A stretch of DNA of 64,000 nucleotides from Escherichia coli (GTDB lineage: Bacteria; Pseudomonadota; Gammaproteobacteria; Enterobacterales; Enterobacteriaceae). Location: NCBI RefSeq assembly GCF_011045215.1, contig NZ_CP049201.1. The stretch is one strand, 5' to 3'. The notes beneath the pieces are model-generated. The model was not told the origin of the DNA and made no database searches. It saw only the letters and a program-made list of their open reading frames with translations. How positions within the stretch are numbered: the first letter of the stretch is position 1; the number at the start of each line of letters is the position of its first letter. Below, one piece after another: positions 1-64,000 of the stretch. The position numbers and the translations under genes were made by a program.

Positions 1-1050
1 GTAAAGGTGACATTGCGGAATTCCACGTCGCCAGTCGCACGCTCGAGCACGCGCTTACCTTCGTCTTTCTCCTGCTCACTGTCCAGAATGGTAAACAGCG
101 TCTGACAAGCCGCCATACCGCGCTGGAACTGGGCGTTAACGTTGGTCAGCGATTTCAGCGGACGCATAAGTGCAATCATTGAAGAGAAAACAACGGTAAT
201 CGTACCGGCAGTCAGGCTATCCATGACACTTGGGAAGCTCGCCGCATACAGAACAAACGCCAGCGCCAAAGAGGCGATCAACTGAATGATCGGATCAGAG
301 ATGGAAGAGGCTGAAACCATTTTCATCCCCTGAAGACGCATTCGGTTACTGACTTTATCGAAGCGTTTCGTTTCCACTTCCTGACCACCGAAAATCAATA
401 CTTCTTTGTGGCCCTTCAGCATTTGTTCTGCGCTGGTGGTCACCTGCCCCATGGTGTTCTGCATGTTTTTACTGATGTTGCGAAAACGCTTCGATACAAC
501 GCGAATCGCAATCGAAACAATCGGTGCCAGCACAATCAAAATGATCGACAGTTGCCAACTGTAATAGAACATCATGATGAACAGGCCGATGATCGACGCA
601 CCTTCACGCACAACAGTAATCAGTGCGCCGGAAGAAGAAGAAGCAACCTGTTCGGAATCGTAGGTAATACGTGACAACAGCGTACCCGTTGACTGTTTGT
701 CAAAGAATGAAACTGGCATTCCCATCATGTGACCAAACAGGCGGCGACGCATGGTCATTACCACCTTTCCTGATACCCAGGAGATACAGTAGCTGGAGAC
801 ATAGCTGGTGATACCACGTAAAATCATCAGTCCGATCACCACCAGCGGCATCCACACCAGCACGGAGCGATCTGTTTTACCAAAGCCATCATCAAGAAGT
901 GGCTTAAGGAGCGATAACATGAAGGTATCGCTGGCTGCGTTGAGGATTAACGCTACGCCCGCCACGATCAGACCCGCTTTAAAAGGCGCAATGGTTGGCC
1001 ACAGTCGGCGGAACGTCTGCCACGTAGAGAGATCTTTGTCGTTATGCATT
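1..1050 (-). CDS. msbA: Lipid A export ABC transporter MsbA, N-terminal ~350 aa (gene runs off the window start)
   Basis: Reverse-strand translation from ATG at 1050 gives [27 protein letters not shown]..., matching MsbA; no ORF-table entry because the stop lies outside the window. Position matches K-12 synteny ycaI-msbA. Confidence 0.85.
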
Positions 1051-1085
1051 CAAAAAACCAGCATTTGTTGAAATAGCCGCATATT

Positions 1086-3350
1086 CTACCCGTTATCCAC
1101 TGGCACGCCAAACCACTGATGATACCAACGAGGTAAAATTTGCTCCCTGAGGCTGCTAATCCGCCAGCCTTGTGCTGAAAAATTGACCGTTAGTTGCCCC
1201 TGATGAGGAGTATCAAGCCACGTATAACCCTGTTGTTGATAGCGATGCTTAACTTTGTTAGAGGGCAGTCGCCATGCGTTATAGCGCGATGCCGATGCGA
1301 GTGCCACTTTTCCATTCACTCGCTGAATTAATGGCAACGATGATGAGGTATTACTGCCATGGTGAGGTACCTGAAGCAATGTTGCCTGCACTTGCTGCCA
1401 GTAACGGCTTAGCATCTTTTGTTCAGCGGGGACTTCAATATCACCGGTTAGAAGAATGCTATTCGTCCCGTCATCAACCTTAACCACACAGGAATGGTTA
1501 TTTCCTTTATCGTTGCTAGCTTGTAAAGGCCAGTGCACGCTGAAACGCAATCCTTGCCATTGCCACGCTTCGCCACGCACACAGGGCTGATGATGTTCCC
1601 AGTTTAACGGACTTCTGATCCATAACATCGGCCATGTGTGCAATATTGAGTCCAGCCCTCCCCGGTGATCCAGATGTTCATGACTCAGAATAACGCCTTC
1701 CGGTTCAAGATTATGCCAGTGGAGCCAGGGGATAATCAGTTGTTGCCCACTATCCCCTTCAGGCCAGGCCAGTCCCGTGTCATAGAGAATCGCTTTGCCG
1801 TTTCTGGCTATCACCATTGCCAGCCCTTGCCCGACATCAAGCATGTACACTTGCCACTCGTCAGGTCGAGGTTTTTGCCACAGCGGCCAGCACATCAGCA
1901 AGCCTACAGCCACACACATTGCTGGCAACGTTCGCCAGGCGTTTAATCGCCATACCACCAGTAAGAACCATGGGGAAAATGATAGCCATTGCCAACGTTC
2001 AGCAATGTTGATCCACCCTTCTGGCAAACTCTTTAACCCCCAGAAAAGTAAAGCCAAAGACCGGTCGGCAAGAAACCATAACCCTTGCTCCAGGATTAAC
2101 GGCCCGCTTGAATGCACAACCATCGCGGCGAGGATCAACGGAACCGTGATAAATGTCACCAAGGGAATTGCTAATAGATTTGCAATAAACGAGGTCAGAC
2201 TAATGCCATGAAATATGACGATTTGCACGGGCATAAGCAGAAGTGTGATTCCCAGTTGCAGATGGATGAGGGAAACAACTGCACGCAATACCGGCGGCAG
2301 TTGCCACTCAGGACAGGGAAACCACTGATACCAAAATATCAATGCCGCGACCGCAGCGGCAGAGAGCCATAAACTTTGCGAGAGAATGGCAACAGGATCC
2401 ATCAGCAAAATTGCCGCCAGACAACATATCCATACATCCCAGCCACTCCACTGTCGCCCACTTAACTTAAGCATTCCCCACGTAGCAAGCGCCACAACGG
2501 TACGCAATGCAGGAGGTTGCATTCCCGTCAGCCAGGCATAAAAAGCAGCACAGCAGATTCCGCCAATTAATGGCATTTGCCAGTGGATCCAGCGCCCAGG
2601 CAGAAAAATTTGTCCACTGCGAATGAGTCCGGCAGCCAGCAACGCCGCAAAAGCGATGTGCAATCCCGATATCGCCATTAAATGCGCCGTTCCAGTATCA
2701 CGCATGATATTTTTGATTTCTTTAGGGACGGATAACCGTTCCCCCATACCTAAACCAAGAATAACCGCATTCCACGGATAGGGTTGCAGCGTTGTTTGTA
2801 GTGACGCCAGATACTGTGCACGCAGGCTACAATTCGGTTCAATAACACTTGCCTGCAGAAAGCGGCCGGTGAGCGGCTGATGCTGGGCAATGGCATAACG
2901 CTGGCTATCAAAGCCGCCATCATTAAGTTGACCATGAACGGCACGAACTTTGAGTTTCATTGACCACAGTTGTCCGGCACAAACCGCTTGCGGAAGATAT
3001 TCGCCATACAGCACAAGGCCTGGCGCAGGGAATATACGTCGACCTTGTAGATGAGTAATTTGACCGTAATGAGTGGTCATGCCGTCAGTTGCAGTGATCT
3101 CAACAATTGCATCCTGCGTCGCGCCAGTTAAGGTTTCTCCTGCCCACAAAATTTGCTTTGCCGCTAATATACCCCAAATGAAAAACAGCAACGTCAGCGC
3201 GATATAACGTACGGTTTTAACAGGGATAAATGCCAGTACGCAGGCGAAGAGAGTCAGAAACGCAAGGGTTAATGTCCCAGGCAAATGGGGCAAAAGCAGC
3301 AACGGAAAAATTCCGCTAATTATGCATACGCCGACTGTCGTTATTTTCAT
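1086..3350 (-). CDS. ycaI: ComEC/Rec2-family inner membrane protein YcaI
   Basis: ORF 1086..3380; the K-12-like start MKITTVGVCIISGIFPLLLL is the second Met, so the likely start is 3350. Polytopic N-terminal half plus metallo-beta-lactamase-like HxHxDH motif (SHEHLDHRGG). Confidence 0.85.
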   Translation of the reverse strand: MKITTVGVCIISGIFPLLLLPHLPGTLTLAFLTLFACVLAFIPVKTVRYIALTLLFFIWGILAAKQILWAGETLTGATQDAIVEITATDGMTTHYGQITHLQGRRIFPAPGLVLYGEYLPQAVCAGQLWSMKLKVRAVHGQLNDGGFDSQRYAIAQHQPLTGRFLQASVIEPNCSLRAQYLASLQTTLQPYPWNAVILGLGMGERLSVPKEIKNIMRDTGTAHLMAISGLHIAFAALLAAGLIRSGQIFLPGRWIHWQMPLIGGICCAAFYAWLTGMQPPALRTVVALATWGMLKLSGRQWSGWDVWICCLAAILLMDPVAILSQSLWLSAAAVAALIFWYQWFPCPEWQLPPVLRAVVSLIHLQLGITLLLMPVQIVIFHGISLTSFIANLLAIPLVTFITVPLILAAMVVHSSGPLILEQGLWFLADRSLALLFWGLKSLPEGWINIAERWQWLSFSPWFLLVVWRLNAWRTLPAMCVAVGLLMCWPLWQKPRPDEWQVYMLDVGQGLAMVIARNGKAILYDTGLAWPEGDSGQQLIIPWLHWHNLEPEGVILSHEHLDHRGGLDSILHTWPMLWIRSPLNWEHHQPCVRGEAWQWQGLRFSVHWPLQASNDKGNNHSCVVKVDDGTNSILLTGDIEVPAEQKMLSRYWQQVQATLLQVPHHGSNTSSSLPLIQRVNGKVALASASRYNAWRLPSNKVKHRYQQQGYTWLDTPHQGQLTVNFSAQGWRISSLREQILPRWYHQWFGVPVDNG

Positions 3351-3503
3351 GCACCCCTCCCTGTTTATGGAAGTGTGCAATTTTGTTGAGCGGTTGTCTG
3401 GTGGGAATTTTGCGTTCCCCGAGGCACGTTCAGAAGAATTTAACGAGAGGGTGAAAACTGCTCAAAACTCTGCGAGGCAGCTTCCAGTTCCAGATTAGAT
3501 AAA

Positions 3504-3530
3504 TGAAAAAAGCACCCGACAGGTGCTTTT
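3504..3530 (-). terminator. Rho-independent terminator downstream of ihfB (approximate coordinates)
   Basis: GC-rich hairpin GCACCTGTCGGGTGC followed by a T-run on the minus strand, just 3' of the ihfB stop. Confidence 0.6.
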
Positions 3531-3555
3531 CTCTCGTTCAAGTTTGAGTAAAAAC

Positions 3556-3840
3556 TTAACCGTAAATATTGGCGCGATCGCGCAGTTCTTTACCAGGTTT
3601 AAAGTGAGGAACGTATTTTCCTTCCAGTTCTACTTTATCGCCAGTCTTCGGATTACGTCCGGTACGTGGTGCGCGGTAGTGCAAAGAGAAACTGCCGAAA
3701 CCGCGGATTTCAATACGCTCGCCCTGCGCAAGAGTCGAGGCCATATGCTCCAGCATCTCTTTTACTGCATCTTCAACCGTCTTGGCGGGAATGTGCGATT
3801 GCTGGGTGGCAAGTCTTTCTATCAATTCTGACTTGGTCAT
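3556..3840 (-). CDS. ihfB: Integration host factor beta subunit
   Basis: 94-aa [35 protein letters not shown]... matches IHF-beta essentially end to end. Confidence 0.97.
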
Positions 3841-3999
3841 GATTCCTCCGGTTCCTTAAAGGCAAATTAAGCGGCTGCTGTTGCTGCATTGATTAAGGGC
3901 GGCCGTAGCCGCCCTTAGTGCTTGATTACAGGACGAAACCTGCAATCTGTCAAGTAAACTCAACAAACTTCGGAATAAAAATCCCGAAGAGTCAGAGAA

Positions 4000-5673
4000 T
4001 TACTCGCCTTTAGCTGCTTTGAAAGCTTCAGCCATTGCGTTGTTGGAGAAGTTTGCATCTTCCTGTTTGTTAACAGTTGCGATTGCATCTTTCTCGTCAG
4101 CTTCGTCTTTCGCACGAACAGACAGGCTGATTGCACGGTTTTTACGATCAACGCCGGTGAATTTAGCTTCAACTTCGTCGCCAACGCTCAGAACCAGGGT
4201 AGCGTCTTCAACGCGGTCACGGGATGCTTCAGAAGCACGCAGGTAACCTTCAACGCCGTCAGCCAGTTCTACGGTTGCGCCTTTAGCGTCAACTGCAGTT
4301 ACTTTACCGGTTACGATAGCGCCTTTCTTGTTCAGAGCAACCCAGTTGTTGAACGGATCTTCTGCGAGCTGTTTAACGCCCAGGGAGATACGTTCACGTT
4401 CTGCGTCAACCTGCAGAACAACTGCAGCGATTTCGTCGCCTTTTTTGTATTCACGAACTGCTTCTTCGCCTGCAACGTTCCAGGAGATGTCAGACAGGTG
4501 AACCAGGCCGTCGATGCCGCCGTCCAGGCCGATGAAGATACCGAAGTCAGTGATAGACTTGATTTTACCTTCAACACGGTCGCCCTTGTTGTGGGTTTCC
4601 GCGAACTGCTGCCACGGGTTAGCTTTGCACTGTTTCAGACCCAGGGAGATACGACGACGTTCTTCGTCGATATCCAGAACCATAACTTCCACTACATCGC
4701 CAACGTTAACAACTTTGGACGGGTGGATGTTTTTGTTGGTCCAATCCATTTCGGAAACGTGTACCAGGCCTTCAACGCCTTCTTCGATTTCAACGAAGCA
4801 GCCGTAGTCGGTCAGGTTGGTCACGCGACCAGTCAGTTTGGTACCTTCCGGATAACGTTTAGCGATAGCTACCCACGGATCTTCGCCCAGCTGTTTCAGG
4901 CCCAGGGATACACGGGTACGTTCGCGGTCGAACTTCAGCACTTTAACAGTGATTTCGTCGCCCACGTTGACGATTTCGCTCGGATGCTTAACGCGTTTCC
5001 AGGCCATGTCAGTGATGTGCAGCAGGCCGTCAACGCCGCCCAGATCAACGAATGCACCGTAGTCAGTGAGGTTCTTAACGATACCTTTAACTTCCATGCC
5101 TTCCTGCAGGTTTTCCAGCAGCTGATCGCGCTCTGCGCTGTTTTCGGATTCGATAACGGCACGACGAGAAACAACAACGTTGTTGCGCTTCTGATCCAGC
5201 TTGATTACTTTAAATTCAAGCTCTTTGCCTTCCAGGTGCAGAGTGTCACGCACCGGACGAACGTCTACCAGAGAACCTGGCAGGAACGCACGAATACCGT
5301 TCAGCTCAACAGTGAAGCCGCCCTTAACTTTGCCGTTGATAACACCGGTAACAGTTTCAGCATCTTCGTAAGCTTTTTCCAGCGTGATCCAGGCTTCGTG
5401 ACGTTTAGCTTTCTCACGGGACAGCAGAGTTTCACCGAAGCCGTCTTCTACTGCGTCCAGAGCAACGTCAACTTCGTCACCTACCTGGATTTCCAGCTCG
5501 CCCTGGGCGTTTTTGAACTGCTCAGCCGGGATGGCGGACTCAGATTTCAGACCAGCGTCAACCAGTACTACGTCTTTGTCGATAGCAACAACAACGCCAC
5601 GAACGATAGAACCCGGGCGGGTTTCGATTTCTTTTAAGGACTCTTCAAAGAGTTGAGCAAAAGATTCAGTCAT
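4000..5673 (-). CDS. rpsA: 30S ribosomal protein S1
   Basis: 557-aa [35 protein letters not shown]... with repeated S1 domains; conserved cmk-rpsA-ihfB synteny. Confidence 0.97.
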
Positions 5674-5783
5674 GTTTAATCTTCAGGTTTATATTTAACG
5701 TCCACCTGGCTCCATGCCGGATGGGGTTGTTTAACATACCCGCTGTCATTCCATTGCAACGGGGGTACTGCAAATTCGGTCGC

Positions 5784-6467
5784 TTATGCGAGAGCCAATT
5801 TCTGGCGCGCGTATTGTAGCGCTTTTTCAATCACTTGCTCAATGCTTAAGGTGGTGGAATCCAACACTAAAGCATCGGCTGCCGGAACCAGTGGCGCTAC
5901 CGCTCGGTTACGATCGCGGTCGTCGCGTTCTTTGATCTCGGCCAAAAGGCGCTCAAAGTTAACACTAAAGCCCTTCTCCTGCAACTGTAGCATGCGGCGA
6001 TGCGCACGTTCTTCCGAGGAGGCGTCAAGGAAAATTTTCACTGGCGCATCAGGGAATACCACCGTTCCCATGTCGCGGCCATCGGCAATCAGGCCTGGTA
6101 ATTCGCGAAACGCGCGTTGGCGACGCAATAATGCTTCACGAACGCGTGGGAATGCCGCGACTTGTGAAGCTGCATTCGCCACTTCCTGAGTACGAATTTC
6201 GCCGCTGACATCTTCCCCTTCGAGGATCACTTCCAGATTGCCATTGGTTGACACAAAACGTACATCCAGATGGGATGCCAGCGGCACCAGCGCATCTTCC
6301 GATGCAACATCAACATGGTGATGTAATGCCGCTAGTGCCAGTACGCGATAAATTGCACCCGAATCCAGCAGATGCCATTGCAACGCTTCCGCCATAGCCT
6401 TACACAAGGTGCCTTTCCCTGCACCGCTTGGGCCATCAATGGTAATAACCGGGGCAATTGCCGTCAT
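5784..6467 (-). CDS. cmk: Cytidylate kinase
   Basis: 227-aa ORF with P-loop GPSGAGKGT; sits upstream of rpsA as in K-12. Confidence 0.95.
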
Positions 6468-6639
6468 CTTTATCTCCTTAAAACAGGCGTACCGTTAACA
6501 TAACCGCGCGCATTATACGCGCCGACGCCACAAATCGTTAACGTTGTGTGCAAAAACCAGTTTTGTCTGTATTCAGATGGGGATTTATTGCGCAATTATA
6601 GCGGGCTGGCAGAAGACCAGCCCGAAAGATGACAATGAT

Positions 6640-7404
6640 TTACTTACCAGAGGCGATACGATCACGGATGTGTTGCGCACGCTCTGTTGATGGTGGGTGA
6701 GAGTCAAACATGGACTGGGTGCGACCGCCATCCAGGCTAGCCAGTTTTTCAAAGCTGCCAACCAGCCCCTGGGTGCTGATGCCACGTTTCTTCAACAGAT
6801 CAAAGGAGAAATCATCTGCTTCGGACTCTTTATCGCGGGAGTATTTCGCATTGATAGCGCCTTCTGCGATATCACCCAATTGTGAGCGGGAAAGCTGGGA
6901 AGCCACACCGCTGGTAGCTGAAATGGCATCGCGTGCGGCAACGATCGCATAAGAAGCTTTCATTTCAGCCAGCGAGTGACCCAACGCGACGTGGCCCAGT
7001 TCATGGCCCAGAACGCCTTCAATTTCGTTATCGTTCATCATGTCCATCAGGCCACTGTAAACACGAACACAGCCGTTCGCCATCGCCCATGCGTTGACGT
7101 CGCTGGTCATATAAACCTTATAGTTGACCGGCGTGCCATTAATATTGTTACCCAATGCTTTGGCGATTTTTGCCAGACGTTTACCGTACTTGCTGGATTT
7201 ACTTGCGACTTGATTGCCGCTGTCCATTTCGGCACAGCCCTGATTGGCAATCGCTTTTGCATCGGCATCGCTTAATGTTGCTGCTTTATAGGCATTTAAA
7301 CCGGAGCTGATAGCCATATTGGTATCAATACCGTGGGTATTTTGACACCCCGACAGTAATGCTGCAGAGGTCACAATCGCCAGCAGTAATTTAGTATTCT
7401 TCAT
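6640..7404 (-). CDS. ycaL: M48-family metallopeptidase lipoprotein YcaL
   Basis: ORF 6640..7428; probable start at the internal MKNTKLLLAIVTSAALLSGC (lipobox LSGC); HELGHVALGH zinc-binding motif. Confidence 0.85.
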   Translation of the reverse strand: MKNTKLLLAIVTSAALLSGCQNTHGIDTNMAISSGLNAYKAATLSDADAKAIANQGCAEMDSGNQVASKSSKYGKRLAKIAKALGNNINGTPVNYKVYMTSDVNAWAMANGCVRVYSGLMDMMNDNEIEGVLGHELGHVALGHSLAEMKASYAIVAARDAISATSGVASQLSRSQLGDIAEGAINAKYSRDKESEADDFSFDLLKKRGISTQGLVGSFEKLASLDGGRTQSMFDSHPPSTERAQHIRDRIASGK

Positions 7405-7572
7405 GTGAATCATCCGTTGATTAATCATATATAAATATTATGTATCAACAACTTACATTGACAACTGACGCTACCATTAATCAAAATGACTCACAAGGTC
7501 CGAAAAAAAACGCCGGCAATGTGCCGACGTTTTGATAAAGAAAGTTTTGGCTATTTATTGGACGTTATTCAT

Positions 7573-8856
7573 TCAGGCTGCCTGGCTAATCCGCGCCAGC
7601 TGCTCGAAATAATCCGGAAATGTTTTGGCCGTACATTTGGGATCAAGAATCGTCACTGGTGTATCTGACAACGCCACCAGCGAAAAACACATCGCCATCC
7701 GGTGATCATTGTATGTCGCGATCTCGGCAAAGTTCAGTTTTTCCGGTGGAGTGATACGAATGTAATCGTGCCCCTCTTCTACTTCCGCACCGACTTTACG
7801 CAGTTCTGTTGCCATCGCAAACAGGCGATCGGTTTCTTTAACACGCCAGTTATAGATATTGCGCAGCGTGGTGGTGCCTTTTGCAAATAACGCCGCCGTG
7901 GCAATGGTCATCGCCGCATCAGGAATATGGTTCATATCCATATCAATAGCGTTCAGTTCACCACGCGTGCAGGAAATATAATCATCGCCCCAGCAAATGG
8001 TCGCGCCCATTTTTTCCAGCACATCAGCAAAGCGAATATCACCCTGCATACTGTTACGTCCAATACCGGTCACTTTTACAGTGCCGCCTTTGATTGCTGC
8101 TGCTGCCAGAAAGTAAGAAGCCGAAGATGCATCGCCTTCGACCAAATAAGTACCCGGAGACTGATAAGACTGCCCGCCTTTTACGACAAATTGTTGATAG
8201 TGCTGATTTTCAATTTCAACACCAAACGTCTTCATCAGATTGAGTGTGATGTCGATATAAGGTTTAGAAACCAGATCGCCTTTAATACGAATCACCGTAT
8301 CTTCCGGCGCAAGAGGCGCAGTCATTAACAGTGAGGTGAGGAATTGGCTGGAAACGGAGCCATCAACGTCAACGTTGCCGCCAGTAAAGCCGCCCTGTAA
8401 ACGCAACGGCGGATAATTTTCTTGTTCCAGGTAAGTGATCTTCGCCCCGCCCAGGCGCAGCGCATCCACCAGATGACCAATCGGGCGCTCTTTCATACGC
8501 GGCTCACCGGTCAGCACAATATCATTGCTACCCAGACAAAGAGCTGCCGCCAGCGGACGCATCGCCGTTCCGGCGTTACCGAGGAACAACTCCAGGGCAC
8601 CTTCTGCGTGTAATGGACCGCCGTTACCGATAATTTCGCAACGTGTACGATCGGCTGAAAGCGTATAGCTTACCCCTAACGCTGTTAATGCATTCAGCAT
8701 ATGGCGCACGTCATCGCTATCCAGCAGATTGGTTAATACTGTTTTGCCGTGTGCTAATGCCGCCAGCAATAAAGCGCGGTTAGAAACGCTCTTGGAACCG
8801 GGCAGATTAATAGTGCCATCGACACGAGCGATGGGTTGTAACGTCAGGGATTCCAT
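7573..8856 (-). CDS. aroA: 3-phosphoshikimate 1-carboxyvinyltransferase (EPSP synthase)
   Basis: 427-aa [38 protein letters not shown]... matches AroA; serC-aroA operon synteny. Confidence 0.97.
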
Positions 8857-8885
8857 GAACTCAACTCTCTACAACAGAAATAAAA

Positions 8886-8912
8886 ACCCCACAGGCTGGC
8901 TGTGGGGATTAA
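8886..8912 (-). terminator. Hairpin plus T-run between serC and aroA (serC-aroA attenuator/terminator; approximate)
   Basis: CCCCACAG-gctg-CTGTGGGG palindrome followed by a T-run on the minus strand, just 3' of the serC stop. Confidence 0.5.
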
Positions 8913-8926
8913 GCAAAATTTCGGCA

Positions 8927-10015
8927 TTAACCGTGACGGCGTTCGAACTCAACCATGAAGTCTGTCAGCGCTTTAACGCCTTCCAGCGGCATGGCATTAT
9001 AAATAGACGCGCGCATTCCGCCGACCACACGGTGACCTTTCAGTGCATGAAGGCCTGCAGCAAAAGACTCTTCAAGGAACAATTTGTCAAGCGCACTGTC
9101 AGCCAACTGGAACGGCACGTTCATCCGCGAACGGTTAGCTTTCGCCACGTCATTGCGGTAGAAATCGCTGTTATCAATCACCCCATATAGCAGTTCTGCT
9201 TTTTGCTGATTGATTTTATCCATTTCAGCTACACCGCCGTTCGCTTTCAGCCATTTAAAGACCAGACCAGATAGATACCAGGCAAATGTCGGCGGCGTGT
9301 TAAACATGGAGCCGTTATCGTTGAGGATGGAATAATCCAGAATCGACGGACACGCGACATTCGCTTTGCCCAGCAAATCTTCACGGACGATGACGATTGT
9401 CAGGCCTGCCGGGCCGATATTTTTCTGCGCGCCAGCGTAAATTACACCATAACGGCTGACGTCAATCGGACGGGAAAGAATGGTTGAAGAGAAGTCGGCG
9501 GCGACCACCACATCTTTGCCGAAGTCTGGCGTTTCGTCGATGGCGATACCGTCGATGGTTTCATTCGGGCAGTAATGCATATAAGCAGCATTATCAGAGA
9601 GTTGCCATTCACGCATTGGCTTAACCGCGCGCAGACCATCAACAGTCACTTTGGCGTCAAAGACATTAGGCGTGCAGTATTTTTTCGCTTCTTTAATGGC
9701 ACTTGCCGCCCAGTAACCGGCATCAACATAATCTGCGGTGGTTTTATCACCGAGAATATTCAGCGGTACCGCAGCAAACTGACCGCGACCACCGCCATGG
9801 CAGAATAATACCTTGTAGTTGGAGGGGACATTAAGAAGATCGCGAAAATCCTTCTCGGCTTCCTCTGCAACCTGAATGAACTCTTTGCCACGGTGACTCA
9901 CTTCCATCACCGACGTACCAAGACCGTTCCAGTCGCGCAGTTCCTGTTGAGCCTGTTTAAGCACCTCTGCCGGTAGCATTGCCGGACCAGAACTAAAATT
10001 GAAGATTTGAGCCAT
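8927..10015 (-). CDS. serC: Phosphoserine aminotransferase
   Basis: 362-aa [49 protein letters not shown]... matches SerC. Confidence 0.97.
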
Positions 10016-10213
10016 TTCCCCTCACCACGTTGCGTTGCTATTAACCCGCGGTCAATCGATTGCGACCACAGGTAATACATTATTCCTGTGGCTATCGGTT
10101 TTATCATTCAGTGACACACATCGCAATGAGTAAAACCGTTGAGGGCAAAAATGTGGCTTGCATCACACAAAAGAATCTCTCGGATTATTAGCAAAAAGCC
10201 GATGTTTTTACTG

Positions 10214-10906
10214 TCAGGTCACCCGTTTTGCCCGACTTGCCTTCGTCCATTCTGGGTTTGCACAGCGCGGACATAATTGTTTTTCCCCCGCTTTCATATG
10301 AATGATTTCACTACAACGAATACAGGCATAGTCCGCCGACTCCGGCACCACTTTGTAACGCTGCGTACAATCACTGGGTAAAATAAGTAAACCCGATTTC
10401 ACCTTGTCATCTTCAAAGAAATAGACACTGATTTGCCCGTTGGTTTCGAGAATCGCCAGACGTACCTGCCCCAGCTGCTCCACGCCACGCAATCGTAGCT
10501 CCATAAAGAACTCAAATTCCGTCATGTTGGAGTTATTGAGTTTCGACCAGGCCAGCTCGCCATCTTCAATAATGACAACTGGCTTGCCTTCCAGAAGATC
10601 TTCCAGTTTTTCACTGTGCGCCATCAACCACATTACCAGGCGGTATAACAACGCCAGAGTAATAAAGACGATAAGTACCGGGACCATCGGCACATCATCA
10701 TAAAACGCCACATCTCCCGCCGCTGATCCCAGCGTCAGAATGATTAAAACTTCAAACAGCGACATCTGCCGCACACCGCGTCTTCCGGTCATTTTGAGGA
10801 ACAAAAAGACCAGTACAAAGGTATAAAGACTACGTAGTGCAACTTCGCCAAGGAAATCAAAAGGCACTTTATCAAATGCCATACGGTGGAGATCGAACGC
10901 CTTCAT
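10214..10906 (-). CDS. ycaP: DUF421-family inner membrane protein YcaP
   Basis: 230-aa ORF with N-terminal transmembrane segments; position between serC and ycaO as in K-12. Confidence 0.8.
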   Translation of the reverse strand: MKAFDLHRMAFDKVPFDFLGEVALRSLYTFVLVFLFLKMTGRRGVRQMSLFEVLIILTLGSAAGDVAFYDDVPMVPVLIVFITLALLYRLVMWLMAHSEKLEDLLEGKPVVIIEDGELAWSKLNNSNMTEFEFFMELRLRGVEQLGQVRLAILETNGQISVYFFEDDKVKSGLLILPSDCTQRYKVVPESADYACIRCSEIIHMKAGEKQLCPRCANPEWTKASRAKRVT

Positions 10907-11035
10907 TTTTATGCTCTTAACGTGGTTTATCCGCTAAAAGCATAGTCAACAGTTCATCGGCATGGCGGCGGTGATAGCGCCTTTGAGATAAAACCCGTAT
11001 TATTGCGCGCTTTCCGTACGACTAAAGTGATTTTC

Positions 11036-22795: not shown

Positions 22796-25240
22796 TTACA
22801 CCTTTTCAACCTGAACAAGGTTTGTATGTGACGGATTCCCCTTAGCGAGAGGAGACGGACGTTGAGTGGTCAGTACGTTAATACAACCACCCTTATCGAC
22901 ACGTTTTGCATCCGGGTCATACCAGGCACCTTCACCCAGTGCGACCACACCCGGCATCATTCGTGGCGTCACTTTCGCCTCAATATGAACCTCACCACGA
23001 TCGTTAAAGATCCTGACTTTATCGCCGTTGTGGATACCGCGTTTTTGGGCATCAAGCGGGTTGATCCACATTTCCTGACGGCAAGCCGCTTTCAGCACAT
23101 CAACGTTGCCGTAAGTTGAGTGAACGCGAGATTTATAGTGGAAACCTGTAAGCTGCAGCGGATACTGTTTGTTCAGCGGATCCTGATAACTTTCAAAGCC
23201 CGGCGTGTAGATCGGCAGTGGATCGATCACATCGCCTTCTGGCAATTCCCAGGTAGCGGCAATGTCAGCCAGCGCCTGCGAATAAATCTCAATTTTGCCC
23301 GATGGCGTAGTCAGTGGGTTTGCCTGCGGATCTTCACGGAAGGCTTTATAAGCAACGTGATGCCCTTGTGGGTCGCGCTTTTTAAAGATCCCCTGCTTGC
23401 GGAACTCTTCAAACGTTGGCAGTTCAGGAATCGCTTCCCGCGACTGGGCATACAGATGCCGCATCCACTCTTCCTGGGTACGGCCTTCAGTAAACTGTTG
23501 CTCAACGCCAAGACGTTTTGCCAGTTCGCTGGTCATTTCATAGATGGTCTTACATTCAAAGCGCGGTTTAATCACCTGATCGTTGAAAATCACGTAAGAC
23601 ATATTCCCGCAGGATGCATCCAGTGCAAAGTCCATCTGTTCGGAAGCGGTACAGTCAGGCAGCAGGATGTCAGCATATTTCGCCGATGAAGTCATGTGGC
23701 AGTCGATAACCACAATCAGCTCGCACTTCTTATCATCCTGGAGGATTTCATGGGTACGGTTGATTTCAGAATGCTGGTTAATCAGGCAGTTACCGGCATA
23801 GTTCCAGATCATTTTGATCGGCACATCCAGCTTATCTTTCCCGCGCACACCATCACGCAGCGCCGTCATTTCCGGGCCACGTTCAATGGCATCGGTCCAC
23901 ATAAACATAGAAATGCTGGTCTGGATCGGGTTTTCCAGAGTCGGCATACGGACAAACGGTAAGCTGTATGAACCTTCACGCGCGCCGCTGTTCCCTCCAT
24001 TAATACCAACGTTACCGGTCAGAATCGCCAGCATCGAGATAGCACGGGTTGCGATTTCACCGTTAGCGTGACGCTGCGGGCCCCATCCCTGGCTGATAAA
24101 CGCCGGTTTGGTACTGCCGATTTCACGAGCCAGTTTGATGATTTTGTCTGCCGGAACACCGGTGATTTGCGAGGCCCATTCCGGTGTTTTAGCCACGCCA
24201 TCTGGCCCTTCACCCAGAATATAAGCTTTATAGTGGCCATTTTTCGGCGCACTGGCTGGCAGGGTTTTCTCGTCATAGCCAACGCAATATTTATCGAGGA
24301 ATGCCTGATCCACCAGGTTTTCGGTGATCATGACATACGCCAGACCGTTAACCAGTGCGGCATCTGTTCCTGGACGAATAGGGATCCACTCATCTTCGCG
24401 CCCGGCACCGGTGTCGGTATAGCGCGGATCGATGATGATCATGCGGGCATTAGATTTCTGACGCGCCTGTTCAAGATAGTAAGTCACCCCACCGCCACTC
24501 ATTCGCGTTTCGCCAGGGTTATTACCAAACAGCACTACCAGCTTACTGTTTTCGATATCCGACGGGCTGTTGCCATCTGCCCAGCCGCCCTAGGTATAGT
24601 TCAGACCTTCCGCAATTTGCGCGGAAGAGTAGTCACCGTAATGGTTCAGATAACCGCCGCAGCAGTTCATCAGCCGCGCGACCAGGGTATTTCCCGGCGG
24701 CCAGGAGCGGGTCATGGTGCCACCCAGCGTACCGGTGCCATAGTTAAGATAGATGGATTCGTTGCCGTACTCTTTGATCAGGCGCTGCATATTGGTCGCG
24801 ATGATGTCGTAGGCTTCTTCCCAGCTAATGCGCTCGAATTTGCCTTCACCGCGCGCCCCGACTCGTTTCATCGGATATTTCAGGCGGTCCGGATTATAGA
24901 CACGGCGACGCATGGAACGCCCACGCAAACAGGCGCGAACCTGGTGCAGGCCGTCGTAATTGTCATCGCCGGTATTGTCCGTTTCGACATATTTGATTTC
25001 ACCGTCCACGACGTGCATACGTAGCGGGCAGCGACTACCACAGTTAACTGTACAGGCGCTCCAGATAACCTTTTCGTCTGATTTTGTTGGAATGGCGCTA
25101 TCGACAGCGTGCGCAATCCGACTAAAAGGTAATGTTAATGCGCTGCTGGCCATTGCCAGGCCGCCGATCGCTGTCGTTTTTACCAAACCACGGCGACTCA
25201 CCTCAGCAGCCAATACCGCATCAGGGATTTTCGTTTTCAT
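22796..25240 (-). pseudogene. dmsA: DMSO reductase catalytic subunit dmsA interrupted by a single in-frame TAG codon at 24590..24592
   Basis: ORF 24590..25240 encodes the DmsA N-terminus with the twin-arginine signal (SRRGLVKTTAIGG) and ends ...AEGLNYT-stop. ORF 22796..24535 continues in the same frame (25240 and 24535 differ by 705 nt); the 18 codons in between read GGWADGNSPSDIENSKLV, so the reading frame is otherwise intact. Confidence 0.85.
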
Positions 25241-25478
25241 AATGGCTCACTCAAGCTTGCTCACGATTGATTCCAGTAACAAACCGTATTGTGTAATTAT
25301 TTCTATAGCAGATCGCTATATAGGCTTGTATACATCGAATAATTTGAAAATCAAAGAGATAGGTAGATTTTCACTCGAAAGTAGTATTACGTGTAAGTGA
25401 GGAGTAATTATTGTTCGGTATCAAAGGGAGACAAAAAAAGCGCCCGCAGGCGCTTTTTAGATTCAGAAAAATTAGGTA

Positions 25479-26792
<1,314 letters not shown>

Positions 26793-26861
26793 TTAAATGG
26801 GAGATGTGGCCACAGCCTGCGACCACAGGGATACAGTAACAACATTACCGCAACGATAACA

Positions 26862-28205
26862 TTAACGGTAGCGTTTTATGGGGCTATTTTGATCCTGTTC
26901 AGCCAGCCAGGCGAGCTTTTCGCCAATCTTGCCTTCAAGGCCCCTGTTTGACGGGAAATAATAGCGTGTTTGTGCTATTTCCGGCGGGAAGTAAACCTCA
27001 CCGGCAGCATAAGCGTTTGCTTCATCATGAGCGTAACGATATTCCTGCCCATAGCCCATTTCCTTCATTAATTTCGTCGGCGCATTACGCAAATGAACCG
27101 GTACGTCATAATCCGGACGTTCGCGAGCATCGGCCAACGCGGCTTTAAACGCAGTGTAGACAGCGTTACTTTTTGGCGCGCAGGCCAGGTAAACAATCGC
27201 CTGAGCAATGGCGCGTTCACCTTCCGCCGGGCCAACGCGAGTAAAGCAATCCCAGGCTGCAATTGCCACCTGCATCGCTCGTGGATCAGCATTACCCACA
27301 TCTTCAGACGCAATCGCCAGACAGCGACGCGCAACATATAACGGATCGCCACCGGCAGTAATAATTCGCGCATACCAGTACAGCGCCGCATCGGGTGCGC
27401 TACCACGTACCGATTTATGCAGTGCGGAAATGAGATCGTAAAAGCGATCACCTTTGTTATCAAAGCGGGCACTACGTTCACCTGCGATTTCGGTCAGTAA
27501 TTCAGGCTTCAGGACCCGCTTACCGCTATCATCGACTTCGGCCATATCCGCCATCATTTCCAGCGTATTTAACGCCCGGCGCGCGTCGCCATTCACCAGT
27601 TCAGCAATGGCGCGTCGTGTTTCATCTGGCAGAACAATATCCTGACCACCATAGCCACGGGTTTTGTCTTCCATCGCCTGAGTTAGTACTTGCTGAATAT
27701 CCTCTGTACTCAGGGATTTCAACAGATAGACACGGGCACGGGAAAGCAGTGCCGAATTAAGCTCAAACGACGGGTTTTCAGTGGTTGCGCCAATAAAAGT
27801 GATGGTGCCGTCTTCAATATGTGGCAGAAATGCATCCTGCTGGCTTTTGTTGAAACGGTGAACTTCGTCAACAAAAAGAATAGTGCGGCGACCTGCATTG
27901 CGGTTTTGCCGGGCGCGCTCGATCGCCTCGCGAATCTCTTTCACGCCAGAGGTGACGGCAGAAATACGTTCCACATCAGCGTTCGCATAGCGGGCAATCA
28001 CTTCAGCGAGGGTTGTTTTGCCGGTACCCGGTGGCCCCCAGAGGATCATAGAATGTAAATGCCCGGCTTCGATAGCGCGCGGCAACGGCTTCCCCGCAGC
28101 CAGCAAATGTTGCTGGCCGATATACTGTGCTAAATTTTCTGGCCGCATACGCGCGGCCAGAGGTTGAAAAGTATTATCCGAAAAATCGAGCGACAGATTG
28201 CTCAC
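26862..28205 (-). CDS. rarA: Replication-associated recombination protein A (AAA+ ATPase, MgsA/YcaJ)
   Basis: 447-aa ORF with Walker [12 protein letters not shown]; conserved lolA-rarA-serS order. Confidence 0.95.
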
Positions 28206-28215
28206 TCAGGTGCCT

Positions 28216-28830
28216 CTACTTACGTTGATCATCTACCGTGACGCCTTGCGGCGGGGTGAAGGTAAATTTCGCTGCATCCACAGCCCCATTTTGCTGGGAT
28301 TTCAGTTGATAACTGCTGCGCTGATCGTCCTGCTCCACCGCGCTAAACTGATGGATTGTGCCATCACGTCCCACGTTAATGGTGAACTGCTTCAGATTGC
28401 CATTGCTGGCTTTCGGCGTCAGGACAAAGTCATCGCCATTCTGTTTGATATTGTACTGCTGCCAGTCGCTGGACTGGTTGCGGGCAATCAGCATAAACGG
28501 CGTATTACCGGTGGCATCTTTCAGCCAGGTTGCCGTAGCTTGCTCAACGAACGGGTTATAGAACCACAGTGTTTTACCGTCAGAAACCAGAATGCTTTCA
28601 TCAGGTTGTGTCATATGCCAGTTGAATAAGTTTGGACGTTTCACCCACAGATCGCCCTGACCTTCCTGCACCGCCGCGCCGCTACCATCAGTCACTTTTT
28701 GTGTGAAGCTGGCGTGGAAGCTGCTGACTTTATCCAGGCGGCTTTTCAGATCGCTTGCGGCATCAGCCCAAACGCTGCTTGCTACTAAGCTTGAGAGTAA
28801 TGCACAGGTGATGGCAATTTTTTTCATCAT
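28216..28830 (-). CDS. lolA: Outer-membrane lipoprotein carrier protein LolA
   Basis: 204-aa [49 protein letters not shown]... with signal peptide. Confidence 0.95.
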
Positions 28831-28934
28831 TATTCCTCAAATTACGTCACTCCCGATCGGGAGTTCCCTCTACTCTCTATTCCAGGCTAATAATCAGCTT
28901 GAGGAAAGAAGAAAATACTGAATTTTCAGTTGAT

Positions 28935-28978
28935 AGAGTGCCGGATGCGACGCTACCGCGCCTTATCCGGCAATGCAT
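28935..28978. repeat. REP (repetitive extragenic palindromic) element between ftsK and lolA (approximate)
   Basis: GCCGGATGCGACGCT...CGCGCCTTATCCGGC palindromic-unit consensus. Confidence 0.7.
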
Positions 28979-28981
28979 TAA

Positions 28982-31900
28982 TTAGTCAAACGGCGGTGGG
29001 GCCAGCACTTCACGATTACCGTTGTGCCCCTGTTCGCTGACAATCCCCTGCGCTTCCATCTGTTCGATAATACGCGCTGCACGGTTATAACCAATGCGGA
29101 ACTGACGCTGTACGCCAGAAATTGACGCTTTGCGTTTTTCAGTGACAAACTGCACCGCCTGATCGAACAACGGATCCAGTTCTTCAGCGCCATCGAAACC
29201 GCCCGCGCCACCTTCGCTTTCACTGTCGGAAGTGATGCCATCAACATACTGTGGGCGACCACGCGCTTTCCAGTCCTGCACCACGGCATGAACTTCCTGA
29301 TCGCGAACAAAAGCACCATGGACACGTACCGGCAACGTGGAGTTCGGCCCAGAGTAGAGCATATCCCCCATACCCAGCAGTGATTCCGCGCCAGCCTGAT
29401 CAAGAATGGTACGTGAGTCAATCTTACTGGATACGGTAAAGGCGATACGGGTCGGAATATTCGCTTTAATCAGACCAGTAATAACATCAACCGATGGACG
29501 CTGAGTTGCCAGTACGAGGTGGATACCCGCGGCACGGGCTTTTTGCGCCAGACGTGCTATCAGCTCTTCCACTTTTTTACCTACCGTCATCATCAGGTCG
29601 GCAAATTCGTCAACCAACACCACAATGTATGGTTCTTTTTTCAGCACCGGATGCTGGGCATCCATACTGTCACCCGGCTTCCAGTACGGGTCTGGAATCG
29701 GACGCATCATGCGATCGGCTTCAGCAATTTTTTCGTTATAACCCGCCAGATTACGCACACCCAGCGCAGACATCAGTTTATACCGACGCTCCATCTCGTT
29801 AACACACCAGCGCAGCGCGTTGGCGGCATCTTTCATATCAGTAACGACTTCCGTTAACAGATGCGGAATGCCTTCATAAACCGAAAGCTCCAGCATTTTC
29901 GGGTCGATCATGATGAAACGCACATCTTCTGGCTGTGCTTTATAAAGCATGCTCAGGATCATCGCGTTCACACCGACAGATTTACCGGAACCGGTAGTCC
30001 CCGCAACCAACAAGTGCGGCATTTTCGCCAGATCGGCAACCACCGGCTCACCGGCGATATCTTTACCCAGCACCACGGTTAATGGCGACGGATTATCGCG
30101 GAATTTGGCGTTATCCAAAACTTCGCGCAGATAAACGGTTTGTCGTTTTTTATTCGGTAACTCCAGACCTACATAGGGTTTGCCAGGAATAACTTCAACG
30201 ACACGCACCGCCACCGTCGAAAGTGAACGGGCAAGGTCCCGTGACAAGTTAGAAATGCGCGCCGCTTTTACGCCCGGTGCCAGGTTCAATTCAAAGCGAG
30301 TGATAACCGGCCCCGGAGAGTAATTGACGACATCGGCTTTAATACGGAAATCAGCCAGACGCGCTTCCACCAGGCGAGCCATTTGTTCAAGCGCAAAGGT
30401 ATCTACCGGCTCCACTTCGCTCGGCGGCGGTGTCAGCAAATCCAGAGAAGGCAGCGGCGTCGTCGGTTTATGCAACGGACGGCTGTCGCCATTACGCATC
30501 AACAGCGGATGAAGCAGGGTATCCTGCTGCTGCGGTGCAACCGGTTGTTGCGGCTGCTGTACAGGTTCAACAATTGGCGTAAACAACGGTTCGTGTGGAC
30601 CATCATCCAGCAACGCTTTCATTGGCGAAAATTCAAAATCATCCAGCGAGAACGGATTCGCCCCAGCCGGTTGTTCGCCGGAATAACGTTGTTGTTGAGT
30701 TTGCGCAAACTGACGAGCCAGTTCAGCCTCTGCCGCAGCATCTGCATCTTCTGCGTTTACGGGCACATCATGTTGATACTGTTCGCCATAGCGTTGCTGC
30801 TGTGTCTGGGCGAACTGACGTGCCAGTTCATCCTGCTGCATCGCATCGATTTCATCATCGTTGTACTGATCGCCAGAATCGTACTGATTGCGCTGGGCTT
30901 CACGGGCTTTTTCTTCCGCCGCACGCTGTGAGGGCAGCTTAATACCGTAAGACGCCAGTTCACGACGAGTTGGCACGCGGATACGTTTCGGTCGTGGCAA
31001 CTGCGGGCCAATCCCCTCTTTGACCTGCGGACGCGGTCCACCGCTATTTGCCAGACTGAAGACTGGCGCGGCAACGGTTGCGGCAGCCCCCGTCGCCAGT
31101 GTCGCTTTTTTCACGCCAGATGCCAGCGGAGAAACAGCGGCAGCGGTTTCTACTGGAGGTACTGCTGCAACAGAAAGTGCTTTCAGCGAAGATTTGATCG
31201 GTTCTGGTTCTTTAACCGGTTCTGGAATCGGTTGATACCAGGCCGCAAGTTGTTCACGTTCACGGGCTCGCTTCTCTTCCACTTCTTCAAAGTAGTAAAG
31301 CGGCGGACGCGCGGGTTTTGTCTCTTCTACAACGGGTTCAGGCTCCACAACAGGCTGCTGTTCAACAGGTTGCGGCTGTTGGTACAACGGCTCCTGAGCG
31401 GCTGGCTGCTGATAAGTTTGCTCAGTCTGGTATGTAGACTGTGGAGCAAAAGTGGATTGCTGCTCTTCGGCTTGCCAGGCGTTACCTGCCACCGGTTGTT
31501 CTGGCGCAGGGGCATAATACGGCTGTTGCGCAGGCTGTTCCGGCGCAGTTGCGTAATACGGTTGCTGAACAGGTTGTTCCGCCGCAGGAGCGTAGTAAGG
31601 TTGTTGCGCAGGTTGTTCAGCTGCAGGTGCATAATACGGCTGCTGCGGCTGTACTGGTTGTTGCAGCGGCTCATTATATTGCACTGCAGGCTGCGCATAT
31701 TGTGACTGCTGTGGGTAACCTTCCGGTGCAGGAGCAATAACCGGCTCTCCCGTTTGTGGACCCGGTACAGGCTGCCAGGCTACTGTAGGTTGCGAAGGTG
31801 GAACATCAACAGAGGCAACAGGCGGCGTCTGAGTCACAGGTTCAACCGGCGCAGCCCAGCTTTGTGTCGCCGTGGTAGCAGCAGCTGCCACAGCGACAGG

Positions 31901-32854
31901 TTCGGTAATTGGCGCACCGTTTAATAATGGATCGTATTCGTCATATTCTGGCTGCGTTGCACGATTGCCCGAAAATAGGACGTCGTCCGGGTCGGCAGCC
32001 ACACCGCGTGCAGTGTAGGTAATCTCTTCGTCATCATCCATCCGCTTACCGGAGAACAACGCAGCGTCTGTTTGCCGCCCCATCGGATTAATGAATTTTT
32101 CCGCCAACCGTTTACGACGCGCTAGCGCGCCGCGAAGAATACGGGCACGGCGTGATTCATGCTGTTTGCCGTGGTTTTCATCTTCATACTCTTCGTCATC
32201 TTCATATTCATCTTCATCGACCCAGGTATCATCGCGACGGGTACGATTACTAGCGAAGGTGAGAATGTTTAAAATCCAGCCGCCGAGTTTTTCAGCAATG
32301 GTCACCCATGACCAACCGGTGAACAGCGTCAGGCCCGCAGCCCAAACGCAGAGCAGCGCAATAGTTCCCCCGCTACTGTGTAGCAGTGGTTGTAGCGTAG
32401 TGCTTAGTAAGCTGCCAATGACGCCACCGGAGGCAAAATACCAGATATCGTCAGCGTTGATTGCCGCCAGACCACAGGAGGTAAGGATGAGCGCCAAAAC
32501 GCCAATGATGCGTAGCGAAACGGCAAAATAATCAATGTATTCGTCACTGGACTGATGACGCCAGGCAAACCAACAACCGCCGACAATAATGACGGGAATG
32601 GTGTAAGCCATCACGCCAAAAATAAAGAACAGCGTATCTGCCAGCCACGCACCGGGCATCCCACCTAAATTATGGATAGGTTCATGCCAGGCCGTTTGCG
32701 ACCAGCTGGGGTCCGAAGGGTTAAAGCTTAGTAAGGCAGCCATCAACCAGACGGCAAACAGGACAATAAGGATCAGCAACGCCTCCAGAAGGCGGCGGCC
32801 GCTACTTAACTTTGTCAATGTGACTTCTTTGTCTTCAGTGTATTCCTGGCTCAA
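28982..32854 (-). CDS. ftsK: DNA translocase FtsK
   Basis: 1290-aa [36 protein letters not shown]...; N-terminal membrane domain, Pro/Gln-rich linker, C-terminal motor with Walker A GTTGSGKS. Confidence 0.95.
31440..31700 (-). repeat. In-frame tandem repeats in the FtsK linker (QPYYAPA(A/P)EQP(A/V)QQ units; approximate)
   Basis: Protein shows [55 protein letters not shown]; the matching nucleotide repeats are visible around 31.5-31.7 kb. Confidence 0.7.
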
Positions 32855-32988
32855 GAAAGGCTCTCCAGGTTACAGGCTTTTCCTGCCCGATGCTAAAACG
32901 GACAACAGTACCAGGTTACCCCAGTACTGTTGCTGTATGGATTAACAGGAGTGTAATCAAAATACGCCGATTTTGCACCTGTTCCGTG

Positions 32989-33483
32989 TTAGCGCGTCTT
33001 AATAACCAGACGATTACTCTGCTTGACTTCTTCCATAACAACGTATGTCCGTGTGTCATTGACGCCAGGCAGACGCAGCAGGGTTTCCCCCAGCAACTTA
33101 CGGTAAGCTGACATATCCGGCACGCGTGTTTTCAACAGGTAGTCGAAATCACCGGATACTAAATGACACTCCTGAATTTCTTCAAGTTTTTGTACAGCGG
33201 TATTGAATTGTTCAAACACATCCGGTGCGCCACGATTCAGAGTAATCTCAACAAATACCAGAAGTGATGCATCCAGATAATGGGGGTTCAGCAGCGCCGT
33301 ATAGCCCTGAATAAACCCTTGTCTTTCCAGCCGACGCACACGCTCAAGGCACGGCGTTGGGGAAAGTCCCACACGTTTAGAAAGCTCGACGTTAGAAATA
33401 CGCCCATCCTTTTGCAACTCATTAAGAATGTTACGATCGATACGGTCGAGATCTTTGCCAGGGCGCTTCTTGCTATCTACCAT
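32989..33483 (-). CDS. lrp: Leucine-responsive regulatory protein
   Basis: ORF 32989..33537; canonical Lrp starts at the internal MVDSKKRPGKDLDRIDRNILNELQKDGRISNVELSKRVGLSPTPC (start ~33483, 164 aa). Confidence 0.95.
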   Translation of the reverse strand: MVDSKKRPGKDLDRIDRNILNELQKDGRISNVELSKRVGLSPTPCLERVRRLERQGFIQGYTALLNPHYLDASLLVFVEITLNRGAPDVFEQFNTAVQKLEEIQECHLVSGDFDYLLKTRVPDMSAYRKLLGETLLRLPGVNDTRTYVVMEEVKQSNRLVIKTR

Positions 33484-33853
33484 TATTATTGTCTCTCTGT
33501 ATTCCTTCCCTACTCCTGTCTGACCCTGAAACATCACTGTTCAGAGTCGCTACCCGTCACGATAGACCGAAATCATGAAGATTCACGGCGCGCAATGCCT
33601 GGGTCTACGGTGAGAAGACCGTTGCCTTGTGGCAGCTATCGACATCACGAATGGCGTCTGTCCACGCCATACGTAGATTTCACTAGCACGGTAAACATGG
33701 TATTTACATGCATGGTTATGCGCATATAAGAATACTGTTTTTTTTCTTCCTCGAATGTTTTCGCAAAACACCAGGGGATTGTCAAAGCAAAACATCGATT
33801 TTTAGTACAACATGCCAGATATTCATTAACAGGGGCGTTTATTCATCATTTAA

Positions 33854-34993
<1,140 letters not shown>

Positions 34994-35017
34994 TTTTACA
35001 AATCAGTAACAAAAGTA

Positions 35018-35056
35018 AAGAAGGCGACACCATGCGACTATGGGTCGCCTTTATTT
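35018..35056 (+). terminator. Putative terminator after trxB (approximate)
   Basis: GGCGAC...GTCGCC stem followed by TTTATTTTTT. Confidence 0.5.
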
Positions 35057-35115
35057 TTTCCCCGTTGTAACATTGCTCTGCAAATAATTCTGATAACTCA
35101 CCTGCTAAGCGTGCA

Positions 35116-36882
35116 ATGAATAAATCTCGTCAAAAAGAGTTAACCCGCTGGTTAAAACAGCAAAGCGTCATCTCCCAACGTTGGCTGAATATTTCTCGTC
35201 TGCTGGGCTTTGTGAGCGGCATATTGATCATTGCCCAGGCCTGGTTCATGGCGCGAATTCTGCAACATATGATTATGGAGAATATTCCCCGTGAAGCCCT
35301 GCTGCTTCCCTTTACGTTACTGGTTCTGACCTTTGTACTGCGCGCATGGGTGGTCTGGTTACGCGAACGGGTGGGTTATCACGCCGGGCAGCATATCCGC
35401 TTTGCCATCCGCCGGCAGGTTCTCGACCGTCTGCAACAAGCAGGGCCAGCGTGGATTCAGGGTAAACCTGCGGGGAGCTGGGCGACGCTGGTACTCGAGC
35501 AAATTGACGATATGCATGATTACTATGCACGCTACCTGCCGCAAATGGCGCTGGCAGTGTCGGTGCCGTTGCTGATTGTGGTGGCAATCTTCCCCTCAAA
35601 CTGGGCTGCGGCGCTCATTCTGCTGGGCACTGCACCGTTAATTCCGTTGTTTATGGCGCTGGTTGGAATGGGGGCTGCCGATGCTAACCGACGTAACTTT
35701 CTCGCTCTTGCTCGCTTAAGTGGGCATTTCCTCGATCGCCTGCGCGGCATGGAAACATTGCGTATTTTTGGTCGTGGTGAAGCTGAAATTGAAAGTATTC
35801 GTTCTGCTTCGGAAGATTTCCGCCAACGGACAATGGAAGTGCTACGGCTGGCATTTTTATCCTCCGGCATTCTCGAATTTTTTACCTCGCTGTCAATTGC
35901 TCTGGTGGCGGTCTACTTTGGTTTTTCCTATCTCGGCGAGCTGGATTTTGGTCACTACGATACTGGCGTGACGCTGGCTGCGGGTTTTCTGGCCCTGATC
36001 CTTGCGCCAGAGTTTTTCCAGCCATTACGCGATCTCGGTACGTTTTATCATGCTAAAGCCCAGGCTGTTGGTGCAGCTGACAGTCTGAAAACGTTTATGG
36101 AAACCCCGCTCGCCCATCCGCAGCGTGGCGAGGTGGAATTAGCATCGACCGATCCGGTGACCATTGAGGCCGAGGATCTGTTTATCACGTCGCCGGAAGG
36201 TAAAACGCTGGCCGGACCGCTGAACTTTACTTTGCCAGCAGGCCAACGTGCAGTGTTGGTTGGTCGCAGCGGTTCAGGTAAAAGCTCACTGCTGAACGCG
36301 CTTTCTGGTTTTCTCTCATATCAGGGATCATTACGAATCAACGGGATAGAATTACGTGATTTATCACCAGAATCATGGCGTAAACATCTCTCCTGGGTTG
36401 GGCAAAACCCACAATTACCGGCAGCAACATTGCGGGATAACGTACTACTGGCGCGACCTGATGCCAGCGAACAAGAATTACAAGCAGCGCTGGATAACGC
36501 CTGGGTCAGCGAGTTTCTACCGCTCCTGCCACAAGGCGTTGATACGCCTGTTGGCGACCAGGCTGCCCGCCTTTCCGTGGGGCAGGCGCAGCGCGTGGCG
36601 GTGGCCCGTGCGTTACTAAATCCCTGTTCGCTATTACTGTTGGATGAACCCGCTGCCAGCCTTGATGCTCACAGTGAACAGCGCGTAATGGAGGCGCTGA
36701 ATGCCGCCTCTCTGCGCCAGACAACGTTAATGGTCACCCACCAGTTAGAAGATCTTGCTGACTGGGATGTCATTTGGGTTATGCAGGATGGCCGGATTAT
36801 TGAGCAAGGACGTTACGCGGAATTAAGTGTGGCTGGTGGCCCATTCGCCACATTACTGGCCCATCGTCAGGAGGAGATTTAA
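35116..36882 (+). CDS. cydD: Cysteine/glutathione ABC exporter subunit CydD
   Basis: 588-aa ORF with six-TM domain plus ABC ATPase (Walker A GRSGSGKSS); immediately followed by cydC. Confidence 0.95.
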   Translation: MNKSRQKELTRWLKQQSVISQRWLNISRLLGFVSGILIIAQAWFMARILQHMIMENIPREALLLPFTLLVLTFVLRAWVVWLRERVGYHAGQHIRFAIRRQVLDRLQQAGPAWIQGKPAGSWATLVLEQIDDMHDYYARYLPQMALAVSVPLLIVVAIFPSNWAAALILLGTAPLIPLFMALVGMGAADANRRNFLALARLSGHFLDRLRGMETLRIFGRGEAEIESIRSASEDFRQRTMEVLRLAFLSSGILEFFTSLSIALVAVYFGFSYLGELDFGHYDTGVTLAAGFLALILAPEFFQPLRDLGTFYHAKAQAVGAADSLKTFMETPLAHPQRGEVELASTDPVTIEAEDLFITSPEGKTLAGPLNFTLPAGQRAVLVGRSGSGKSSLLNALSGFLSYQGSLRINGIELRDLSPESWRKHLSWVGQNPQLPAATLRDNVLLARPDASEQELQAALDNAWVSEFLPLLPQGVDTPVGDQAARLSVGQAQRVAVARALLNPCSLLLLDEPAASLDAHSEQRVMEALNAASLRQTTLMVTHQLEDLADWDVIWVMQDGRIIEQGRYAELSVAGGPFATLLAHRQEEI

Positions 36883-38604
36883 ATGCGCGCTTTGCTACCC
36901 TATCTGGCACTGTATAAACGTCATAAATGGATGTTAAGTCTTGGTATTGTGCTGGCAATTGTGACGCTGCTCGCCAGTATCGGTCTGTTGACACTTTCCG
37001 GCTGGTTTCTCTCGGCCTCAGCGGTTGCGGGGGTTGCCGGACTGTACAGCTTCAACTATATGCTACCCGCTGCGGGCGTGCGTGGTGCAGCAATCACCCG
37101 TACTGCCGGGCGTTATTTTGAACGTCTGGTAAGTCACGACGCGACTTTCCGCGTGTTGCAGCATCTGCGCATTTACACCTTCAGCAAATTGTTGCCCCTC
37201 TCCCCTGCCGGACTGGCGCGCTATCGTCAGGGCGAATTGCTCAACCGCGTGGTGGCGGATGTTGATACGCTCGATCATCTTTACCTGCGCGTTATCTCGC
37301 CGCTGGTGGGCGCTTTTGTGGTGATTATGGTGGTGACAGTCGGGTTAAGTTTCCTTGATTTCACCCTCGCCTTTACGCTGGGCGGCATTATGTTACTGAC
37401 GCTTTTCCTGATGCCACCGCTGTTTTATCGTGCGGGAAAAAGCACCGGGCAAAATCTGACTCATCTTCGCGGACAGTATCGCCAACAACTGACGGCCTGG
37501 CTGCAAGGGCAAGCTGAGCTGACCATTTTTGGTGCCAGCGATCGTTATCGCACGCAACTAGAGAATACAGAAATTCAATGGCTGGAAGCGCAACGCCGTC
37601 AATCTGAACTGACCGCATTGTCGCAAGCGATAATGCTGCTCATTGGCGCGTTAGCGGTGATCCTGATGCTGTGGATGGCGTCTGGCGGCGTTGGCGGCAA
37701 TGCTCAACCCGGCGCGTTAATTGCCCTGTTTGTCTTTTGCGCGTTAGCCGCGTTTGAAGCACTGGCACCAGTAACGGGTGCATTTCAGCATCTGGGGCAA
37801 GTCATTGCCTCTGCCGTTCGGATCACTGATTTAACGGATCAAAAACCGGAGGTCACCTTCCCTGATACCCAAACTCGTGTTGCCAATCGCGTTTCGCTGA
37901 CGTTACGGGATGTTCAGTTCACTTATCCGGAGCAATCTCAACAGGCACTTAAAGGGATTTCTCTTCAGGTAAACGCCGGGGAACATATAGCGATTCTCGG
38001 GCGAACCGGATGCGGCAAATCAACACTGTTACAACTGCTGACCCGCGCATGGGACCCGCAACAGGGCGAGATTTTGCTTAACGATAGCCCCATAGCCAGC
38101 CTGAATGAAGCGGCTCTACGACAGACCATCAGCGTTGTTCCTCAGCGAGTGCATCTGTTTAGCGCCACGCTGCGTGATAATCTGTTACTCGCCTCGCCTG
38201 GCAGTAGTGATGAGGCTCTGGCGGTGATCTTACGTCGCGTTGGTCTGGAGAAGCTGCTCGAGGATGCAGGTCTCAACAGTTGGTTAGGTGAAGGCGGACG
38301 CCAGCTCTCCGGTGGTGAACTGCGCCGTCTGGCTATCGCCCGTGCGCTGTTACATGATGCGCCACTGGTGTTGCTGGATGAACCTACCGAAGGCTTAGAT
38401 GCCACAACCGAAAGCCGGATCCTTGAATTGCTTGCAGAAATGATGCGTGAGAAAACGGTGTTAATGGTCACCCATCGACTTCGCGGACTCTCTCGTTTCC
38501 AGCAAATAATAGTGATGGACAACGGGCAAATTATTGAGCAAGGTACTCACGCAGAACTGCTTGCCAGACAGGGGCGTTATTACCAGTTCAAGCAGGGTTT
38601 GTAA
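36883..38604 (+). CDS. cydC: Cysteine/glutathione ABC exporter subunit CydC
   Basis: 573-aa ORF with Walker A GRTGCGKST; start overlaps the cydD stop. Confidence 0.95.
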   Translation: MRALLPYLALYKRHKWMLSLGIVLAIVTLLASIGLLTLSGWFLSASAVAGVAGLYSFNYMLPAAGVRGAAITRTAGRYFERLVSHDATFRVLQHLRIYTFSKLLPLSPAGLARYRQGELLNRVVADVDTLDHLYLRVISPLVGAFVVIMVVTVGLSFLDFTLAFTLGGIMLLTLFLMPPLFYRAGKSTGQNLTHLRGQYRQQLTAWLQGQAELTIFGASDRYRTQLENTEIQWLEAQRRQSELTALSQAIMLLIGALAVILMLWMASGGVGGNAQPGALIALFVFCALAAFEALAPVTGAFQHLGQVIASAVRITDLTDQKPEVTFPDTQTRVANRVSLTLRDVQFTYPEQSQQALKGISLQVNAGEHIAILGRTGCGKSTLLQLLTRAWDPQQGEILLNDSPIASLNEAALRQTISVVPQRVHLFSATLRDNLLLASPGSSDEALAVILRRVGLEKLLEDAGLNSWLGEGGRQLSGGELRRLAIARALLHDAPLVLLDEPTEGLDATTESRILELLAEMMREKTVLMVTHRLRGLSRFQQIIVMDNGQIIEQGTHAELLARQGRYYQFKQGL

Positions 38605-38645
38605 GCTATTATTGAACGATCCGACTTGCGTGGAGTTTTGCGGTC

Positions 38646-39350
38646 ATGCGCCTGGTTCAGCTTTCTCGCCATTCAATAGCCTTCCCTTCCCCGGAAGGCG
38701 CATTACGTGAGCCTAACGGCCTGCTGGCACTTGGGGGCGATCTTAGCCCTGCGCGCCTGTTAATGGCTTACCAGCGTGGTATTTTTCCGTGGTTTTCTCC
38801 AGGCGACCCCATCCTCTGGTGGTCGCCCGATCCTCGCGCGGTGCTATGGCCAGAATCACTGCATATCAGCCGTAGTATGAAGCGATTTCATAAACGCTCG
38901 CCCTATCGTGTCACGATGAATTACGCTTTTGGTCAGGTCATTGAAGGCTGTGCCAGCGATCGCGAAGAAGGAACCTGGATCACGCGTGGCGTGGTCGAAG
39001 CCTACCATCGCCTTCACGAACTCGGTCATGCCCACTCCATTGAAGTCTGGCGTGAAGATGAGCTTGTCGGCGGTATGTACGGCGTGGCCCAGGGAACGCT
39101 ATTTTGTGGCGAGTCCATGTTCAGCCGGATGGAAAATGCGTCTAAAACGGCGCTTCTGGTATTCTGTGAGGAATTTATCGGTCATGGCGGTAAGCTTATC
39201 GACTGCCAGGTCCTTAACGATCACACAGCATCGCTTGGTGCCTGCGAAATTCCCCGTCGGGATTATCTGAATTATCTCAATCAAATGCGCCTCGGACGAT
39301 TGCCGAATAATTTCTGGGTACCACGATGCTTGTTTTCACCACAAGAATGA
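38646..39350 (+). CDS. aat: Leucyl/phenylalanyl-tRNA--protein transferase
   Basis: 234-aa [53 protein letters not shown]... Confidence 0.95.
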
Positions 39351-39631
39351 ATGTTTTCGGCACATTTCTCCCCAGAGTGTTATAATTGCGGTCGCAGAGT
39401 TGGTTACGCTCATTACCCCGCTGCCGATAAGGAATTTTTCGCGTCAGGTAACGCCCATCGTTTATCTCACCGCTCCCTTATACGTTGCGCTTTTGGTGCG
39501 GCTTAGCCGTGTGTTTTCGGAGTAATGTGCCGAACCTGTTTGTTGCGATTTAGCGCGCAAATCTTTACTTATTTACAGAACTTCGGCATTATCTTGCCGG
39601 TTCAAATTACGGTAGTGATACCCCAGAGGAT

Positions 39632-39853
<222 letters not shown>

Positions 39854-39893
39854 TTGTTTTACCGCCTGATGGGCGAAGAGAAAGAACGAGTAA

Positions 39894-39927
39894 AAGGTCG
39901 GTTTAACCGGCCTTTTTATTTTGTGAT
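39894..39927 (+). terminator. Putative infA terminator (approximate)
   Basis: AGGTCGGTTTAACCGGCCT hairpin followed by TTTTTATTTT. Confidence 0.55.
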
Positions 39928-40106
39928 ATGTATGAAGTACTTTGGAAGTATAAGTCCGTAACTTGTCTCGATGTAGATATACTGCACAACTTGTTTACAG
40001 TATGAGCAAACAATAATTATCATTAAAATTCTTCTTGACCGTTTTACTCCAACTCCCTATAGTAGCGCCCCGTTGCCACCCATGAGGTTTGGCAGCAAAA
40101 CAATTT

Positions 40107-40194
40107 GGTGAGGTGTCCGAGTGGCTGAAGGAGCACGCCTGGAAAGTGTGTATACGGCAACGTATCGGGGGTTCGAATCCCCCCCTCACCGCCA
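40107..40194 (+). tRNA. serW: tRNA-Ser (GGA anticodon, serW-type), 88 nt with long variable arm
   Basis: GGTGAGGTGTCCGAGTGGCTGAAGGAGCACGCCTGGAAAGTGTGTATACGGCAACGTATCGGGGGTTCGAATCCCCCCCTCACCGCCA read directly; coordinates anchored to ORF 40121, which starts at tRNA position 15. Confidence 0.9.
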
Positions 40195-40200
40195 GATTAT

Positions 40201-40238
40201 AAGCGCATGTTATTGTTTAACATGCGCTTTTTTATTTT
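40201..40238 (+). terminator. Rho-independent terminator immediately 3' of the tRNA (approximate)
   Basis: AAGCGCATGTTA-ttgtt-TAACATGCGCTT followed by TTTTTATTTT. Confidence 0.7.
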
Positions 40239-40343
40239 CCCTTTCAGACAGTATGCCATCGGGTATGCCATCTGAAACCGGTTTATATGCCCCGCGATCA
40301 TATCTTATCGGACAATTTCCGATCTTTGAGCATACTGGCAAAG

Positions 40344-41186
40344 CTATACTGCCAGCATATCAGGATAGTGTTTTGCGATAATATCATTCAGTCTGTCAAC
40401 CAGTTCTGGTTTTCTGAACGTGATATGCGCGGAGCCCTTCTTAAAATATCTGATGCTGAACATCTCATCTTCATAGTCCTCTTTACCCTGAACAGACTGG
40501 ATGTGATCATCCAGACGAAGGGTGATGTTTTCCCGGGTGTCGGGGATCGGTTTGCCGCTGAACAGATGCAGCATTCTTTCCAGATCGGCAAGTCTATCTG
40601 CCTGTTGCCCGCTGTTCAGATGAAATCCCCACCGGTCCCATCTCACCAGATTGTTGACGATAATTTTACTGCCAAATTTGCAGGGTGAATTGGTTTTGTA
40701 ATTCCAGCTCAGTCCCCTGAAAACGTTGATCACCCCTCGCTCAAACACTTCATCTTTGTTCTGGTGCAGTTGTTCAAACGTGCTCAGGATATTCGCTTCG
40801 CTGATTTCCGGAAAATTATCGTACTCCAGTGACCGGTACCATGTATCACGGGCTTGTGCATCCATTAATGACAGCATCCCTGAACGTTGCATCAGGTCAC
40901 GCCAGATTTCGCGGTCAAGGTTGCGGGTGATGGCTTTCATTGCGGTTTCCGGTTTCTCCATGAGCCAGCAGCCACAGCGAAAATCCTGTTTCATGGCCCA
41001 GTCCAGTGCGGTTTTACCTCCAATGCTTTCCGTCAGCACCGAGATTTCTGCCAGTTGCCGGATAAGCGTGTCGATTTGCAGCAGTGTACTTTTTCGTACA
41101 GCCAGAATGTGGCGGATACTGGTTGAGCAGATAACGTCCGTATGCCCGTTGACAACTTCCGGACGAGAGGCTGTGATATCAGACAT
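40344..41186 (-). CDS. Hypothetical protein, tentatively DUF4942-like, at the edge of the CP4-like module
   Basis: 280-aa ORF with no recognisable catalytic motif; first island gene after serW. The DUF assignment is from recollection, not a domain search. Confidence 0.55.
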   Translation of the reverse strand: MSDITASRPEVVNGHTDVICSTSIRHILAVRKSTLLQIDTLIRQLAEISVLTESIGGKTALDWAMKQDFRCGCWLMEKPETAMKAITRNLDREIWRDLMQRSGMLSLMDAQARDTWYRSLEYDNFPEISEANILSTFEQLHQNKDEVFERGVINVFRGLSWNYKTNSPCKFGSKIIVNNLVRWDRWGFHLNSGQQADRLADLERMLHLFSGKPIPDTRENITLRLDDHIQSVQGKEDYEDEMFSIRYFKKGSAHITFRKPELVDRLNDIIAKHYPDMLAV

Positions 41187-41282
41187 AATCGATATTCCTT
41201 TTTGCAGATAAATGAAAACGCCAGCCCTGTTCAGGCTGGCGTCAGTGGAATGAAGTCTGGTGAGTGAGATGATGAGTGAAAC

Positions 41283-41480
41283 TCACCGGTTCGGGGGCTG
41301 AAGCTGCAGTTGGCGCAGGGTACGGATATCCTCCCTGGCCTGTTCAATACAGGACAACAGGGCTGTCGAATCCGTTTTATCCTCATCGTTGTCAAAGATA
41401 ATTCCGGATTCACAGTCGATATTGTCCTGCAGCCACGCAATCAGAATATCCAGTGCGGTTTCCGTGGTTAATGATTTCAT
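41283..41480 (-). CDS. Small hypothetical protein (CP4-like module)
   Basis: ORF 41283..41525; the probable start is the internal MKSLTTETALDILIAWLQDN..., which avoids overlap with the upstream gene. Confidence 0.35.
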   Translation of the reverse strand: MKSLTTETALDILIAWLQDNIDCESGIIFDNDEDKTDSTALLSCIEQAREDIRTLRQLQLQPPNR

Positions 41481-41491
41481 GTTGTTCCTGG

Positions 41492-41980
41492 TTACCAGTT
41501 GAAAGTGGGTAAGCCCGGCAGGCATTCAGCGCTGGCATCCAGATGAATGAGACTGACGCCATAACGTCGGGTAAGTGTGACAACCAGACGACGGAACGTT
41601 TTTGACAGGCCCAGGCGCTTAAGCCGCAGAACCGGGTATGACCACGCACCGGTACGTAACAGATATCCGCTACCTGTGAAATGAATCCATTCTGATTCGC
41701 CAGTGTCATTCGTCTGATGTGATAGTGAGTACAGCCAGGCGTTGTCCTTTGCCGTGATATGCGCGGTACTGCAGCGTATGCCGGTCAGGGCCGCAGATGG
41801 TGGCGTGCGCTCTGCTGATGTCCGGTCAGATTCATCAACAACACGAAGGGAGTAGCCATTGTCGCAGGCCACGTTAATCAGTTCAGCGAGATTAACACCA
41901 TCGACGTCAACGACAATGCGCCCCATGTTCAGCGTCTGCACGTTAATACTGTCAGCTTCCAGCGTCAGGGAAAGTTTCAT
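41492..41980 (-). CDS. Hypothetical protein downstream of the cbtA-like toxin (YeeW position in CP4-type elements)
   Basis: 162-aa ORF whose ATG overlaps the stop of the upstream cbtA-like gene (ATGA-type overlap at 41977..41980). Confidence 0.5.
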   Translation of the reverse strand: MKLSLTLEADSINVQTLNMGRIVVDVDGVNLAELINVACDNGYSLRVVDESDRTSAERTPPSAALTGIRCSTAHITAKDNAWLYSLSHQTNDTGESEWIHFTGSGYLLRTGAWSYPVLRLKRLGLSKTFRRLVVTLTRRYGVSLIHLDASAECLPGLPTFNW

Positions 41981-42357
41981 TGTTTCGCCTCCGGATGCTT
42001 ACCCAGGGTAATGTTATTTACCGTTCTGTAATTGTCGCGGGTCATCAGGCCTGTCGCCCGGCGGGCCCGGAGGATATCGATGCTGTTTATTAACTGAGAG
42101 TGGGTACAGGTGCTGAATCCCGGCTGGTCAGTACGCACCAGTGCGTATTTTTCCACGAGAAAGTTCACCGCATCGCACAGTGAAATGCCGGCCTCAATAT
42201 GCTGCTCAATCACACGTTCATCAGCGAACGGTGTGTCATTCAGCGTAAGGCCGTAGTGCTGGTCCAGTAGTCGGGAGAGCAGTGTCTGCCAGATGGTGAC
42301 GGGAGACGGGCTGCGCGATGCCTCCCGTACGTGTGTATCGGGTAATGTTTTCATACT
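41977..42357 (-). CDS. cbtA: CbtA/YeeV-family toxin (inhibitor of FtsZ/MreB polymerisation)
   Basis: ORF 41977..42495; family-typical start at the internal MKTLPDTHVREASRSPSPVTIWQTLLSRLLDQHYGLTLNDTPF, giving ~126 aa. Confidence 0.8.
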   Translation of the reverse strand, partial: SMKTLPDTHVREASRSPSPVTIWQTLLSRLLDQHYGLTLNDTPFADERVIEQHIEAGISLCDAVNFLVEKYALVRTDQPGFSTCTHSQLINSIDILRARRATGLMTRDNYRTVNNITLGKHPEAKQ

Positions 42358-42443
42358 GAAGATTTTCCTGATATGAGAGATTAAATTTTGAGGAGAGTAG
42401 TGCTGTAGCGCACCGGGCCGGAGCAGACGATTATTTCGGTGGT

Positions 42444-42812
42444 TTACTTTTTCGTTTCGGGTGTCGGATAAACAGCCAGATAAACGTAACCACAACTACC
42501 GAGGGTGTCGGCTTTGCAGGTCAGCCCTTTGGCATACAGCGTGACGGTATGCTGATGGCGGGGATTCAGTTCACCGCTGGTGAGCATGAGTTCCAGTTGT
42601 TTCATCAGCAGCGGAAAGGCCTGGTCCAGATGGTACGCATCCGCGTCGCTGAACCGGCCTCTGATACCGGCGCGGTCTGCAAGGTAATGCAACCGGTTAC
42701 CCTCCTGCACCAGACGTGCTCCGAAACAAGGTGTCACGGTACAGGGCAGTCCCCACCAGGGGCGGCCGCGATTGTCGTCGGGATGAGTTGTCTCATGGAG
42801 TGTGTCTGACAC
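42444..42812 (-). CDS. cbeA: CbeA/YeeU-family antitoxin
   Basis: 122-aa ORF MSDTLHETTHPDDNRGRPWWGLPCTVTPCFGARLVQEGNRLHYLADRAGIRG... immediately upstream of the toxin gene. Confidence 0.8.
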   Translation of the reverse strand: MSDTLHETTHPDDNRGRPWWGLPCTVTPCFGARLVQEGNRLHYLADRAGIRGRFSDADAYHLDQAFPLLMKQLELMLTSGELNPRHQHTVTLYAKGLTCKADTLGSCGYVYLAVYPTPETKK

Positions 42813-42886
42813 AATAAAATCCTCACAAAAAATCAGTTAAGAATGGTCCGGTGGCAGCGATAATTCTGCTCATCATTTCTCCTGAC

Positions 42887-43108
42887 TCAGTTCAGAGTGA
42901 CGCTCATCAGCCGGACATACGGGCCAAAACTGTCCTTACGGCGTTCTGCAAACACGGCCAGCACACCGGGAATATCCTGCACTTCACGACCGGTATACGC
43001 CTCAGCACTGCCGTGCCAGCGGTATTTGCCGGTACAGAACGGAAAAAGACGGGATGCAGGATGTTGTTGGTGAATACGCATGGCTTCACCACGGGTGATA
43101 ATTTTCAT
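42887..43108 (-). CDS. yeeT: DUF987 protein (YeeT/YkfH family)
   Basis: 73-aa ORF MKIITRGEAMRIHQQHPASRLFPFCTGKYRWHGSAEAYTGREVQD... Confidence 0.7.
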   Translation of the reverse strand: MKIITRGEAMRIHQQHPASRLFPFCTGKYRWHGSAEAYTGREVQDIPGVLAVFAERRKDSFGPYVRLMSVTLN

Positions 43109-43176
43109 GGTGGGATACCTCTGAAGACAGAAGATAAAAGTGAAAACAGGTGTGATGTGGTTGTGACGGTGACGGG

Positions 43177-43653
43177 TTAAAGCAGACCGTGTTCCGCAAA
43201 GGAGAAAACCTGGTTGCCTCCGACTATCAGATGGTCCGGCACCCGGATGTCCACCAGGGCCAGCGCCTGTACCAGACGTTCGGTGATAAGCCGGTCTGCC
43301 TTACTGGGTGTGACTTCACCGGACGGATGATTGTGTGCCAGCACCACGGCTGCGGCATTGTGATACAGGGCGCGTTTAATCACTTCCCGGGGATGGACTT
43401 CCGTGCGGTTGATAGTGCCGGTGAAGAGGGTTTCACCGGCAATCAGCTGATTCTGGTTATTCAGATACAGCACCCGGAATTCTTCACGCTCCAGTCCCGC
43501 CATGTTCAGAATCAGCCATTCCCGTGCCGCATGCGTGGAGGTGAAGGCCACGCCGGGTTCATGAAGATGGCGGTCCAGGGTTTTCAGGGCCCGCTGAATG
43601 AGACTGCGCTCGCCGGGCGTCATCTCTCCGGGCAGAAAGGAAAGCTGTTGCAT
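43177..43653 (-). CDS. yeeS: RadC-like JAB-domain protein (YeeS/YkfG family)
   Basis: ORF 43177..43668; probable start MQQLSFLPGEM...; JAMM-like HNHPSG motif. Confidence 0.8.
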   Translation of the reverse strand: MQQLSFLPGEMTPGERSLIQRALKTLDRHLHEPGVAFTSTHAAREWLILNMAGLEREEFRVLYLNNQNQLIAGETLFTGTINRTEVHPREVIKRALYHNAAAVVLAHNHPSGEVTPSKADRLITERLVQALALVDIRVPDHLIVGGNQVFSFAEHGLL

Positions 43654-43668
43654 TGCCCCTGCCTCCAT

Positions 43669-44154
43669 TCAGTCGATGATGCGCATAATGGCGCTGCATT
43701 CCGGATGTTGCAGGGCGTAATCCCGCAACCGATAATAATGGACCGTCATGGCATAACACTCCGTACGACAGGCATGATGACTGTACGTCATCAGACAGGC
43801 GGCAATGCCGGCGGCTTCCGGACTCATTTCAGCGCGGTTACCGTTCATGGCATTGAACAGTACCCATGTTTCGTCATCATCGTCATCCGGTTCGGGTGCC
43901 ATAAATGCCCCGCCGTTGTTCAGGGTGTACAGATTCCAGATACCACCGCAGTAGTCTTCGCACAGACGGTCCATCCAGCCGAAGACACGGGGTTCCAGGG
44001 TCACCCACTGTGGAATGAGGCCAAAGTGCTGCGGCCAGAAGCTGATGCGCTGTTCATCAGGGACGGGAGTGGCAACCAACTGAGACTGGTTATTCCCTGA
44101 TGCAGTAGTTACGGAAACAGAAGGTGTGGTGGAGCTATGCGAAAAGGTTGTCAT
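43669..44154 (-). CDS. Antirestriction protein (ArdB/KlcA/YafX-like)
   Basis: 161-aa ORF in the family-typical position between the DUF932 gene and the RadC-like gene; acidic DDDDDE stretch. Confidence 0.7.
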   Translation of the reverse strand: MTTFSHSSTTPSVSVTTASGNNQSQLVATPVPDEQRISFWPQHFGLIPQWVTLEPRVFGWMDRLCEDYCGGIWNLYTLNNGGAFMAPEPDDDDDETWVLFNAMNGNRAEMSPEAAGIAACLMTYSHHACRTECYAMTVHYYRLRDYALQHPECSAIMRIID

Positions 44155-44245
44155 GAGATGATTCCTTATAAAAAGTAAATGAATGGAAGAATGCCTGGGG
44201 ATTGGTACAGACGTGAGTCAGGGCTGCACTTTCAGGGAAACAGCA

Positions 44246-45064
44246 TTAGCGCATGCTCTCCAGCAGCGTTTCTGCCATCACCCACAATGCGCGATTGAGC
44301 TTAATGTCCGTGTCGATGCTGTGAATGGCACGGGTGTGGATACGTTTTCCTTTAGCGCTGCGACCGGAAATTCCGCCTTTCAGCATATTCTCCTGAATGG
44401 TCTGATAAGCACTCCACAGGTCCTTACCGTAATCCTCCCTGCGTCGTGGTGTCAGAATGTCGGCGGTGGTGACGGGCTGATGTTCGTCACCATAACGGTA
44501 AGTCAGTGCCGCCTGTGCCAGCGCCTGGTGTGCCGGTGGCGGCAGAATCAGCGACTGCATGGCATCACGCTTTTCCTCAATCCGGTCAAAAACGCCCACC
44601 ACTTCGTAAGCCCCTTCAATAACTTTCTCCACCACGTCTCCCCGGTGCGGAACACGCACCTCTCCCAGAGACTGACCGCAGACGCACCCGTTCTGACAAA
44701 CGAATCTGAAGTAACCCGGCAGCATCTGGTAGCTGGAGGTACCGTCATGGGAATTGAGCAGGATGATTTCCGGGACATGCTGTCCGTTTATCTCTCCGGC
44801 CCGCCGCAGACGCAGCATGTGTTTGGTATACCCCCGGCGGCCCGGGTCACGTACGCGGGTCTGGCAGGCGAAGAAGGGCTGAAAGCCCTCCCGCTGCAGA
44901 CTTTCCAGCACGGTGATGGTGGGGATATACGTATAGCGTTCACTGCGGGAGGTATGCCGGTCTTCCCCAAAAATACCGGGTACATAGTGCATCAGCTCTT
45001 CATGTGTCAGCGGACGGTCACGGCGTATCTGGTTCGCATAACCAAAACGACTTGCTAATCGCAT
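44246..45064 (-). CDS. DUF932-domain protein (YfjQ/YafZ family)
   Basis: 272-aa ORF MRLASRFGYANQIRRDRPLTHEELMHYVPGIFGEDRHTSRSERYTYIPT... Confidence 0.75.
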   Translation of the reverse strand: MRLASRFGYANQIRRDRPLTHEELMHYVPGIFGEDRHTSRSERYTYIPTITVLESLQREGFQPFFACQTRVRDPGRRGYTKHMLRLRRAGEINGQHVPEIILLNSHDGTSSYQMLPGYFRFVCQNGCVCGQSLGEVRVPHRGDVVEKVIEGAYEVVGVFDRIEEKRDAMQSLILPPPAHQALAQAALTYRYGDEHQPVTTADILTPRRREDYGKDLWSAYQTIQENMLKGGISGRSAKGKRIHTRAIHSIDTDIKLNRALWVMAETLLESMR

Positions 45065-45338
45065 GATCTGCTCCTTATGAATGATTAAGCGGTATAAATG
45101 AAAAAGCCGCAGCTCCCGGAGAAGACGCGGCCTGATGGATGATGTTTATTGTCTGAGGTACCCTTCACGGGCGGGCCACGCATTAAGCTGTTATGACAGC
45201 AACCGCCTGCCCGTATGAGAAAGATCCTTCAGCCAGGACATACTCTGTGTAACCCGGCATATCTGTTTTCTCCTGATAAATAAAAAGCCTCTGCCACGCG
45301 TTGTGACAGAGGCTGAAGCATGAAACTGACTTCAGGGA

Positions 45339-45794
45339 TCAGTTAACGTTTTTTCCGGAAACGGTAATTAGCAGTGGATGGTAGTCCTGGGGATCGAAAA
45401 CCGATAACGGCAGACTGACACGATGGCCGTTACTTTCTTCAGTTGCTTTAATGATTTCGGTTGTGGCGACATTTTCCACGCACTCCGTTTCCAGAAATGC
45501 GTCTGTGGTTCGCGTGGCATCACTGTCACCAAAGGCTTCCGTTTCCATTTTTCTGGTCACCAGCCTCTGACCATATTTGTCTTTGAGTTGCAGAGTGATG
45601 GTGAGGGGGCCAAATCCTTCTCCGTTTCCGCCATTATCCAGCCGGAACTGGTAAGCACAAATATTTCCCGGGAGCCATATCGTATCTGTATTGCGTATAC
45701 TGATGTAACGTTGATCCTGTGCCCGGAGTGGGGCAGACCACGTTAACCCCAGAATGACGCCGGTAATAATGCAGGTTTTGAACAGGTGAATCAT
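45339..45794 (-). CDS. Putative secreted/lipoprotein-like small protein (CP4-like module)
   Basis: 151-aa ORF with N-terminal signal peptide MIHLFKTCIITGVILGLTWSAPLRA. Confidence 0.45.
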   Translation of the reverse strand: MIHLFKTCIITGVILGLTWSAPLRAQDQRYISIRNTDTIWLPGNICAYQFRLDNGGNGEGFGPLTITLQLKDKYGQRLVTRKMETEAFGDSDATRTTDAFLETECVENVATTEIIKATEESNGHRVSLPLSVFDPQDYHPLLITVSGKNVN

Positions 45795-45869
45795 GGTATT
45801 TACCTCTCTGAGTCATGACGATGACACTGACAAATCAGGTGATAAAACGTAAAAGGTGCAGAATACTCG

Positions 45870-48392
45870 TTATGCCGGTAACTCCGGGGGTAATGCTTCT
45901 TCCAGCCGGTTAACCATATTGCCGAGATGGGATGCATCATATTCCATGACGGGGCGTTGCCTGATGATACTGACCACCAGTGGTTTGATTAACATATTGG
46001 TCGCGGCCCGTTGTTGTATACCGGCGGCGAAAATGATCTCCAGAGCATTCTGATCGATAACACGGGCCAGATTCGCGTTCAGATTTTCTGTTTCATGTCC
46101 GGTCAGCAGGAAACTGCCGGCAAGCCATGTCACCTGTTCCTGAATCATTGCCAGAATTTTGACGCGATCTTCTTCAACCAGCGCTCCGGCAATTTTTCCT
46201 GATACAGCGGAGGCAATCATTCCCCCCAGAACACCGCCAACCACACGCCCTGTCAGTGCACCAAATGGTCCCAGTGGACTGAACAGTATCCCGCCCGCCA
46301 CTGACCCGACAGCTCCACCTGCCACACCGGAAGATGCCACGGCAAGATTCCTGATGAACTGCGTACCGGAGATCCGTCCCCGCAACATTTTGATCATGTC
46401 AGGGCCGGTTGTGACAGCTACCAGTGCCAGAGATGTCACCAGCGTACCCTTCATCACTTTGTTCAGGGCACTGATATTTCCTGCACCGGTCCCCTTCTGA
46501 AGAGCCAGTCGGACAGTCGGGCTGGCAGTCGAAAAATCAATGTGCTTCAGCATACCCTGAACAACACTGAGCCGGTGGAGTTGCTGGGTTGTGACGTAGA
46601 CAGCCAGTGTGCGGGTGAAGGTTTTTCCTGCCTGGACAGCAGCTGTCTGCAGAGCAGCATCGCGATCGCCGGTGCTGAGCCAGAAGACCGATGCCGTCAG
46701 GGCAAAACTGATCCCTCCGGCCGCCAGACTGACAACCGAACCCTCGGCAATATCATAAGTGACCGATTCGATGGTCCCGAACCGGGTGATATTACGGGCC
46801 TGAGTATAAGTCAGATGTCCCCGACGAATCAGCCGGGACGCTTCTGCGGGATCGATTACACCGGGTACTTTACCTTCGCGGATCTTATTCCTCATGGTTT
46901 CAACAGCGCCGGCATACTGATCACGGGGGACTTCCAGTTGCATGGGGCCATTATTTCCCATGTAACGATACTGTCCGTTTTGTCCGTCGAATGCCGCACC
47001 GACGCTACGGGCTGCAGTTGAACAATATTTCGTCTGGATTTCTGTTCCGCTGACCAGTCTGTCTGCTCCATTTCTGGCATTATTATCACCGAGGATCCGT
47101 GCGTTTTTCAGACGGATTCTGTCGACAATATGGTTTCCCCGTTCAGCGGCAAACCCATGTCCCTGCCCTCCGGAAGCAAACATTTTCTCATTTGTACTCC
47201 AGGTTTCCGGCAGTTTCATGAGAATCAGACCATTCGCCGTTGCATCGGAAATAAAACTGTTGTAGGGGCGTTCATAAATTTCCTGACACAGTGTTTCTGT
47301 TTCGCGACAAAGAGAGGAGCAGTACCATTCCGGATCCGGCTTATGATTTTCCGGGGCATGATGTACTTCTGTCAGCCCGCAGGAGGCACAGACACGAAGC
47401 TCATCCACGTGATGGAATGATACAAAACGGCGACCTTCTGAAAAGGGATACCAGTCACCGCCGTCCAGGCAACGATCGAGAAAATCGTCATTCGCTTCCG
47501 GTGATAAATTCAGGCGGTTCCGGAAGAGTGTTTTCAGTTCATCAGGTGTGAATGACAGGTTCTCTTTCAACTGTTCGTTAAACCCTGCCATGTTTCTTTC
47601 ATACCAGGCATTGTTCAGTAACCAGTTTCCGTCTGCCAGTTCAAATTCCCTCAGCTCTCCCCGGGAAATCCGTTGAGAAATAAGCGTCAGCCAGATGCGC
47701 TCCGTCAGTGAGTCAGGAAGGCTGTAATCGTTTTGCAAACTGGTCAGCCACGATTTACTGTTGAGCACCGGTTGTTCTTCCAGTGTCTGGCTGATGGCAC
47801 AGGTCAGTTTTTTCAGCGCCTGGATTTGGCTGGCCGCCCATAGCAGCGTCACTAATGCAGCCAGCCAGTACAACAACCCGCCCCACCACATCAGTGACGG
47901 TGAAATATCGTACTGTAACGCGATCAATGGTGCGCATGCAGAACAAGCCATAAGGAAAAAGGCAGTATAAAAACAGCAGTAATATCCGTTAATTTCCTTG
48001 CTGATATCTTCTGGTGTGATCCCGTTCTGCTGAATGTTTTTGATCTGCAGGGGAACAGCCAGCAGACCACCGGCGAGAGCGGTGGTCAGAATAAATTTCA
48101 CGGAGTCAAAGGTGTGAGACTCCAGCGCAATATGTTTACCATCAAGTCCCCACATGAAGCTGATGATCATTCCGGCAATCGTCAGAAATACGCCTGCCAG
48201 CCAGCGAATATGGAACAACCGGGTTATGCGTTCGGTGATATAGCCAGCCAGTAAGGCCGGGCCGAACAGACACAGCAATATGAGCCCTGCCAGCGCAGAA
48301 GCCGTGCTGATTAATGCTCTGAACAAAAGGCGAAGAATGGCAAATCCTGCGATCAGCAGGATCAGCGCGCCGACTATCTGTAACATAGTCAC
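45870..48392 (-). CDS. yeeR: YeeR-like large inner membrane protein
   Basis: 840-aa ORF with multiple TM segments at both ends; located between the Ag43 gene and the DUF932/antirestriction genes as in CP4-44-type elements. Confidence 0.7.
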   Translation of the reverse strand: MTMLQIVGALILLIAGFAILRLLFRALISTASALAGLILLCLFGPALLAGYITERITRLFHIRWLAGVFLTIAGMIISFMWGLDGKHIALESHTFDSVKFILTTALAGGLLAVPLQIKNIQQNGITPEDISKEINGYYCCFYTAFFLMACSACAPLIALQYDISPSLMWWGGLLYWLAALVTLLWAASQIQALKKLTCAISQTLEEQPVLNSKSWLTSLQNDYSLPDSLTERIWLTLISQRISRGELREFELADGNWLLNNAWYERNMAGFNEQLKENLSFTPDELKTLFRNRLNLSPEANDDFLDRCLDGGDWYPFSEGRRFVSFHHVDELRVCASCGLTEVHHAPENHKPDPEWYCSSLCRETETLCQEIYERPYNSFISDATANGLILMKLPETWSTNEKMFASGGQGHGFAAERGNHIVDRIRLKNARILGDNNARNGADRLVSGTEIQTKYCSTAARSVGAAFDGQNGQYRYMGNNGPMQLEVPRDQYAGAVETMRNKIREGKVPGVIDPAEASRLIRRGHLTYTQARNITRFGTIESVTYDIAEGSVVSLAAGGISFALTASVFWLSTGDRDAALQTAAVQAGKTFTRTLAVYVTTQQLHRLSVVQGMLKHIDFSTASPTVRLALQKGTGAGNISALNKVMKGTLVTSLALVAVTTGPDMIKMLRGRISGTQFIRNLAVASSGVAGGAVGSVAGGILFSPLGPFGALTGRVVGGVLGGMIASAVSGKIAGALVEEDRVKILAMIQEQVTWLAGSFLLTGHETENLNANLARVIDQNALEIIFAAGIQQRAATNMLIKPLVVSIIRQRPVMEYDASHLGNMVNRLEEALPPELPA

Positions 48393-48506
48393 TCCGTGAT
48401 GAATATCATGTTATTGTTAATGCCAGCGAATGTGGCGTTGAATATCCGTTGCGCCGGTCCGGGTCCCGATCATGATGACCGGGACCACAGAGAGGCGATG
48501 GTTCTG

Positions 48507-51356
48507 TCAGAAGGTCACATTCAGCGTGGCCTGACCGTTATAGCCTTCGGCGCTGTTGCCGCTGACACTGTGGGCATAACCGGCCTGAACGCCCAGGGTG
48601 ATATTTTCCCGGACACGGGCTTCCAGTCCGGCCTGCAGGTCCAGTGACGTGCCATTCCGGGACGGTGAAAACGTCATGTTACTGCCGGCGGCGGCTGTAC
48701 CCATGCTCATGTCACCCCGGGAGCTGAAAGTGCGGATAACAGAAGGCTGTACCCACCAGTTCACCGGCAGTTCACTCACACGGTGTTTTGCACTGTCGCG
48801 CAGAGTGTCACGGGATGAGGTGCCTTCGCCAAAAGTCATATCGTTGTGGCTGCCCAGACGGAAGCCGGCACGCACATGTTGTGCACTGCCATGCCCGAAC
48901 TTCACATAACCGGCGTTATCCTGGCCGTCATCCAGGGAGAGCCCCTGCCAGGTGTACTGCAGTTGTGGCTCCAGCATCAGGTTGTCAGTGATACTGAAGG
49001 GCAGACCGGTTTCCAGTGAGCCCAGCCAGCCCCAGCCCCGGGCGCGGAAGTCGTTATTGTCCGATGACGCTTTCATGCTGTGGCGGGTTCCCTGGGCCAC
49101 AATGTCAGCCCACAGGCCGGAGGACGTGTGTACCAGATTCAGGTATCCGCCCAGGCTGCCGGCATCATCCCGGACCGTGCCGGCACGGGAGCCGTCATCA
49201 TCCTTAACATCAACGGAAGAATGGCCAGCAGCACCATACACTCCTGTCGTCAGTGACATACCGGCAACCTCTGTTCTCAGCAGGTCACCCTCCAGACGGA
49301 CGAGGCCATAGCTGCCGCTGCTTTCCGGCGTGGCCCCACGGGCAATACCACCGTTGTTATCGTGCCCGAGATGACCGCCCTGAATGCTGAGACGGACGCT
49401 GTTATTTTCACCGCTTACACCGGTCTGATGGCTGCGGGAACCTGCCAGAATCCGGTCATAGTCCATTGCCTGTGTCAGCATGGAGGCATACAGGGGGACT
49501 TCAGCACGATAAGCATTTTCACTGCGCAGGTACCAGTCTTCATCGCTGTCACGGTTCAGGGTGTAGTTAAAGGCGCCGGCCTGAAGCGGGCGACTCAGGG
49601 CAAACGCACCTTCTTCTGTGGTAGCACCATTCTGTGCATCCACAACCCGGATACCCTGTCCGGAGGTTGCCACCCCGAGGTTACTGTTTCCGACATTTGT
49701 AAACGCAAGCCAGGTTTTGCCGGTTGCCTGACCACCATTAATCACCAGCTGGTCAGAGGCATTACTGCCATCAAGGCTGACACGCATATTGATGGTGCCG
49801 CCCTGGCCGGTGAGGTTCGTGGTGGTTAGTTTATGGAACGTTACCGGGGAGTTACTTTTTGCAACAGCACGGCTCAGCGCGGCATCCGGTGTCGTCTGAT
49901 TATCAAAGTGAATCTCTCCTGCGTTAATAATATCGCCGGTACTGACCACATCACCATTCAGTACCATACTGGCGCCTTTACTGAGCTGTGTTCTGCCACT
50001 CAGACTTCCCCCGGCAGCCAGCGTCAGTGTTCCACGATGTCCGACAGTGGTGTTGCTGGCCAGTCCTCCGGCATTAACCGTAAAGCTGCCGCCATTTTCC
50101 AGCAGCAGGCCGCTGGCCTGACCGGATATGCCATCAATACTGAACTTACCGCTGGCATTGGTCCCCTCAACAGTGGCACCACTGTCTGCAATCAGGGCAC
50201 CACCGGATGTCATGGTGACATCTGTTGCCTTACCACCGGCAGACACTGCCAGGGTACCGCCGTCATCCACCAGTGTTTTCCAGGCTGAATGGCCCTCCAG
50301 TACATCCAGGCGACCGCCGGACTCCAGAACAACGCCGTCAGCCTTACCGTTTTCCACTGTGAAATTCCCCAGGCGGTTTGTGCCGGTGACAGTTGCAGCA
50401 GTACTGGTAACCAGTGCACCGCCCGTGTTCTGGGTGACTGCAGTGGCTTCCCCGCCGGCATGTACCCTCAGTTCACCGTTCTGATTTATGGTGGTGTTAC
50501 CGGCAGCGCCACCGGCCTTAACAACCTGCCAGCCCCCCTCGTTAATTACCGTGTTCAGCGCCAGTCCGTCCTTGTGCACATACTGGTAACCGCCATTCAG
50601 TGTGGTATTCAGGGCCCTTCCGTGTACCGACTGGTCACCACCTGCGTAAATGAGAGTGTCACGGGCTATCCCGGAAGATAAGATAATCTGCCGTCCATTT
50701 TTGTTGATGGTGGTGGATTCTGCTGTTCCCTGGACCTTCTGACCCGTGTACGAGTTGTCAGAATCCGGGCCGCCTTCTGCGCCGGTGTTGATGATGGTTC
50801 CTGTTGCCAGCCCGCCACTTTTAACGCTCTGGTAACCGTCGCGGTTGATAATTGTACCGGTGGCAACCCCGCCCTCATGAACCCACTGCTCGCCTCTGTT
50901 ATTCAGCGTGGTGTTCACCGCCAGCCCGTTCAGGCTCTGTCCCCCGCCGTCACGAATAACCGTATCACTGGCTGTTCCCCCCTCCAGCACGACCTGACGA
51001 CCATTTGTGGTGACAGTGGTGTTTCCGGCTATCCCGCCATTCTGTATCCATTGCCCACCGGTGTTTTCTTCACTGTCCGGCCCCAGTTCCAGCCCGGTAC
51101 TGATGGTCATTCCGTTGGCCGTACCGAGGACAATCTGGTTGTCATGATTTGTCAGTGTTCCGCCGCTCATGGTTTCTCCCGCCTGTACAACCGTGTCAGC
51201 AGCCAGTGCCGGGACTGACGTGACAGCAGCAAGAGACAGCGCAACCGCCACACCGGTGCGTTTTCCCCGTGAGCGGGCCAGTTCGGAGGCCACCACCAGG
51301 GTGCCCGTAATGTGATTCCATACCAGCCTGTAGCTGGTGTTCAGATGTCGTTTCAT
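48507..51356 (-). CDS. flu: Antigen 43-type self-associating autotransporter adhesin
   Basis: ORF 48507..51431; real start at the internal MKRHLNTSYRLVWNHITGTLVVASELARSRGKR (extended autotransporter signal peptide); passenger repeats; C-terminal beta-barrel ending ...GYNGQATLNVTF. Confidence 0.9.
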   Translation of the reverse strand: MKRHLNTSYRLVWNHITGTLVVASELARSRGKRTGVAVALSLAAVTSVPALAADTVVQAGETMSGGTLTNHDNQIVLGTANGMTISTGLELGPDSEENTGGQWIQNGGIAGNTTVTTNGRQVVLEGGTASDTVIRDGGGQSLNGLAVNTTLNNRGEQWVHEGGVATGTIINRDGYQSVKSGGLATGTIINTGAEGGPDSDNSYTGQKVQGTAESTTINKNGRQIILSSGIARDTLIYAGGDQSVHGRALNTTLNGGYQYVHKDGLALNTVINEGGWQVVKAGGAAGNTTINQNGELRVHAGGEATAVTQNTGGALVTSTAATVTGTNRLGNFTVENGKADGVVLESGGRLDVLEGHSAWKTLVDDGGTLAVSAGGKATDVTMTSGGALIADSGATVEGTNASGKFSIDGISGQASGLLLENGGSFTVNAGGLASNTTVGHRGTLTLAAGGSLSGRTQLSKGASMVLNGDVVSTGDIINAGEIHFDNQTTPDAALSRAVAKSNSPVTFHKLTTTNLTGQGGTINMRVSLDGSNASDQLVINGGQATGKTWLAFTNVGNSNLGVATSGQGIRVVDAQNGATTEEGAFALSRPLQAGAFNYTLNRDSDEDWYLRSENAYRAEVPLYASMLTQAMDYDRILAGSRSHQTGVSGENNSVRLSIQGGHLGHDNNGGIARGATPESSGSYGLVRLEGDLLRTEVAGMSLTTGVYGAAGHSSVDVKDDDGSRAGTVRDDAGSLGGYLNLVHTSSGLWADIVAQGTRHSMKASSDNNDFRARGWGWLGSLETGLPFSITDNLMLEPQLQYTWQGLSLDDGQDNAGYVKFGHGSAQHVRAGFRLGSHNDMTFGEGTSSRDTLRDSAKHRVSELPVNWWVQPSVIRTFSSRGDMSMGTAAAGSNMTFSPSRNGTSLDLQAGLEARVRENITLGVQAGYAHSVSGNSAEGYNGQATLNVTF

Positions 51357-51573
51357 CAGCTTTTCCTTACAGAGGGTGAATAAAAAAGCCGGTACCCACA
51401 AATGTGGATACCGGCAGGTACAAAACAGCATGGTCAGATAAAGTGGTTTTTCCCGGACATAAATGCTTCCCCTCTCTCATCCGCCAGAGAAGTATCAGTC
51501 CGTTGTGTGCAATTCCGTTCTGCATGATGAAGAGATTCAGCTGCCTTTTCGCAGGCCATTAACCACTACAAAC

Positions 51574-51609
51574 GATCGATACTAACGATCGATACCTGTT
51601 TTATCGATC
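51574..51609. promoter_or_regulatory. Ag43 phase-variation switch: three closely spaced GATC sites in the putative OxyR operator (approximate)
   Basis: aaacGATCgatactaacGATCgatacctgttttatcGATCgtttt lies ~220-250 bp upstream of the flu start codon. Confidence 0.75.
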
Positions 51610-51727
51610 GTTTTATTCTATTGATAGCAGGGCAGTCACGCAAGAGAAACAGGAGGGTATGAGGGGTTTGTATCATGTTTTCAGTTGGTTAACGCAATGT
51701 AATCAGGCATTTCCCCTGGCAGAGTGT

Positions 51728-52600
51728 TCAGAAGAAAATCCAGTTCCATACCGCACGGGCAACAGAGACCACCGTGTCACGAACAGCGCGCAGGGCCGTA
51801 CGGACAACAGAGGCAACACAGACGCTCTCCGCTGTGTCAAATATCCGGTCCACCGCACCGGTAAACTGTTCACGGGCCTGAGAGCGGACAGATTCCGTGC
51901 GCAGCTCGTCCTGCAGTCGGGTCATCAGGGGACTGGCGGCATGGTCGGGAAGCGCTGTCATGAGCGCACTGACCAGCGTATCCAGTTCCCAGCCGGTGCG
52001 GGCCGATACGGCCACAACCGGATGTGCGGGCCGGAACAGACGGAATACCGCCTCCGTTTTTTCGCGAATGTTCCGTGCCTGTGCGGGAGAGGGCTGAATG
52101 CCGGCCATATCCCATTCATGGCAGGGCTCCGTTTTGTCGGCCTGCGTCACCACAAACAGCACCTGCTGATGTCCCCGGTGCAGGATGTGTCGCCAGAAAT
52201 ACTCATCCACAGACAGGGCACGGTCATCGGCTTTAATCAGCCACAGTACCAGGTCAAGTTCAGGCAGAATGTCACGGTACAGGGCTTCATACTCTGCATC
52301 CCTGTCCCGGCTCTCGCCCACCCCGGGCAGGTCAGTGATAACCATGCTGTGACCGTGGCCACTCAGACGGAAGCGCTGCACTTCCCGGGTGCCGGCGTGA
52401 ACATCACTGACCGGGGTGACCTCCCCCTGAAACAGTGCATTACAGAGTGAGGATTTACCGGCCCCGCTTTTACCCATAATGCCAATCACGGGTTCGTGAC
52501 TGGTGAGTTTGCGCAGATGTTCCAGGATGTGACGGGAAAGTGAGTAAGGCAGGGAGGAGAGCGGTTTTTCAATTGCCTCAATGGCATCAGACGGATTCAT
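51728..52600 (-). CDS. yeeP: YeeP/YkfA/YfjP-family GTPase
   Basis: ORF 51728..52639; P-loop GKSGAGKSS and DLPG G-motifs; probable start MNPSDAIEAIEKPLS. Confidence 0.8.
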   Translation of the reverse strand: MNPSDAIEAIEKPLSSLPYSLSRHILEHLRKLTSHEPVIGIMGKSGAGKSSLCNALFQGEVTPVSDVHAGTREVQRFRLSGHGHSMVITDLPGVGESRDRDAEYEALYRDILPELDLVLWLIKADDRALSVDEYFWRHILHRGHQQVLFVVTQADKTEPCHEWDMAGIQPSPAQARNIREKTEAVFRLFRPAHPVVAVSARTGWELDTLVSALMTALPDHAASPLMTRLQDELRTESVRSQAREQFTGAVDRIFDTAESVCVASVVRTALRAVRDTVVSVARAVWNWIFF

Positions 52601-52930
52601 ACATGTATTCCCGGTGAAAAAAGACAAAACCCCGCGCACCGGAAAGGTGGCGGGGGATTCACGGAGATAATATCTGCCTGAAATTATTTAGGATGCAGGT
52701 ATCTTCAGATAATCATACCTCCAGAATTTTGTTCTTAATAGTTGAGTAGTGGTATTTGGTTTCCCTGAGAGAATATAAAGGTGAATCATACTGTATTGAG
52801 TTTGATTCTATTTGTACTGAGACAGGTATCTTCATGATTATAATCAAAAGTCGGGTGGATTGGTCTGGCGCTCATTATTTTTTCGAATAAACTCACTAAT
52901 TATTGTAACCATCCCAGAGGAGATGATTTT

Positions 52931-53113
52931 ATGTATAATTGTGGTGAATCATATTCAGAATACGACATATCATTATCTGACGATGAAAACTATAACGATG
53001 ACTATTATCGTGAACGCCCGTGCCCGGGAGAAGTTTTCGGCTATGATAATACTGAGGATAATGATGAGGCGGCATCTGATTATGCACTAAAAATAAATGA
53101 AAACTCTGATTAA
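52931..53113 (+). CDS. Hypothetical small, highly acidic protein (60 aa)
   Basis: ORF MYNCGESYSEYDISLSDDENYNDDYYRERPCPGEVFGYDNTEDNDEAASDYALKINENSD preceded by a GAGGAG Shine-Dalgarno about 8 nt upstream; AT-rich context. Confidence 0.35.
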   Translation: MYNCGESYSEYDISLSDDENYNDDYYRERPCPGEVFGYDNTEDNDEAASDYALKINENSD

Positions 53114-53251
53114 TACGAGGTGGCTGATAATAAGACAATCAATGACAAATATTAATGAATAAACATAATCAGGCGCTCAATACTTGATTTAATCTGGGCG
53201 CCTGATTAAAATCTGAGGTAACATATAATAATTTTCATCAAAATAGTATTT

Positions 53252-54276
53252 ATGTGTGTGATTCATAGACATCGTTTCAATTTTCTCAGCTCAAGTTCAA
53301 GCTTGTAATTCTGTTCCTGAATATGCTCCTTATTGGGCTGATAGCTTGCGTGAACGGCATCCGAGTATGGCGTTTTCTCAGCAAGTTCAAAGTAGCGCTC
53401 CATCGGCGTTTTACCGTTGTGAGCGCAATGAGGACGTTCCCAGTTATAGTAATGCTGCCATTCTGCCAGTCGCTCCTCCAAGTTATCAGTAGCGATATCT
53501 ACGGTAGCGTAAAACTCAGCTTTGTCTGTCTTTTGGGAGCGTTCAACTTTGCCATTAAGATGGGGTGATGCTGGTTTATTTGGACGAAACTTGATGCCGT
53601 ATTCTTTCAGTCTTTCCTGCACCTTAACGGCAAAAAACTCTCTTCCCCGGTCTGTCTGAAAGCGCTGAATCGGGAACGGCATTTCTTCAATAAAACAATC
53701 AATGAAATCCAGTGTGTTTGTAGTCGTGCGACGGGAATAGAGCCTCAGAACTCTGTAGCGAGTGCAATCATCAACAGATGTGTACTGATATAAGCCGGGG
53801 CCAATTTTACAGGTATCCATCTGAACCCAATCACCGGGAACAGGGCGTTCGTAGCGAATGAAATCAGCTTTACGCCGGAGTTTAACAACAGGTTTAACCT
53901 GATTCTGGCAAAGAACTTTGTGGATTGTTGCCATTGCAAGTGAGATTGAATGAAGTCGTTTTAACTCGCTTTGAATCCGTCTTGCACCCAGATTTCGCTG
54001 GGAACGTAACTCCAGAATCAGAGCGACTTCGCAAGTGCCGGTTTTCGTTGATGGCGAACGCTTAGGGCGACGGCTGTGGCTTTCCAGACCAGCGATGCCC
54101 TGAGCCAGATATCTGCGCCACCATTTACGCAATGTGGGGCGGGAAATACCGCAGCGACGGCATACGAACCCCGCGTCACCAGACGTTTCATAGAGTTTTA
54201 CCCACTGTAGCCGCTGCTGAATTTCCCTGTTCATAGTAAGGCATTATAGTGAAACGATGTCTATGAATCACACAAG
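53252..54276 (-). mobile_element. Compact ~1.0 kb insertion sequence with one DDE transposase gene and ~24-bp perfect terminal inverted repeats (tentatively IS481-like)
   Basis: Terminal repeats TGTGTGATTCATAGACATCGTTTC and its reverse complement flank the transposase ORF; family assignment is tentative. Confidence 0.75.
53263..54234 (-). CDS. DDE (rve-type) transposase
   Basis: 323-aa ORF with N-terminal HTH (CGISRPTLRKWWRRY) and an integrase-core-like central region. Confidence 0.85.
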   Translation of the reverse strand: MNREIQQRLQWVKLYETSGDAGFVCRRCGISRPTLRKWWRRYLAQGIAGLESHSRRPKRSPSTKTGTCEVALILELRSQRNLGARRIQSELKRLHSISLAMATIHKVLCQNQVKPVVKLRRKADFIRYERPVPGDWVQMDTCKIGPGLYQYTSVDDCTRYRVLRLYSRRTTTNTLDFIDCFIEEMPFPIQRFQTDRGREFFAVKVQERLKEYGIKFRPNKPASPHLNGKVERSQKTDKAEFYATVDIATDNLEERLAEWQHYYNWERPHCAHNGKTPMERYFELAEKTPYSDAVHASYQPNKEHIQEQNYKLELELRKLKRCL

Positions 54277-54425
54277 TAAAGAACCTTGCAGAGGCGTTCG
54301 AGCATTATAACGAATGGCATCCGCATAGTGCGCTGGGTTATCGCTCGCCACGGGAATATCTACGACAGCGGACCTGTAATGGGTTAAGTGATAACAGATG
54401 TCTGGAAATATAGGGGCAAATCCAG
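54277..54425 (-). mobile_element. IS2 right-end remnant (3' end of the IS2 transposase reading frame plus terminal repeat), truncated by the adjacent IS
   Basis: Encodes ...[39 protein letters not shown] and ends ...TGGAAATATAGGGGCAAATCCA, recognised as the IS2 terminus. Confidence 0.6.
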
Positions 54426-54598
54426 CGTAATACCAACCATATAATCTCTAGGAGGAGTATTTTTACAATAGTAAGAACTATCATACATCCCCCTACAGAT
54501 TCAGAGAAGAAAAAGAATTAATTATCGTCAAAACTTTCGACAAATCACATCATTAACATGATAACAACTAACAAAGGACAAGCTAATGAAAGATGTGA

Positions 54599-55714
54599 TT
54601 ACTGCATCAATACGGTAGCTATCGCACTGCCAGAAAACGATCCAGCATCAATTCTGTTTGTATCTATAACCCTATATTGTGACGTTATATCAAATGTTCT
54701 ACTTCCACTGATAACCCCCGAAAATTCCTTCGCACCATCAACAGTCAATGTGCACTTTCCATTATCTCCACATCGAGTTACATTCCCCCCTTCCCCTGAT
54801 ATTAGATTACTACCTTTAATGGTTATATCTACTCTGGTTGGTGAACTGCAATTAATCACTAATCCGGCCTTAGCAAAGTGTCCATCACGAGCCTGGGCTG
54901 ATGTTATTGCATTATGATTTATTGATATATCTTTATTCCCTGCTATATTACAGGATGCCAGAACATTCACTCTTACAGGGGCATATCTGTTCTCCATATT
55001 AACTACTGCAGACTCAACACCCCCACCATCAGAACAATATTTTTCCCCCTTATACCATTCCTCAGATCCTATTTTTAGCGGAATGTTTAAATCATATATT
55101 CCGGCTAAAGCACTGCCCCTCTCTATCGTTACCCTCAATTTGGTACTCTGAAAGTTGTTATATACCAGAGGATATCTGTATCCCGGGACAATTTCTCCTT
55201 CTGGGAATGGTCTGTCATACCAATCATAGTTATCATAAACACCAACGTAAGTCTGATAACCATTATAAATACCACGTTTATTATACCCCCCGGAAATAAT
55301 CTGAATACTCCCTTTCAGACCATTACCCAATCGTATGTTATTACTATCAACTGGCATCGCAATCCATGTTGCCTGACTCTTTGAGCCTTTACCCGAAAGA
55401 ATCTTAACCGGCGAGCTAACAGGCACATTATGACGCTGGACCCAGCTAACAACTGCAGACGTTCTTGGTGCCAGACCGGGCAATACAATATCAAAATAAC
55501 TTGCTGTGTTTCCTGAGGAAATTGTTACATCCGGAATAGTAACATTGTTACCATCTAACTGCCACAATATTTGCATATCACGACAAGGTTCATATGCAAA
55601 TGAACAACCTGATATAAAAACAAAAAGATAAATTATTTTCTCACACCACATACCTTTCACACCTTGTATATCCCCAGACCAGAAAATCCCTGAGCGCATA
55701 AATAACCCTCTCAC
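54599..55714 (-). CDS. Putative secreted lipoprotein, beta-rich, unknown function
   Basis: 371-aa ORF; likely start at internal MWCEKIIYLFVFISGCSF (lipobox ISGC; start ~55651); Gly/Ser/Asn/Tyr-rich; AT-rich codon usage unlike the core genes. Confidence 0.6.
   Translation of the reverse strand: MRGLFMRSGIFWSGDIQGVKGMWCEKIIYLFVFISGCSFAYEPCRDMQILWQLDGNNVTIPDVTISSGNTASYFDIVLPGLAPRTSAVVSWVQRHNVPVSSPVKILSGKGSKSQATWIAMPVDSNNIRLGNGLKGSIQIISGGYNKRGIYNGYQTYVGVYDNYDWYDRPFPEGEIVPGYRYPLVYNNFQSTKLRVTIERGSALAGIYDLNIPLKIGSEEWYKGEKYCSDGGGVESAVVNMENRYAPVRVNVLASCNIAGNKDISINHNAITSAQARDGHFAKAGLVINCSSPTRVDITIKGSNLISGEGGNVTRCGDNGKCTLTVDGAKEFSGVISGSRTFDITSQYRVIDTNRIDAGSFSGSAIATVLMQ

Positions 55715-64000: not shown

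Follow-up and report, generated by a model that had tools for sequence, protein, structure and literature searches.

Amber codon 217 in dmsA of an Escherichia coli strain: a probable recent, strain-specific loss of DMSO reductase

Gene content and organization of the dms locus

The gene dmsA was found downstream of serS in the 64-kb window (the whole stretch of DNA that was analysed) and is directly followed by dmsB and then dmsC. The gene order lolA, rarA, serS, dmsA, dmsB, dmsC, ycaC, ycaD is identical to that of E. coli Combat11I9, and the Pfam families Molybdop_Fe4S4, Molybdopterin and Molydop_binding were detected in dmsA, spread over two fragments. Judging by the synteny serS-dmsA-dmsB-dmsC-ycaC and by the Pfam domains, the gene is dmsA. 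A megablast search with the 2445-nt dmsA query gave matches in 5,423 of the 5,426 complete RefSeq E. coli genomes, with a top identity of 99.8%; with such identity to a gene this well known, chance resemblance is of no concern.

The reading frame of dmsA on the minus strand, from 25240 to 22796, comprises 815 codons with a single internal stop, codon 217. The plus strand reads CTA at 24590-24592, base 24590 being C instead of G. The nearest intact allele among the complete E. coli genomes is dmsA of Combat11I9 (WP_000850303.1). Compared base by base, the two agree at 2440 of 2445 nt and in 813 of 814 encoded residues; the 5 differences are the replacement of TAC (Tyr) by TAG at codon 217 and four third-position changes, all synonymous. 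The preliminary description of this DNA had claimed a single in-frame TAG at a Tyr position as the only lesion of dmsA, with ORFs of 216 and 579 aa in one frame and 18 open codons between them. All of this was borne out: translation of the frame shows one internal stop, the ORF list gives the same two ORFs and the same spacing, Combat11I9 has TAC at this position, and the remaining differences from its allele are the four synonymous sites. Coordinates of the features are given in Table 1.

Table 1. Features of the dms locus, with coordinates in the window
Feature	Coordinates	Strand	Description	Basis
dmsA	22796..25240	-	DMSO reductase catalytic subunit, pseudogene; 814 codons and stop	Translation; 99.8% nt identity to Combat11I9 dmsA
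Tat signal peptide	25106..25240	-	Twin-arginine leader, residues 1-45, SRRGLVK ... AHA/V	Translation
N-terminal fragment of dmsA	24590..25240	-	216 aa, Tat leader to start of molybdopterin domain	ORF list; Pfam PF04879, PF00384
Ser205 codon	24626..24628	-	Predicted Mo-coordinating serine	phmmer alignment to Rhodobacter DMSO reductases
Premature amber codon	24590..24592	-	Codon 217, TAG (TAC, Tyr, in intact alleles)	Translation and allele comparison
In-frame sense codons	24536..24589	-	18 codons from TAG to first mechanical start of downstream ORF	Sequence, ORF list
C-terminal codons of dmsA	22796..24535	-	579 codons, mechanical ORF from internal GTG	ORF list; Pfam PF00384, PF01568
dmsB	22168..22785	-	Fe-S subunit, intact, 205 aa	1 conservative aa difference from reference; 4Fe-4S Pfam families
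dmsC	21303..22166	-	Membrane anchor, intact, 287 aa	4 aa differences, no stops; PF04976
serS-dmsA intergenic region	25241..25478	-	238 nt, dmsA promoter and regulatory sites	No differences from Combat11I9 in alignment

The Tat leader, the FS0 cysteine motif, the Pfam domains and the position of the Mo-ligand serine are shared with intact E. coli DmsA (WP_000850303.1), whereas codon 217 is TAG, so that the product has 216 residues at most. As read from the sequence, the locus is dmsA in origin and in its present state a nonsense pseudogene, with no uninterrupted frame for the subunit of ~87 kDa, and it should be annotated as one pseudogene (Y217 amber), not as two CDSs. The allele appears to be undescribed; the event is of a routine type and involves no new biological mechanism.

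The change from TAC to TAG creates a CCTAGG site (AvrII/BlnI) at 24589-24594. CCTAGG occurs once in the 64-kb window, versus 7.4 occurrences expected from dinucleotide-preserving shuffles, and the low count agrees with the known rarity of CTAG in E. coli. In PFGE with BlnI, the new site would split a band.

An ORF of 318 aa, antisense to dmsA (24068..25024, plus strand), is open across the mutated base. Other long antisense ORFs were found opposite pflB (750 aa, 14135-16387, minus strand, nearly the whole length of the gene) and opposite dmsB and dmsC (386 aa, 21685-22845, plus strand). All three are probably shadow ORFs resulting from codon bias.

State of the surrounding core genome

Across the 39 kb of the window that belong to the core genome, all other conserved genes are of normal length, and there is no sign of general gene decay in this part.

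Several features of the region are unrelated to the stop codon. The gap between pflA and ycaM is only ~210 nt long (17329-17537), whereas K-12 carries ycaK and ycaN between these genes; the O157:H7 strain PV15-279 shares this short junction, which there contains a small gene remnant. FtsK (28982-32854) consists of 1290 aa versus 1316-1368 aa in most other loci (1277 aa in one), with the variation apparently located in the Pro/Gln-rich repeat linker, and an exact-protein look-up found the 1290-aa variant on record only for SRR11014969. In an unrelated assembly, SRR5194988 (locus L006, 1-5701), the end of a P2-like prophage with genes of integrase, Cox and an HTH repressor lies directly upstream of dmsA, in the usual place of serS, which points to the serS-dmsA intergenic region as the likely location of a phage attachment site.

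The window also contains a genomic island located after tRNA-Ser(GGA) (serW), at 40107-64000. Its CP4-44-like module is represented by genes of a DUF4942 protein, a RadC-like protein, a DUF932 protein, IrmA, YeeR, the autotransporter Ag43/Cah (48510-51356) and a YeeP-like GTPase; it is followed by genes of an IS481-family transposase, an unannotated protein of 366-371 aa and an EAL-domain protein, and further by an AraC-like regulator, an IS3-family element and IstB of IS21. The best match of the island among complete genomes is strain C5 from a cow (74% covered, 96.6% identity). For Ag43, the look-up was made with the 949 aa counted from the true start, the mechanical ORF of 974 aa having given no match. 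An identical Ag43 protein is encoded in the draft genome GCA_009901295.1, which belongs to a different strain, since identity between its DNA and the window reaches only 98.99%.

Extent of the truncation and possible restart of translation

Upstream of the stop, the dmsA translation contains the signal peptide, whose cleavage site and role we take from established knowledge of DmsA, and the N-terminal group of cysteines. Alignment with phmmer pairs S205 of DmsA, within the GDYS motif, with Ser147 of the Rhodobacter DMSO reductases 1eu1 and 1dms, a residue established as the Mo ligand. The stop lies 12 residues past S205 and removes 598 of the 814 residues (73%); this alignment places it early in the catalytic fold. 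No structure of E. coli DmsA was found in the copy of the PDB that was searched. The 216-aa piece carries Molybdop_Fe4S4 and the start of Molybdopterin, and the 579-aa piece carries the remainder of Molybdopterin and Molydop_binding; thus, the break falls inside the Molybdopterin domain, not between domains.

Possible restart codons after the stop were scored by the energy of anti-Shine-Dalgarno pairing, which is -0.6 kcal/mol for GTG236, -1.9 kcal/mol for ATG247, -5.4 kcal/mol for GTG252, i.e. Shine-Dalgarno-like, and +0.2 kcal/mol for ATG267; the native start of dmsA gave -4.7 kcal/mol and the start of dmsB -8.7 kcal/mol. Because pairing before GTG236 and ATG247 is weak, the C-terminal ORF of 579 codons is probably not translated. 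Some restart product from GTG252 may be conceivable and would be devoid of the leader, FS0 and S205.

Active DmsA assembled from the N-terminal fragment and a restarted C-terminal fragment would be compatible with both halves being open and with the pairing at GTG252. Such a split enzyme is nevertheless scarcely credible, as the break lies within a domain, GTG236 and ATG247 are almost devoid of a Shine-Dalgarno sequence, and at least 19 residues would be missing. Moreover, no natural split DmsA at codon 217 was seen, and the other split loci owe their state to frameshifts or stops and are marked as pseudogenes by PGAP.

Support for the stop codon from a read-level assembly

Exact-protein look-ups found identical products of 216 and 579 aa, adjacent to each other, on the Logan contig SRR11014969_10. 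This contig of 23,845 nt corresponds to positions 16285-40129 of the window with 100% identity, TAG included, and has no break or branch at the TAG site. A second contig of the same run, _254 (6.4 kb), matches 45038-51437 of the window with zero mismatches. The Logan assembly was built directly from the reads of SRR11014969, which are possibly the same as those used for the assembly of the window, so that the two are not fully independent. The change at codon 217 is a substitution located outside any homopolymer.

If the base were an error of sequencing, assembly or polishing, the strain would truly have TAC and an intact dmsA. The allele was found in one strain or run only across all resources searched, and an error would resemble such a singleton; however, the read assembly has the same base in an unbranched contig, and the change is not an indel of the kind typical of long-read errors. 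Nonsense SNPs in genomes of E. coli are also far commoner than consensus substitution errors. An error of the consensus or assembly is unlikely in view of the unbranched read-level contig with TAG and the position of the substitution outside a homopolymer, and we regard an intact dmsA in this strain as very improbable. Of the two options left by the preliminary description, recent inactivation or sequencing error, the former is favoured, since the Logan contig repeats the TAG and the change is not an indel.

Distribution and age of the allele

An exact 101-mer bearing the TAG was absent from the 5,426 complete RefSeq genomes of E. coli, where the best identity of 99.0% (one mismatch) was reached in 63. 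A TAG-bearing 57-mer, chosen so that nearby polymorphism was avoided, matched 2,349 genomes, with 56/57 at best and none exact. Exact-pattern scans for the allele gave no match in the GTDB species representatives or in the JGI metagenomes. Codon 217 is TAC in L001 and in all other compared loci that reach this codon, with the exception of L003, where C is lost. Among the sequences searched, only the strain of SRR11014969 carries the Y217 amber allele. The closest complete E. coli genomes over 25 kb (O157:H7, O55:H7 and an isolate from a baboon) show 99.3% identity, and by this measure the strain is without a close relative among complete genomes. Only four synonymous differences were found beyond the TAG, i.e. 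no decay followed the inactivation.

A private allele without further decay, for which no related genome with TAG was found, would also be expected if the mutation, real in the sequenced clone, had arisen during laboratory isolation, storage or passage and were absent from the natural source population; it is established that dmsA is not needed in aerobic laboratory culture. No finding speaks directly against such an origin, but naturally transmitted dmsA-null lineages exist, and a natural origin needs no special pleading. We consider a laboratory origin unlikely.

Suppression and recoding

ARAGORN detected one tRNA in the 64-kb window, tRNA-Ser(GGA) at 40107-40194, which is not a suppressor. 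Reading of TAG by an amber-suppressor tRNA of the supE, supF or supD type, with production of some full-length functional DmsA, is highly improbable. Amber suppressors do exist in E. coli, mainly in laboratory strains, and the dmsA ORF is otherwise perfectly conserved, which a very recent mutation explains equally well. Against suppression, the sole tRNA of the window is a normal tRNA-Ser with the anticodon GGA, none of the other genomes compared shares the TAG at codon 217, and the base following the stop is G, UAG-G not being known as a notably leaky context. A literature search for natural amber suppressors gave nothing useful. Classical amber alleles of laboratory E. coli, e.g. the rpoS amber of K-12 lineages combined with supE, are likewise chromosomal genes intact except for an in-frame TAG; unlike in those cases, no suppressor was seen in the window, and the strain is not K-12.

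Programmed recoding of codon 217 is not supported by the comparison of sequences, because the stop is conserved in no relative; among the genomes and assemblies compared, no other acquired TAG at this codon through a substitution. Recoding to selenocysteine was rejected, as the codon is UAG, not UGA, and is not conserved; recoding to pyrrolysine was rejected, as the UAG is not conserved and E. coli is without the pyl system.

Other inactivating lesions of dmsA in public assemblies

The look-up of the exact 579-aa ORF, which in this heavily sequenced species detects only breaks just upstream of one internal GTG, showed that in public assemblies dmsA has been inactivated by at least seven further independent lesions within ~60 nt (codons ~210-222), some of them common to many assemblies. 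These are a 13-nt deletion (L012, L016, L020, L021 and 11 similar places), W220 TGG to TAG (L013), W220 TGG to TGA (L014), an insertion of TA (L015 and 3 similar places), an insertion of A (L017), the loss of a G (L019) and, in another haplotype, a codon TAC217 that lacks its C (L003). The complete genome of PCP06171 carries the 13-nt deletion, which is shared by at least 15 further assemblies, and six Alberta strains, 0H15-0H26, carry a 14-nt version of it; dmsA genes with either deletion are annotated by PGAP as frameshifted pseudogenes in complete RefSeq genomes. In PCP06171, dmsA has a second break near codon 100, and ycaC is shortened in the lineage with the 13-nt deletion (169 aa versus 208 aa). 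No repeat or microhomology was found to flank the 13-nt deletion.

Contigs ending exactly at codon 216/217 (L004-L011) were discarded as an artefact of requesting the exact 216-aa product. A mutational hot spot for the eight lesions was also rejected, as the look-up finds only lesions in the short interval near the GTG.

Like the Y217 amber, the other dmsA pseudogenes of E. coli have an inactivating lesion within the ~60 nt, with dmsB and dmsC intact. They differ from it in mutation and haplotype, and several are lineage-wide and older, whereas the Y217 amber is private and without secondary decay. To judge by these genomes, E. coli strains with an inactivated dmsA occur in nature and are able to persist there.

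That dmsA is a recurrent target of selected inactivation, with the Y217 amber as the youngest of many convergent hits, is suggested by at least eight independent lesions within 60 nt, several of them fixed in lineages, a pattern not separable from neutral loss combined with strong ascertainment bias. We hold selected inactivation to be a slim chance; if true, DmsABC would be a burden in some niche and not just unnecessary.

Proposed course of inactivation and its consequences

The most probable explanation, and one we hold with considerable confidence, is a recent natural, strain-specific C-to-G nonsense mutation of dmsA that is unsuppressed and has led to the loss of DmsABC. A very recent C-to-G transversion on the coding strand would have converted Tyr217 from TAC to the amber TAG in one natural strain. 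An ordinary ribosome would terminate at codon 217, yielding a fragment of 216 aa, or of 171 aa should the Tat leader be cleaved off. The fragment would retain the twin-arginine leader, the FS0 cysteine cluster and the Mo-ligand serine, with most of the bis-MGD-binding fold gone; predicted to be unable to bind the cofactor, it would leave the cell without active DmsA and hence without the DmsABC menaquinol:DMSO oxidoreductase. As a result of the 1.7 kb of untranslated dmsA message, Rho-dependent polarity would probably lower the expression of dmsB and dmsC. Anaerobic growth of the strain on glycerol plus DMSO is predicted to be lost, with respiration of TMAO, nitrate and fumarate (Tor, Nar, Nap, Frd) remaining unaffected. 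Termination, polarity and phenotype are steps that we infer from established knowledge of DmsABC. In metabolic models, the strain should be predicted to be negative for DMSO respiration.

The loss of DmsABC is likely to be tolerated. According to a review, DmsABC was reported to be non-essential for the colonisation of the mouse gut by E. coli (PMC7759655); dmsABC is nevertheless induced in the contents of the bovine rumen and small intestine (PMC6199705). In the host-restricted enteric bacterium S. Typhi, dmsA and dmsB are pseudogenes (PMC3735119), as are other genes of anaerobic respiration, namely, ttrS, narV and narW; the likeness consists in the loss of a DMSO reductase gene by point lesions (PMC3735119). 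The loss in S. Typhi, however, is part of a genome-wide pattern linked with an extraintestinal lifestyle, whereas here the rest of the core genome in the window is normal. Independent lesions of dmsA are numerous in E. coli, some having spread through a whole lineage, and they may bear on relaxed or negative selection on the DMSO respiratory branch in some habitats.

Follow-up and report, generated by a model that had tools for sequence, protein, structure and literature searches.

The ftsK gene in the 64,000-nucleotide stretch of Escherichia coli DNA analysed here (the window) is, we conclude with considerable confidence, an ordinary ftsK whose coding sequence contains two in-frame 39-bp minisatellites in the disordered Pro/Gln linker of the protein. 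The window has four units of the first tract and one of the second (A4/B1), compared with two and six in K-12 (A2/B6). A sequence-only reading of this DNA had given the protein as 1290 aa against about 1329 aa in K-12, and had attributed the gap, as the likeliest cause, to the number of PQ-rich linker repeats. Both figures are right (the ORF in the window; b0890 in K-12) and so is the attribution, as the whole difference is one of copy number of 13-aa (39-bp) units.

The gene, the domains of its product and its two neighbours lie in the window as follows.

28982..32854, (-) strand: ftsK coding sequence, 1290 aa, TTG start, stop codon included
32282..32797, (-) strand: FtsK_4TM membrane domain, intact (aa 20-191, PF13491, E = 4.9e-42)
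30455..32281, (-) strand: linker from membrane domain to motor (aa 192-800, from the Pfam domain boundaries)
29489..30454, (-) strand: motor, FtsK_alpha plus FtsK_SpoIIIE, intact (Pfam)
29000..29182, (-) strand: FtsK_gamma, the KOPS-recognising and XerD-activating domain, intact (aa 1225-1285, PF09397)
32989..33483, (-) strand: lrp, upstream neighbour, gene order as in K-12
28216..28827, (-) strand: lolA, downstream neighbour, gene order as in K-12

This ORF is the E. coli FtsK orthologue, with the four-transmembrane domain, the alpha/beta motor, the gamma domain and the orthologous position all present. Its exact sequence has the accessions WP_164475866.1 / QIF14402.1 and is named there "DNA translocase FtsK [Escherichia coli]". 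Within the motor, Pfam places FtsK_alpha (PF17854) at aa 801-901 and the beta domain with its P-loop, FtsK_SpoIIIE (PF01580), at aa 909-1122. The protein has the GTTGSGKS motif. Its residues 779-1290 are matched with E = 0 by PDB 2IUS, a crystallised construct of the E. coli motor, and the gamma domain is also matched by PDB 2J5P and 5DCF. From the alpha domain to the C-terminus the window and K-12 proteins are identical. The K-12 MG1655 gene (b0890, NC_000913) encodes 1329 aa from the same TTG start, with identical first codons; this length, together with a Pro/Gln-rich linker of ~650 aa, is also given for E. coli FtsK in the literature (PMC2800217). The order lrp-ftsK-lolA-rarA is conserved, and the window is collinear with K-12 967669-925877.

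Up to the second repeat tract the linker is 12.8% Pro and 12.3% Gln, and it holds other repetitive sequence besides the two polymorphic tracts. An acidic short tandem repeat (period 6/9/18) lies just past the membrane domain, at window positions 32177-32218, and is identical in K-12. A third linker repeat is present as two dispersed copies, at 30683-30724 and 30788-30829 on the (-) strand (aa 676-689 and 711-724), which share 34 of 42 bases and are equal in copy number to K-12. Two further ORFs, 31232-31705 (+) and 31327-31737 (-), fall wholly within ftsK and were set aside as by-products of repetitive GC-rich codons.

Alignment of the window and K-12 proteins, which had been set beforehand as the test of whether the length difference lies inside the linker or outside it, places it inside. 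The two proteins are collinear end to end and differ by four substitutions (window to K-12: T6I, S354A, L560P and T570A, all outside the repeats) and by two in-frame indels, both whole multiples of 13 aa and both situated after the 4TM domain (aa 20-191) and before the alpha domain (aa 801-901). At tract A the window has four units and K-12 two, a gain of 26 aa; at tract B it has one unit and K-12 six, a loss of 65 aa. The net change is -39 aa, and the linker, taken from aa 192 through tract B, is 586 aa long in the window and 625 aa in K-12. The two tracts are located as follows.

31493..31648, (-) strand: tract A, four 39-bp / 13-aa units (aa 403-454; Tandem Repeats Finder, TRF, and unit-by-unit listing)
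30524..30562, (-) strand: tract B, a single 39-bp / 13-aa unit (aa 765-777), where K-12 has six

The earlier reading had pointed to 31440-31700 as the polymorphic stretch. A repeat that is polymorphic relative to K-12 does lie there, namely tract A, but the window has more units of it than K-12, a difference of the opposite sign. The shortfall was thus traced to the wrong tract: the deficit is in tract B, at 30524-30562, some ~1 kb away. TRF reports tract A (31494-31647, period 39, 3.9 copies, score 175-206) but is blind to tract B in the window, since one unit is left there. Tract B stops two residues short of where the 2IUS construct begins. Relative to K-12, 65 low-complexity residues are gone directly before the motor and 26 residues have been added mid-linker.

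The units of tract A are 74-82% identical to one another. Its variation was surveyed in 60 rows taken at even ranking steps from 5,426 complete RefSeq E. coli genomes, in which spans of 756, 717 and 678 bp, corresponding to four, three and two units, occurred in 22, 19 and 18 rows. The four-unit state of the window is therefore a common one, found in about a third of the sample. The two-unit tract of K-12 consists of u1+u4, and in the three-unit allele the third unit is a chimera of u3 and u4. Tract A is an old, degenerate array that has a few stable states. Common ancestry of tracts A and B was considered, as both are built of 39-bp units, and was not pursued, as no convincing register between the units was found by eye.

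Tract B is much more variable than tract A, ranging from one to about eight units between strains; arrays of 3-7 units joined head to tail were seen in strains other than the window's. Its lengths were taken from the same 60-row systematic sample and from further searches of the 5,426 complete genomes, and exceed that of the window by 78, 117, 132, 156, 171, 195, 210, 234 or 273 bp. Within the 60-row sample, six units and seven units were each found 21 times and eight units three times; one row had an odd length, and 14 gave split matches. The split matches might have indicated a different architecture, but the two of the 14 that were inspected are ordinary alleles: 14EC033 has seven units, including a variant unit, and SCU-204 has five on a divergent haplotype. 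Lengths off the 39-bp multiple are due to a 15-bp partial unit, seen in CX12 and A34. None of the 20 alleles examined at the level of single units breaks the frame, and they differ by steps of 39 bp except for this one partial unit. Tracts A and B are thus in-frame coding VNTRs, with head-to-tail units, strain-variable copy number and a conserved frame.

Genomes with a single tract B unit were counted with a 67-bp query made of flank, unit and flank; longer queries of 639 bp and 159 bp did not discriminate, as the flanking pieces were joined. Exactly 12 of the 5,426 genomes (0.2%) match this query at 100% coverage, the next match reaching only 84%. They come from giant panda, swine, chicken, food, wastewater and human sources in several countries, and their ftsK genes are 19-29 substitutions from that of the window. 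Three are A4/B1 (1290 aa) and nine A3/B1 (1277 aa). The surviving unit is identical to that of the window in ten of them, but in the other two it ends in CCGCAG rather than CAGCAG, and collapse to one unit therefore appears to be recurrent. No ftsK identical to that of the window was found among the 5,426 complete genomes, the best match being 99.7%. The haplotypes nearest to it, CX12 (11 differences), A34 (12) and STEC388 (15), have four to about six tract B units. EC2001, which is A4/B1 like the window, has five differences upstream of tract B and 14 downstream, a pattern that suggests a recombination breakpoint at or near the tract.

Tract B is the MLVA locus CVN001. This is reportedly a 39-bp VNTR of the generic E. 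coli MLVA scheme of Lindstedt et al. 2007 (GECM-7/GECM-10). The published primers are AACCGGCTGGGGCGAATCC and GGCGGCGGTGTCAGCAAATC, the repeat is 39 bp and the number of copies is calculated as (product - 250)/39 (PMC8143711). Each of the two has an exact match in the window, one at 30654-30672 (-) and the other at 30423-30442 (+), on either side of tract B, and together they predict the following product.

30423..30672, no strand: CVN001 in-silico amplicon, 250 bp, equal to allele 0

The unit length agrees, and the 250-bp offset of the published formula is the amplicon of the window itself. The K-12 amplicon is 445 bp, which is allele 5. In a survey of Swedish ESBL-producing E. coli the CVN001 alleles were 4 (1%), 5 (40%), 6 (40%), 7 (13%) and 8 (5%) (PMC5217547), a spread that agrees with our tract B sample after an offset of one unit; against these published alleles of 4-8, the window has no extra units, and its source strain would type as an unusual CVN001 allele 0. 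None of the papers in the literature searched names both CVN001 and ftsK, and the link is made here by mapping the primers. The 15-bp partial unit in tract B of CX12 and A34 is TATCAGCAGCCGCAG (YQQPQ); the CVN001 products of these strains come to 3.38 and 5.38 units, which are not whole numbers, and rounding would be expected in MLVA. In SCU-204, whose ftsK haplotype differs from the window by 68 substitutions and is the most divergent of those examined, the site of the CVN001 reverse primer (ftsK nt 2530-2549) contains a single mismatch.

The suggestion that the repeat would make a useful strain marker is borne out for tract B, which is an established typing locus, but the total length of FtsK is a poor readout of it. 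Precisely 1329 aa result from at least three combinations of the tracts: A2/B6 in K-12, A4/B4 in STEC388 and A3/B5 in SCU-204. Total length is a misleading marker because the two tracts vary independently.

Two ways in which the difference from K-12 might be an artefact have to be weighed. The first is that it reflects annotation, through use of another start codon, or lies outside the linker. An ORF listing takes the first possible start after a stop, and the real start may differ; however, the window and K-12 share the TTG and the only indels between them are the two repeat tracts within the linker, which leaves this explanation with next to no probability. The other is that the single unit of tract B is an assembly collapse, the assembler having jumped between near-identical first and last units. 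In related alleles these share 36 identical bases, a stretch that exceeds a k=31 word; records of the exact protein are limited to one 5.41-Mb chromosome and one Logan contig, probably of the same isolate; and the single-unit allele is rare (12/5,426) and outside the 4-8 range of the one published survey. Against this, the separate Logan assembly runs unbroken through the locus, in a 23.8 kb contig from run SRR11014969 that is 100% identical to window positions 27982-33854 (5,873 bp, both tracts included), the allele is in frame, and a tract B of one unit also occurs in 12 other complete genomes of unrelated origin. Since a second assembly and 12 independent genomes agree, collapse is highly unlikely, and the earlier description of this repeat as a hotspot for assembly errors finds no support at this locus.

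With a real allele much the better reading, its origin is likely to be replication slippage or unequal recombination between units. One unit would pair with another in register, either during replication or in unequal homologous recombination, and the copy number would shift. The first and last tract B units of A34 and STEC388 share 36 consecutive identical bases, and a single-step deletion between the first and last units of alleles like these would leave a unit identical to that of the window. In tract A, the u3/u4 chimera and the u1+u4 composition of K-12 read as the signature of in-register deletion. Every variant keeps the frame, and in none is the membrane domain or the alpha/beta/gamma motor affected. 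For comparison, repeat contractions in E. coli tolA were measured at 6.9e-5 and were RecA dependent (PMC3477136).

The outcome expected of these changes would be a tether about 6% shorter than that of K-12, with little or no functional effect. The change in linker length is probably near neutral, although the loss of 65 aa beside the motor could have a small effect. A different reading is that linker length is under selection: the tract B count would tune how far the motor can reach at the septum, or when it acts there, and the recurrence of one-unit alleles would be adaptive. Tract B abuts the motor domain, and at least three ftsK backgrounds carry single-unit alleles, in which the unit that survives is of two kinds. 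The linker has been reported to be necessary for normal FtsK activity, its size varying between bacteria (PMC3870252), and a passage of PMC6137255 cites Bigot 2004 for this need; in tolA, moreover, the number of linker repeats can modulate stress tolerance. Recurrence is nevertheless expected at a VNTR through mutation alone, the frequency of the single-unit allele is 0.2%, and no shared ecology links the 12 carriers, whose hosts and countries are unrelated. In the only direct test that was found, an 84-bp ftsK repeat indel was swapped by allelic exchange in Salmonella Enteritidis and had no effect in the single assay used (PMC6137255). We consider selection on linker length quite improbable, and the more specific proposal, that the tract B count is a heritable, reversible adjuster of the length of the septum-motor tether, very doubtful. 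If that proposal were true, the recurrent one-unit extreme would mark lineages favouring a short tether.

The variation has close parallels. The K-12 locus shares the gene, the neighbours (lrp, lolA, rarA) and the start codon, and differs from the window by two fewer units in tract A and five more in tract B. In Salmonella the corresponding ftsK tract is the VNTR and MLVA marker SENTR2 (39 bp; PMC2430564), also called STTR7, which like E. coli tract B is a 39-bp repeat in the PQ linker used for typing; it belongs to another species, however, and has more units (about 9). An in-frame deletion of 195 bp in the ftsK PQ repeats relative to LT2 has been reported in Salmonella Typhimurium (PMC8627665), the same size as the difference between the window and K-12 at tract B. 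The tolA repeat of E. coli (Zhou, Michiels & Aertsen 2012) is likewise in frame and varies in copy number between isolates; the protein is associated with the envelope and with division, and the repeat falls in a domain of it that is linker-like. The gene and the unit are different, and for tolA a copy-number-dependent phenotype has been shown.

Outside ftsK, two departures from K-12 were seen. Collinearity ends at serW, a tRNA-Ser(GGA) gene at 40107-40194 (+), and window positions 40203-64000, about 24 kb at the serW site, have no K-12 counterpart. This region encodes DUF4942, DUF5983 and DUF932 (YafZ-like) proteins, an EAL-domain protein, two IS3-family transposases and an IS21 IstB, together with an 840-aa ORF without a Pfam match (45870-48392, (-) strand) and a 974-aa autotransporter of AIDA/Ag43 type (48507-51431, (-) strand). 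It resembles a CP4-type genomic island that has integrated at serW. The best 24-kb match of the window among complete RefSeq E. coli genomes is 98.2%, a figure probably lowered by the island beyond serW. The other departure is at window positions 17384-17425, where ~1.5 kb of K-12 (948772-950284, the greater part of ycaN and ycaK) is absent and only about 40 bp lie between the flanking K-12 alignments.

The ftsK repeat polymorphism is real but ordinary. It was known beforehand, with tract B in use for typing, and its biological importance is small. What the single-unit allele shows is that E. coli tolerates having almost none of the repeat block beside the motor domain of FtsK.

Follow-up and report, generated by a model that had tools for sequence, protein, structure and literature searches.

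The DUF4942, DUF957 and DUF5983 genes between serW and cbtA in an Escherichia coli island: a facultative trio with relatives in plasmid leading regions

Three minus-strand genes lie between the tRNA gene serW and a cbtA-family toxin gene at the edge of an Escherichia coli genomic island. We propose, with the balance for and against about even, that they are facultative establishment or anti-defence genes, of the type found in plasmid leading regions and seemingly derived from conjugative plasmids, and not a working part of the toxin-antitoxin pair beside them. The analysis covers a stretch of 64,000 nucleotides (GCF_011045215.1 NZ_CP049201.1), referred to here as the window. The three families, DUF4942, DUF957 and DUF5983/YeeW, belong to the most often repeated E. 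coli genes without a known function, and DUF4942 is also carried by thousands of conjugative resistance plasmids (IncI and IncL/M pOXA-48 type). An establishment or anti-defence role for them, if real, would matter for the way in which islands and resistance plasmids pass the defences of a recipient.

Results

Three genes occupy the island edge between serW and cbtA

The initial annotation had placed three ORFs between serW and the toxin gene, and the ORF list, ARAGORN and Pfam bear this out. The ORF list gave minus-strand frames of 280, 80 and 162 aa, the second of which we read as 65 aa (see below). The features of the locus are as follows:

40107-40194, plus strand: serW, tRNA-Ser(GGA), the island integration site (ARAGORN; K-12 alignment)
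40195-40343: island-side junction, with a hairpin at 40201-40229 and a tandem repeat of GATGGCATAC, present twice, at 40251-40272 (minus strand)
40344-41186, minus strand: DUF4942 gene, 280 aa (Pfam, RefSeq)
41217-41243, minus strand: candidate terminator-like hairpin between DUF957 and DUF4942, 11 pairs with a weak T tail (consensus scan)
41283-41480, minus strand: DUF957 gene, 65 aa (RefSeq length, conserved ATG, codon-position pattern)
41492-41980, minus strand: DUF5983/YeeW gene, 162 aa (Pfam, both domains)
41977-42354, minus strand: cbtA-family toxin gene, 125 aa (Pfam CbtA_toxin, E 1.6e-60; 90% identity to K-12 CbtA)
42444-42812, minus strand: cbeA/yeeU-family antitoxin gene, 122 aa (Pfam CbeA_antitoxin, E 1.2e-54)
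42887-43108, minus strand: DUF987 (Pfam)
43177-43668, minus strand: RadC/JAB (Pfam)
43669-44154, minus strand: antirestriction protein (Pfam)
44246-45064, minus strand: DUF932 (Pfam)

IrmA is also among the genes upstream of the trio, listed after DUF932 (Pfam).

The K-12 sequence aligned identically through the 3′ end of serW and diverged directly after it. Since K-12 homology ends exactly at this point, DUF4942 is the first island gene on that side, in agreement with the earlier placement of the trio at the tRNA-proximal edge. No att repeat of the tRNA 3′ end was found inside the 64-kb window, so that the island extends past position 64000. The junction hairpin and tandem repeat, both shared with a Citrobacter island at tRNA-Asp and missing from K-12, may represent arm-type sites for a recombinase, or else a terminator. 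Downstream of the block, 12 of 60 cross-species loci scanned likewise had an opposite-strand tRNA gene, and in 11 of these 12 it was ~100-400 nt from the last block gene, as it is in the window.

The stretch from the tRNA to cbeA (window positions 40000-42900) was covered to at least 80% in 3143 of 5426 complete E. coli genomes, with a median of four matching places per genome, a count to which tRNA or toxin-antitoxin genes alone contribute in part. The serW locus of E. coli 1303 is 96% identical to the window; RefSeq names its genes DUF4942, DUF957 and DUF5983, and DUF905 is present in that island. In O157 genomes the stretch was found at 92% identity, in copies that presumably lie in tellurite-resistance islands (TAI) at serW/serX, which we take to be relatives of the island studied here.

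The three genes are conserved as proteins

Full-length orthologues of the three genes in other genera shared 57-67% protein identity, and nucleotide differences from the orthologues were concentrated at the third codon position in each gene: 0.28/0.24/0.56 at positions 1/2/3 for DUF4942, 0.20/0.10/0.44 for DUF957 and 0.10/0.07/0.20 for DUF5983. This pattern indicates that all three are under purifying selection, and by this measure they are genuine genes and not chance ORFs. Protein searches returned near relatives in the hundreds to thousands, under the names DUF5983, DUF4942, DUF957 or Aec77-79. Since thousands of E. coli genomes already carry annotations of all three, none of the genes is new. 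The label "uncharacterised" that they had been given holds for function but not for family: the set is ordinary and already annotated, and its families have names.

A Pfam search of the locus matched DUF4942, DUF5983_N together with the DUF5983 C-terminal domain, and CbtA_toxin. The 280-aa protein, described earlier as DUF4942-like, is a clear member of that family (PF13708; E 1.6e-69, 233.9 bits, cut-off 25); its residues 87-276 span model positions 1-190 of 190, and it consists of a helical N-terminal region followed by the DUF4942 domain, with no methyltransferase half. We looked for signs of a DNA methyltransferase in this protein, and Pfam returned DUF4942 alone while direct reading found no PP[YFW] of the (D/N)PP(Y/F/W) motif. 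Its AlphaFold2 model, like that of DUF5983, was of moderate confidence, with a pLDDT of 79.7.

The 162-aa protein shares up to 96% identity with proteins annotated as DUF5983 family protein and contains two domains, an acidic N-terminal one (PF25638, DUF5983_N; pI 4.2; E 1.3e-30, 105.2 bits, cut-off 27) and a basic C-terminal one (PF19419; E 8e-22, 77.8 bits, cut-off 27). The AlphaFold2 model reached a pLDDT of 77.4 overall and >90 in the C-terminal domain. An exhaustive search for DUF5983 gave 209 cluster representatives, many of them ~100 aa long and consisting of the C-terminal domain alone. Conserved motifs in this domain are CSTAHIT..D, EWIH.TG.GYL.RL and LK..G.SK..R, and its last residues are FDW. 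Two large repeat proteins that matched DUF5983, P0366 and P0382, were judged to be chance motif resemblances. The acidic N-terminal domain was seen only in cbtA-linked proteins, and homology between it and the N-terminal parts of the plasmid proteins was unsupported (hhalign E 0.05).

For the DUF957 gene, the 80-aa reading (41283-41525) is an over-extension, as the RefSeq length of 198 nt and a conserved ATG favour 65 aa. This ATG, at 41480, is preceded by AGGA, lies 11 nt past the DUF5983 stop and is kept in 7 orthologues; the "DUF957 domain-containing protein" that RefSeq places in the E. coli 1303 serW locus is also 198 nt long. The product is acidic (pI 4.2) and 78-94% identical to proteins named "DUF957 domain-containing protein", with homologues also named Aec78. 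No Pfam model matched the 65-aa protein, and its homologues have no precomputed Pfam domain, which gives the codon-position evidence particular weight for DUF957. A 2026 preprint argues that the AntiFam "spurious" entry ANF00264, located beside DUF5983, is a real protein, which we infer to be DUF957, and suggests a programmed frameshift joining DUF5983 to DUF957. We rejected such a frameshift at this locus: DUF957 has a conserved ATG of its own, both the gap to the DUF5983 stop (11-30 nt) and the relative frame (2, 1 or 0) differ between orthologues, and no X XXY YYZ slippery site was seen when the 34-nt overlap was read directly.

Searches with PADLOC gave 0 matches, with no anti-defence family, and NCBIfam likewise gave 0. 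Solved structures searched by sequence yielded 0 matches for the DUF4942, DUF957 and DUF5983 proteins, and no solved fold was matched by the structure models.

DUF5983 is coupled to cbtA, and the trio is facultative

The initial annotation had described the 162-aa gene as start/stop coupled to the toxin gene, and we found this coupling in an ATG/TGA overlap: the DUF5983 ATG (41980-41978) overlaps the cbtA TGA (41979-41977) in gcgaaacaATGAaac, caATGAaa. GGAGG is located 7 nt upstream of the DUF5983 ATG, and the two genes are on the same strand with no terminator between them (consensus scan). DUF5983 is thus adjacent to the toxin gene and, from this arrangement, predicted to be co-expressed with it. 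The ATGA overlap suggests production matched to that of the toxin which, together with an N-terminal domain found only beside cbtA, speaks against an establishment function.

We then looked for homologues of the nine block genes in 80 loci with CbtA homologues from other Enterobacterales species; downstream counts refer to the 74 cases in which cbtA is followed by 2.5 kb of sequence or more, and upstream counts to 81 cases. Upstream of cbtA the block was near-constant (CbeA in 78/81, RadC in 77/81), and DUF932-antirestriction-RadC/JAB-DUF987 had the same order in the 80 loci. After cbtA we observed:

DUF5983: 13/74, always with DUF4942
DUF957: 6/74, only where DUF5983 was present
DUF4942: 32/74, 19 of them without DUF5983; 17 of these 19 start within 150 nt of cbtA
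none of the three: 42/74

Where present, DUF5983 started 0-38 nt past cbtA in all 13 cases. Conservation of the ORFs next to cbtA homologues in other genomes was the test that the initial annotation had set for its reading, and a third toxin-antitoxin component does poorly by it: the array is common within E. coli (the 3143 genomes above) and facultative in other Enterobacterales.

The gene behind cbtA in K-12 is a yeeW stub of 64 aa that keeps the N-terminal domain alone, and no DUF4942, DUF957 or DUF5983 gene lies behind ykfI or ypjF, so that an intact copy of any of the three is absent at all three K-12 CbtA-family pairs. Neither DUF5983 nor DUF957 is consistently present with the toxin. 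The 13/74 linkage and the K-12 pairs without intact copies indicate that DUF5983 is not a general or necessary component of the toxin-antitoxin system.

The same families recur in plasmid leading regions

The DUF5983 C-terminal domain does not occur only together with the toxin: tblastn detected it in 255 plasmids, mostly without cbtA, of which 222 were typed conjugative or mobilizable. Full-length DUF4942 homologues (35-44% identity) were found in 4925 plasmids, 4005 of them typed conjugative. We inspected the gene contexts in about ten plasmid records. As oriT itself is unannotated in these records, its position was deduced from the nikA/mobA-relaxase genes, and the established leading-region layout of ColIb-P9/R64 was used to place it. 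In seven plasmid loci and one metagenomic contig the homologues occupied a leading-region position, on the side opposite the relaxase.

In the inspected plasmids, the DUF5983 C-terminal domain was encoded by one of the last genes ahead of mobA/nikA and the relaxase, in most cases following DUF932. Enterobacter pEh7_3 has the order psiB, psiA, hok, N-6 methylase, DUF5983, one opposite-strand hypothetical gene, mobA, and a Serratia plasmid has psiB, psiA, higBA, DUF932, DUF5983, mobC, mobA. The metagenomic contig has DUF5983 and DUF932 upstream of NikA and a relaxase, and Erwinia pEB102 has DUF5983 between an ArdC-like peptidase plus DUF1281 and an N-6 methylase plus relaxase. DUF4942 occupies similar places: an IncI plasmid carries it ~650 bp from nikA, between the deduced oriT and ardA, psiA/psiB and ssb, and IncL/M pOXA-48-type and related plasmids carry it among JAB/RadC-like, antirestriction and ssb genes, upstream of mobA and the relaxase. 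Both families meet in a Yersinia ruckeri plasmid, psiB-psiA-...-DUF4942-DUF932-DUF5983-(one opposite-strand hypothetical gene)-mobA-traI, whose DUF4942 protein is 44% identical to that of the window (E 1e-80). The neighbours of the plasmid homologues include ssb, psiB, ardA/klcA, methylases and toxin-antitoxin genes, and the block in the window itself contains an antirestriction protein, RadC and a toxin-antitoxin pair (Pfam).

DUF932, DUF5983 and DUF4942 of the island block thus turn up again, along with the antirestriction protein, RadC and DUF905, in leading regions of plasmids without cbtA. Genes for anti-defence, methyltransferases and toxin-antitoxin systems, as well as uncharacterised ones, are enriched in leading regions (PMC11541004).

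Among phages and phage-plasmids, the DUF4942 domain makes up the N-terminal half of 460-562-aa proteins annotated as DNA methyltransferases, and their C-terminal part gave a weak, sub-threshold match to a methyltransferase model. As judged from this architecture, DUF4942 corresponds to the non-catalytic half of phage DNA methyltransferases.

Discussion

DUF4942, DUF957 and DUF5983/YeeW form the optional distal end of a conserved DUF932-antirestriction (ArdB/KlcA type)-RadC/JAB-DUF987-CbeA-CbtA block, which in Enterobacterales occupies one end of CP4-like islands integrated at tRNA genes. In the reading that we propose, the island block would be the functional equivalent of a leading region, whose establishment genes would act when the DNA of the element enters a new cell, by protecting it or countering host defences. 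In such a programme DUF4942 might act on DNA without methylating it, or help a separate methylase, and DUF5983 and DUF957 could be small early-acting factors. That shared families in a similar array mean a shared role, and beyond it any specific activity, is an inference.

A wider form of this proposal is that the whole block from DUF932 to DUF4942 is the leading region of an oriT-only island mobilised by helper conjugative elements, that DUF4942, DUF5983 and DUF957 have an anti-defence or establishment role which has gone unrecognised and are common to islands, plasmids and phages, and that the N-terminal domain of DUF5983 links toxin output to that programme. We put this forward tentatively, as a possibility that falls well short of even. 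The tellurite-resistance islands (TAI) of O157:H7 are reported to possess just an oriT and to travel with the help of conjugative elements (preprint 10.64898/2026.01.13.699239). An establishment role, if true, would support conjugative movement of CP4-like islands, and the link to plasmid leading regions offers a concrete, testable lead.

The initial annotation had raised the possibility that the 162-aa gene is a third toxin-antitoxin component, and its tight coupling to cbtA is the part of that idea that stands. In this reading DUF5983/YeeW, perhaps with DUF957, would be a lineage-specific third component of CbtA/CbeA that modulates the toxin as a second neutraliser, chaperone or regulator. 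The ATGA overlap with its internal Shine-Dalgarno sequence, found as an overlap also in K-12 cbtA-yeeW, would fit such a role, as would the 0-38 nt spacing in 13/13 cross-species cases and the confinement of PF25638 to cbtA-linked proteins; a guilt-by-association survey paired CbtA_toxin with DUF5983 (PMC10790755), and a preprint reports constant adjacency to cbtA/cbeA. However, DUF5983 accompanies only 13 of 74 cbtA homologues, K-12 CbtA has a 64-aa stub and YkfI and YpjF have nothing, and plasmids that have no cbtA carry the conserved C-terminal domain. DUF5983 is moreover always found with DUF4942, a family of plasmids and phages that can also follow cbtA on its own. The K-12 pairs also reportedly behave as two-gene systems, as Brown and Shaw are said to have found in 2003, Masuda et al. 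in 2012 and Heller et al. in 2017. As a general rule a third component is unlikely on this distribution, and in its lineage-specific form too we consider it unlikely, although the cbtA-specific N-terminal domain of DUF5983 may have a modulating role.

The phage proteins point in another direction, in which DUF4942 would be the DNA-recognition or accessory subunit of a split orphan methyltransferase that protects the DNA of the element together with a separate catalytic subunit. DUF4942 is fused there upstream of the weak, sub-threshold methyltransferase-like region, some sources call its homologues "restriction methylase", and in plasmids a short "N-6 DNA methylase" before DUF932-DUF5983 fills the slot that DUF4942 has in the Yersinia ruckeri plasmid. 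Yet no methyltransferase gene adjoins DUF4942 in the window, where the next feature is the tRNA; the 280-aa protein has neither a methyltransferase Pfam match nor the (D/N)PP(Y/F/W) motif; DUF4942 showed no similarity to the short plasmid methylase; and many DUF4942 plasmids have no methylase among the neighbours shown. We regard a split methyltransferase as quite unlikely. It is also conceivable that the three genes are functionless passengers slowly decaying at the island edge, given their frequent loss (42/74 loci with none of the three), the many truncated database copies and the stubs that are all K-12 retains. This we hold to be very unlikely, as the reading frames are intact across genera, substitutions fall mainly at third codon positions, and homologues persist at a fixed position in thousands of conjugative plasmids.

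Set beside known systems, the facultative establishment or anti-defence genes proposed here have relatives of several kinds. The phrog_6263 proteins of phage SSU5, Aeromonas phage 2_D05 and Pseudomonas phage PSA-2T share the DUF4942 domain at 21-28% identity; unlike these, the protein in the window stops after DUF4942 and has no C-terminal methyltransferase region. As in tripartite toxin-antitoxin systems, the third gene here would be co-transcribed and translationally coupled with the toxin, but most homologous systems do not have it, and its main domain is also met where there is no toxin gene. The leading regions of IncI1 ColIb-P9/R64, IncL/M pOXA-48 and MOBP plasmids of Serratia and Yersinia resemble the island in being same-strand arrays. 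In these plasmids oriT, relaxase, ssb and psiB adjoin the array and there is no cbtA/cbeA, whereas no oriT or relaxase was identified within the 64-kb window, the rest of the island lying outside it; the plasmid homologues are transcribed toward oriT and the genes of the window toward the island end. The three K-12 CP4 modules are closest in layout: CP4-44 (yeeS-yeeT-cbeA-cbtA-yeeW) has RadC, DUF987, antitoxin and toxin with the same 4-nt cbtA-yeeW overlap, CP4-6 (ykfG-ykfH-yafW-ykfI) has the same gene order with its toxin end abutting a tRNA gene, and CP4-57 (lfgB-ypjJ-yfjZ-ypjF) has the same RadC, DUF987, antitoxin, toxin order. All that these modules have of the trio is the 64-aa yeeW stub, with DUF957 and DUF4942 both missing, whereas in the window the extension is complete with all three genes.

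A small gene next to the two-domain DUF5983 gene

The conserved start of the DUF957 gene is the ATG at 41480, giving a product of 65 aa; the 80-aa ORF (41283-41525) runs over the end of the DUF5983 gene. The coding pattern of the DUF957 gene is clear. It had no match among the Pfam models, and a preprint describes an AntiFam 'spurious' entry at its position. Elsewhere, an 80-aa hypothetical gene lies directly before a ~188-aa two-domain DUF5983 protein on a metagenomic contig (L004, 554-796) and on an Enterobacter plasmid (L007, 6388-6630). These two genes had no Pfam match.

In plasmid leading regions, the slot preceding DUF932-DUF5983 holds either DUF4942 or a short 'N-6 DNA methylase' of 276-277 aa (L103, the Yersinia ruckeri plasmid pYR10, 3797-9373; L007; locus L102). 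The two look like positional alternates there; sequence similarity between DUF4942 and the short plasmid methylase was sought and not found.

The search with DUF5983 also returned large repeat proteins, P0366 (531 aa) and P0382 (2703 aa), that match its residues ~53-118 many times. P0366 carries repeats of a motif of the form DTGD.SW.VYENTGSGF. These matches probably reflect a chance resemblance to the DUF5983 motif EWIH.TG.GYL. Two long ORFs opposite genes of the block are likely to be shadow ORFs, not true genes:

43189-44100, + strand, 303-aa ORF opposite the RadC/antirestriction genes
44183-45058, + strand, 291-aa ORF opposite the DUF932 gene

The junction beside serW and the rest of the island

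Two elements were found in the island-side junction next to serW (40195-40343):

40201-40229, hairpin with a 12-bp stem
40251-40272, tandem repeat (GATGGCATAC x2)

A Citrobacter island located at tRNA-Asp (L035/L036) keeps both; K-12 lacks them, as do islands at tRNA-Met and tRNA-Arg. A role as recombinase arm sites, or as some other cis element of the island, is possible.

The remainder of the island (45339-52639) is CP4-44-like. It is followed at 53263-63758 by several insertion-sequence genes, with an EAL-domain gene and an AraC-type regulator in between. The island interior looks mosaic.

Genes beyond the block
45339-45794, IrmA
45870-48392, 840-aa protein in the yeeR position, without Pfam match
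48507-51431, Ag43/AIDA-type autotransporter
51728-52639, YeeP-like GTPase
53263-54234, rve integrase-core transposase
56798-57730, EAL-domain gene
57834-58475, AraC-type regulator
60208-61029, rve integrase-core transposase
63009-63758, IS21 IstB

Comparison with K-12

The K-12 counterpart yeeW (L012, the CP4-44 locus, 3941-4135) encodes 64 aa, has only the N-terminal DUF5983_N domain left and still overlaps cbtA by 4 nt. A short distance past it lies the end of the CP4-44 prophage. The antirestriction and RadC-like genes of the block currently go by the names lfgA and lfgB in K-12 (CP4-57, L018 3920-4869). LfgB is reported to be a protease with the antitoxin MqsA as a substrate (PMC10846083). 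This points to host proteins as targets of some genes in the block.

Follow-up and report, generated by a model that had tools for sequence, protein, structure and literature searches.

A CbtA/CbeA-family toxin-antitoxin gene pair in the distal module of a CP4-44-like island of Escherichia coli

The window analyzed here is a stretch of 64,000 nucleotides of Escherichia coli DNA (contig NZ_CP049201.1). On its minus strand lie two complete neighboring genes, an antitoxin gene followed by a toxin gene, each with its own ribosome-binding site (Table 1). The antitoxin gene starts with GTG, 5' of which is the Shine-Dalgarno motif GAGGA; the toxin ATG at 42354 is preceded by AGGA, which lies within the spacer between the two genes. 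In the mechanical list of open reading frames (ORFs) the toxin frame is 172 aa long and begins with a TTG at 42495, and the ATG at 42354 was taken as the start that gives a protein of family length. The toxin TGA (41979..41977) shares the tetranucleotide ATGA with the start codon of the following ORF (ATG, 41980..41978). Folding of the spacer RNA in comparison with shuffled sequences revealed no significant structure (z=-0.09, against z=-1.4 for the spacer in K-12), and Rfam placed no RNA family inside the pair. A preliminary description of this DNA had located the pair at 41977-42812, and both genes occupy exactly these positions on the minus strand. The antitoxin length of 122 aa given there is that of the ORF 42812..42444, and the reported overlap between the toxin stop and the next start is seen as the ATGA junction with a 162-aa DUF5983 ORF; the toxin, described as about 126 aa, is present with an exact length of 125 aa.

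Table 1. Features of the toxin-antitoxin pair and the surrounding module in the window.
Feature	Coordinates	Strand	Description
DUF932 gene (YfjQ/YafZ homologue)	44246..45064	minus	272 aa, PF06067 E=1e-51
Antirestriction-family gene (LfgA/YafX homologue)	43669..44154	minus	161 aa, PF03230 (Antirestrict) E=2e-37
RadC-like JAB-domain gene (YeeS/LfgB/YkfG homologue)	43177..43668	minus	ORF 163 aa, PF04002 E=3e-45
DUF987 gene (YeeT/YpjJ/YkfH homologue)	42887..43108	minus	73 aa, PF06174 E=5e-40
cbeA/yeeU-family antitoxin gene	42444..42812 (incl. stop)	minus	122 aa, ORF and Pfam PF06154
Spacer, antitoxin to toxin	42355..42443	minus	89 nt, read from sequence
cbtA/yeeV-family toxin gene	41977..42354 (incl. 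stop)	minus	125 aa, ATG start, Pfam PF06755
DUF5983 gene (full-length YeeW homologue)	41492..41980	minus	162 aa; ATG overlaps toxin TGA
DUF957 gene	41283..41480	minus	65 aa, 100% identical to WP_000839263.1, named DUF957 domain-containing at NCBI
Terminator-like hairpin with T-run	41217..41243	minus	11 bp, 7 GC; 3' of DUF957 gene; consensus scan only
DUF4942 gene	40344..41186	minus	280 aa, PF13708 E=2e-69; last island gene before tRNA
tRNA-Ser (GGA)	40107..40194	plus	ARAGORN, Rfam; integration site of the island

The antitoxin matches the Pfam CbeA_antitoxin model PF06154 with E=1.2e-54 and 183.4 bits (cut-off 27), its residues 18-117 aligning with model positions 1-100 of 101, and the toxin matches CbtA_toxin PF06755 with E=6.3e-61 and 203.7 bits (cut-off 25) over model positions 1-112 of 112. 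Matches of this strength across whole models show that the pair is not a chance resemblance. CbtA-family toxins are approximately 105-125 aa long and are encoded on the same strand directly 3' of a CbeA-family gene; the toxin here, 125 aa long and 89 nt from the antitoxin gene, has both features. The antitoxin also aligns with the YeeU structures 2H28 and 2INW (E~1e-76 over residues 1-121) and the YfjZ structures 2JN7 and 2EA9 (E~2e-42), and no relative of the toxin was found among solved structures. Identical proteins are recorded at NCBI as WP_164475869.1 (TA system toxin CbtA family protein) and WP_164475870.1 (type IV toxin-antitoxin system YeeU family antitoxin), and the corresponding GenBank entries QIF14412 and QIF14413 are adjacent. 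An NCBIfam scan of the module proteins returned no match for either member of the pair, and a scan with PADLOC-DB 2.0 (E<=0.001) returned none for the toxin, the antitoxin or the seven neighboring gene products. The pair is already known, a routine and annotated member of a well-characterized family.

The gene order DUF932, antirestriction, RadC, DUF987, antitoxin and toxin, which had been proposed from the sequence, is confirmed by Pfam identification of each ORF; all lie on one strand, as in K-12 CP4-57 and CP4-6. This order, when it closes a tRNA-associated island, is characteristic of the CP4-type distal module. The RadC-like ORF has 163 codons versus 158 in the annotated homologue of a related locus (H1), and a Pfam scan of the longer, 80-aa version of the DUF957 ORF gave no match at E<=0.001. 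The tRNA-Ser(GGA) gene lies 150 nt past the last island gene, and the cydC-aat-infA flank of the island is 99.9% identical to E. coli; on the K-12 map this tRNA-Ser site is serW. Further cargo of the island includes IrmA, an 840-aa YeeR, a YeeP-like GTPase and an Ag43-like autotransporter with an IS102/IsrC-type sRNA ahead of it. The presence of IrmA, the 840-aa YeeR, the Ag43-like autotransporter and the YeeP-like GTPase identifies the element as a fuller version of K-12 CP4-44. Two terminator-like hairpins, 45314..45286 and 41243..41217, both of them consensus matches only, flank the eight genes from DUF932 to DUF957, and the second may mark the 3' end of a transcription unit. On the coding strand, a promoter scan of 40200..45400 detected nothing resembling a sigma-70 site. 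The two genes are probably co-transcribed with their neighbors; the scan revealed no separate promoter for the pair, and its K-12 homologues do not autoregulate.

Of 5,426 complete E. coli genomes, 4,928 (~90%) contain DNA similar to the pair, usually at several places (median 3, maximum 13); in all there are roughly 13,500 E. coli copies. The best match, from E. coli GXU-23-25-310 (NZ_CM171611.1), is 98% identical at the DNA level over the pair. It encodes an identical toxin, keeps the same order DUF4942-DUF957-DUF5983-CbtA-CbeA-DUF987-RadC-antirestriction-DUF932 and also lies 150 nt from a tRNA gene; however, its chromosomal site is the other of the two tRNA-Ser(GGA) genes, the one beside ghrA, and its cargo beyond DUF932 differs. 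Nearly all differences between the two copies fall within antitoxin codons 6-28, which makes this a recombination mosaic. CbtA homologues were also detected on plasmids (66 of 72,556 records, 34 of these conjugative), but in only one of 50,697 phage records, a 3.2-kb fragment. A Klebsiella IncFIB/HI1B plasmid carries the full order DUF932, antirestriction, RadC, DUF987, YeeU, CbtA, DUF5983 and DUF957; its toxin is 66% identical to the one here, and the 4-nt overlap between the toxin and DUF5983 genes is kept.

The closest K-12 counterpart is the CbtA/CbeA pair of CP4-44, with 90% identity for the toxin and 92% for the antitoxin, which together with the full-length Pfam matches upholds the initial YeeU/YeeV assignment. 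The comparison with K-12 CbtA, YkfI and YpjF that had been suggested as a check aligned the toxin with all three, at 90%, 58% and 62% identity, respectively. The result that would have spoken against the assignment, a failure of the proteins to align with the CbtA/CbeA families, did not arise. The CP4-44 proteins are of similar length (toxin 124 aa versus 125 here, antitoxin 122 in both), and K-12 shares the GTG start of cbeA, the spacer of about 89 nt, the ATGA junction with yeeW, the upstream yeeS (RadC) and yeeT (DUF987) genes and F65 of the toxin. In contrast, toxin residues 6-23 and antitoxin residues 6-16 belong to another haplotype here, with S15 in place of R15 of K-12 CbtA (R14 is adjacent), and the 5' two-thirds of the spacer diverge, the last ~25 nt being conserved. 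The islands differ as well: the DUF5983 gene has 162 codons here versus 64 in K-12 (YeeW); CP4-44 lacks irmA, the DUF932 gene, the antirestriction gene and a full-length yeeR, all of which are present here; and the tRNA-Ser gene downstream of cydC-aat-infA is not the CP4-44 locus. The pairs YkfI/YafW (CP4-6) and YpjF/YfjZ (CP4-57) share both Pfam families, the module order and F65, and in CP4-6 the toxin end also adjoins a tRNA gene (thrW). These pairs are more distant, however, with antitoxin identities of 63% (YafW) and 66% (YfjZ); their antitoxins lack the 14-residue N-terminal extension, their toxins lack the C-terminal tail of about 12 residues, the spacer is ~20 nt long and no DUF5983 gene follows.

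Both genes are under purifying selection, with dN/dS values against K-12 of 0.19 for cbeA and 0.24 for cbtA. In the toxin the constraint is uneven: dN/dS is 0.62 for codons 1-28 and 0.06 for codons 29 to the end. These values bear on whether the pair could be intact yet barely expressed, a selfish or hitch-hiking module that does nothing for the host except, perhaps, stabilize the island. Such silence would fit the missing promoter-like site on the coding strand, the redundancy of copies per genome (median 3, up to 13), the lack of matches to known defence-system models and the findings in K-12 that antitoxin genes can be deleted and that toxin expression is low (PMC5371832). It is difficult to reconcile with the strong purifying selection on the toxin core, with a gene order conserved across genera, and with the oxidative stress and biofilm phenotypes reported for K-12 deletions (PMC5371832), and we consider it unlikely. 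The locus very probably represents an intact two-gene CbtA/CbeA (YeeV/YeeU)-family pair within the distal module, itself conserved, of a CP4-44-like island; by homology, its toxin would block FtsZ and probably MreB, and its antitoxin would counteract the toxin in the type IV manner.

In the proposed mechanism, a toxin surface that contains F65 engages the H6/H7 loop of FtsZ, and the 125-aa protein probably binds MreB as well; with division and elongation both blocked, over-expression would give swollen, lemon-shaped, non-growing cells. The 122-aa antitoxin would bundle FtsZ and MreB polymers without sequestering the toxin, and would thereby counteract the toxin at its target. This scheme is modeled on K-12, where CbtA makes independent contacts with MreB and with the H6/H7 loop of FtsZ. 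With F65S, CbtA, YkfI and YpjF all lose the ability to bind FtsZ; with R15C, CbtA no longer binds MreB; and the double mutant is non-toxic (PMC5624674). According to the summaries given in PMC6521040 and PMC5371832, CbeA binds and bundles FtsZ and MreB and does not bind the toxin. In K-12 any of the three antitoxins can neutralize any of the three toxins, and the operon does not regulate itself (PMC5371832). We found no work since 2018 that overturns the type IV model.

The two halves of the toxin mechanism can be transferred to the present protein with unequal confidence. The FtsZ-binding determinant F65 is retained, and we assign the FtsZ half to this toxin with good confidence on the basis of K-12 homology. 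The MreB half is assigned with less confidence because R15, the MreB-binding determinant of K-12 CbtA, is replaced by S15 and the first 28 toxin codons evolve fast; in close E. coli relatives that share the N-terminal haplotype, position 15 is Cys. One consequence could be a toxin with a narrower or different target, in which the N-terminal variant (S15 and the divergent residues 6-23) acts on FtsZ only and produces filaments, or acts on another target as proposed for the CbtA of Erwinia. In favor of this, the R15C substitution alone ends MreB binding in K-12 CbtA, and dN/dS is 0.62 for the N-terminal 28 codons versus 0.06 for the remainder. The pair of Erwinia amylovora belongs to the same Pfam families and is a validated toxin-antitoxin pair; its CbtA is ~63% identical to E. 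coli CbtA and keeps both F65 and R15, but it bound neither FtsZ nor MreB in yeast two-hybrid assays, caused filamentation or elongation only, with no lemon shape, and was not toxic in E. coli (PMC6521040). Membership in the family is therefore no guarantee of the target. Against such a shift, neither YkfI nor YpjF conserves R15, YpjF carries C15 and still binds MreB, and C15R has no effect in YpjF or YkfI (PMC5624674), so that position 15 is not a family-wide determinant of MreB binding. Beyond residue 23 the toxin also shows only a few differences from K-12 CbtA, and the FtsZ and MreB of the host are those of E. coli itself. A changed target is improbable on balance, and action on FtsZ, and probably also on MreB, remains our preferred model for the toxin.

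As for the antitoxin, neutralization by direct binding to the toxin, as in type II systems and not via the cytoskeleton, would be conceivable given that the type IV model was built on a small number of K-12 studies. It is very unlikely, as non-cognate antitoxins only 63-66% identical to CbeA neutralize all three K-12 toxins, and in GXU-23-25-310 an identical toxin is accompanied by an antitoxin of a different N-terminal haplotype. The latter combination fits an antitoxin that needs no residue-for-residue match to its toxin.

The gene that follows the toxin deserves separate consideration. DUF5983 is a frequent neighbor of CbtA and, judging from the ATGA overlap, appears to be translationally coupled to the toxin gene; the association has been noted earlier (PMC10790755; bioRxiv 10.64898/2026.06.09.728211). 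The family is small; at 50% identity, a set of 1.84 billion proteins yields 209 representatives. An AF2 model built from a cleaned alignment of 26 sequences is confident (pLDDT 85), and one from a shallow alignment of 12 sequences was unusable (pLDDT 54). The predicted fold has no solved analogue, and fold and sequence searches gave no clue to function. Apparent DUF5983 matches in the giant proteins P0276 and P0292 were rejected as compositional similarity to a repeated Asp/Gly-rich motif, read in P0276.

Because K-12 YeeW is a 64-aa stump of the DUF5983 protein, the K-12 experiments were conducted without an intact DUF5983. It could be argued that the functional unit has three parts, with the coupled DUF5983 modulating the toxin or the antitoxin, and that K-12, where every copy of this gene is truncated or missing, has given an incomplete two-gene picture. 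The ATGA overlap is found here, in K-12 and on the Klebsiella plasmid, where the toxin is only 66% identical, and the confident fold, the neighborhood recorded in surveys and the existence of CbtA-DUF5983 fusion proteins, although these are rare, point in the same direction. Yet the K-12 pairs act as complete toxin-antitoxin systems with no intact DUF5983, the searches for its function were uninformative, and each gene is found without the other. CbtA homologues without DUF5983 include ykfI, ypjF and one on an Enterobacter plasmid; distant DUF5983 genes likewise occur where CbtA is absent, in one case sharing 4 nt with an upstream DUF3085 gene and in another adjoining a DUF932 gene and a relaxase gene. 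This reciprocal independence rules out DUF5983 as an obligate partner of CbtA, and we regard the three-part unit as distinctly improbable. The same low likelihood attaches to its concrete form, in which DUF5983 would be a working third partner of CbtA/CbeA that tunes, for example, toxin activity or release, and which has a lesser variant in which the S15 haplotype retargets the toxin to FtsZ alone. The two-gene CbtA/CbeA pair with a coupled neighbor is the reading we retain, and the role of the toxin-coupled DUF5983 is a question general to the family and not special to this locus.

The pair itself matters little, as it is a textbook type IV system, is annotated by NCBI and has similar DNA in ~90% of complete E. 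coli genomes. In practice it serves as an annotation anchor for the distal end of a CP4-44-like island at tRNA-Ser, an island that has retained more than the K-12 reference element: full-length yeeR and yeeW, irmA, the DUF932 gene and the antirestriction gene. Minor points of note in comparison with K-12 are the S15 N-terminal haplotype of the toxin, the mosaic 5' end of the antitoxin gene, and the intact DUF5983 and YeeR.

The module's nearest relative, in E. coli GXU-23-25-310 (NZ_CM171611.1, positions 10131-15086), lies at the other tRNA-Ser(GGA) gene, beside ghrA, and is separated from that tRNA gene by the same 150 nt as in the window; both tRNA-Ser(GGA) genes evidently serve as sites for the element. 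Over the 921 nt aligned between the window and this closest complete genome, the toxin protein is identical and nearly all of the differences fall in antitoxin codons 1-28 and the sequence just upstream of the start, with a mosaic patch spanning codons 6-28.

The label "cryptic prophage" for the CbtA module looks historical rather than biological, since a CbtA homologue occurs in only one of 50,697 phage records (a 3.2-kb fragment) and homologues are present on 66 plasmids, 34 of which are conjugative. Database searches also returned two rare proteins in which the N-terminal part of CbtA is joined to DUF5983 (the YeeW homologue) in one frame, one of 279 aa (P0126) and one of 196 aa (P0062); each is found on a single contig, and the fusions probably arose through deletions or assembly errors.

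The first 507 residues of an 840-aa ORF in the island share 99% identity with K-12 YeeR (510 aa), and on this sequence comparison the K-12 protein looks like a truncated form. No Pfam match was obtained for the 840-aa ORF; PADLOC gave PDC-M09B matches, which are weak. A homologue of IrmA (interleukin receptor mimic protein A) is flanked by yeeR and the DUF932 gene, and a strong terminator-like hairpin follows it. In CP4-44 of K-12, yeeR appears to have lost its 3' part, and irmA, DUF932 and the antirestriction gene to have gone with it. The IS102 RNA match lies immediately upstream of the Ag43-like autotransporter ORF, with a small overlap, the same placement as that of isrC upstream of flu in K-12.

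Genes for transposases, IstB, an EAL-domain protein and an AraC-family regulator are located farther inside the island, and a 371-aa ORF has no match in Pfam or NCBIfam. The two long stop-free antisense ORFs are probably artefacts of codon composition.

Features of the window with their coordinates, strands and supporting matches
Feature	Coordinates	Strand	Remarks
Enterobacterial sRNA STnc130	25331-25465	+	full-length match, 140 bits; core-genome part
Antitoxin mosaic patch	42730-42800		
Antisense ORF, 303 aa	43189-44100	+	opposite RadC and antirestriction genes
Antisense ORF, 291 aa	44183-45058	+	opposite DUF932 gene
Terminator-like hairpin	45314-45286		
IrmA homologue, 151 aa	45339-45794	-	Pfam PF18673, E=1e-38
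yeeR-like ORF, 840 aa	45870-48392	-	identity to K-12 YeeR
Ag43-like autotransporter ORF, 974 aa	48507-51431	-	AIDA, autochaperone, beta-domain
IS102 RNA	51375-51611	-	Rfam match, 74 bits
rve-type transposase	53263-54234	-	
ORF, 371 aa	54599-55714		
EAL-domain gene	56798-57730	-	
AraC-family regulator	57834-58475	+	
rve-type transposase	60208-61029	+	
IS21-type IstB	63009-63758	-

Follow-up and report, generated by a model that had tools for sequence, protein, structure and literature searches.

YeeR of Escherichia coli: A Candidate Membrane-Tethered, Nuclease-Like Protein Encoded in the agn43 Operon

Introduction

In SNIPE, a GIY-YIG nuclease bound to the membrane cleaves phage DNA as it is injected (10.1101/2025.11.03.685801). 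Other systems, designated PDC in PADLOC, are phage-defense candidates that were located within BREX, DISARM, or type I RM systems (10.1101/2024.01.29.577857). A theme of "membrane surveillance" has been put forward for TerB proteins and for the N-terminal domain of BnzA (10.1101/2022.05.11.491447), and in Eleos (LeoA/LeoBC) the C-terminal part of LeoB includes a predicted membrane-binding domain (PMC4159319). We compare here with these systems the YeeR protein of E. coli.

The yeeR gene is among the commoner E. coli accessory genes without a function, and it lies inside a well-studied virulence operon (Ag43, IrmA). It has probably been ignored because the K-12 reference carries only a stump. 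The initial annotation called the protein uncharacterized, and the searchable literature indeed gives no function for it (PMC4807369). Literature on YeeR in defense, phage, or nuclease contexts and on PDC-M09, including DefensePredictor and the lactococcal defensome paper, contained nothing relevant. Our analysis turns the label "membrane protein" into a testable hypothesis, with candidate catalytic residues (E417, D444, Q453, and K455), a putative zinc ribbon, a putative glycine zipper, and a physical link to the candidate system PDC-M09.

Results and Discussion

An Intact yeeR Gene in a CP4-44-Type Island

The window analyzed is a stretch of 64,000 nucleotides of E. coli contig NZ_CP049201.1. 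On its minus strand, yeeR forms a maximal ORF of 840 codons beginning with GTG in the ORF list (45870..48392), exactly as first described for a full-length YeeR-family protein. The likely coding sequence (45870..48386, minus strand) starts at the ATG of codon 3, at 48386, and encodes 838 aa. This ATG has a GGAG Shine-Dalgarno sequence 5 nt upstream and is the start used by the RefSeq gene models (838 aa, "hypothetical protein"). The ORF is real, a chance ORF of such length being far from expected. The representative of its protein cluster (P0001, 838 aa, 15,556 member sequences) is 98% identical to the window protein at full coverage. The window gene is an intact YeeR, catalogued and common in E. 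coli; only the mechanistic hypothesis presented below is new.

Two observations would have changed this picture, namely membership in a family of assigned function and an origin by fusion of two genes. Family searches gave no match to a known family with an assigned function. Homologs of 820–850 aa from several proteobacterial orders cover 94–99% of the ORF, and because the same architecture is present at 40–47% identity in Pseudomonas, Shewanella, Methylomonas, and others, we rejected a fusion artifact. Across orders, homologs with the full architecture are 40–68% identical. We also rejected a phage or plasmid gene: matches were found in 1 of 50,697 phage records and 11 of 72,556 plasmid records, several of the latter being megabase-sized.

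The genes follow one another in the order GTPase, Ag43, YeeR, IrmA, DUF932, antirestriction protein, RadC, YeeT/U, and CbtA, the same as in the K-12/UPEC/EAEC-type locus. The locus is a CP4-44-type island, and the placement of YeeR next to Ag43 in a CP4-type island, proposed from the sequence alone, holds in this genome.

The agn43-yeeR-irmA Operon

Upstream of yeeR lies flu/agn43 (48507..51356, minus strand; Pfam ESPR, AIDA, AC_1, and Autotransporter), which encodes the Ag43 autotransporter and likely starts at the methionine of MKRHLN. Downstream lies irmA (45339..45794, minus strand; Pfam IrmA, E = 9.8e-39), encoding interleukin-receptor mimic protein A. A consensus scan from the end of flu to the end of irmA found no terminator-like site between the three genes; the sole one, a hairpin with a T-run known from its pattern only, follows irmA (45286..45314, minus strand). 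An agn43-yeeR-irmA transcript with yeeR as its middle gene has been shown, and the operon is repressed by OxyR (PMC4807369).

This co-transcription, uninterrupted by terminator-like sites, could mean that YeeR is an accessory factor of the virulence operon, with a role in adhesin biogenesis, in the control of aggregation, or in the release of IrmA. An IrmA homolog adjoining YeeR in a Serratia island that lacks Ag43 points the same way. We nevertheless regard such a role as very improbable. Ag43-mediated aggregation has classically been studied in K-12, which has only a truncated YeeR. IrmA reaches the supernatant of a strain without functional Ag43 and YeeR (PMC4807369), and irmA has its own promoter in strain 042 (PMC9431211). 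The family is, moreover, widespread in taxa devoid of Ag43 or IrmA.

Domain Organization of YeeR

The full-length AF2 model of YeeR has a pLDDT of 81. The N-terminal part (residues 1–206, 47775..48392, minus strand like all segments below) is a predicted polytopic membrane anchor of about six hydrophobic helices, modeled with pLDDT 84–97. Hydropathy places its segments at residues 1–32, 19–54, 59–85, 97–118, 138–161, and 166–190. When the N-terminal 330 residues were used as a homology query for the same anchor on other effectors, only E. coli fragments were retrieved. The initial annotation had transmembrane clusters at both termini. The first agrees with these segments, whereas the second is only roughly right because the last ~100 residues are predicted soluble helices, the hydrophobic segments of the C-terminal half lying at 551–572 and 717–739.

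The anchor is followed by two tandem winged-helix-like domains (residues 207–334, 47391..47774), recognized from the AF2 helix and strand pattern E209–E334. A Foldseek search of the PDB matched this region to the tandem winged helix of ESCRT-II (3cuq_B and 2zme_B) and to viral and archaeal wHTH proteins with probabilities of 0.94–0.99, but with E-values of 0.08–0.3. Apart from these winged-helix matches, the full-length model gave noise from helical membrane proteins. A Cys4 zinc-ribbon-like motif (residues 335–369, 47286..47390) comes next, consisting of C335, C338, C358, and C362, plus C369. The pattern C335-x2-C338...C358-x3-C362 is kept in 42 of 43 full-length homologs and C369 in 40 of 43, while some short family members (P0078) carry repeats of C-x2-C...FCS-x2-C at their N-terminus. 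No Pfam model matched the motif, which resembles FCS/TRASH-like Cys4 ribbons and plausibly binds zinc. The Cys pairs first noticed in the soluble central region are thus real and conserved, but a single metal-binding domain does not account for this region, which structure prediction and alignments divide into two winged-helix-like domains, a small putative zinc ribbon, and a PD-(D/E)xK-like domain.

The defining conserved part of the family, as seen in the alignments, is the C-terminal half rather than the Cys region. This part corresponds to Pfam PF27347 (YeeR_C), residues ~400–833 of the window protein. The precomputed tables annotate P0001 and almost all homologs with PF27347, and the window protein was assigned through P0001. 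YeeR_C is an autonomous module, occurring standalone or behind varied N-terminal modules in several phyla. Guided by the predicted structure, we propose to divide PF27347 into a PD-(D/E)xK-like domain, a stalk, and a glycine zipper.

The first of these, at the start of YeeR_C (residues 400–545, 46758..47195), is predicted to adopt the PD-(D/E)xK, or restriction-endonuclease-like, fold. Eleven of its residues are invariant (H412, E417, D424, D444, R445, Q453, K455, Y477, E487, P489, and D491), those of catalytic type in 62 of 62 sequences. The predicted structure displays the alpha-beta-beta-beta-alpha-beta core of the fold, with its elements in the canonical order alpha1(E417)-beta1-beta2(D444)-beta3(Q453xK455)-alpha-beta4. 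E417, D444, and K455 fall where the fold would have them, but the third motif reads Q453-x-K455 instead of (D/E)-x-K. Because Asp or Glu takes the place of this Gln in most nucleases, the domain could be a binding module and not an enzyme, and Q-x-K may also mark an inactive domain. An E/D/QxK combination is, on the other hand, the active-site variant of TnsA, in which QxK is active. The top Foldseek matches of the domain, though not significant, are enriched for this same fold (PspGI, Hjc, VRR_NUC, CdiA-CT, and I-Ssp6803I).

Profile and single-sequence searches of Pfam, NCBIfam, PHROGs, and the PDB revealed no sequence-level kinship to any nuclease family, and the full protein searched directly in the same collections gave no usable family. 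Against PDB sequences, the profile of the nuclease-like domain found no nuclease; its weak matches to L7Ae and NrfA were judged to be due to chance. The whole YeeR_C profile retrieved from the PDB only glycine-rich matches (a tape measure protein and SlyB).

A helical stalk follows (residues 546–675, 46368..46757), modeled by AF2 as the long helices H541–574, H577–606, and H640–670; by hydropathy, one of its helices is strongly hydrophobic (551–572). It leads to a glycine zipper (residues 676–739, 46176..46367), a putative membrane-inserting segment with weak Pfam matches to C19orf12 and YidB. This glycine-rich stretch, which contains the hydrophobic segment 717–739, is modeled with pLDDT below 50, and in other family members the region matches the Gly-zipper_Omp, DUF1269, and C19orf12 models. 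A C-terminal helical domain (residues 740–840, 45873..46175; AF2 helices H740–833, pLDDT 73–90), in which D742, E767, and R813 are conserved, contains the end of YeeR_C.

The stalk and zipper recall Eleos. The C-terminal part of LeoB (profile positions 431–556 of 568) matches the glycine zipper and the following helices in 20 of 38 YeeR_C proteins. The island also encodes a YeeP-type GTPase (51728..52639, minus strand; Pfam MMR_HSR1 and Dynamin_N), which, among PADLOC models, matches the GTPase part of LeoBC (E = 1.6e-8) and LeoA (E = 1.6e-4), and GTPases of this type are present in E. coli, Enterobacter, and Serratia islands. YeeR might accordingly remodel membranes with the dynamin-like YeeP as a split Eleos-like pair, its stalk and paddle binding the membrane and YeeP providing the GTPase activity. 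We find this improbable: LeoB is matched only weakly, in sequence that is rich in glycine and of biased composition, and not at all by the window YeeR. The GTPase, for its part, belongs to the conserved island backbone, where it lies beyond flu or on the opposite strand, and such a GTPase was found in 6 of 92 YeeR_C loci, all in enterobacterial or Vibrio islands.

Occurrence and Selection in E. coli

A yeeR match with 99% identity was found in 2,587 of 5,426 complete E. coli genomes (48%). At least 80% of the gene is present in 1,800 of these, so that 33% of the complete genomes have a near full-length copy, and about 30% of the carrier genomes hold only partial copies. The K-12-type gene is shorter, as the initial annotation stated: its match to the window gene, at 99.2% nucleotide identity, covers only nt 1–1527, that is, codons 1–509. 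This agrees with the description of K-12 as having a truncated yeeR and no irmA (PMC6480617). Lacking codons 510–840, the K-12 protein is therefore without the end of the nuclease-like domain, the stalk, the glycine zipper, and the C-terminal domain. Recurrent changes elsewhere in the species include in-frame deletions, IS insertions between flu and yeeR, and fusions to RadC or DUF932 (see also PMC9431211). Intact YeeR is dispensable, since several E. coli alleles have in-frame deletions that remove the nuclease-like domain.

Partial copies and recurrent lesions of this kind could mean that in E. coli the gene no longer has a function and is decaying as a passenger of a cryptic island. To this reading we give little probability. 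Compared with a 96.4%-identical allele, the window yeeR has a dN/dS of 0.195, and the value for the C-terminal part is 0.08; the gene is largely kept in the 1,800 genomes counted above, and its architecture is conserved across orders at the identities already given.

Family Distribution and Links to Defense Systems

The YeeR family, with about 1,000 YeeR_C clusters, extends to Proteobacteria, Firmicutes, Campylobacter, Lentisphaerae, and others that have neither Ag43 nor IrmA. The proposal that it always stands next to Ag43 is true of E. coli only: an Ag43 homolog was nearby in 2 of 87 nonredundant loci from other genomes. Elsewhere, YeeR_C genes, also as lone genes, are located in islands, in integrative or mobilizable elements, and in toxin-antitoxin or defense neighborhoods, with contexts that include AbiGi/DUF4062, HepT-MNT, HicAB with a TIR protein, Dnd, integrases, and relaxases. 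Their immediate neighbors (n = 149) are heterogeneous, belonging to 117 Pfam families, and include no universally conserved operon partner. Partners specific to subfamilies do occur in Firmicutes, namely a 534-aa downstream protein in ten loci and a 127-aa upstream protein in nine. In some species of Pseudomonas the chromosomal position of the gene is fixed, with a TonB receptor on one side and a chemotaxis-type kinase on the other.

A cluster with the order WYL–PDC-M09A–PDC-M09B–YeeR, in which YeeR comes last, is found in Enterobacter and Serratia. This arrangement is conserved in four loci with differing flanks, and M09A and M09B lie directly upstream of a 67%-identical YeeR orthologue in loci L004, L015, L018, and L022. 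PDC-M09B is itself a distant full-length homolog of standalone YeeR_C (best E = 2e-11) and retains the HG..AE, D, QSK, and PKD motifs. The window YeeR gives weak, partial matches to the M09B model (E about 1e-6 to 1e-4, two of them at 9e-6 and 1e-4), covering residues 578–733. The E. coli copy has no M09A, M09B, or WYL regulator alongside, and tblastn found neither M09A nor M09B encoded within the window. M09A, which combines a coiled coil with a membrane segment rich in glycine and alanine, is also near a YeeR_C gene in a Firmicute. WYL regulators often lie upstream of YeeR_C; they do so in another 13 loci and on a conjugative plasmid from a lactococcus, where the cassette is flanked by IS6. 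Some family members share the N-terminal domain of Bunzi BnzA, and TerB proteins are among the neighbors. A defense role is suggested by guilt by association only, PDC-M09 being itself a candidate.

Alternatively, YeeR could be a membrane-damaging effector, akin to abortive-infection proteins or toxins, whose glycine zipper and hydrophobic stalk open or depolarize the inner membrane when triggered, the PD-(D/E)xK-like domain, winged helices, and zinc ribbon only sensing nucleic acid or a phage protein. The zipper is conserved family-wide and, in addition to the models cited above, matches bacteriocin IIc and the glycine-rich regions of phage tape-measure proteins; the membrane segment of PDC-M09A, the membrane surveillance theme of TerB and BnzA, and the many deleted or truncated E. 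coli alleles, as for a costly protein, are also in line with it. However, the 11 polar or charged residues that are strictly invariant have the layout of a nuclease active site and exceed what a sensing surface usually requires. In addition, YeeR does not appear strongly toxic when regulated, because about one-third of the genomes keep a full-length copy at a dN/dS of 0.2. No conserved immunity or antitoxin partner adjoins it. We therefore consider damage to the membrane as the primary activity unlikely.

A Tentative Model for YeeR

The explanation we favor, though tentatively and at rather less than an even chance, is that YeeR serves mobile-element conflict or defense as a nuclease-type effector tethered to the membrane and does not assist Ag43. 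The protein would be kept at the inner membrane by its anchor and glycine zipper and would bind nucleic acid or a trigger through its putative winged helices and zinc ribbon. The PD-(D/E)xK-like site would cut nucleic acid appearing at the membrane, for example, phage DNA on injection or DNA entering by conjugation. Capture of the gene by the agn43 operon of E. coli, which is phase-variable and under OxyR/Dam control, would limit the production of YeeR to Ag43-ON cells. YeeR would not be needed for the function of Ag43 or IrmA; in line with this, the release of IrmA does not depend on YeeR, and K-12 lacks an intact YeeR (PMC4807369, PMC6480617).

A broader and more doubtful possibility is that YeeR_C and PDC-M09B together form an unrecognized superfamily of membrane-associated PD-(D/E)xK nucleases, acting as WYL-regulated anti-phage or anti-plasmid effectors of the inner membrane that in E. 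coli are switched together with Ag43 by Dam and OxyR. If so, about one-third of complete E. coli genomes would carry one Ag43-co-switched effector, the Ag43-ON cells that aggregate would at the same time be those protected, and defense against phages and mobile elements would be tied to phase-variable aggregation. If the nuclease reading is false, yeeR is an ordinary island passenger.

Comparison with Known Systems

The resemblance to Eleos consists of the glycine-rich membrane-binding region of LeoB and its following helices, which in many members resemble the stalk and zipper of YeeR_C, weakly and in biased sequence, and of a LeoBC/LeoA-like GTPase (YeeP) encoded in the same island. The window YeeR has neither a GTPase domain nor a match to LeoB or LeoBC, and we do not class it as Eleos. 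With PDC-M09 the likeness is in the motifs themselves, M09B having the same H/E/D/QxK/PxD set as YeeR_C; M09B lacks the N-terminal transmembrane, winged-helix, and zinc-ribbon half present in YeeR. PDC-M09 is defined by an M09B-matching protein beside an M09A-matching one, a pair that the window does not contain. In its predicted core fold and in the order of its elements, YeeR agrees with PD-(D/E)xK nucleases such as minimal enzymes of the Hjc/YraN type, CdiA-CT toxins, type II restriction enzymes, and TnsA; as in these, its helix 1 would contain an acidic residue, its strand 2 would be preceded by an Asp, and its strand 3 would carry x-K.

SNIPE and YeeR are not homologous. SNIPE has a single transmembrane helix, DUF4041, and GIY-YIG, whereas YeeR has about six predicted transmembrane helices, winged helices, a putative zinc ribbon, a PD-(D/E)xK-like domain, and a glycine zipper; neither DUF4041 nor GIY-YIG was matched in YeeR by Pfam models, which places it outside SNIPE. 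Their resemblance is functional and architectural only: the logic proposed for YeeR would resemble that of SNIPE, a membrane anchor leading to a DNA-binding part and then to a nuclease facing the cytoplasm. If this is true, YeeR would represent a second, unrelated membrane-tethered nuclease defense after SNIPE.

The yeeR gene and its family

The minus strand of the window carries an uninterrupted maximal ORF of 840 codons starting from a GTG (45870..48392), as the initial annotation described. A GGAG Shine-Dalgarno sequence directly abuts this GTG, whereas 5 nt separate it from an ATG two codons downstream. As this spacing, the RefSeq models of the same gene (838 aa, labelled "hypothetical protein") and the main protein cluster P0001 (838 aa, 15,556 member sequences) all favor the ATG, the yeeR CDS is likely 45870..48386, encoding 838 aa. 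We found matches to yeeR in 2,587 of 5,426 complete E. coli genomes, with at least 80% of the gene in one place in 1,800. Comparison with an allele of 96.4% identity gives an overall dN/dS of 0.195, with a value of 0.08 for the C-terminal part. These data establish that yeeR truly encodes a protein and is subject to purifying selection. It is an already known, catalogued gene whose function is unassigned; what we add is a concrete domain-level hypothesis and a link to the PADLOC phage defense candidate PDC-M09.

Methylomonas, Shewanella, Pseudomonas, Herbaspirillum, Cupriavidus, and Colwellia have homologs of 820–850 aa that are 40–47% identical to the protein and span 94–99% of it, and we rejected the possibility of a fusion artifact. 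For Enterobacter and Serratia homologs, the identity is 62–69%. The part common to the whole family starts around residue 400 and is annotated as PF27347 "YeeR_C" in precomputed tables. YeeR_C is an autonomous module: it constitutes proteins of 470–550 aa on its own, whereas in other members it follows Sel1 repeats, zinc-ribbon repeats or a BnzA-like N-terminal domain, or precedes TM2 or DUF805 domains. We confirmed 290 relatives among 100,044 species (one genome per species), and a profile search run exhaustively against 1.84 billion cluster representatives yielded 1,037 clusters, of which 875 scored below E = 1e-10. The family is thus sharply bounded and fairly rare. It is distributed among Proteobacteria, many Firmicutes, Campylobacter, Fusobacterium, Lentisphaerae, and Riflebacteria, and is nearly absent from phage genomes (one record) and from true plasmids.

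Domain organization of YeeR

We modeled YeeR with AlphaFold2 from a 62-sequence alignment (mean pLDDT 81). Residues 1–206 are a bundle of hydrophobic helices whose hydropathy profile peaks about six times; the number and orientation of membrane passes are provisional. Residues 207–334 are modeled as two helix-plus-hairpin units, which match tandem winged-helix structures with high Foldseek probability and weak E-values. The following Cys4 motif, C335-x2-C338 ... C358-x3-C362, is kept in 42 of the 43 full-length homologs and is reminiscent of the C-x2-C...FCS-x2-C ribbons that the short member P0078 carries as repeats at its N-terminus. Within residues 400–545, 11 polar or aromatic residues are strictly invariant (62/62 sequences): H412, E417, D424, D444, R445, Q453, K455, Y477, E487, P489, and D491. 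According to the model, this domain likely adopts a nuclease-like fold. As sequence-profile methods did not tie it to any nuclease family, we treat the fold as likely and nuclease activity as a candidate function.

Beyond this domain, YeeR_C comprises long helices, one of which is strongly hydrophobic (551–572), a glycine-zipper stretch (676–739, low pLDDT) and a helical C-terminal domain. Family members match glycine-zipper, C19orf12, and DUF1269 models. With such features, YeeR might be a membrane-damaging abortive-infection effector in which the nuclease-like domain serves as a sensor, a reading that we consider rather unlikely. In 20 of 38 members, the glycine-zipper region also matches, weakly and in compositionally biased sequence, the C-terminal part of LeoB from Eleos, a dynamin-like defense system (LeoA/LeoBC); this part of LeoB holds a predicted membrane-binding domain (PMC4159319). 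In the window, the YeeP GTPase (51728-52639, minus strand) matches the GTPase part of LeoBC (E = 1.6e-8) and LeoA (E = 1.6e-4). That YeeR and YeeP form a split Eleos-like pair nevertheless seems improbable. The YeeP homolog of an Enterobacter island likewise matches the LeoBC GTPase part and LeoA.

The agn43-yeeR-irmA operon and its island

On the same strand, yeeR is preceded by the yeeP-type GTPase gene and then the Ag43 gene, and followed by genes for IrmA, DUF932, an antirestriction protein, RadC, and YeeT/YeeU/CbtA; other E. coli strains are annotated with an identical order. In UPEC, agn43-yeeR-irmA is a single OxyR-repressed transcript, in which YeeR was termed uncharacterized (PMC4807369), and in strain 042 irmA has an additional promoter of its own (PMC9431211). 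The sole terminator-like hairpin of this stretch in the window lies 3' of irmA. Just 5' of the likely Ag43 start codon, the agn43 leader contains a strong 12-pair hairpin followed by a T-run (51388-51415, minus strand), terminator-like by its pattern, which could be an attenuator or a processing site. A tRNA-Ser(GGA) gene (40107-40194, plus strand) marks the island edge beside the DUF4942/CbtA end, as would fit a serX/serW-associated island, of which PAI-CFT073-serX (named in PMC4807369) is an example. An AT-rich region preceding yeeP (GC about 0.40 at 52500-53500) contains a 323-aa ORF (53263-54234, minus strand) with an HTH and an integrase-core look, which resembles, by eye, an IS481-like transposase.

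Decay of yeeR in E. coli

The K-12 copy, described as shorter in the initial annotation, is indeed truncated at codon 509, as published (PMC6480617): K-12-type yeeR matches only nt 1–1527 of the window gene, which is therefore the intact form. Several in-frame deletion alleles also exist: P0004 (residues 313–459 missing) and P0003 (roughly 393–485), both losing the nuclease-like motifs, and P0021 (245–524). Other strains carry fusion ORFs joining YeeR(1–509) to RadC or DUF932, IS3 insertions between flu and yeeR, or a 5'-truncated pseudogene. Together, these alleles show that intact YeeR is dispensable; it is possibly costly. Such decay fits a defense- or toxin-type gene as well as plain island decay, and we give little credence to YeeR being a functionless, decaying passenger. 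The K-12 truncation and both fusion ORFs are independent alleles that share a breakpoint after ...KIREGKV (codon 509; window 46860-46870), where a CCCGG/ACCCGG microhomology is also found at the start of radC. Breakage at codon 509 or in-frame excision of the nuclease-like domain was noted for P0018, P0020, P0004, P0003, and P0021.

Genomic context outside E. coli

The interpretation first given to yeeR holds in part, but its claim that the gene is always next to Ag43 does not: an Ag43 homolog is near in only 2 of 87 non-redundant loci, and this adjacency is thus an E. coli feature. In a CP4-like island of Serratia sp. UGAL515B_01 devoid of Ag43 (L096, 8163-11520), an IrmA-family gene lies directly 5' of the YeeR ortholog; the link to IrmA thus predates, or is more stable than, the one to Ag43. 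Despite these linkages, a role for YeeR as an Ag43/IrmA accessory factor is highly improbable, since IrmA is released without YeeR, K-12 lacks an intact YeeR, and the family is widespread without either neighbor.

Among the loci, YeeR_C has no universal partner and its immediate neighbors are heterogeneous. At four Enterobacter/Serratia loci with differing flanks (L004, L015, L018, and L022, about 6760-12530), YeeR closes a compact cluster of genes on one strand, after a WYL regulator, PDC-M09A (E = 3e-120), and PDC-M09B (E = 5e-214). PDC-M09 belongs to a set of 145 untested phage defense candidates found inside BREX, DISARM or type I RM systems (10.1101/2024.01.29.577857). Its protein M09B is a remote homolog of YeeR_C over the full length and retains the HG..AE, D, QSK, and PKD motifs. 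With the WYL regulator before and a full-length YeeR after, the unit may here comprise four genes rather than two. On a Pseudobutyrivibrio (Firmicute) contig (L054, 2882-7896), M09A is close to a canonical YeeR_C gene that replaces M09B.

WYL regulators lie 5' of YeeR_C in 13 further loci, and one precedes it on a lactococcal conjugative plasmid, in a cassette flanked by IS6. Other neighbors are XRE regulators, TerB proteins, recombinases, relaxases, integrases, HicAB, HepT-MNT pairs, AbiGi, DUF4062, a TIR protein, and Dnd genes. By contrast, some Pseudomonas species carry the gene at a fixed chromosomal site. In Firmicutes, subfamily-specific partners abut YeeR_C: an unannotated protein of about 534 aa immediately downstream (10 loci, e.g., L054 4458-6062), another of about 127 aa immediately upstream (nine loci), and a small TerB-domain protein upstream (four loci). 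Further examples of such partners are at L047 9057-9440 and L036 9134-9553.

A putative membrane-tethered effector

As the most economical reading, we tentatively propose for YeeR the role of a membrane-tethered effector of the nuclease type in mobile-element-borne conflict or defense. The architecture, the invariant site, the modularity, and the genomic contexts are observed; the soluble part, presumably cytoplasmic, would act enzymatically on a presumed substrate, and in E. coli the gene would have been captured into the phase-variable agn43 operon. If true, this reading would deserve more interest than the moderate level given to YeeR at present. SNIPE, a membrane-bound GIY-YIG nuclease, provides a precedent for such defense: anchored at the membrane, it cuts phage DNA at injection (10.1101/2025.11.03.685801). 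Although the two proteins are unrelated, YeeR shares with SNIPE a three-part logic: an anchor, a putative nucleic-acid-binding part, and a nuclease-like domain.

What the first reader, a model, noticed from the sequence alone, without database searches (positions are those of the whole stretch)
48507..51620. Shorter Ag43 allele (949 aa) with an intact three-GATC phase-variation switch
The autotransporter is about 90 aa shorter than the K-12 Flu protein as I recall it, yet keeps the extended signal peptide and the beta-barrel. The upstream region has three GATC sites within ~36 bp, the signature of Dam/OxyR phase variation. Passenger-domain variants differ in aggregation and biofilm behaviour.
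Basis: partly seen in the sequence, partly recalled or inferred. Interest (0 to 1): 0.4.

Follow-up and report, generated by a model that had tools for sequence, protein, structure and literature searches.

The report
Ordinary Cah-type Ag43 adhesin gene
This is an intact copy of the well-studied E. coli self-sticking surface protein Cah (the common short form of antigen 43) with its usual methylation-controlled on/off switch, so it is real but ordinary.

Summary
Window 48507..51356 (minus strand) is an uninterrupted 949-aa autotransporter. Three GATC sites span exactly 36 bp (51609..51574) just downstream of a sigma-70 -10 box.

It is not an unusual "short" allele. 949 aa is the canonical length of Cah, the class C2 / subfamily II form of antigen 43. 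The NCBIfam Ag43/Cah model is 948 positions long and matches end to end. The exact protein is already in NCBI as WP_164475829.1, "calcium-binding autotransporter Cah". It is 97% identical to O157:H7 Cah, whose passenger structure is solved (7KOH). All 13 published self-association residues are conserved.

The 90-aa difference from K-12 Flu (1039 aa) comes from in-frame gaps at the bottom of the passenger, not a frameshift.

The GATC spacing and position match the K-12 agn43 Dam/OxyR switch, and 9 of 10 other alleles sampled keep all three sites. The leader is the known IsrC/IS102 RNA with its terminator hairpin. The gene heads the known agn43-yeeR-irmA operon, in an island at tRNA-Ser (serW).

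Phase variation of this particular operator variant is inferred by homology and was not tested.

Verdict: already known, low interest.

The parts
48507..51356 (-). cah / agn43 coding sequence, 949 aa plus stop. Class C2 (subfamily II) Ag43.
   Evidence: uninterrupted ORF. NF033177 auto_Ag43 scores 1973 bits (cutoff 1200), covering 1-949 against 1-948/948; exact match to WP_164475829.1 'calcium-binding autotransporter Cah'; 97% aa identity to O157 Cah, 76% to K-12 Flu.
51201..51356 (-). Extended signal peptide (ESPR), residues 1-52, with predicted cleavage ALA|AD.
   Evidence: Pfam PF13018 ESPR covers residues 6-52. The alignment with K-12 Flu is near-invariant here.
49557..49859 (-). Autochaperone domain (AC_1), residues 500-600.
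   Evidence: PF18883, 67 bits.
48582..49328 (-). Beta-barrel translocator, residues 677-925.
   Evidence: PF03797 Autotransporter, 68 bits; nearly identical to K-12 in this region.
51364..51368 (-). Shine-Dalgarno AAGGA, 7 nt before the ATG.
   Evidence: Read directly. Invariant in the four-allele alignment.
51375..51611 (-). 5' leader RNA, Rfam IS102 (IsrC).
   Evidence: RF00124 scores 74.4 bits (gathering 46), model positions 1-206/206. [quoted passage not shown]
51388..51415 (-). Intrinsic-terminator-like hairpin inside the leader (12-bp stem, 8 G-C pairs, T6 tail), 31 nt before the start codon.
   Evidence: terminator scan; present in both the MFE and centroid folds; conserved in K-12, with the stem positions invariant.
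51574..51609 (-). Three Dam sites: GATC-I 51609-51606, GATC-II 51590-51587, GATC-III 51577-51574.
   Evidence: The spacing is identical to K-12 flu and to 9 of 10 other alleles compared.
51568..51625 (-). Region equivalent to the K-12 OxyR footprint (-16 to +42 if the TSS is the G of GATC-I).
   Evidence: 42 of 58 positions are identical to K-12, and all divergence lies between or after the GATC sites. The footprint limits come from my recollection of Wallecha et al. 2002; the paper was not readable here.
51615..51620 (-). -10 hexamer TAGAAT.
   Evidence: unchanged in all 12 sequences, counting C5.
51638..51643 (-). -35 hexamer TTGCGT, with a 17-nt spacer.
   Evidence: Read. Shared by all Cah-type regulatory regions; K-12 has TTGTCC. 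It matches the consensus at only 3 of 6 positions, so the scan did not list it.
45870..48392 (-). yeeR-like gene (840 aa from GTG; annotated as 838 aa elsewhere), second gene of the operon.
   Evidence: the identical Logan contig carries PF27347 YeeR_C; same position in strain C5; the agn43-yeeR-irmA operon is described in PMC4807369.
45339..45794 (-). irmA (interleukin receptor mimic protein A), 151 aa, third gene of the operon.
   Evidence: PF18673 IrmA, 132 bits..
45286..45314 (-). Intrinsic terminator after irmA (12-bp stem plus T-run), the likely operon end.
   Evidence: No minus-strand terminator-like site was found between cah and yeeR or between yeeR and irmA.
51728..52639 (-). Upstream YeeP-like GTPase gene (context; a separate transcription unit).
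   Evidence: MMR_HSR1 GTPase. Annotated 'GTPase family protein' upstream of cah/agn43 in every genome inspected.
40107..40194 (+). tRNA-Ser(GGA), serW. Boundary of the genomic island that carries the operon.
   Evidence: strain C5 has cydC-aat-infA-tRNA-Ser followed by the same island.

Best explanation
The locus is an intact cah gene, the class C2 (subfamily II, 'short passenger') variant of the E. coli self-associating autotransporter antigen 43. It is the first gene of a cah-yeeR-irmA operon on a horizontally acquired island at serW.

Protein (shown by homology). A 52-residue extended signal peptide directs Sec export. The C-terminal barrel (about residues 677-925) inserts in the outer membrane. 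The passenger, an L-shaped beta-helix, is displayed on the surface with the help of the autochaperone domain. Passengers on neighbouring cells pair head to tail through a double interface of polar residues. All 13 of these residues are conserved here, including T199 and T256, whose mutation abolishes aggregation in the EDL933 protein. The expected result is autoaggregation and biofilm formation.

Regulation (inferred by homology to K-12 agn43). Transcription starts at or next to GATC-I from a sigma-70 promoter (TTGCGT, 17 nt, TAGAAT). Reduced OxyR binds the unmethylated operator that covers the -10 box and all three GATC sites. Bound OxyR represses transcription and shields the sites from Dam (OFF). 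If Dam methylates the sites after replication, OxyR cannot bind and the operon is ON. This gives heritable, reversible phase variation.

A second, known layer is the roughly 235-nt IsrC/IS102 leader. Its terminator hairpin stops part of the transcripts before the coding region.
For: Family and length:
- NF033177 matches end to end at 1973 bits against a cutoff of 1200.
- Pfam finds ESPR, AIDA, AC_1 and Autotransporter.
- The exact protein is named Cah in NCBI and is listed under two accessions, QIF14215.1 and QIF14420.1.
- It has 30 differences in 949 residues from O157:H7 Cah, which has the same length.

Class:
- The best solved structure is 7KOH (Ag43 EDL933, class C2) at 1123 bits, ahead of 7KO9 (UTI89, C4) at 980 bits.
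- C2 and C4 passengers are about 430 aa against about 500 aa for C1 and C3 (PMC6668479).
- All 13 interface residues are conserved.

Not a frameshift: the gaps against K-12 are in frame.

Switch:
- The GATC spacing and position are identical to K-12, and the -10 box is invariant.
- A second strain with the same protein keeps all three sites despite 3 nearby substitutions.
- The regulatory region is found at 80% identity or more in 3466 of 5426 complete E. coli genomes.
- The Dam/OxyR mechanism is described.

Leader: Rfam IS102 scores 74 bits, and the hairpin appears.

Operon: gene order and terminator placement. Co-transcription and OxyR repression were shown in UPEC (PMC4807369).
Against: - No experiment on this allele or this operator variant was available to me.
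- The Cah-type operator differs from K-12 in the 9 bp between GATC-I and GATC-II (ATATCTATTTT becomes ATAAAACAGGT). This lowers the match to the OxyR consensus in the K-12 register from 14/20 to 11/20, a score that occurs hundreds of times by chance in the window.
- The -35 hexamer matches the consensus at only 3 of 6 positions.
- The window carries two private-looking changes near GATC-III: GTTAGTATC and GTTTGTAG.
- No hemolysin-type calcium-binding motif (PS00330) is present, so 'calcium-binding' rests on the name alone.
- The residue aligned with the K-12 alpha/beta processing site (D551) is H483 here and R483 in O157, so processing cannot be inferred from K-12.
Confidence: 0.9

Rival explanations
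1. The gene is an intact Cah, but the Cah-type operator is not a true bistable Dam/OxyR switch, or is a strongly biased one. OxyR would bind it weakly or in a different register, so expression would be mostly ON, or would be governed mainly by the leader terminator.
For: The promoter-proximal OxyR half-site is poorly conserved. The window scores 3/10 for that half-site and 11/20 overall in the K-12 register, against 14/20 for K-12. An alternative register starting at the -10 box scores 13/20. Only 42 of 58 positions in the footprint-equivalent region are identical to K-12. I could read no direct test of a Cah-type regulatory region.
Against: All three GATC sites and their spacing are kept in 10 of the 11 Cah-type and intermediate regulatory regions examined, the window's among them, although the flanking bases vary. 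That pattern suggests selection on the sites themselves. The distal half-site, which holds GATC-II and GATC-III, scores 8/10, the same as K-12 (my count on the sequences). OxyR represses agn43-irmA in three UPEC/ABU strains.
Confidence: 0.08
2. The 949-aa length is an artefact: a frameshift, an assembly collapse of passenger repeats, or a decaying pseudogene of a 1039-aa agn43.
For: Passenger repeats are prone to assembly error. Loss-of-function cah alleles are common in STEC, and one was seen here (ETEC1722, frameshifted).
Against: The ORF is uninterrupted and matches a 948-position family model end to end. Hundreds of complete genomes carry 2850-bp alleles annotated cah. An independent Logan contig is base-for-base identical over 45038..51437. 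A second strain encodes the identical protein. The crystal structure of the same-length EDL933 passenger exists.
Confidence: 0.01
3. The three-GATC cluster is a chance occurrence with no regulatory meaning.
For: The window holds four clusters of three GATC within 36 bp against about 1.5 expected. The others lie in coding sequence, including a transposase gene.
Against: This cluster is intergenic. It starts 6 nt after an invariant -10 hexamer. It aligns without gaps to the experimentally defined K-12 sites and is conserved across divergent alleles.
Confidence: 0.01

Closest known systems
Cah (calcium-binding antigen 43 homologue) of EHEC O157:H7 EDL933 (Z1211/Z1651); Ag43 class C2; passenger structure PDB 7KOH
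   Same: Same length (949 aa) and same domain order. 97% amino-acid identity and about 96.8% nucleotide identity. All 13 self-association interface residues are identical. Same type of regulatory region and leader. The upstream GTPase gene is the same. The protein carries two accessions (QIF14215.1, QIF14420.1), which I read as two copies in one genome, as in EDL933.
   Different: 30 amino-acid substitutions, 22 of them in residues 52-614, none at interface positions. The downstream genes differ: yeeR-irmA here, against a dynamin-family gene and an RdcB-family gene in O157. There are two base changes in the operator between and after GATC-II and GATC-III.
Ag43 / Flu of E. coli K-12 (class C1, 1039 aa) and its Dam/OxyR switch
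   Same: Same family, with a near-identical signal peptide, translocator and autochaperone end. Same -10 box, same three GATC sites at the same spacing, same leader terminator hairpin, and the same Shine-Dalgarno and start context.
   Different: 76% identity overall. K-12 has about 90 extra residues at the bottom of the passenger. The 9 bp between GATC-I and GATC-II differ. The -35 hexamer differs (TTGTCC against TTGCGT). The K-12 leader is about 31 nt shorter. K-12 yeeR is truncated and irmA is absent.
Ag43 of UPEC UTI89 (class C4; PDB 7KO9)
   Same: Also a short subfamily II passenger with the same elbow, bottom and autochaperone module. It gives a strong sequence match (980 bits).
   Different: It has a different stem (SL) subdomain. 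It self-associates through a single, weaker interface, with reduced aggregation. The window protein is clearly closer to the C2 prototype.
agn43-yeeR-irmA operon of UPEC (EC958, CFT073; Moriel et al. 2016)
   Same: Same three-gene order on an island next to a tRNA gene. An IrmA Pfam domain is present. A terminator is found only after irmA.
   Different: In the UPEC strains the first gene is a different Ag43 allele (Ag43b of CFT073 is class C3). Here it is a C2/Cah allele. That paper did not find irmA in its non-O157 EHEC collection.

Membership tests
Ag43/Cah family autotransporter adhesin (NCBIfam NF033177) | Full-length match to the equivalog model above its curated cutoff | tested here: met
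   1973 bits against a cutoff of 1200; protein 1-949 on profile 1-948/948.
Ag43/Cah family autotransporter adhesin (NCBIfam NF033177) | Type Va architecture: extended signal peptide, repeat-rich beta-helical passenger, autochaperone, C-terminal beta-barrel | tested here: met
   ESPR 6-52, AIDA x4, AC_1 500-600, Autotransporter 677-925; the passenger aligns over residues 52-614 to the solved Ag43 structures.
Ag43/Cah family autotransporter adhesin (NCBIfam NF033177) | Self-association interface residues needed for head-to-tail pairing (EDL933 numbering N29, N60, S78, D79, N96, T114, T133, S162, D181, T199, N216, T237, T256) | tested here: met
   all 13 are identical in the window protein (offset +52).
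Ag43/Cah family autotransporter adhesin (NCBIfam NF033177) | Autoaggregation, heat-extractable alpha domain and calcium binding (the phenotypes that gave Cah its name) | not testable with these tools
   No PS00330 calcium-binding motif was found in this protein or in K-12 Flu. The phenotypes need wet-lab assays.
Ag43 class C2 (subfamily II) | Short passenger of about 430 aa (EJ2-BL2 module) rather than about 500 aa | tested here: met
   Residues 53-483 make 431 aa. In-frame gaps of 72+8+13 aa against K-12 lie in the lower passenger. Class sizes come from PMC6668479 and PMC10058404.
Ag43 class C2 (subfamily II) | Stem (SL) subdomain of the C2 type, closest to the EDL933 prototype | tested here: met
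   7KOH (EDL933, C2) scores 1123 bits against 980 for 7KO9 (C4), 551 for 4KH3 and 502 for 7KOB (both C3). There are 22 differences in residues 52-614 against O157 Cah. No formal phylogeny against C5 or C6 prototypes was run.
agn43-type Dam/OxyR epigenetic phase-variation switch | Three GATC sites with the K-12 spacing, starting at the transcription start just downstream of the -10 box | tested here: met
   gap-free alignment to K-12, with site starts 19 and 13 bp apart and the first site 6 nt after TAGAAT. The 5' end of the Rfam IS102 match is at 51611. The TSS itself was not measured.
agn43-type Dam/OxyR epigenetic phase-variation switch | An OxyR binding site overlapping the GATC sites | tested here: inconclusive
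   42 of 58 positions are identical to the K-12 footprint-equivalent region. The consensus match is 11/20 in the K-12 register against 14/20 for K-12, and such scores are common by chance. The distal half-site is 8/10 in both.
agn43-type Dam/OxyR epigenetic phase-variation switch | Dam and OxyR encoded by the host; alternative methylated (ON) and unmethylated (OFF) states; heritable switching | not testable with these tools
   dam and oxyR lie outside the window, though they are core E. coli genes by established knowledge. Methylation state and switching need SMRT or nanopore data or reporter assays.
IsrC / IS102 leader RNA (Rfam RF00124) | Match to the covariance model above the gathering score, ending in the terminator hairpin upstream of flu | tested here: met
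   74.4 bits against 46, full model 1-206, window 51611..51375. The hairpin appears.
agn43-yeeR-irmA operon | Gene order Ag43, YeeR, IrmA on one strand with no internal terminator; co-transcription | tested here: met
   The only minus-strand terminators are in the leader and after irmA. Co-transcription itself was not testable here; it was shown in EC958.

The most novel reading that the evidence does not exclude
The Cah-type operator is present in thousands of E. coli genomes. Here it carries two extra private-looking changes around GATC-III. It has replaced the promoter-proximal OxyR half-site of K-12 and may therefore bind OxyR in a shifted register or with lower affinity. That would give a switch with a different ON/OFF bias or switching rate from the textbook K-12 agn43 switch. 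Because this operator also drives yeeR and irmA, the bias would set the fraction of cells that secrete an interleukin-receptor mimic.
Probability: 0.1. Interest if true: 0.3.

Novelty: already known. Interest (0 to 1): 0.07.

Why it matters
It matters little beyond correct annotation. The locus should be labelled cah (Ag43 class C2) with its IsrC leader, as the head of a cah-yeeR-irmA operon on a serW island.

Three practical points follow:
- The allele is intact, whereas cah is often inactivated in STEC. The strain is therefore predicted to be capable of strong, phase-variable autoaggregation.
- The protein carries two accessions (QIF14215.1, QIF14420.1), which I read as two identical copies in the source genome. 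Methylation or expression read-outs must then tell the two copies apart.
- 'Shorter than K-12' is not a sign of anything unusual. The K-12 long form is the minority architecture.

Tried and rejected
- Primary papers. I tried to read Wallecha 2002 (PMC135096), Kaminska 2010 (PMC2838033), Wallecha 2014 (PMC4135670) and Carter 2018 (PMC5734025). None is held. The K-12 footprint limits (-16 to +42) and the TSS at the G of GATC-I are therefore from my memory of the Wallecha 2002 abstract.
- OxyR consensus scoring. I scored the Toledano consensus along the regulatory regions. The scores of 11-14 out of 20 are not discriminating: the window alone has 486 sites at 11 or more and 28 at 13 or more. This neither proves nor disproves OxyR binding.
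- Promoter scan. The generic sigma-70 scan did not report the agn43 promoter because its -35 hexamer matches only 3 of 6 positions. The promoter was placed by alignment to K-12 instead.
- Calcium-binding motif. A PROSITE PS00330 search found no match in Cah or Flu.
- Exact nucleotide match. No exact match to the allele or its regulatory region exists in 5,426 complete RefSeq E. coli genomes. The best hits are 97.5% for the gene and 96.7% for the 91-bp regulatory piece. I considered that this might mean an unusual allele and rejected it: the differences are spread evenly in a mosaic pattern typical of agn43, and the exact protein is in NCBI and in two other assemblies.
- 974-aa ORF. The ORF from ATG 51431 was rejected as the gene start. 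It has no Shine-Dalgarno sequence, it reads through the leader terminator, and it is not conserved in K-12.
- Alignment error. In one search I gave wrong coordinates for strain C5, so that row of alignment A3 is meaningless.
- Structure prediction was not run, because a solved structure of a 96%-identical passenger exists.
Full report
**Observation.** The minus-strand ORF ending at 48507 is listed as 974 aa from an ATG at 51431. The biologically sensible start is the ATG at 51356:
- It is preceded by AAGGA at the right distance.
- It begins MKRHLNTSYRLVWNH..., the conserved extended signal peptide.
- It is the start annotated in every 2850-bp RefSeq homologue inspected.

From there the gene is 2850 nt = 949 codons plus one stop. 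The 25-codon upstream extension reads through a terminator hairpin in the leader and is not conserved in K-12, so it is an artefact of mechanical ORF calling.

K-12 flu (strain XL1-Blue) is 3120 nt = 1039 aa, so "about 90 aa shorter" is exact.

**Is the GATC cluster more than chance?** Not in isolation. The window has 239 GATC sites, no more than shuffles give. It has four clusters of three within 36 bp, where random placement gives about 1.5 (P about 0.08). One of the others lies inside an IS3-family transposase gene.

The significance comes from homology. The intergenic region aligns to the K-12 agn43 regulatory region with no gaps from the -10 hexamer through GATC-III. TAGAAT is invariant and all three GATC sites fall in the same columns.

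I also compared 10 other alleles: O157, C5, Z1323CEC0014, 746, ETEC1722, a Nissle derivative, SCU-387, DC71, EC27 and SW070917 (C5, because I gave wrong C5 coordinates). Nine of them keep all three sites at the same spacing, although the bases between the sites vary. Only Z1323CEC0014 has lost GATC-III.

**What the protein is.**
- NCBIfam's equivalog model for "Ag43/Cah family autotransporter adhesin" matches at 1973 bits (cutoff 1200), covering residues 1-949 on profile positions 1-948 of 948. The family model itself has the "short" length.
- Pfam finds the extended signal peptide, four AIDA repeat stretches, the type 1 autochaperone and the beta-barrel.
- The exact sequence is already in NCBI as WP_164475829.1, "calcium-binding autotransporter Cah". 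It also carries two GenBank protein accessions, QIF14215.1 and QIF14420.1, and the longest contig on record is 5.41 Mb. I read this as two copies in one genome, which recalls the two identical cah copies of EDL933.
- It differs from O157:H7 Cah at 30 of 949 residues and is 76% identical to K-12 Flu.

**The length difference.** In the four-way alignment K-12 carries extra blocks of 72, 8 and 13 residues, plus single-residue differences, netting 90. All lie between the elbow of the passenger and the autochaperone domain, and all are in frame.

This is the known split between subfamily I (classes C1 and C3, passengers of about 500 aa) and subfamily II (C2 and C4, later also C5 and C6, about 430 aa) (PMC6668479; PMC10058404). 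By the 2023 census, subfamily II classes make up about 56% of Ag43 sequences in Escherichia genomes. The K-12 length is therefore the minority form.

**Class and mechanism of adhesion.** The best solved relative is 7KOH, the EDL933 passenger (class C2), at 1123 bits over residues 52-614. It scores ahead of UTI89 (C4, 980 bits) and the CFT073 C3 proteins.

Vo et al. showed that Ag43-EDL933 pairs head to tail through a double interface of 24 hydrogen bonds, and that T199G plus T256G abolishes aggregation. With the +52 offset, all 13 listed interface residues are identical in the window protein. None of the 22 passenger substitutions falls on them. I therefore expect a strong autoaggregation phenotype like that of EDL933 Cah. 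This is inference from sequence.

**Regulation.** The promoter is TTGCGT (51643-51638), a 17-nt spacer, and TAGAAT (51620-51615). GATC-I starts 6 nt after the -10 hexamer.

From my recollection of Wallecha et al. 2002, which I could not retrieve, K-12 transcription starts at the G of the upstream GATC, and OxyR(C199S) protects -16 to +42. Transferred by alignment, that is window 51625..51568, which contains all three sites. 42 of the 58 positions are identical to K-12.

The general mechanism is documented in papers I could read:
- OxyR binds the unmethylated operator, represses transcription and blocks Dam.
- Methylation blocks OxyR binding.
- Replication reopens the competition between the two.

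The weak point is the 9 bp between GATC-I and GATC-II, which differ from K-12. This drops the consensus match of the promoter-proximal half-site: 11/20 overall against 14/20 for K-12 in the same register. Such scores are common by chance, so motif scoring is uninformative. OxyR binding to the Cah-type operator remains an inference from conserved position and conserved GATC sites. This operator type is widespread: 3466 of 5426 complete genomes have a match at 80% identity or more to the 91-bp piece. It also precedes a 1039-aa agn43 in strain SCU-387, so operator type and passenger length are not linked.

**Leader.** Rfam IS102 (the IsrC RNA) matches 51611..51375 on the gene strand over its full length, at 74 bits against a gathering score of 46. 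It ends in a 12-bp G+C-rich hairpin with a T-run (51415..51388), 31 nt before the start codon. The hairpin is conserved in K-12 and present in both the MFE and centroid folds.

**Context.**
- Downstream on the same strand lie a yeeR-like gene (45870..48392; YeeR_C domain on the identical Logan contig) and irmA (45339..45794; Pfam IrmA, 132 bits).
- The only minus-strand terminator-like sites are the leader hairpin and one just after irmA, at 45314..45286.
- This is the agn43-yeeR-irmA operon, shown to be co-transcribed and OxyR-repressed in UPEC (PMC4807369).
- Upstream is the usual YeeP-like GTPase gene.
- The whole block sits in an island that begins right after tRNA-Ser(GGA) at 40107-40194, next to cydDC-aat-infA, which identifies it as serW. 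Bovine strain C5 has the same layout at 96.5% identity.
- O157 Cah islands have different genes downstream of cah.

**How unusual is this allele?** No complete RefSeq E. coli genome has the gene above 97.5% nucleotide identity. However, the roughly 3% divergence from three comparators is spread along the gene, with short patches that favour one or another comparator. That mosaic pattern is expected for agn43. The identical protein occurs in a second assembly with 6 synonymous changes and an intact switch, and a Logan contig is identical to window 45038..51437. It is one more natural C2 allele.

**Verdict.** The feature is Cah, class C2 Ag43, with the standard three-GATC operator and the IsrC leader, heading a cah-yeeR-irmA operon on a serW island. 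Everything here is already described. The only untested point is the quantitative behaviour of the Cah-type operator. Novelty: already known. Interest: low.

Noticed in passing
window 51357-51431 (-): Mechanical ORF calling extends the gene by 25 codons to an ATG at 51431, giving 974 aa. The extension reads through the leader terminator hairpin, has no Shine-Dalgarno sequence and is not conserved in K-12, so it is spurious.
   Followed up: yes
window 51375-51611 (-): The 5' leader is the Rfam IS102/IsrC RNA, with a strong intrinsic-terminator hairpin (51415-51388) just before the start codon.
   Followed up: yes
window 45339-48392 (-): A yeeR-like gene (840 aa) and irmA (interleukin receptor mimic, 151 aa) follow cah with no terminator between them. 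This is a C2/Cah allele heading the agn43-yeeR-irmA operon described in UPEC. O157 cah islands carry other genes at this position.
   Followed up: partly
window 40107-40194 (+): tRNA-Ser(GGA) next to cydDC-aat-infA, which identifies it as serW. It marks the island boundary. By correspondence with strain C5, the island carries a CP4-44-like module (DUF4942, CbtA/YeeU toxin-antitoxin, RadC/JAB, antirestriction and DUF932 genes) between the tRNA and irmA.
   Followed up: partly
window 25331-25465 (+): Rfam STnc130 enterobacterial sRNA, 140 bits, full length, in the core-genome part of the window.
   Followed up: no
window 276-296; 23210-23228; 60148-60176: Three other clusters of three GATC within 36 bp. 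The last lies inside an IS3-family transposase gene (orfA/orfB region). They serve as chance controls for the 'three GATC' signature.
   Followed up: yes
window 53263-54234 (-): An intact IS481-family transposase gene lies between the GTPase gene and the more distal island genes (a 371-aa hypothetical protein, an EAL-domain protein at 56798-57730, an AraC-type regulator at 57834-58475). IS3 and IS21 (IstB) fragments lie further on.
   Followed up: partly
L003 (E. coli Z1323CEC0014) about 2760-2790; L008 (ETEC1722): The closest coding allele has lost GATC-III (ATCGATCG has become ATCTATCG). The ETEC1722 cah is annotated as frameshifted. Natural decay of the switch or the gene therefore occurs, and the window copy has neither defect.
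   Followed up: partly
L010 (E. coli SCU-387) against the window regulatory region: The Cah-type regulatory region (GATCGATAAAACAGGTATCGATC) also precedes a 1039-aa agn43. SW070917 has an intermediate operator. Operator type and passenger length therefore assort independently, which is consistent with recombination.
   Followed up: partly
window protein residue 483 (codon at about 49908-49910, -): H483 (R483 in O157 Cah and in Z1323; H in C5) aligns with D551 of the K-12 D551/P552 alpha/beta processing site. The processing site is not conserved between classes. The passenger RGD motif of K-12 (residue 208) is also absent here.
   Followed up: partly
Protein accessions QIF14215.1 and QIF14420.1: The identical 949-aa protein carries two GenBank accessions, and the longest contig on record is 5.41 Mb. 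I read this as a second copy of cah elsewhere in the source chromosome, as in EDL933. Only one copy lies in the window.
   Followed up: no

Follow-up and report, generated by a model that had tools for sequence, protein, structure and literature searches.

A small, strongly acidic open reading frame in Escherichia coli where the backbone of a CP4-44-type island meets its cargo

Small acidic proteins that mimic DNA, among them Ocr (gp0.3) and gp5.9 of phage T7, ArdA and p56 of phage phi29, are folded dimers with a DNA-like pattern of charge, and the DNA mimics known so far are usually folded. The product of the open reading frame (ORF) described here, which lies in a stretch of 64,000 nucleotides of E. 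coli contig NZ_CP049201.1 (hereafter the window), resembles these proteins in its small size, a pI of about 4, a high density of Asp and Glu and carriage on a mobile element. It differs from them in having neither sequence or profile similarity to them nor a predicted fold, and no phage or conjugative plasmid was found to carry the ORF. A second comparison is offered by the orphan small genes of EHEC (PMC4765031, PMC5597208), which the ORF resembles in being short, restricted to E. coli, free of homologues and borne on AT-rich DNA of horizontal origin, and in its modest transcription (here that of Z1209/Z1649, assigned to the ORF by synteny); unlike the novel genes of those studies, it had already been annotated. 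Acidic type II antitoxins are likewise small, acidic and partly disordered, but the ORF has no co-oriented toxin gene in an operon, its product has no DNA-binding domain and it is apparently monocistronic. The 3′ side of the ORF consists of a hairpin and then IS66, IS3 or IS481 sequence, and its upstream neighbour is divergent.

The closest described entries are those for the gene itself. The ORF corresponds to ECs_1394 (NP_309421.1) in island SpLE1 of O157:H7 strain Sakai, where it has been a CDS since the 2001 genome; its product is identical to WP_000282126.1, the protein of strain C5, and differs from the Sakai allele by one residue (N22D), while the other accessions are 1–4 residues off the window protein. 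The RefSeq entries WP_000282124.1, WP_000282125.1, WP_000282126.1, WP_000282123.1 and WP_000283011.1 are all named "hypothetical protein". These loci occupy the same place, between a YfjP/YeeP-like GTPase gene and an IS66 remnant near Cah/Ag43, and the window locus differs from them in that an IS481-family element is inserted approximately 140 bp past the stop codon. Public annotation already lists the ORF as a hypothetical protein, so that it is not a new feature and the existence of the gene is not news; the sections below are concerned with whether it is a functional gene and what its product might do.

The acidic ORF and its island setting

The host of the ORF is a tRNA-Ile-integrated CP4-44-type E. 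coli island, for which the annotation was taken from the near-identical strain C5. The locus is made up of the following features.

51728..52600, minus strand: YeeP/YfjP-like GTPase gene, with which the island backbone begins, divergent from the ORF
52703..53254, no strand assigned: AT-rich block of approximately 550 bp that moves as one unit, at the cargo-proximal edge of the island
52931..53113, plus strand: acidic-protein ORF, with an ATG start and 60 codons plus TAA
53255..54274, minus strand: IS481-family insertion sequence, the right bound of the block, with a perfect 20-bp terminal inverted repeat TGTGTGATTCATAGACATCG

The start codons of the ORF and the GTPase gene (yeeP may once have been annotated as a "putative histone") are 330 nt apart. 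From the GTPase gene the backbone continues on the minus strand toward the tRNA with IS102/IsrC RNA, Ag43/Cah, a large hypothetical protein and IrmA, followed by genes for DUF932, an antirestriction protein, a JAB/RadC-like protein, DUF987, CbeA/CbtA and DUF4942. The AT-rich block is thus flanked by conserved backbone on the GTPase side and by IS debris on the other. Alignment with islands that do not have the ORF placed the junction between backbone and cargo at approximately position 52702, so that the ORF and its upstream region of about 230 nt form the first piece of cargo. Other strains carry a truncated IS66 remnant or an IS3 element in place of the IS481-family element, and beyond it their cargo is variable and includes CBASS, Ter, type I restriction-modification (R-M) and cadBA genes.

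The first-pass annotation of the window had described a small, strongly acidic ORF in an AT-rich gap, and this description was accurate: the product has 60 amino acids and a pI of 4.05, and the 623-bp gap around the ORF has a GC content of 35% compared with 49% for the whole window. The product, MYNCGESYSEYDISLSDDENYNDDYYRERPCPGEVFGYDNTEDNDEAASDYALKINENSD, contains 10 D, 8 E, 8 Y and 7 N residues; D, E and Y together make up 43% of the protein, close to the share of about 40 percent given previously. With 18 D/E residues against three K and R residues, its net charge is approximately −15, and it therefore has the strong negative charge and pI below 5 that are a trait of DNA-mimic proteins.

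An ORF of this kind could also be an accident: in young, hitch-hiking and AT-rich DNA a frame may simply lack stop codons without encoding any functional protein. Consistent with such an origin, when the gap was shuffled an ATG-initiated ORF of at least 60 aa arose in 14% of the sequences, and the length of the ORF on its own therefore proves nothing. Its charge, on the other hand, would not be expected from base composition: stop-free random ORFs of the same composition had a net charge of +3.6 ± 3.5, and the probability of a charge of −15 or lower was approximately 2e-6. Because composition-matched random ORFs are on average positively charged, the acidity of the product is not a by-product of AT-richness.

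Reading-frame conservation, distribution and expression

Conservation of the frame in related islands, which had been put forward as a check on the ORF, was assessed in a sample drawn blind to the ORF itself: 39 loci were retrieved from metagenome contigs by exact match to a 21-mer of the 5′ flank, and complete genomes were added. The ORF was intact in 41 of the 45 sequences sampled in this way; the remaining four (approximately 9%) had lost 1 bp from the CCCGTGCCCGGG run (CCC/GGG) and were frameshifted. Fourteen of 24 substitutions in the ORF were synonymous, compared with 6.7 ± 1.9 expected by random placement (p=0.0005), a test that stands on these 24 substitutions alone because total divergence is low (3–5%); the corresponding pN/pS was approximately 0.16. 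The frame is thus conserved. The synonymous excess is specific to this frame and argues against an accidentally open one, although with substitutions placed at random no nonsense codon would have arisen in the frame in 54% of cases. Two overlapping ORFs were rejected as the coding frame, with only 4/24 substitutions being synonymous in each: a 76-aa ORF with a TTG start (52860-53090, plus strand) and a 69-aa antisense ORF (52929-53138, minus strand). A similar synonymous count was obtained for the antisense frame whose third codon positions coincide with those of the ORF, but this frame was riddled with stop codons and was likewise rejected.

Insertions and deletions were also distributed unevenly. 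The flanks (approximately 430 nt) contained at least 15 indel events, many at high frequency and including a length polymorphism of (AATG)n, whereas the 183-nt ORF contained two rare 1-bp deletions only. Database alleles with in-frame changes had gained five or ten codons of a DDENY repeat or lost five or two codons. The frameshift alleles themselves would be expected of an accidental ORF, and since they occur, in at least one case (locus L013) beside an intact GTPase gene, the ORF must be dispensable in some lineages.

Initiation signals were conserved together with the frame.

52918..52923, plus strand: Shine-Dalgarno sequence, GAGGAG here and AAGGAG in most alleles, 7–8 nt before the ATG

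The GAGGAG motif reported ahead of the start was found in the window 8 nt before the ATG. Either AAGGAG or GAGGAG was retained in all 47 loci compared (47/47), and the ATG start was invariant. In complete genomes a CDS was annotated by PGAP beneath the match in 60 of 60 evenly sampled matches, and also in 30 of 30 in a second set; gene callers favour a Shine-Dalgarno sequence with an ATG, and such calls could be made on an accidental frame as well, but conservation of both signals is not expected of one.

Of 5,426 complete genomes of E. coli, approximately 850 contained the AT-rich block, its upstream part being present in 850 and the ORF in 852. This is a share of approximately 16%, and the carriers include O157:H7, O145, O104:H4, O26 and O111 strains. 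A further 2,300 genomes, approximately, had in common with the window only the first 50–69 nt beside the GTPase gene. Each of the four main intact alleles was found in between 854 and more than 1,000 contigs, and in public data intact alleles far outnumber broken ones, which again speaks against an accidental frame.

Outside E. coli we found no counterpart. The acidic protein had no match in Pfam, NCBIfam, PADLOC or PDB sequences, and PHROGs gave only a non-significant match (E=0.29). Word-index and phmmer searches of 5.8 billion protein clusters returned E. coli variants only, many of them frameshifted singletons, and phmmer against 1.84 billion representatives added to the E. coli copies just two long low-complexity proteins, which we regard as spurious. 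A peptide-pattern scan of one genome per species across 100,044 species likewise identified no relative. The acidic protein is, as judged by these searches, an E. coli-restricted orphan without detectable relatives, and its status as an orphan without a predicted structure is a further point that would suit an accidental frame.

Transcription of the ORF can be assessed through published data for strain EDL933, in which the gene order is Z1208 (ISEc8 ORF), Z1209 (hypothetical), Z1210 and Z1211 (adhesin) (PMC4048457). Because this order matches that of Sakai ECs1393-1396, Z1209 in OI-43 and its twin Z1649 in OI-48 should be the ORF, an identification made by gene order only. Strand-specific RPKM values for Z1209/Z1649 range from 9 to 52 and are above background in most libraries (Tables S2–S4, PMC4048457). 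LB gave 9/20, nitrite 45/52 and spinach juice 37/40, and the values are 0 at pH 4, at 15 C and with antibiotics (PMC4048457). Z1210, by comparison, is listed in the table of silent genes (PMC4048457). If the synteny-based identity is accepted, transcription of Z1209/Z1649 above background while Z1210 is silent supports an independent, active promoter, and such strand-specific transcription is a further argument against an ORF open by chance. Our literature search found no mention of the peptide or of ECs1394, and the ORF was absent from the supplements (Ribo-seq, TSS or transcriptome data) of PMC5597208, PMC4765031, PMC5331693, PMC8524897 and PMC10469882, where we found neither ribosome-profiling nor proteomic evidence for it. 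Data for the presumed locus tags came from PMC4048457 only. Its absence from the Ribo-seq supplements of PMC5597208 and PMC4765031 could be taken in favour of an untranslated frame; the ORF is not among the novel genes of these two studies because it was already annotated.

The first-pass annotation had allowed that the ORF could equally have arisen by chance in AT-rich DNA. In view of the synonymous excess, the depletion of indels, the conserved Shine-Dalgarno sequence and ATG, the CDS annotation and the synteny-based transcription, a chance origin is now unlikely, and we conclude that the ORF is very probably a real gene under selection.

Flanking signals and neighbouring genes

The region upstream of the ORF contains a candidate promoter and a short direct repeat, and a hairpin lies downstream.

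52696..52707, plus strand: first copy of a 12-nt exact direct repeat, CAGGTATCTTCA, on the backbone/cargo junction
52817..52844, plus strand: candidate sigma-70 promoter with a −35 hexamer CTGAGA, a 16-nt spacer and a −10 hexamer TATAAT, matching the consensus at 10/12 positions
52823..52834, plus strand: second copy of the direct repeat CAGGTATCTTCA, inside the spacer of the candidate promoter
53166..53208, no strand assigned: hairpin or palindrome TAATCAGGCGCTCA-N15-TGGGCGCCTGATTA, with conserved pairing

Across 44 sequences the −10 hexamer of the candidate promoter was invariant and the −35 hexamer nearly so. Transcription from it would be expected to start near position 52851, giving a predicted 5′ UTR of approximately 80 nt, and the structure of this 5′ UTR was indistinguishable from that of shuffled sequences (z=+0.66). 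Over the 110 nt upstream of the ORF, conservation was equal to that of the ORF itself.

A hairpin with a 10-bp stem had been reported 3′ of the ORF; the hairpin is present, but its stem is longer than stated. The arms, at 53166-53179 and 53195-53208, pair over 14 bp, one of the pairs being G.U, and enclose a loop of 15 nt; the hairpin begins 53 nt past the stop codon. It lies in the 3′ region, where the block varies most. The hairpin nevertheless folds in all haplotypes other than two truncated ones (L017 and L037), and in the nine full-length haplotypes 96.8% of cells were paired and the outer 9 bp were invariant. One haplotype has a compensatory change from G-C to A-U, and with this one compensatory pair covariation was not significant, the observed score being reached in 77 of 500 shuffles. 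We rejected the hairpin as an intrinsic (Rho-independent) terminator: no U-tract follows it on the plus strand, where the tail is AAAAUCUGAGG, and a terminator consensus scan made no call; the tail on the minus strand, UGUUUAUUCAUU, is merely U-rich. It was also rejected as a repeated element, as it occurs once in the window with no second copy. The hairpin may instead be an inefficient end of the ORF transcript, a minus-strand terminator for cargo transcripts or a protein-binding palindrome. As this conserved hairpin comes after the ORF, the unit seems to be monocistronic.

These signals could alternatively mean that the locus acts as RNA, with the ORF serving as the leader for a hairpin attenuator of a cargo gene since lost, or the transcript being a small RNA. 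The position of the conserved hairpin 53 nt past the stop, the conservation of the upstream 110 nt at the level of the ORF and the shortness of the transcript would all fit. Sixty codons are, however, long for a leader peptide, and neither a leader nor a small RNA would explain the difference in selection between synonymous and non-synonymous sites or the extreme amino-acid composition. Rfam returned no match in the gap (within 51000-55000 the only match was IS102/IsrC, elsewhere in that interval), and the ordinary structure of the 5′ UTR also argues against a cis-regulatory role. We regard an RNA function as highly improbable.

The constant proximity of the GTPase gene raises the further alternative that the acidic protein is a modulator or antitoxin-like partner, either of the divergent YeeP-like GTPase or of a downstream gene since destroyed by IS66. 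In all loci examined the ORF lies approximately 330 bp from the GTPase start in divergent orientation, and small acidic proteins are often antitoxins. The 3′ side of the ORF is always IS debris, and an original partner could therefore have been lost from it. The GTPase family, however, extends across Enterobacterales, and in E. coli most islands have the GTPase gene without the ORF, as do the approximately 2,300 genomes noted above. In Citrobacter and Yersinia islands we found no comparable small acidic ORF upstream of the GTPase gene, where the cargo instead comprises R-M, NERD-helicase, LysR and similar genes. The GTPase gene of L013 is intact beside a frameshifted ORF, and in EDL933 the two genes are in opposite states, Z1210 being silent and Z1209 expressed. 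The acidic protein also has no DNA-binding domain, and the conserved hairpin after the ORF argues for a monocistronic unit. A partner of either kind is on this evidence quite unlikely.

Predicted disorder and possible function of the acidic protein

AlphaFold2 gave no confident model of the protein. The pLDDT was 50 from the single sequence and 61 from a 16-sequence alignment, which was shallow and composed of near-identical sequences; pTM was 0.11–0.12 and no secondary structure was predicted. In a charge-hydropathy plot the mean hydropathy of 0.34 was well under the boundary of 0.50, placing the protein deep in the disordered region, and it contained no hydrophobic segment or signal peptide. 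The acidic protein is thus predicted to be a soluble, cytoplasmic and intrinsically disordered polyanion. Structure prediction had been suggested as a means of detecting a DNA-mimic-like distribution of charge; no such distribution emerged, as the models from the single sequence and the shallow alignment gave no confident fold and so no rigid DNA-like array of charges.

The role that we consider most likely for the acidic protein is that of a competitive, nucleic-acid-like decoy, neither an enzyme nor a DNA binder. It would bind stoichiometrically to the basic, nucleic-acid-binding surface of a partner protein and occupy it. Candidate partners would include a nucleoid protein, for example H-NS as a silencer of the AT-rich island, a restriction or other defence nuclease, or a protein encoded by the island. 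So acidic a protein could not bind DNA, and enzymatic activity would be improbable; a decoy is the simplest suggestion. Taken together, a selected small-protein gene at the island junction whose product is a disordered polyanion decoy for a basic partner has, in our estimation, an even chance of being the correct description; the decoy mode of action considered by itself, read from composition alone, is tentative and somewhat less than an even bet.

A more specific alternative is that the protein is an anti-defence DNA mimic of the Ocr, ArdA or T7 gp5.9 type, a polyanion that blocks restriction or another DNA-targeting defence and so shields the island or incoming DNA. Its size and charge are within the range of known small mimics, an ArdB/KlcA-type "antirestriction protein" is encoded in the island backbone together with further genes of the sort seen in leading regions of plasmids, and in related islands the neighbouring cargo holds many defence systems (CBASS, type I R-M and Ter). 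Against this, the protein matched no known mimic or anti-defence family and had no homology in Pfam, NCBIfam, PHROGs or PDB, and without a confident fold (again from a shallow alignment) there is no B-DNA-like array of carboxylates. The distribution of the ORF does not favour such a role either: there was no copy in 50,697 phage records, a scan of viral contigs with the flanking 21-mer gave 0 matches, and in a plasmid collection only six records carried the ORF, all predicted to be non-mobilizable. The ORF is situated in a non-conjugative chromosomal island and points away from the backbone. An anti-defence mimic of the known type is consequently an unlikely explanation, and we would give a similarly low probability to a young, E. 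coli-restricted, disordered nucleic-acid mimic that serves the CP4-44-type island by disarming a defence nuclease or titrating a nucleoid silencer such as H-NS. Such a mimic would found a new family of DNA mimics or anti-defence proteins, one lacking structure and encoded where backbone and cargo meet.

Should the proposed decoy prove to act on a defence enzyme or on H-NS-type silencers, a disordered class would be added to the DNA mimics, and the island junction would carry a counter-defence or counter-silencing function. Being widespread, under purifying selection and apparently expressed beside silent neighbours, and encoding a protein with a charge of −15 and predicted disorder, the ORF is a candidate for functional work, and it is a reasonable though unremarkable one for small-protein studies. 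We also noted that the acidic protein contains many acidic-aromatic D/E-Y motifs.

The backbone/cargo junction beside the GTPase gene

The conserved CP4-44-type backbone of the island begins with a YeeP/YfjP-like GTPase gene (51728-52600, minus strand), and the variable cargo starts beyond a junction at approximately 52702. Across Enterobacterales this GTPase gene heads a conserved module that also includes a WYL protein, YfjT/YfjS, DUF932 and an antirestriction protein. In the Citrobacter and Yersinia loci that we compared (L053-L059), the defence-like cargo immediately upstream of the GTPase gene differs, for example an HNH protein with a DNA methylase, or a giant NERD-helicase protein. Such variety makes the junction look like a general hotspot for cargo, occupied here by an AT-rich block of approximately 550 bp (52703-53254) that carries the gene for a 60-aa acidic orphan protein (52931-53113, plus strand). 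The following features lie at or near the junction:

52625-52660, minus strand: G+C-rich hairpin (CCCCGC...GCGGGG) directly upstream of where the GTPase gene starts (52600)
52696-52707 and 52823-52834: exact 12-nt direct repeat CAGGTATCTTCA, two copies 127 nt apart

The hairpin, which is followed on the minus strand by UUUUGUCUUUUUU, is kept in approximately 3,160 E. coli genomes. It looks like either a terminator that would shield the backbone genes from transcription coming out of the cargo or a leader/attenuator for the backbone operon. The first copy of CAGGTATCTTCA sits on the junction itself and the second lies inside the spacer of the candidate promoter of the acidic ORF; most loci carrying the ORF block retain both. 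This repeat could either bind a regulator or mark a past recombination event.

Among the metagenome loci sampled through a 21-mer in the 5′ flank (L006-L044), 19 of 39 sequences stop approximately 190-400 nt upstream of that 21-mer, where the backbone begins or close to that point. These end points fit a backbone that is a multi-copy repeat in these genomes, in contrast to a single-copy ORF block.

Allelic variation in the acidic ORF

The acidic core of the ORF (52979-53008) contains two diverged 15-bp units encoding DDENY and NDDYY. Some alleles contain three or four DDENY units and others have lost one, always with the reading frame kept (proteins P0009, P0020 and P0024). All frameshift alleles break at the CGCCCGTGCCCGGGAG run (53014-53035), which is a mutational hotspot; in one O157:H7 SS17 allele (P0011) a compensating frameshift a few codons further on restores the C-terminal half. 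An (AATG)n microsatellite in the region 3′ of the ORF (approximately 53150-53160) also differs in length among strains, by +4, +16 and +20 nt (L005, L011 and L018).

Insertion sequences and other features of the island

Further features of the window are as follows:

53255-54274: IS481-family element with perfect 20-bp terminal inverted repeats (TGTGTGATTCATAGACATCG)
51375-51611, minus strand: IS102/IsrC small RNA (full-length Rfam match, 74 bits, E=1e-11)
54599-55714, minus strand: 371-aa ORF
45870-48392, minus strand: 840-aa ORF

No obvious target-site duplication was found at the IS481-family element. On its right side lies a fragment of an IS3-type integrase, where other strains have an IS66 remnant, which suggests IS-mediated deletion or rearrangement beside the element. 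The IS102/IsrC small RNA is placed between the Ag43 and GTPase genes, the same arrangement as in CP4-44 of K-12. Neither the 371-aa nor the 840-aa ORF had a Pfam match; a PapB/FocB-type regulator adjoins the former in the near-identical E. coli strain C5, and a 'dynamin family protein' is annotated at the position of the latter in some related islands.

Follow-up and report, generated by a model that had tools for sequence, protein, structure and literature searches.

The insertion sequence (IS) at 53255..54274 (minus strand, 1,020 bp) of the window, as we call the entire 64,000-nucleotide stretch of Escherichia coli DNA analyzed here, reads as a hybrid of two lineages of IS481-family elements, with the crossover placed by alignment within 54077-54138. 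The arrangement around it very probably arose by homologous recombination between one copy of this IS inserted at an ATTTATG target and a second, ISEc18-type copy lying in IS2, with deletion of the DNA between them. The structure as such is already in RefSeq, in E. coli strains C5 and 52F4, where an IS481 family transposase stands beside a partial IS3-family integrase core.

The IS481-family element and its two lineages

The ends of the element (5'-TGTGTG...CACACA-3') were fixed at 53255 and 54274 by comparing the empty site, the occupied site and other copies. They lie within a bracketing inverted repeat, the arms of which (53249-53279 and 54250-54280) are 94% complementary and share a perfect core of 25 nt, TGTGTGATTCATAGACATCGTTTCA, at 53255-53279 (plus strand), far from the transposase start and identical in the other copies examined, and at 54250-54274 (minus strand), beside the transposase start. 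The 64-kb window contains exactly two occurrences of this core, where shuffles predict 0.00. The first-pass annotation had delimited an element at 53252..54276 with 24-bp repeats; the element is real, and those bounds took in 3 nt of the left flank and 2 nt of IS2.

The transposase is encoded by a single uninterrupted ORF of 323 aa at 53263..54234 (minus strand), with no programmed frameshift, as is characteristic of the IS481 family, and consists of N-terminal helix-turn-helix domains followed by an rve/rve_3 integrase core. It matched the NCBIfam profile NF033577 (transpos_IS481) with 261.8 bits against a cut-off of 224, over profile positions 1-284 of 284, and failed the IS3 NCBIfam model, with a score of 84.9 below the cut-off of 160. 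The Pfam domains rve (60.5 bits), rve_3, HTH_28 and HTH_32 all scored above their gathering thresholds, and the motif positions predict a candidate catalytic triad of D140, D195 and E231, with 35 residues between the second aspartate and the glutamate. The perfect 25-bp terminal repeats begin with TGTGTGATTC..., in agreement with the length of about 1 kb and the 5'-TGT start of IS481 elements; in the related eukaryotic IS481EU elements, the ends follow the signature TNT..AYA, and most IS481 members make 6-bp target duplications (PMC10045372). The element belongs to the IS481 family, and all of the defining features tested are present except a local target duplication, the loss of which is accounted for by recombination and is thus no argument against membership. 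The earlier description of a compact, autonomous-looking IS with an intact 323-aa transposase was borne out by the family profile, the repeats and the ORF. Transposition of the hybrid, which retains both 25-bp repeats and an intact DDE transposase ORF, is probably still possible, and by analogy with the related IS3 family it would be expected to follow a copy-out-paste-in mechanism.

On the minus strand, the interval separating the terminal repeat from the transposase ATG (54234-54249, read as TGTGTGATTCATAGACATCGTTTCACTATAATGCCTTACTATG) contains a perfect TATAAT, 8 nt before the ATG, a position that would imply a leader that is very short or absent. The -35 hexamer paired with it (GTGATT) is weak, and the generic promoter scan made no call there; in the promoter and terminator scans, the counts were not above those in shuffled sequence.

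The composite nature of the IS became apparent on alignment with copies of three lineages. The closest named relative is, by sequence, ISEc18, represented by copies to which PGAP, the genome annotation pipeline of NCBI, gives the label "IS481-like element ISEc18 family transposase" (among them L013). The window IS and ISEc18 share the length of 1,020 bp, identical 25-bp repeats, a single 323-aa transposase and, at the level of the IS group, 7-bp target duplications, yet overall the window IS is only 92.5-93% identical to the labelled copies in DNA and 92-92.6% in protein. Diagnostic sites were taken as those at which the copies in strain EC11 and at locus L008 share a base not found in either of the ISEc18-type copies L013 and L007, so that each lineage is defined from only two copies. 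At these sites the window IS is of the EC11 type in 62 of 63 cases up to 54076, and of the ISEc18 type in all nine cases from 54139 to 54238, which leaves 54077..54138 as the crossover interval. The Fisher test for this switch gives p = 1.2e-10, an optimistic value since the breakpoint was picked after viewing the data. The left ~820 bp thus belong with a separate lineage (EC11, L008), which PGAP labels only "IS481 family transposase", and the right ~140 bp (from 54139 onward) with ISEc18; over the last ~200 bp there are 0-3 differences from ISEc18-type copies. For the protein in strain C5 that is identical to that of the window, PGAP likewise gives no ISEc18 label.

The direction of the exchange can be read from the distribution of divergence. 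Between EC11-type copies and ISEc18, the differences are spread along the whole length, whereas between the window IS and ISEc18 a divergence of ~7.6% falls to ~0% in the last ~140-200 bp. The recombinant is therefore the window copy.

The window holds one copy of the IS. A copy covering at least 80% of it is found in 217 of the 5,426 complete E. coli genomes, none of which has more than three matching places, and identity to the window IS reaches 95% or more in just 18 records. The terminal 25-28 nt are unchanged, apart from single mismatches, among copies with ~7% divergence elsewhere, so perfect repeats reflect functional constraint rather than youth. Consequently, the proposal that the element had been recently active, made from its perfect repeats and intact transposase, is not supported for this low-copy element. 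Two of the three IS places in C5 are due to duplication of the whole segment from the Cah/Ag43 gene to the EAL-domain gene, the two segments lying ~209 kb apart, and the presence of the chimera in both indicates that it is older than this duplication. These segments (L001, 3,979,581-3,993,075; L004, 3,769,196-3,786,019) comprise the Cah/Ag43, GTPase and small-ORF genes, the chimeric IS, the IS2 stub, and the adhesin-like, PapB-like and EAL genes. They diverge from one another 4.8-5.2 kb right of window position 53000, and one of the C5 IS copies has a 6-bp deletion that results in a 321-aa transposase.

The two flanks of the element

On its left, the IS abuts native island sequence ending in ATTTATG (53248..53254), not IS2. 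The preceding left context (52931..53208, plus strand) is also annotated in C5, EC11 and the O157:H7 strain TR01. It contains a 60-aa ORF (52931..53113, plus strand), which is conserved and very acidic, has no Pfam match and is represented in other strains by WP_000282125/6, followed by a GC-rich hairpin with a 14-bp stem (53166-53208), in the interval that separates the YeeP-like GTPase gene from the IS target. The target lies ~40 bp beyond the hairpin, and the insertion is therefore intergenic.

The same site occurs unoccupied in 788 of the 5,426 genomes, including O157:H7, O26, O103 and O145 strains, as counted with a synthetic query that joined the left flank of the window to the right flank of EC11 and counted as present where a match covered at least 80% of it. 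The empty site in TR01 reads ...AGTATTTATGTACTAAC... (also given as ...AAAATAGTATTTATGTACTAACTAAGC...), with a single ATTTATG. A simple insertion is found in six genomes (E. coli EC11, GN02350, 8D, Br_167_kylling, CFSAN064036 and A36), in which both junctions are shared and the IS is flanked by a clean 7-bp ATTTATG on either side. The left junction of EC11, read directly, is base-for-base that of the window and of both C5 copies, and the ATTTATG-site copies of EC11 and the five other strains share with the window the left flank, the insertion point and the lineage over 53255-54076. The EC11-site copy differs from the window IS at 21 of 1,020 bp, 13 of these differences falling in the last 220 bp. 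The EC11-site copies retain the 7-bp duplication and are followed by remnants of IS66 and ISL3 and by a CBASS anti-phage defence system, whereas in the window copy the right end is of the ISEc18 type and leads into the IS2 stub.

In strains other than that of the window, the DNA right of the ATTTATG site is taken up by IS remnants, namely IS66, ISL3, IS629-like and another IS481-family fragment. The last of these, a 352-bp remnant of a third lineage (L005, 7179-7530 in TR01; also in SpLE1 of Sakai) that corresponds to IS nt 642-992 with 94% identity, lies ~0.93 kb right of the empty site and abuts the end of another IS3-family element, which indicates several independent IS insertions at this spot in EHEC. 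As a donor of the right end of the window IS, this O157:H7 island fragment was discarded, as it consists of third-lineage variants and has no terminal repeat.

The second half of the ATTTATG duplication is absent from the window. The right end of the IS, here and in both C5 copies, runs instead into AGTAAAGAACC, which is IS2 from nt 1182 onward, and the flanking heptamers, ATTTATG on the left and AGTAAAG on the right, form no duplication, which answers the question of flanking duplications raised by the first-pass annotation. Perfect 7-bp duplications flank sister copies at L002, L007, L010 and L012, with targets including ACTAAAA, TTTTATC and CCTAAAG; a 7-bp duplication of an AT-rich target is thus the normal outcome of insertion for this IS group.

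The IS2 remnant occupies 54275..54424 (plus strand) and corresponds to nt 1182-1331 of the 1,331-bp element, with a BLAST identity of 96.7% over 150 bp to the reference, a complete IS2 from strain NT1F25. The previous assignment to IS2 is thus correct, its span of 54277..54425 being shifted by 1-2 nt. Within the stub are the last part of orfB, with its stop codon at 54411-54413, and the right terminal repeat of IS2, with the terminus GGGGCAAATCCA; the corresponding stretch of C5 carries the PGAP annotation of a partial integrase core protein. When the full IS2 was searched by BLAST against the whole 64-kb window, this 150-bp 3' piece was the only match; in place of the two ends and the orfA and orfB of a complete IS2 (IS3 family, IS2 subgroup), the window holds 150 of 1,331 bp, with no left end, orfA or catalytic core, so that the remnant is inert. 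The 5 bp at the IS2 terminus, GCGTA (54425..54429, read from the sequence), presumably represent one copy of the IS2 target duplication, which is 5 bp long in the IS2 subgroup (PMC10045372), and the partner copy was presumably lost along with IS2 nt 1-1181. At the other end of the stub, AGTAAAG (54275..54281; AGCAAAG in canonical IS2) is presumed to be the surviving right half of the 7-bp duplication made by an ISEc18-type parent in IS2, plausibly so because it directly abuts the IS end and resembles the known targets CCTAAAG, ACTAAAA, TTTTATC and ATTTATG.

The surrounding island and a probable decayed fimbrial locus

Judged from ORF layout only, bases 1 to ~39,350 of the window appear to be core chromosome. 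The rest looks like an island of the CP4-44/SpLE1 type, with an Ag43/Cah autotransporter and the YeeP-like GTPase. To the right of the IS2 stub follow a 371-aa ORF (54599..55714, minus strand), the stop codon of which lies 174 bp from the IS2 end, then an adjoining gene for a PapB/FocB-type regulator, and an EAL-domain gene (56798..57730). Further right are a gene for an AraC-type regulator (57834..58475) and additional mobile genes, namely IS3-family orfA/orfB (59462..61029, plus strand), a helix-turn-helix protein (61613..62248, minus strand) and an IS21-type IstB ATPase (63009..63758, minus strand).

The 371-aa protein, which had been taken for the product of an orphan lipoprotein gene, has no Pfam match of its own. 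Its relatives (51-66% identity) show a weak match to MrpH_C and sub-threshold matches to PapG_C and Fimbrial, and relatives at 53% identity are encoded by the last gene of chaperone-usher fimbrial operons, which are complete in a Klebsiella variicola relative. The family is very small (23 clusters among 5.8 billion proteins), and the right-hand DNA with this ORF was found by megablast in only two of the 5,426 E. coli genomes. The PapB-like ORF ends at 55641, and no usher, chaperone or pilin genes stand beside the 371-aa ORF. Going by the operons of its relatives, the gene is more likely an orphaned fimbrial one, and probably encodes a tip adhesin stranded beside the regulator of its former operon.

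A related arrangement is carried by plasmid A of C5, a conjugative IncF plasmid (NZ_CP010123.1, 134,000-155,624; L014/L015), in which a stretch 96.6% identical to the PapB-to-EAL portion heads a complete Pap-like operon that is interrupted by ISEc8 and ends in three tandem genes for hypothetical proteins of ~315 aa. The similarity hints at a common origin of the chromosomal fimbrial remnant and the plasmid operon. A plasmid origin of the entire right-hand segment was considered and rejected: plasmid A of C5 is the only plasmid that matches, over the PapB-to-EAL stretch at 96.6%, and tblastn returned nothing like the 371-aa protein.

Probable recombination between two IS copies

It is textbook behaviour for recombining IS copies to lose their target duplications along with the DNA between them. 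In the scheme that we favor for this locus, an element of the EC11 lineage would have transposed in the ordinary manner into the intergenic ATTTATG target that lies, in an SpLE1/OI-type island of E. coli, downstream of both the GTPase gene and the small ORF, with formation of the 7-bp duplication. Another copy, belonging to the ISEc18 lineage and in the same orientation, would have resided within IS2 at the target AGYAAAG (IS2 nt 1182-1188), the host IS2 lying just downstream of the decayed fimbrial locus, with GCAGYAAAG|TGTGTGATTCATAGAC as the predicted parental left junction. A crossover at 54077-54138 would then have deleted the interval between the copies, including IS2 nt 1-1181 and the reciprocal junctions, and left one hybrid IS, with the left flank and the left ~820 bp derived from the first copy, and the right ~140-200 bp (beyond 54077-54138) together with the right flank from the second. 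That an element lacks its target duplication is, in a number of cases, put down to recombination of one IS with another, which is well recognised (PMC11708052).

Two features of the locus agree on this course of events. The left junction is inherited from an insertion with an ATTTATG duplication, so the right flank was replaced after the original insertion, and the lineage switch inside the IS concurs with the change of flank, as expected from recombination between two copies. The junction of the IS right end with ATTTATGTACTAAC occurs only in the six simple-insertion genomes and is missing from C5 and 52F4, of which 52F4 matches the whole IS and IS2 stretch at 99.4%. The junction of IS2 (up to nt 1188) with the IS left end is absent from the 5,426 complete E. 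coli genomes, and the window lacks the sequence that lies to the right of the empty site. These results fit recombination in direct orientation with loss of the interval, and speak against both an inversion and a cointegrate that was retained. None of the 5,426 complete E. coli genomes showed the predicted parent, in which an ISEc18-type copy would lie in an otherwise whole IS2; this ancestor may simply be unsampled, given that the right-hand DNA is present in only two of them. In a metagenome collection, the predicted parental junction and the window's own known junction both returned nothing, so that this search had no power for either.

Two similar-looking arrangements were rejected. Twelve plasmids of pig ETEC gave the only full-coverage matches to the reciprocal-junction query, and have an unrelated arrangement in which an 86%-identical IS2-like remnant stops 47 bp before an ISEc18 copy with its own ACTAAAA duplication. 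Strain CFS3313 (H9), in which IS2 and ISEc18 seemed to be nested together, presents the reverse case, ISEc18 being the element that received an IS3-family insertion. Among other copies of the IS group, a single duplication, TCTAATG, is split between those at L003 and L008: it stands at the right of the L003 copy (after position 5364) and at the left of L008/L009 (before 311 and 304, respectively), in different genomes and with neither copy having a duplication of its own. This suggests further flank exchange between copies of the group.

The main rival explanation, to which we give a small chance, is an adjacent deletion made by the transposase, in which the right end of the ATTTATG copy would have attacked the downstream IS2 in an intramolecular or one-ended event, so that no second copy is needed. 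It would suit the parental copy not having been found (in the 5,426 genomes or in the metagenome collection that had no detection power), as well as the resemblance of the new right flank, AGTAAAG, to a preferred target, and duplications are frequently missing because of adjacent deletions (PMC11708052). However, such a deletion leaves the IS itself unchanged, whereas the last ~140-200 bp are of the ISEc18 type at nine of nine sites, so that an extra gene conversion has to be invoked; since it predicts no internal lineage switch, we rate this explanation much lower than recombination between two copies. In addition, adjacent deletions are not typical of copy-out-paste-in transposition, the route thought to be used by the IS3/IS481 group. 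The mosaic could in principle stem from a separate gene-conversion event unconnected with the change of flank.

A very slight chance remains for a simple nested insertion, the structure originally proposed, with an unrelated deletion that later took the 5' part of IS2 and the DNA to its left. A truncated IS2 does abut the IS on the right, at the plausible 7-bp target AGTAAAG, and an insertion into IS2 at some stage probably did take place. Nevertheless, a nested insertion should have IS2 on either side and a target duplication, whereas the left flank is native island DNA, the duplication is missing and the IS is chimeric. The left junction is identical to that of EC11, where the duplication proves insertion at ATTTATG; an unrelated deletion would have had to stop exactly at the IS tip and recreate this flank, and the lineage switch within the IS would be left unexplained. 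Scarcely credible, finally, is a duplication-less IS movement coupled to DNA-break repair or a large rearrangement (Ngan et al. 2024) that placed the IS at the break between island and IS2: such events, including one case from the IS481 family, have been reported (PMC11708052) and the window has no duplication, but the left junction goes back to a normal, duplication-forming insertion and the internal mosaic is a specific signature of a homologous crossover.

For a broader proposal we see an outside but real chance, namely that the left ~820 bp represent a lineage unnamed in ISfinder, ~7% from ISEc18, that makes 7-bp duplications, prefers AT-rich nYTWAWn targets and is preserved here in a hybrid, still-mobile recombinant, or else that the join is itself a duplication-less, break-associated event (Ngan et al. 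2024).

The locus is a routine mobile-element scar with little import beyond annotation, and the refinement over the first reading lies in the recombination of two copies to give a hybrid IS; the conclusion that the locus has been remodelled repeatedly is upheld. A perfect terminal repeat and an intact ORF alone do not date an insertion. Beyond this, the locus provides a clean worked example, with all three states of the site (empty, simply occupied, recombined) represented and the crossover narrowed to 62 bp, and it documents how a decayed fimbrial locus came to be joined to a variable part of an SpLE1/OI-type island.
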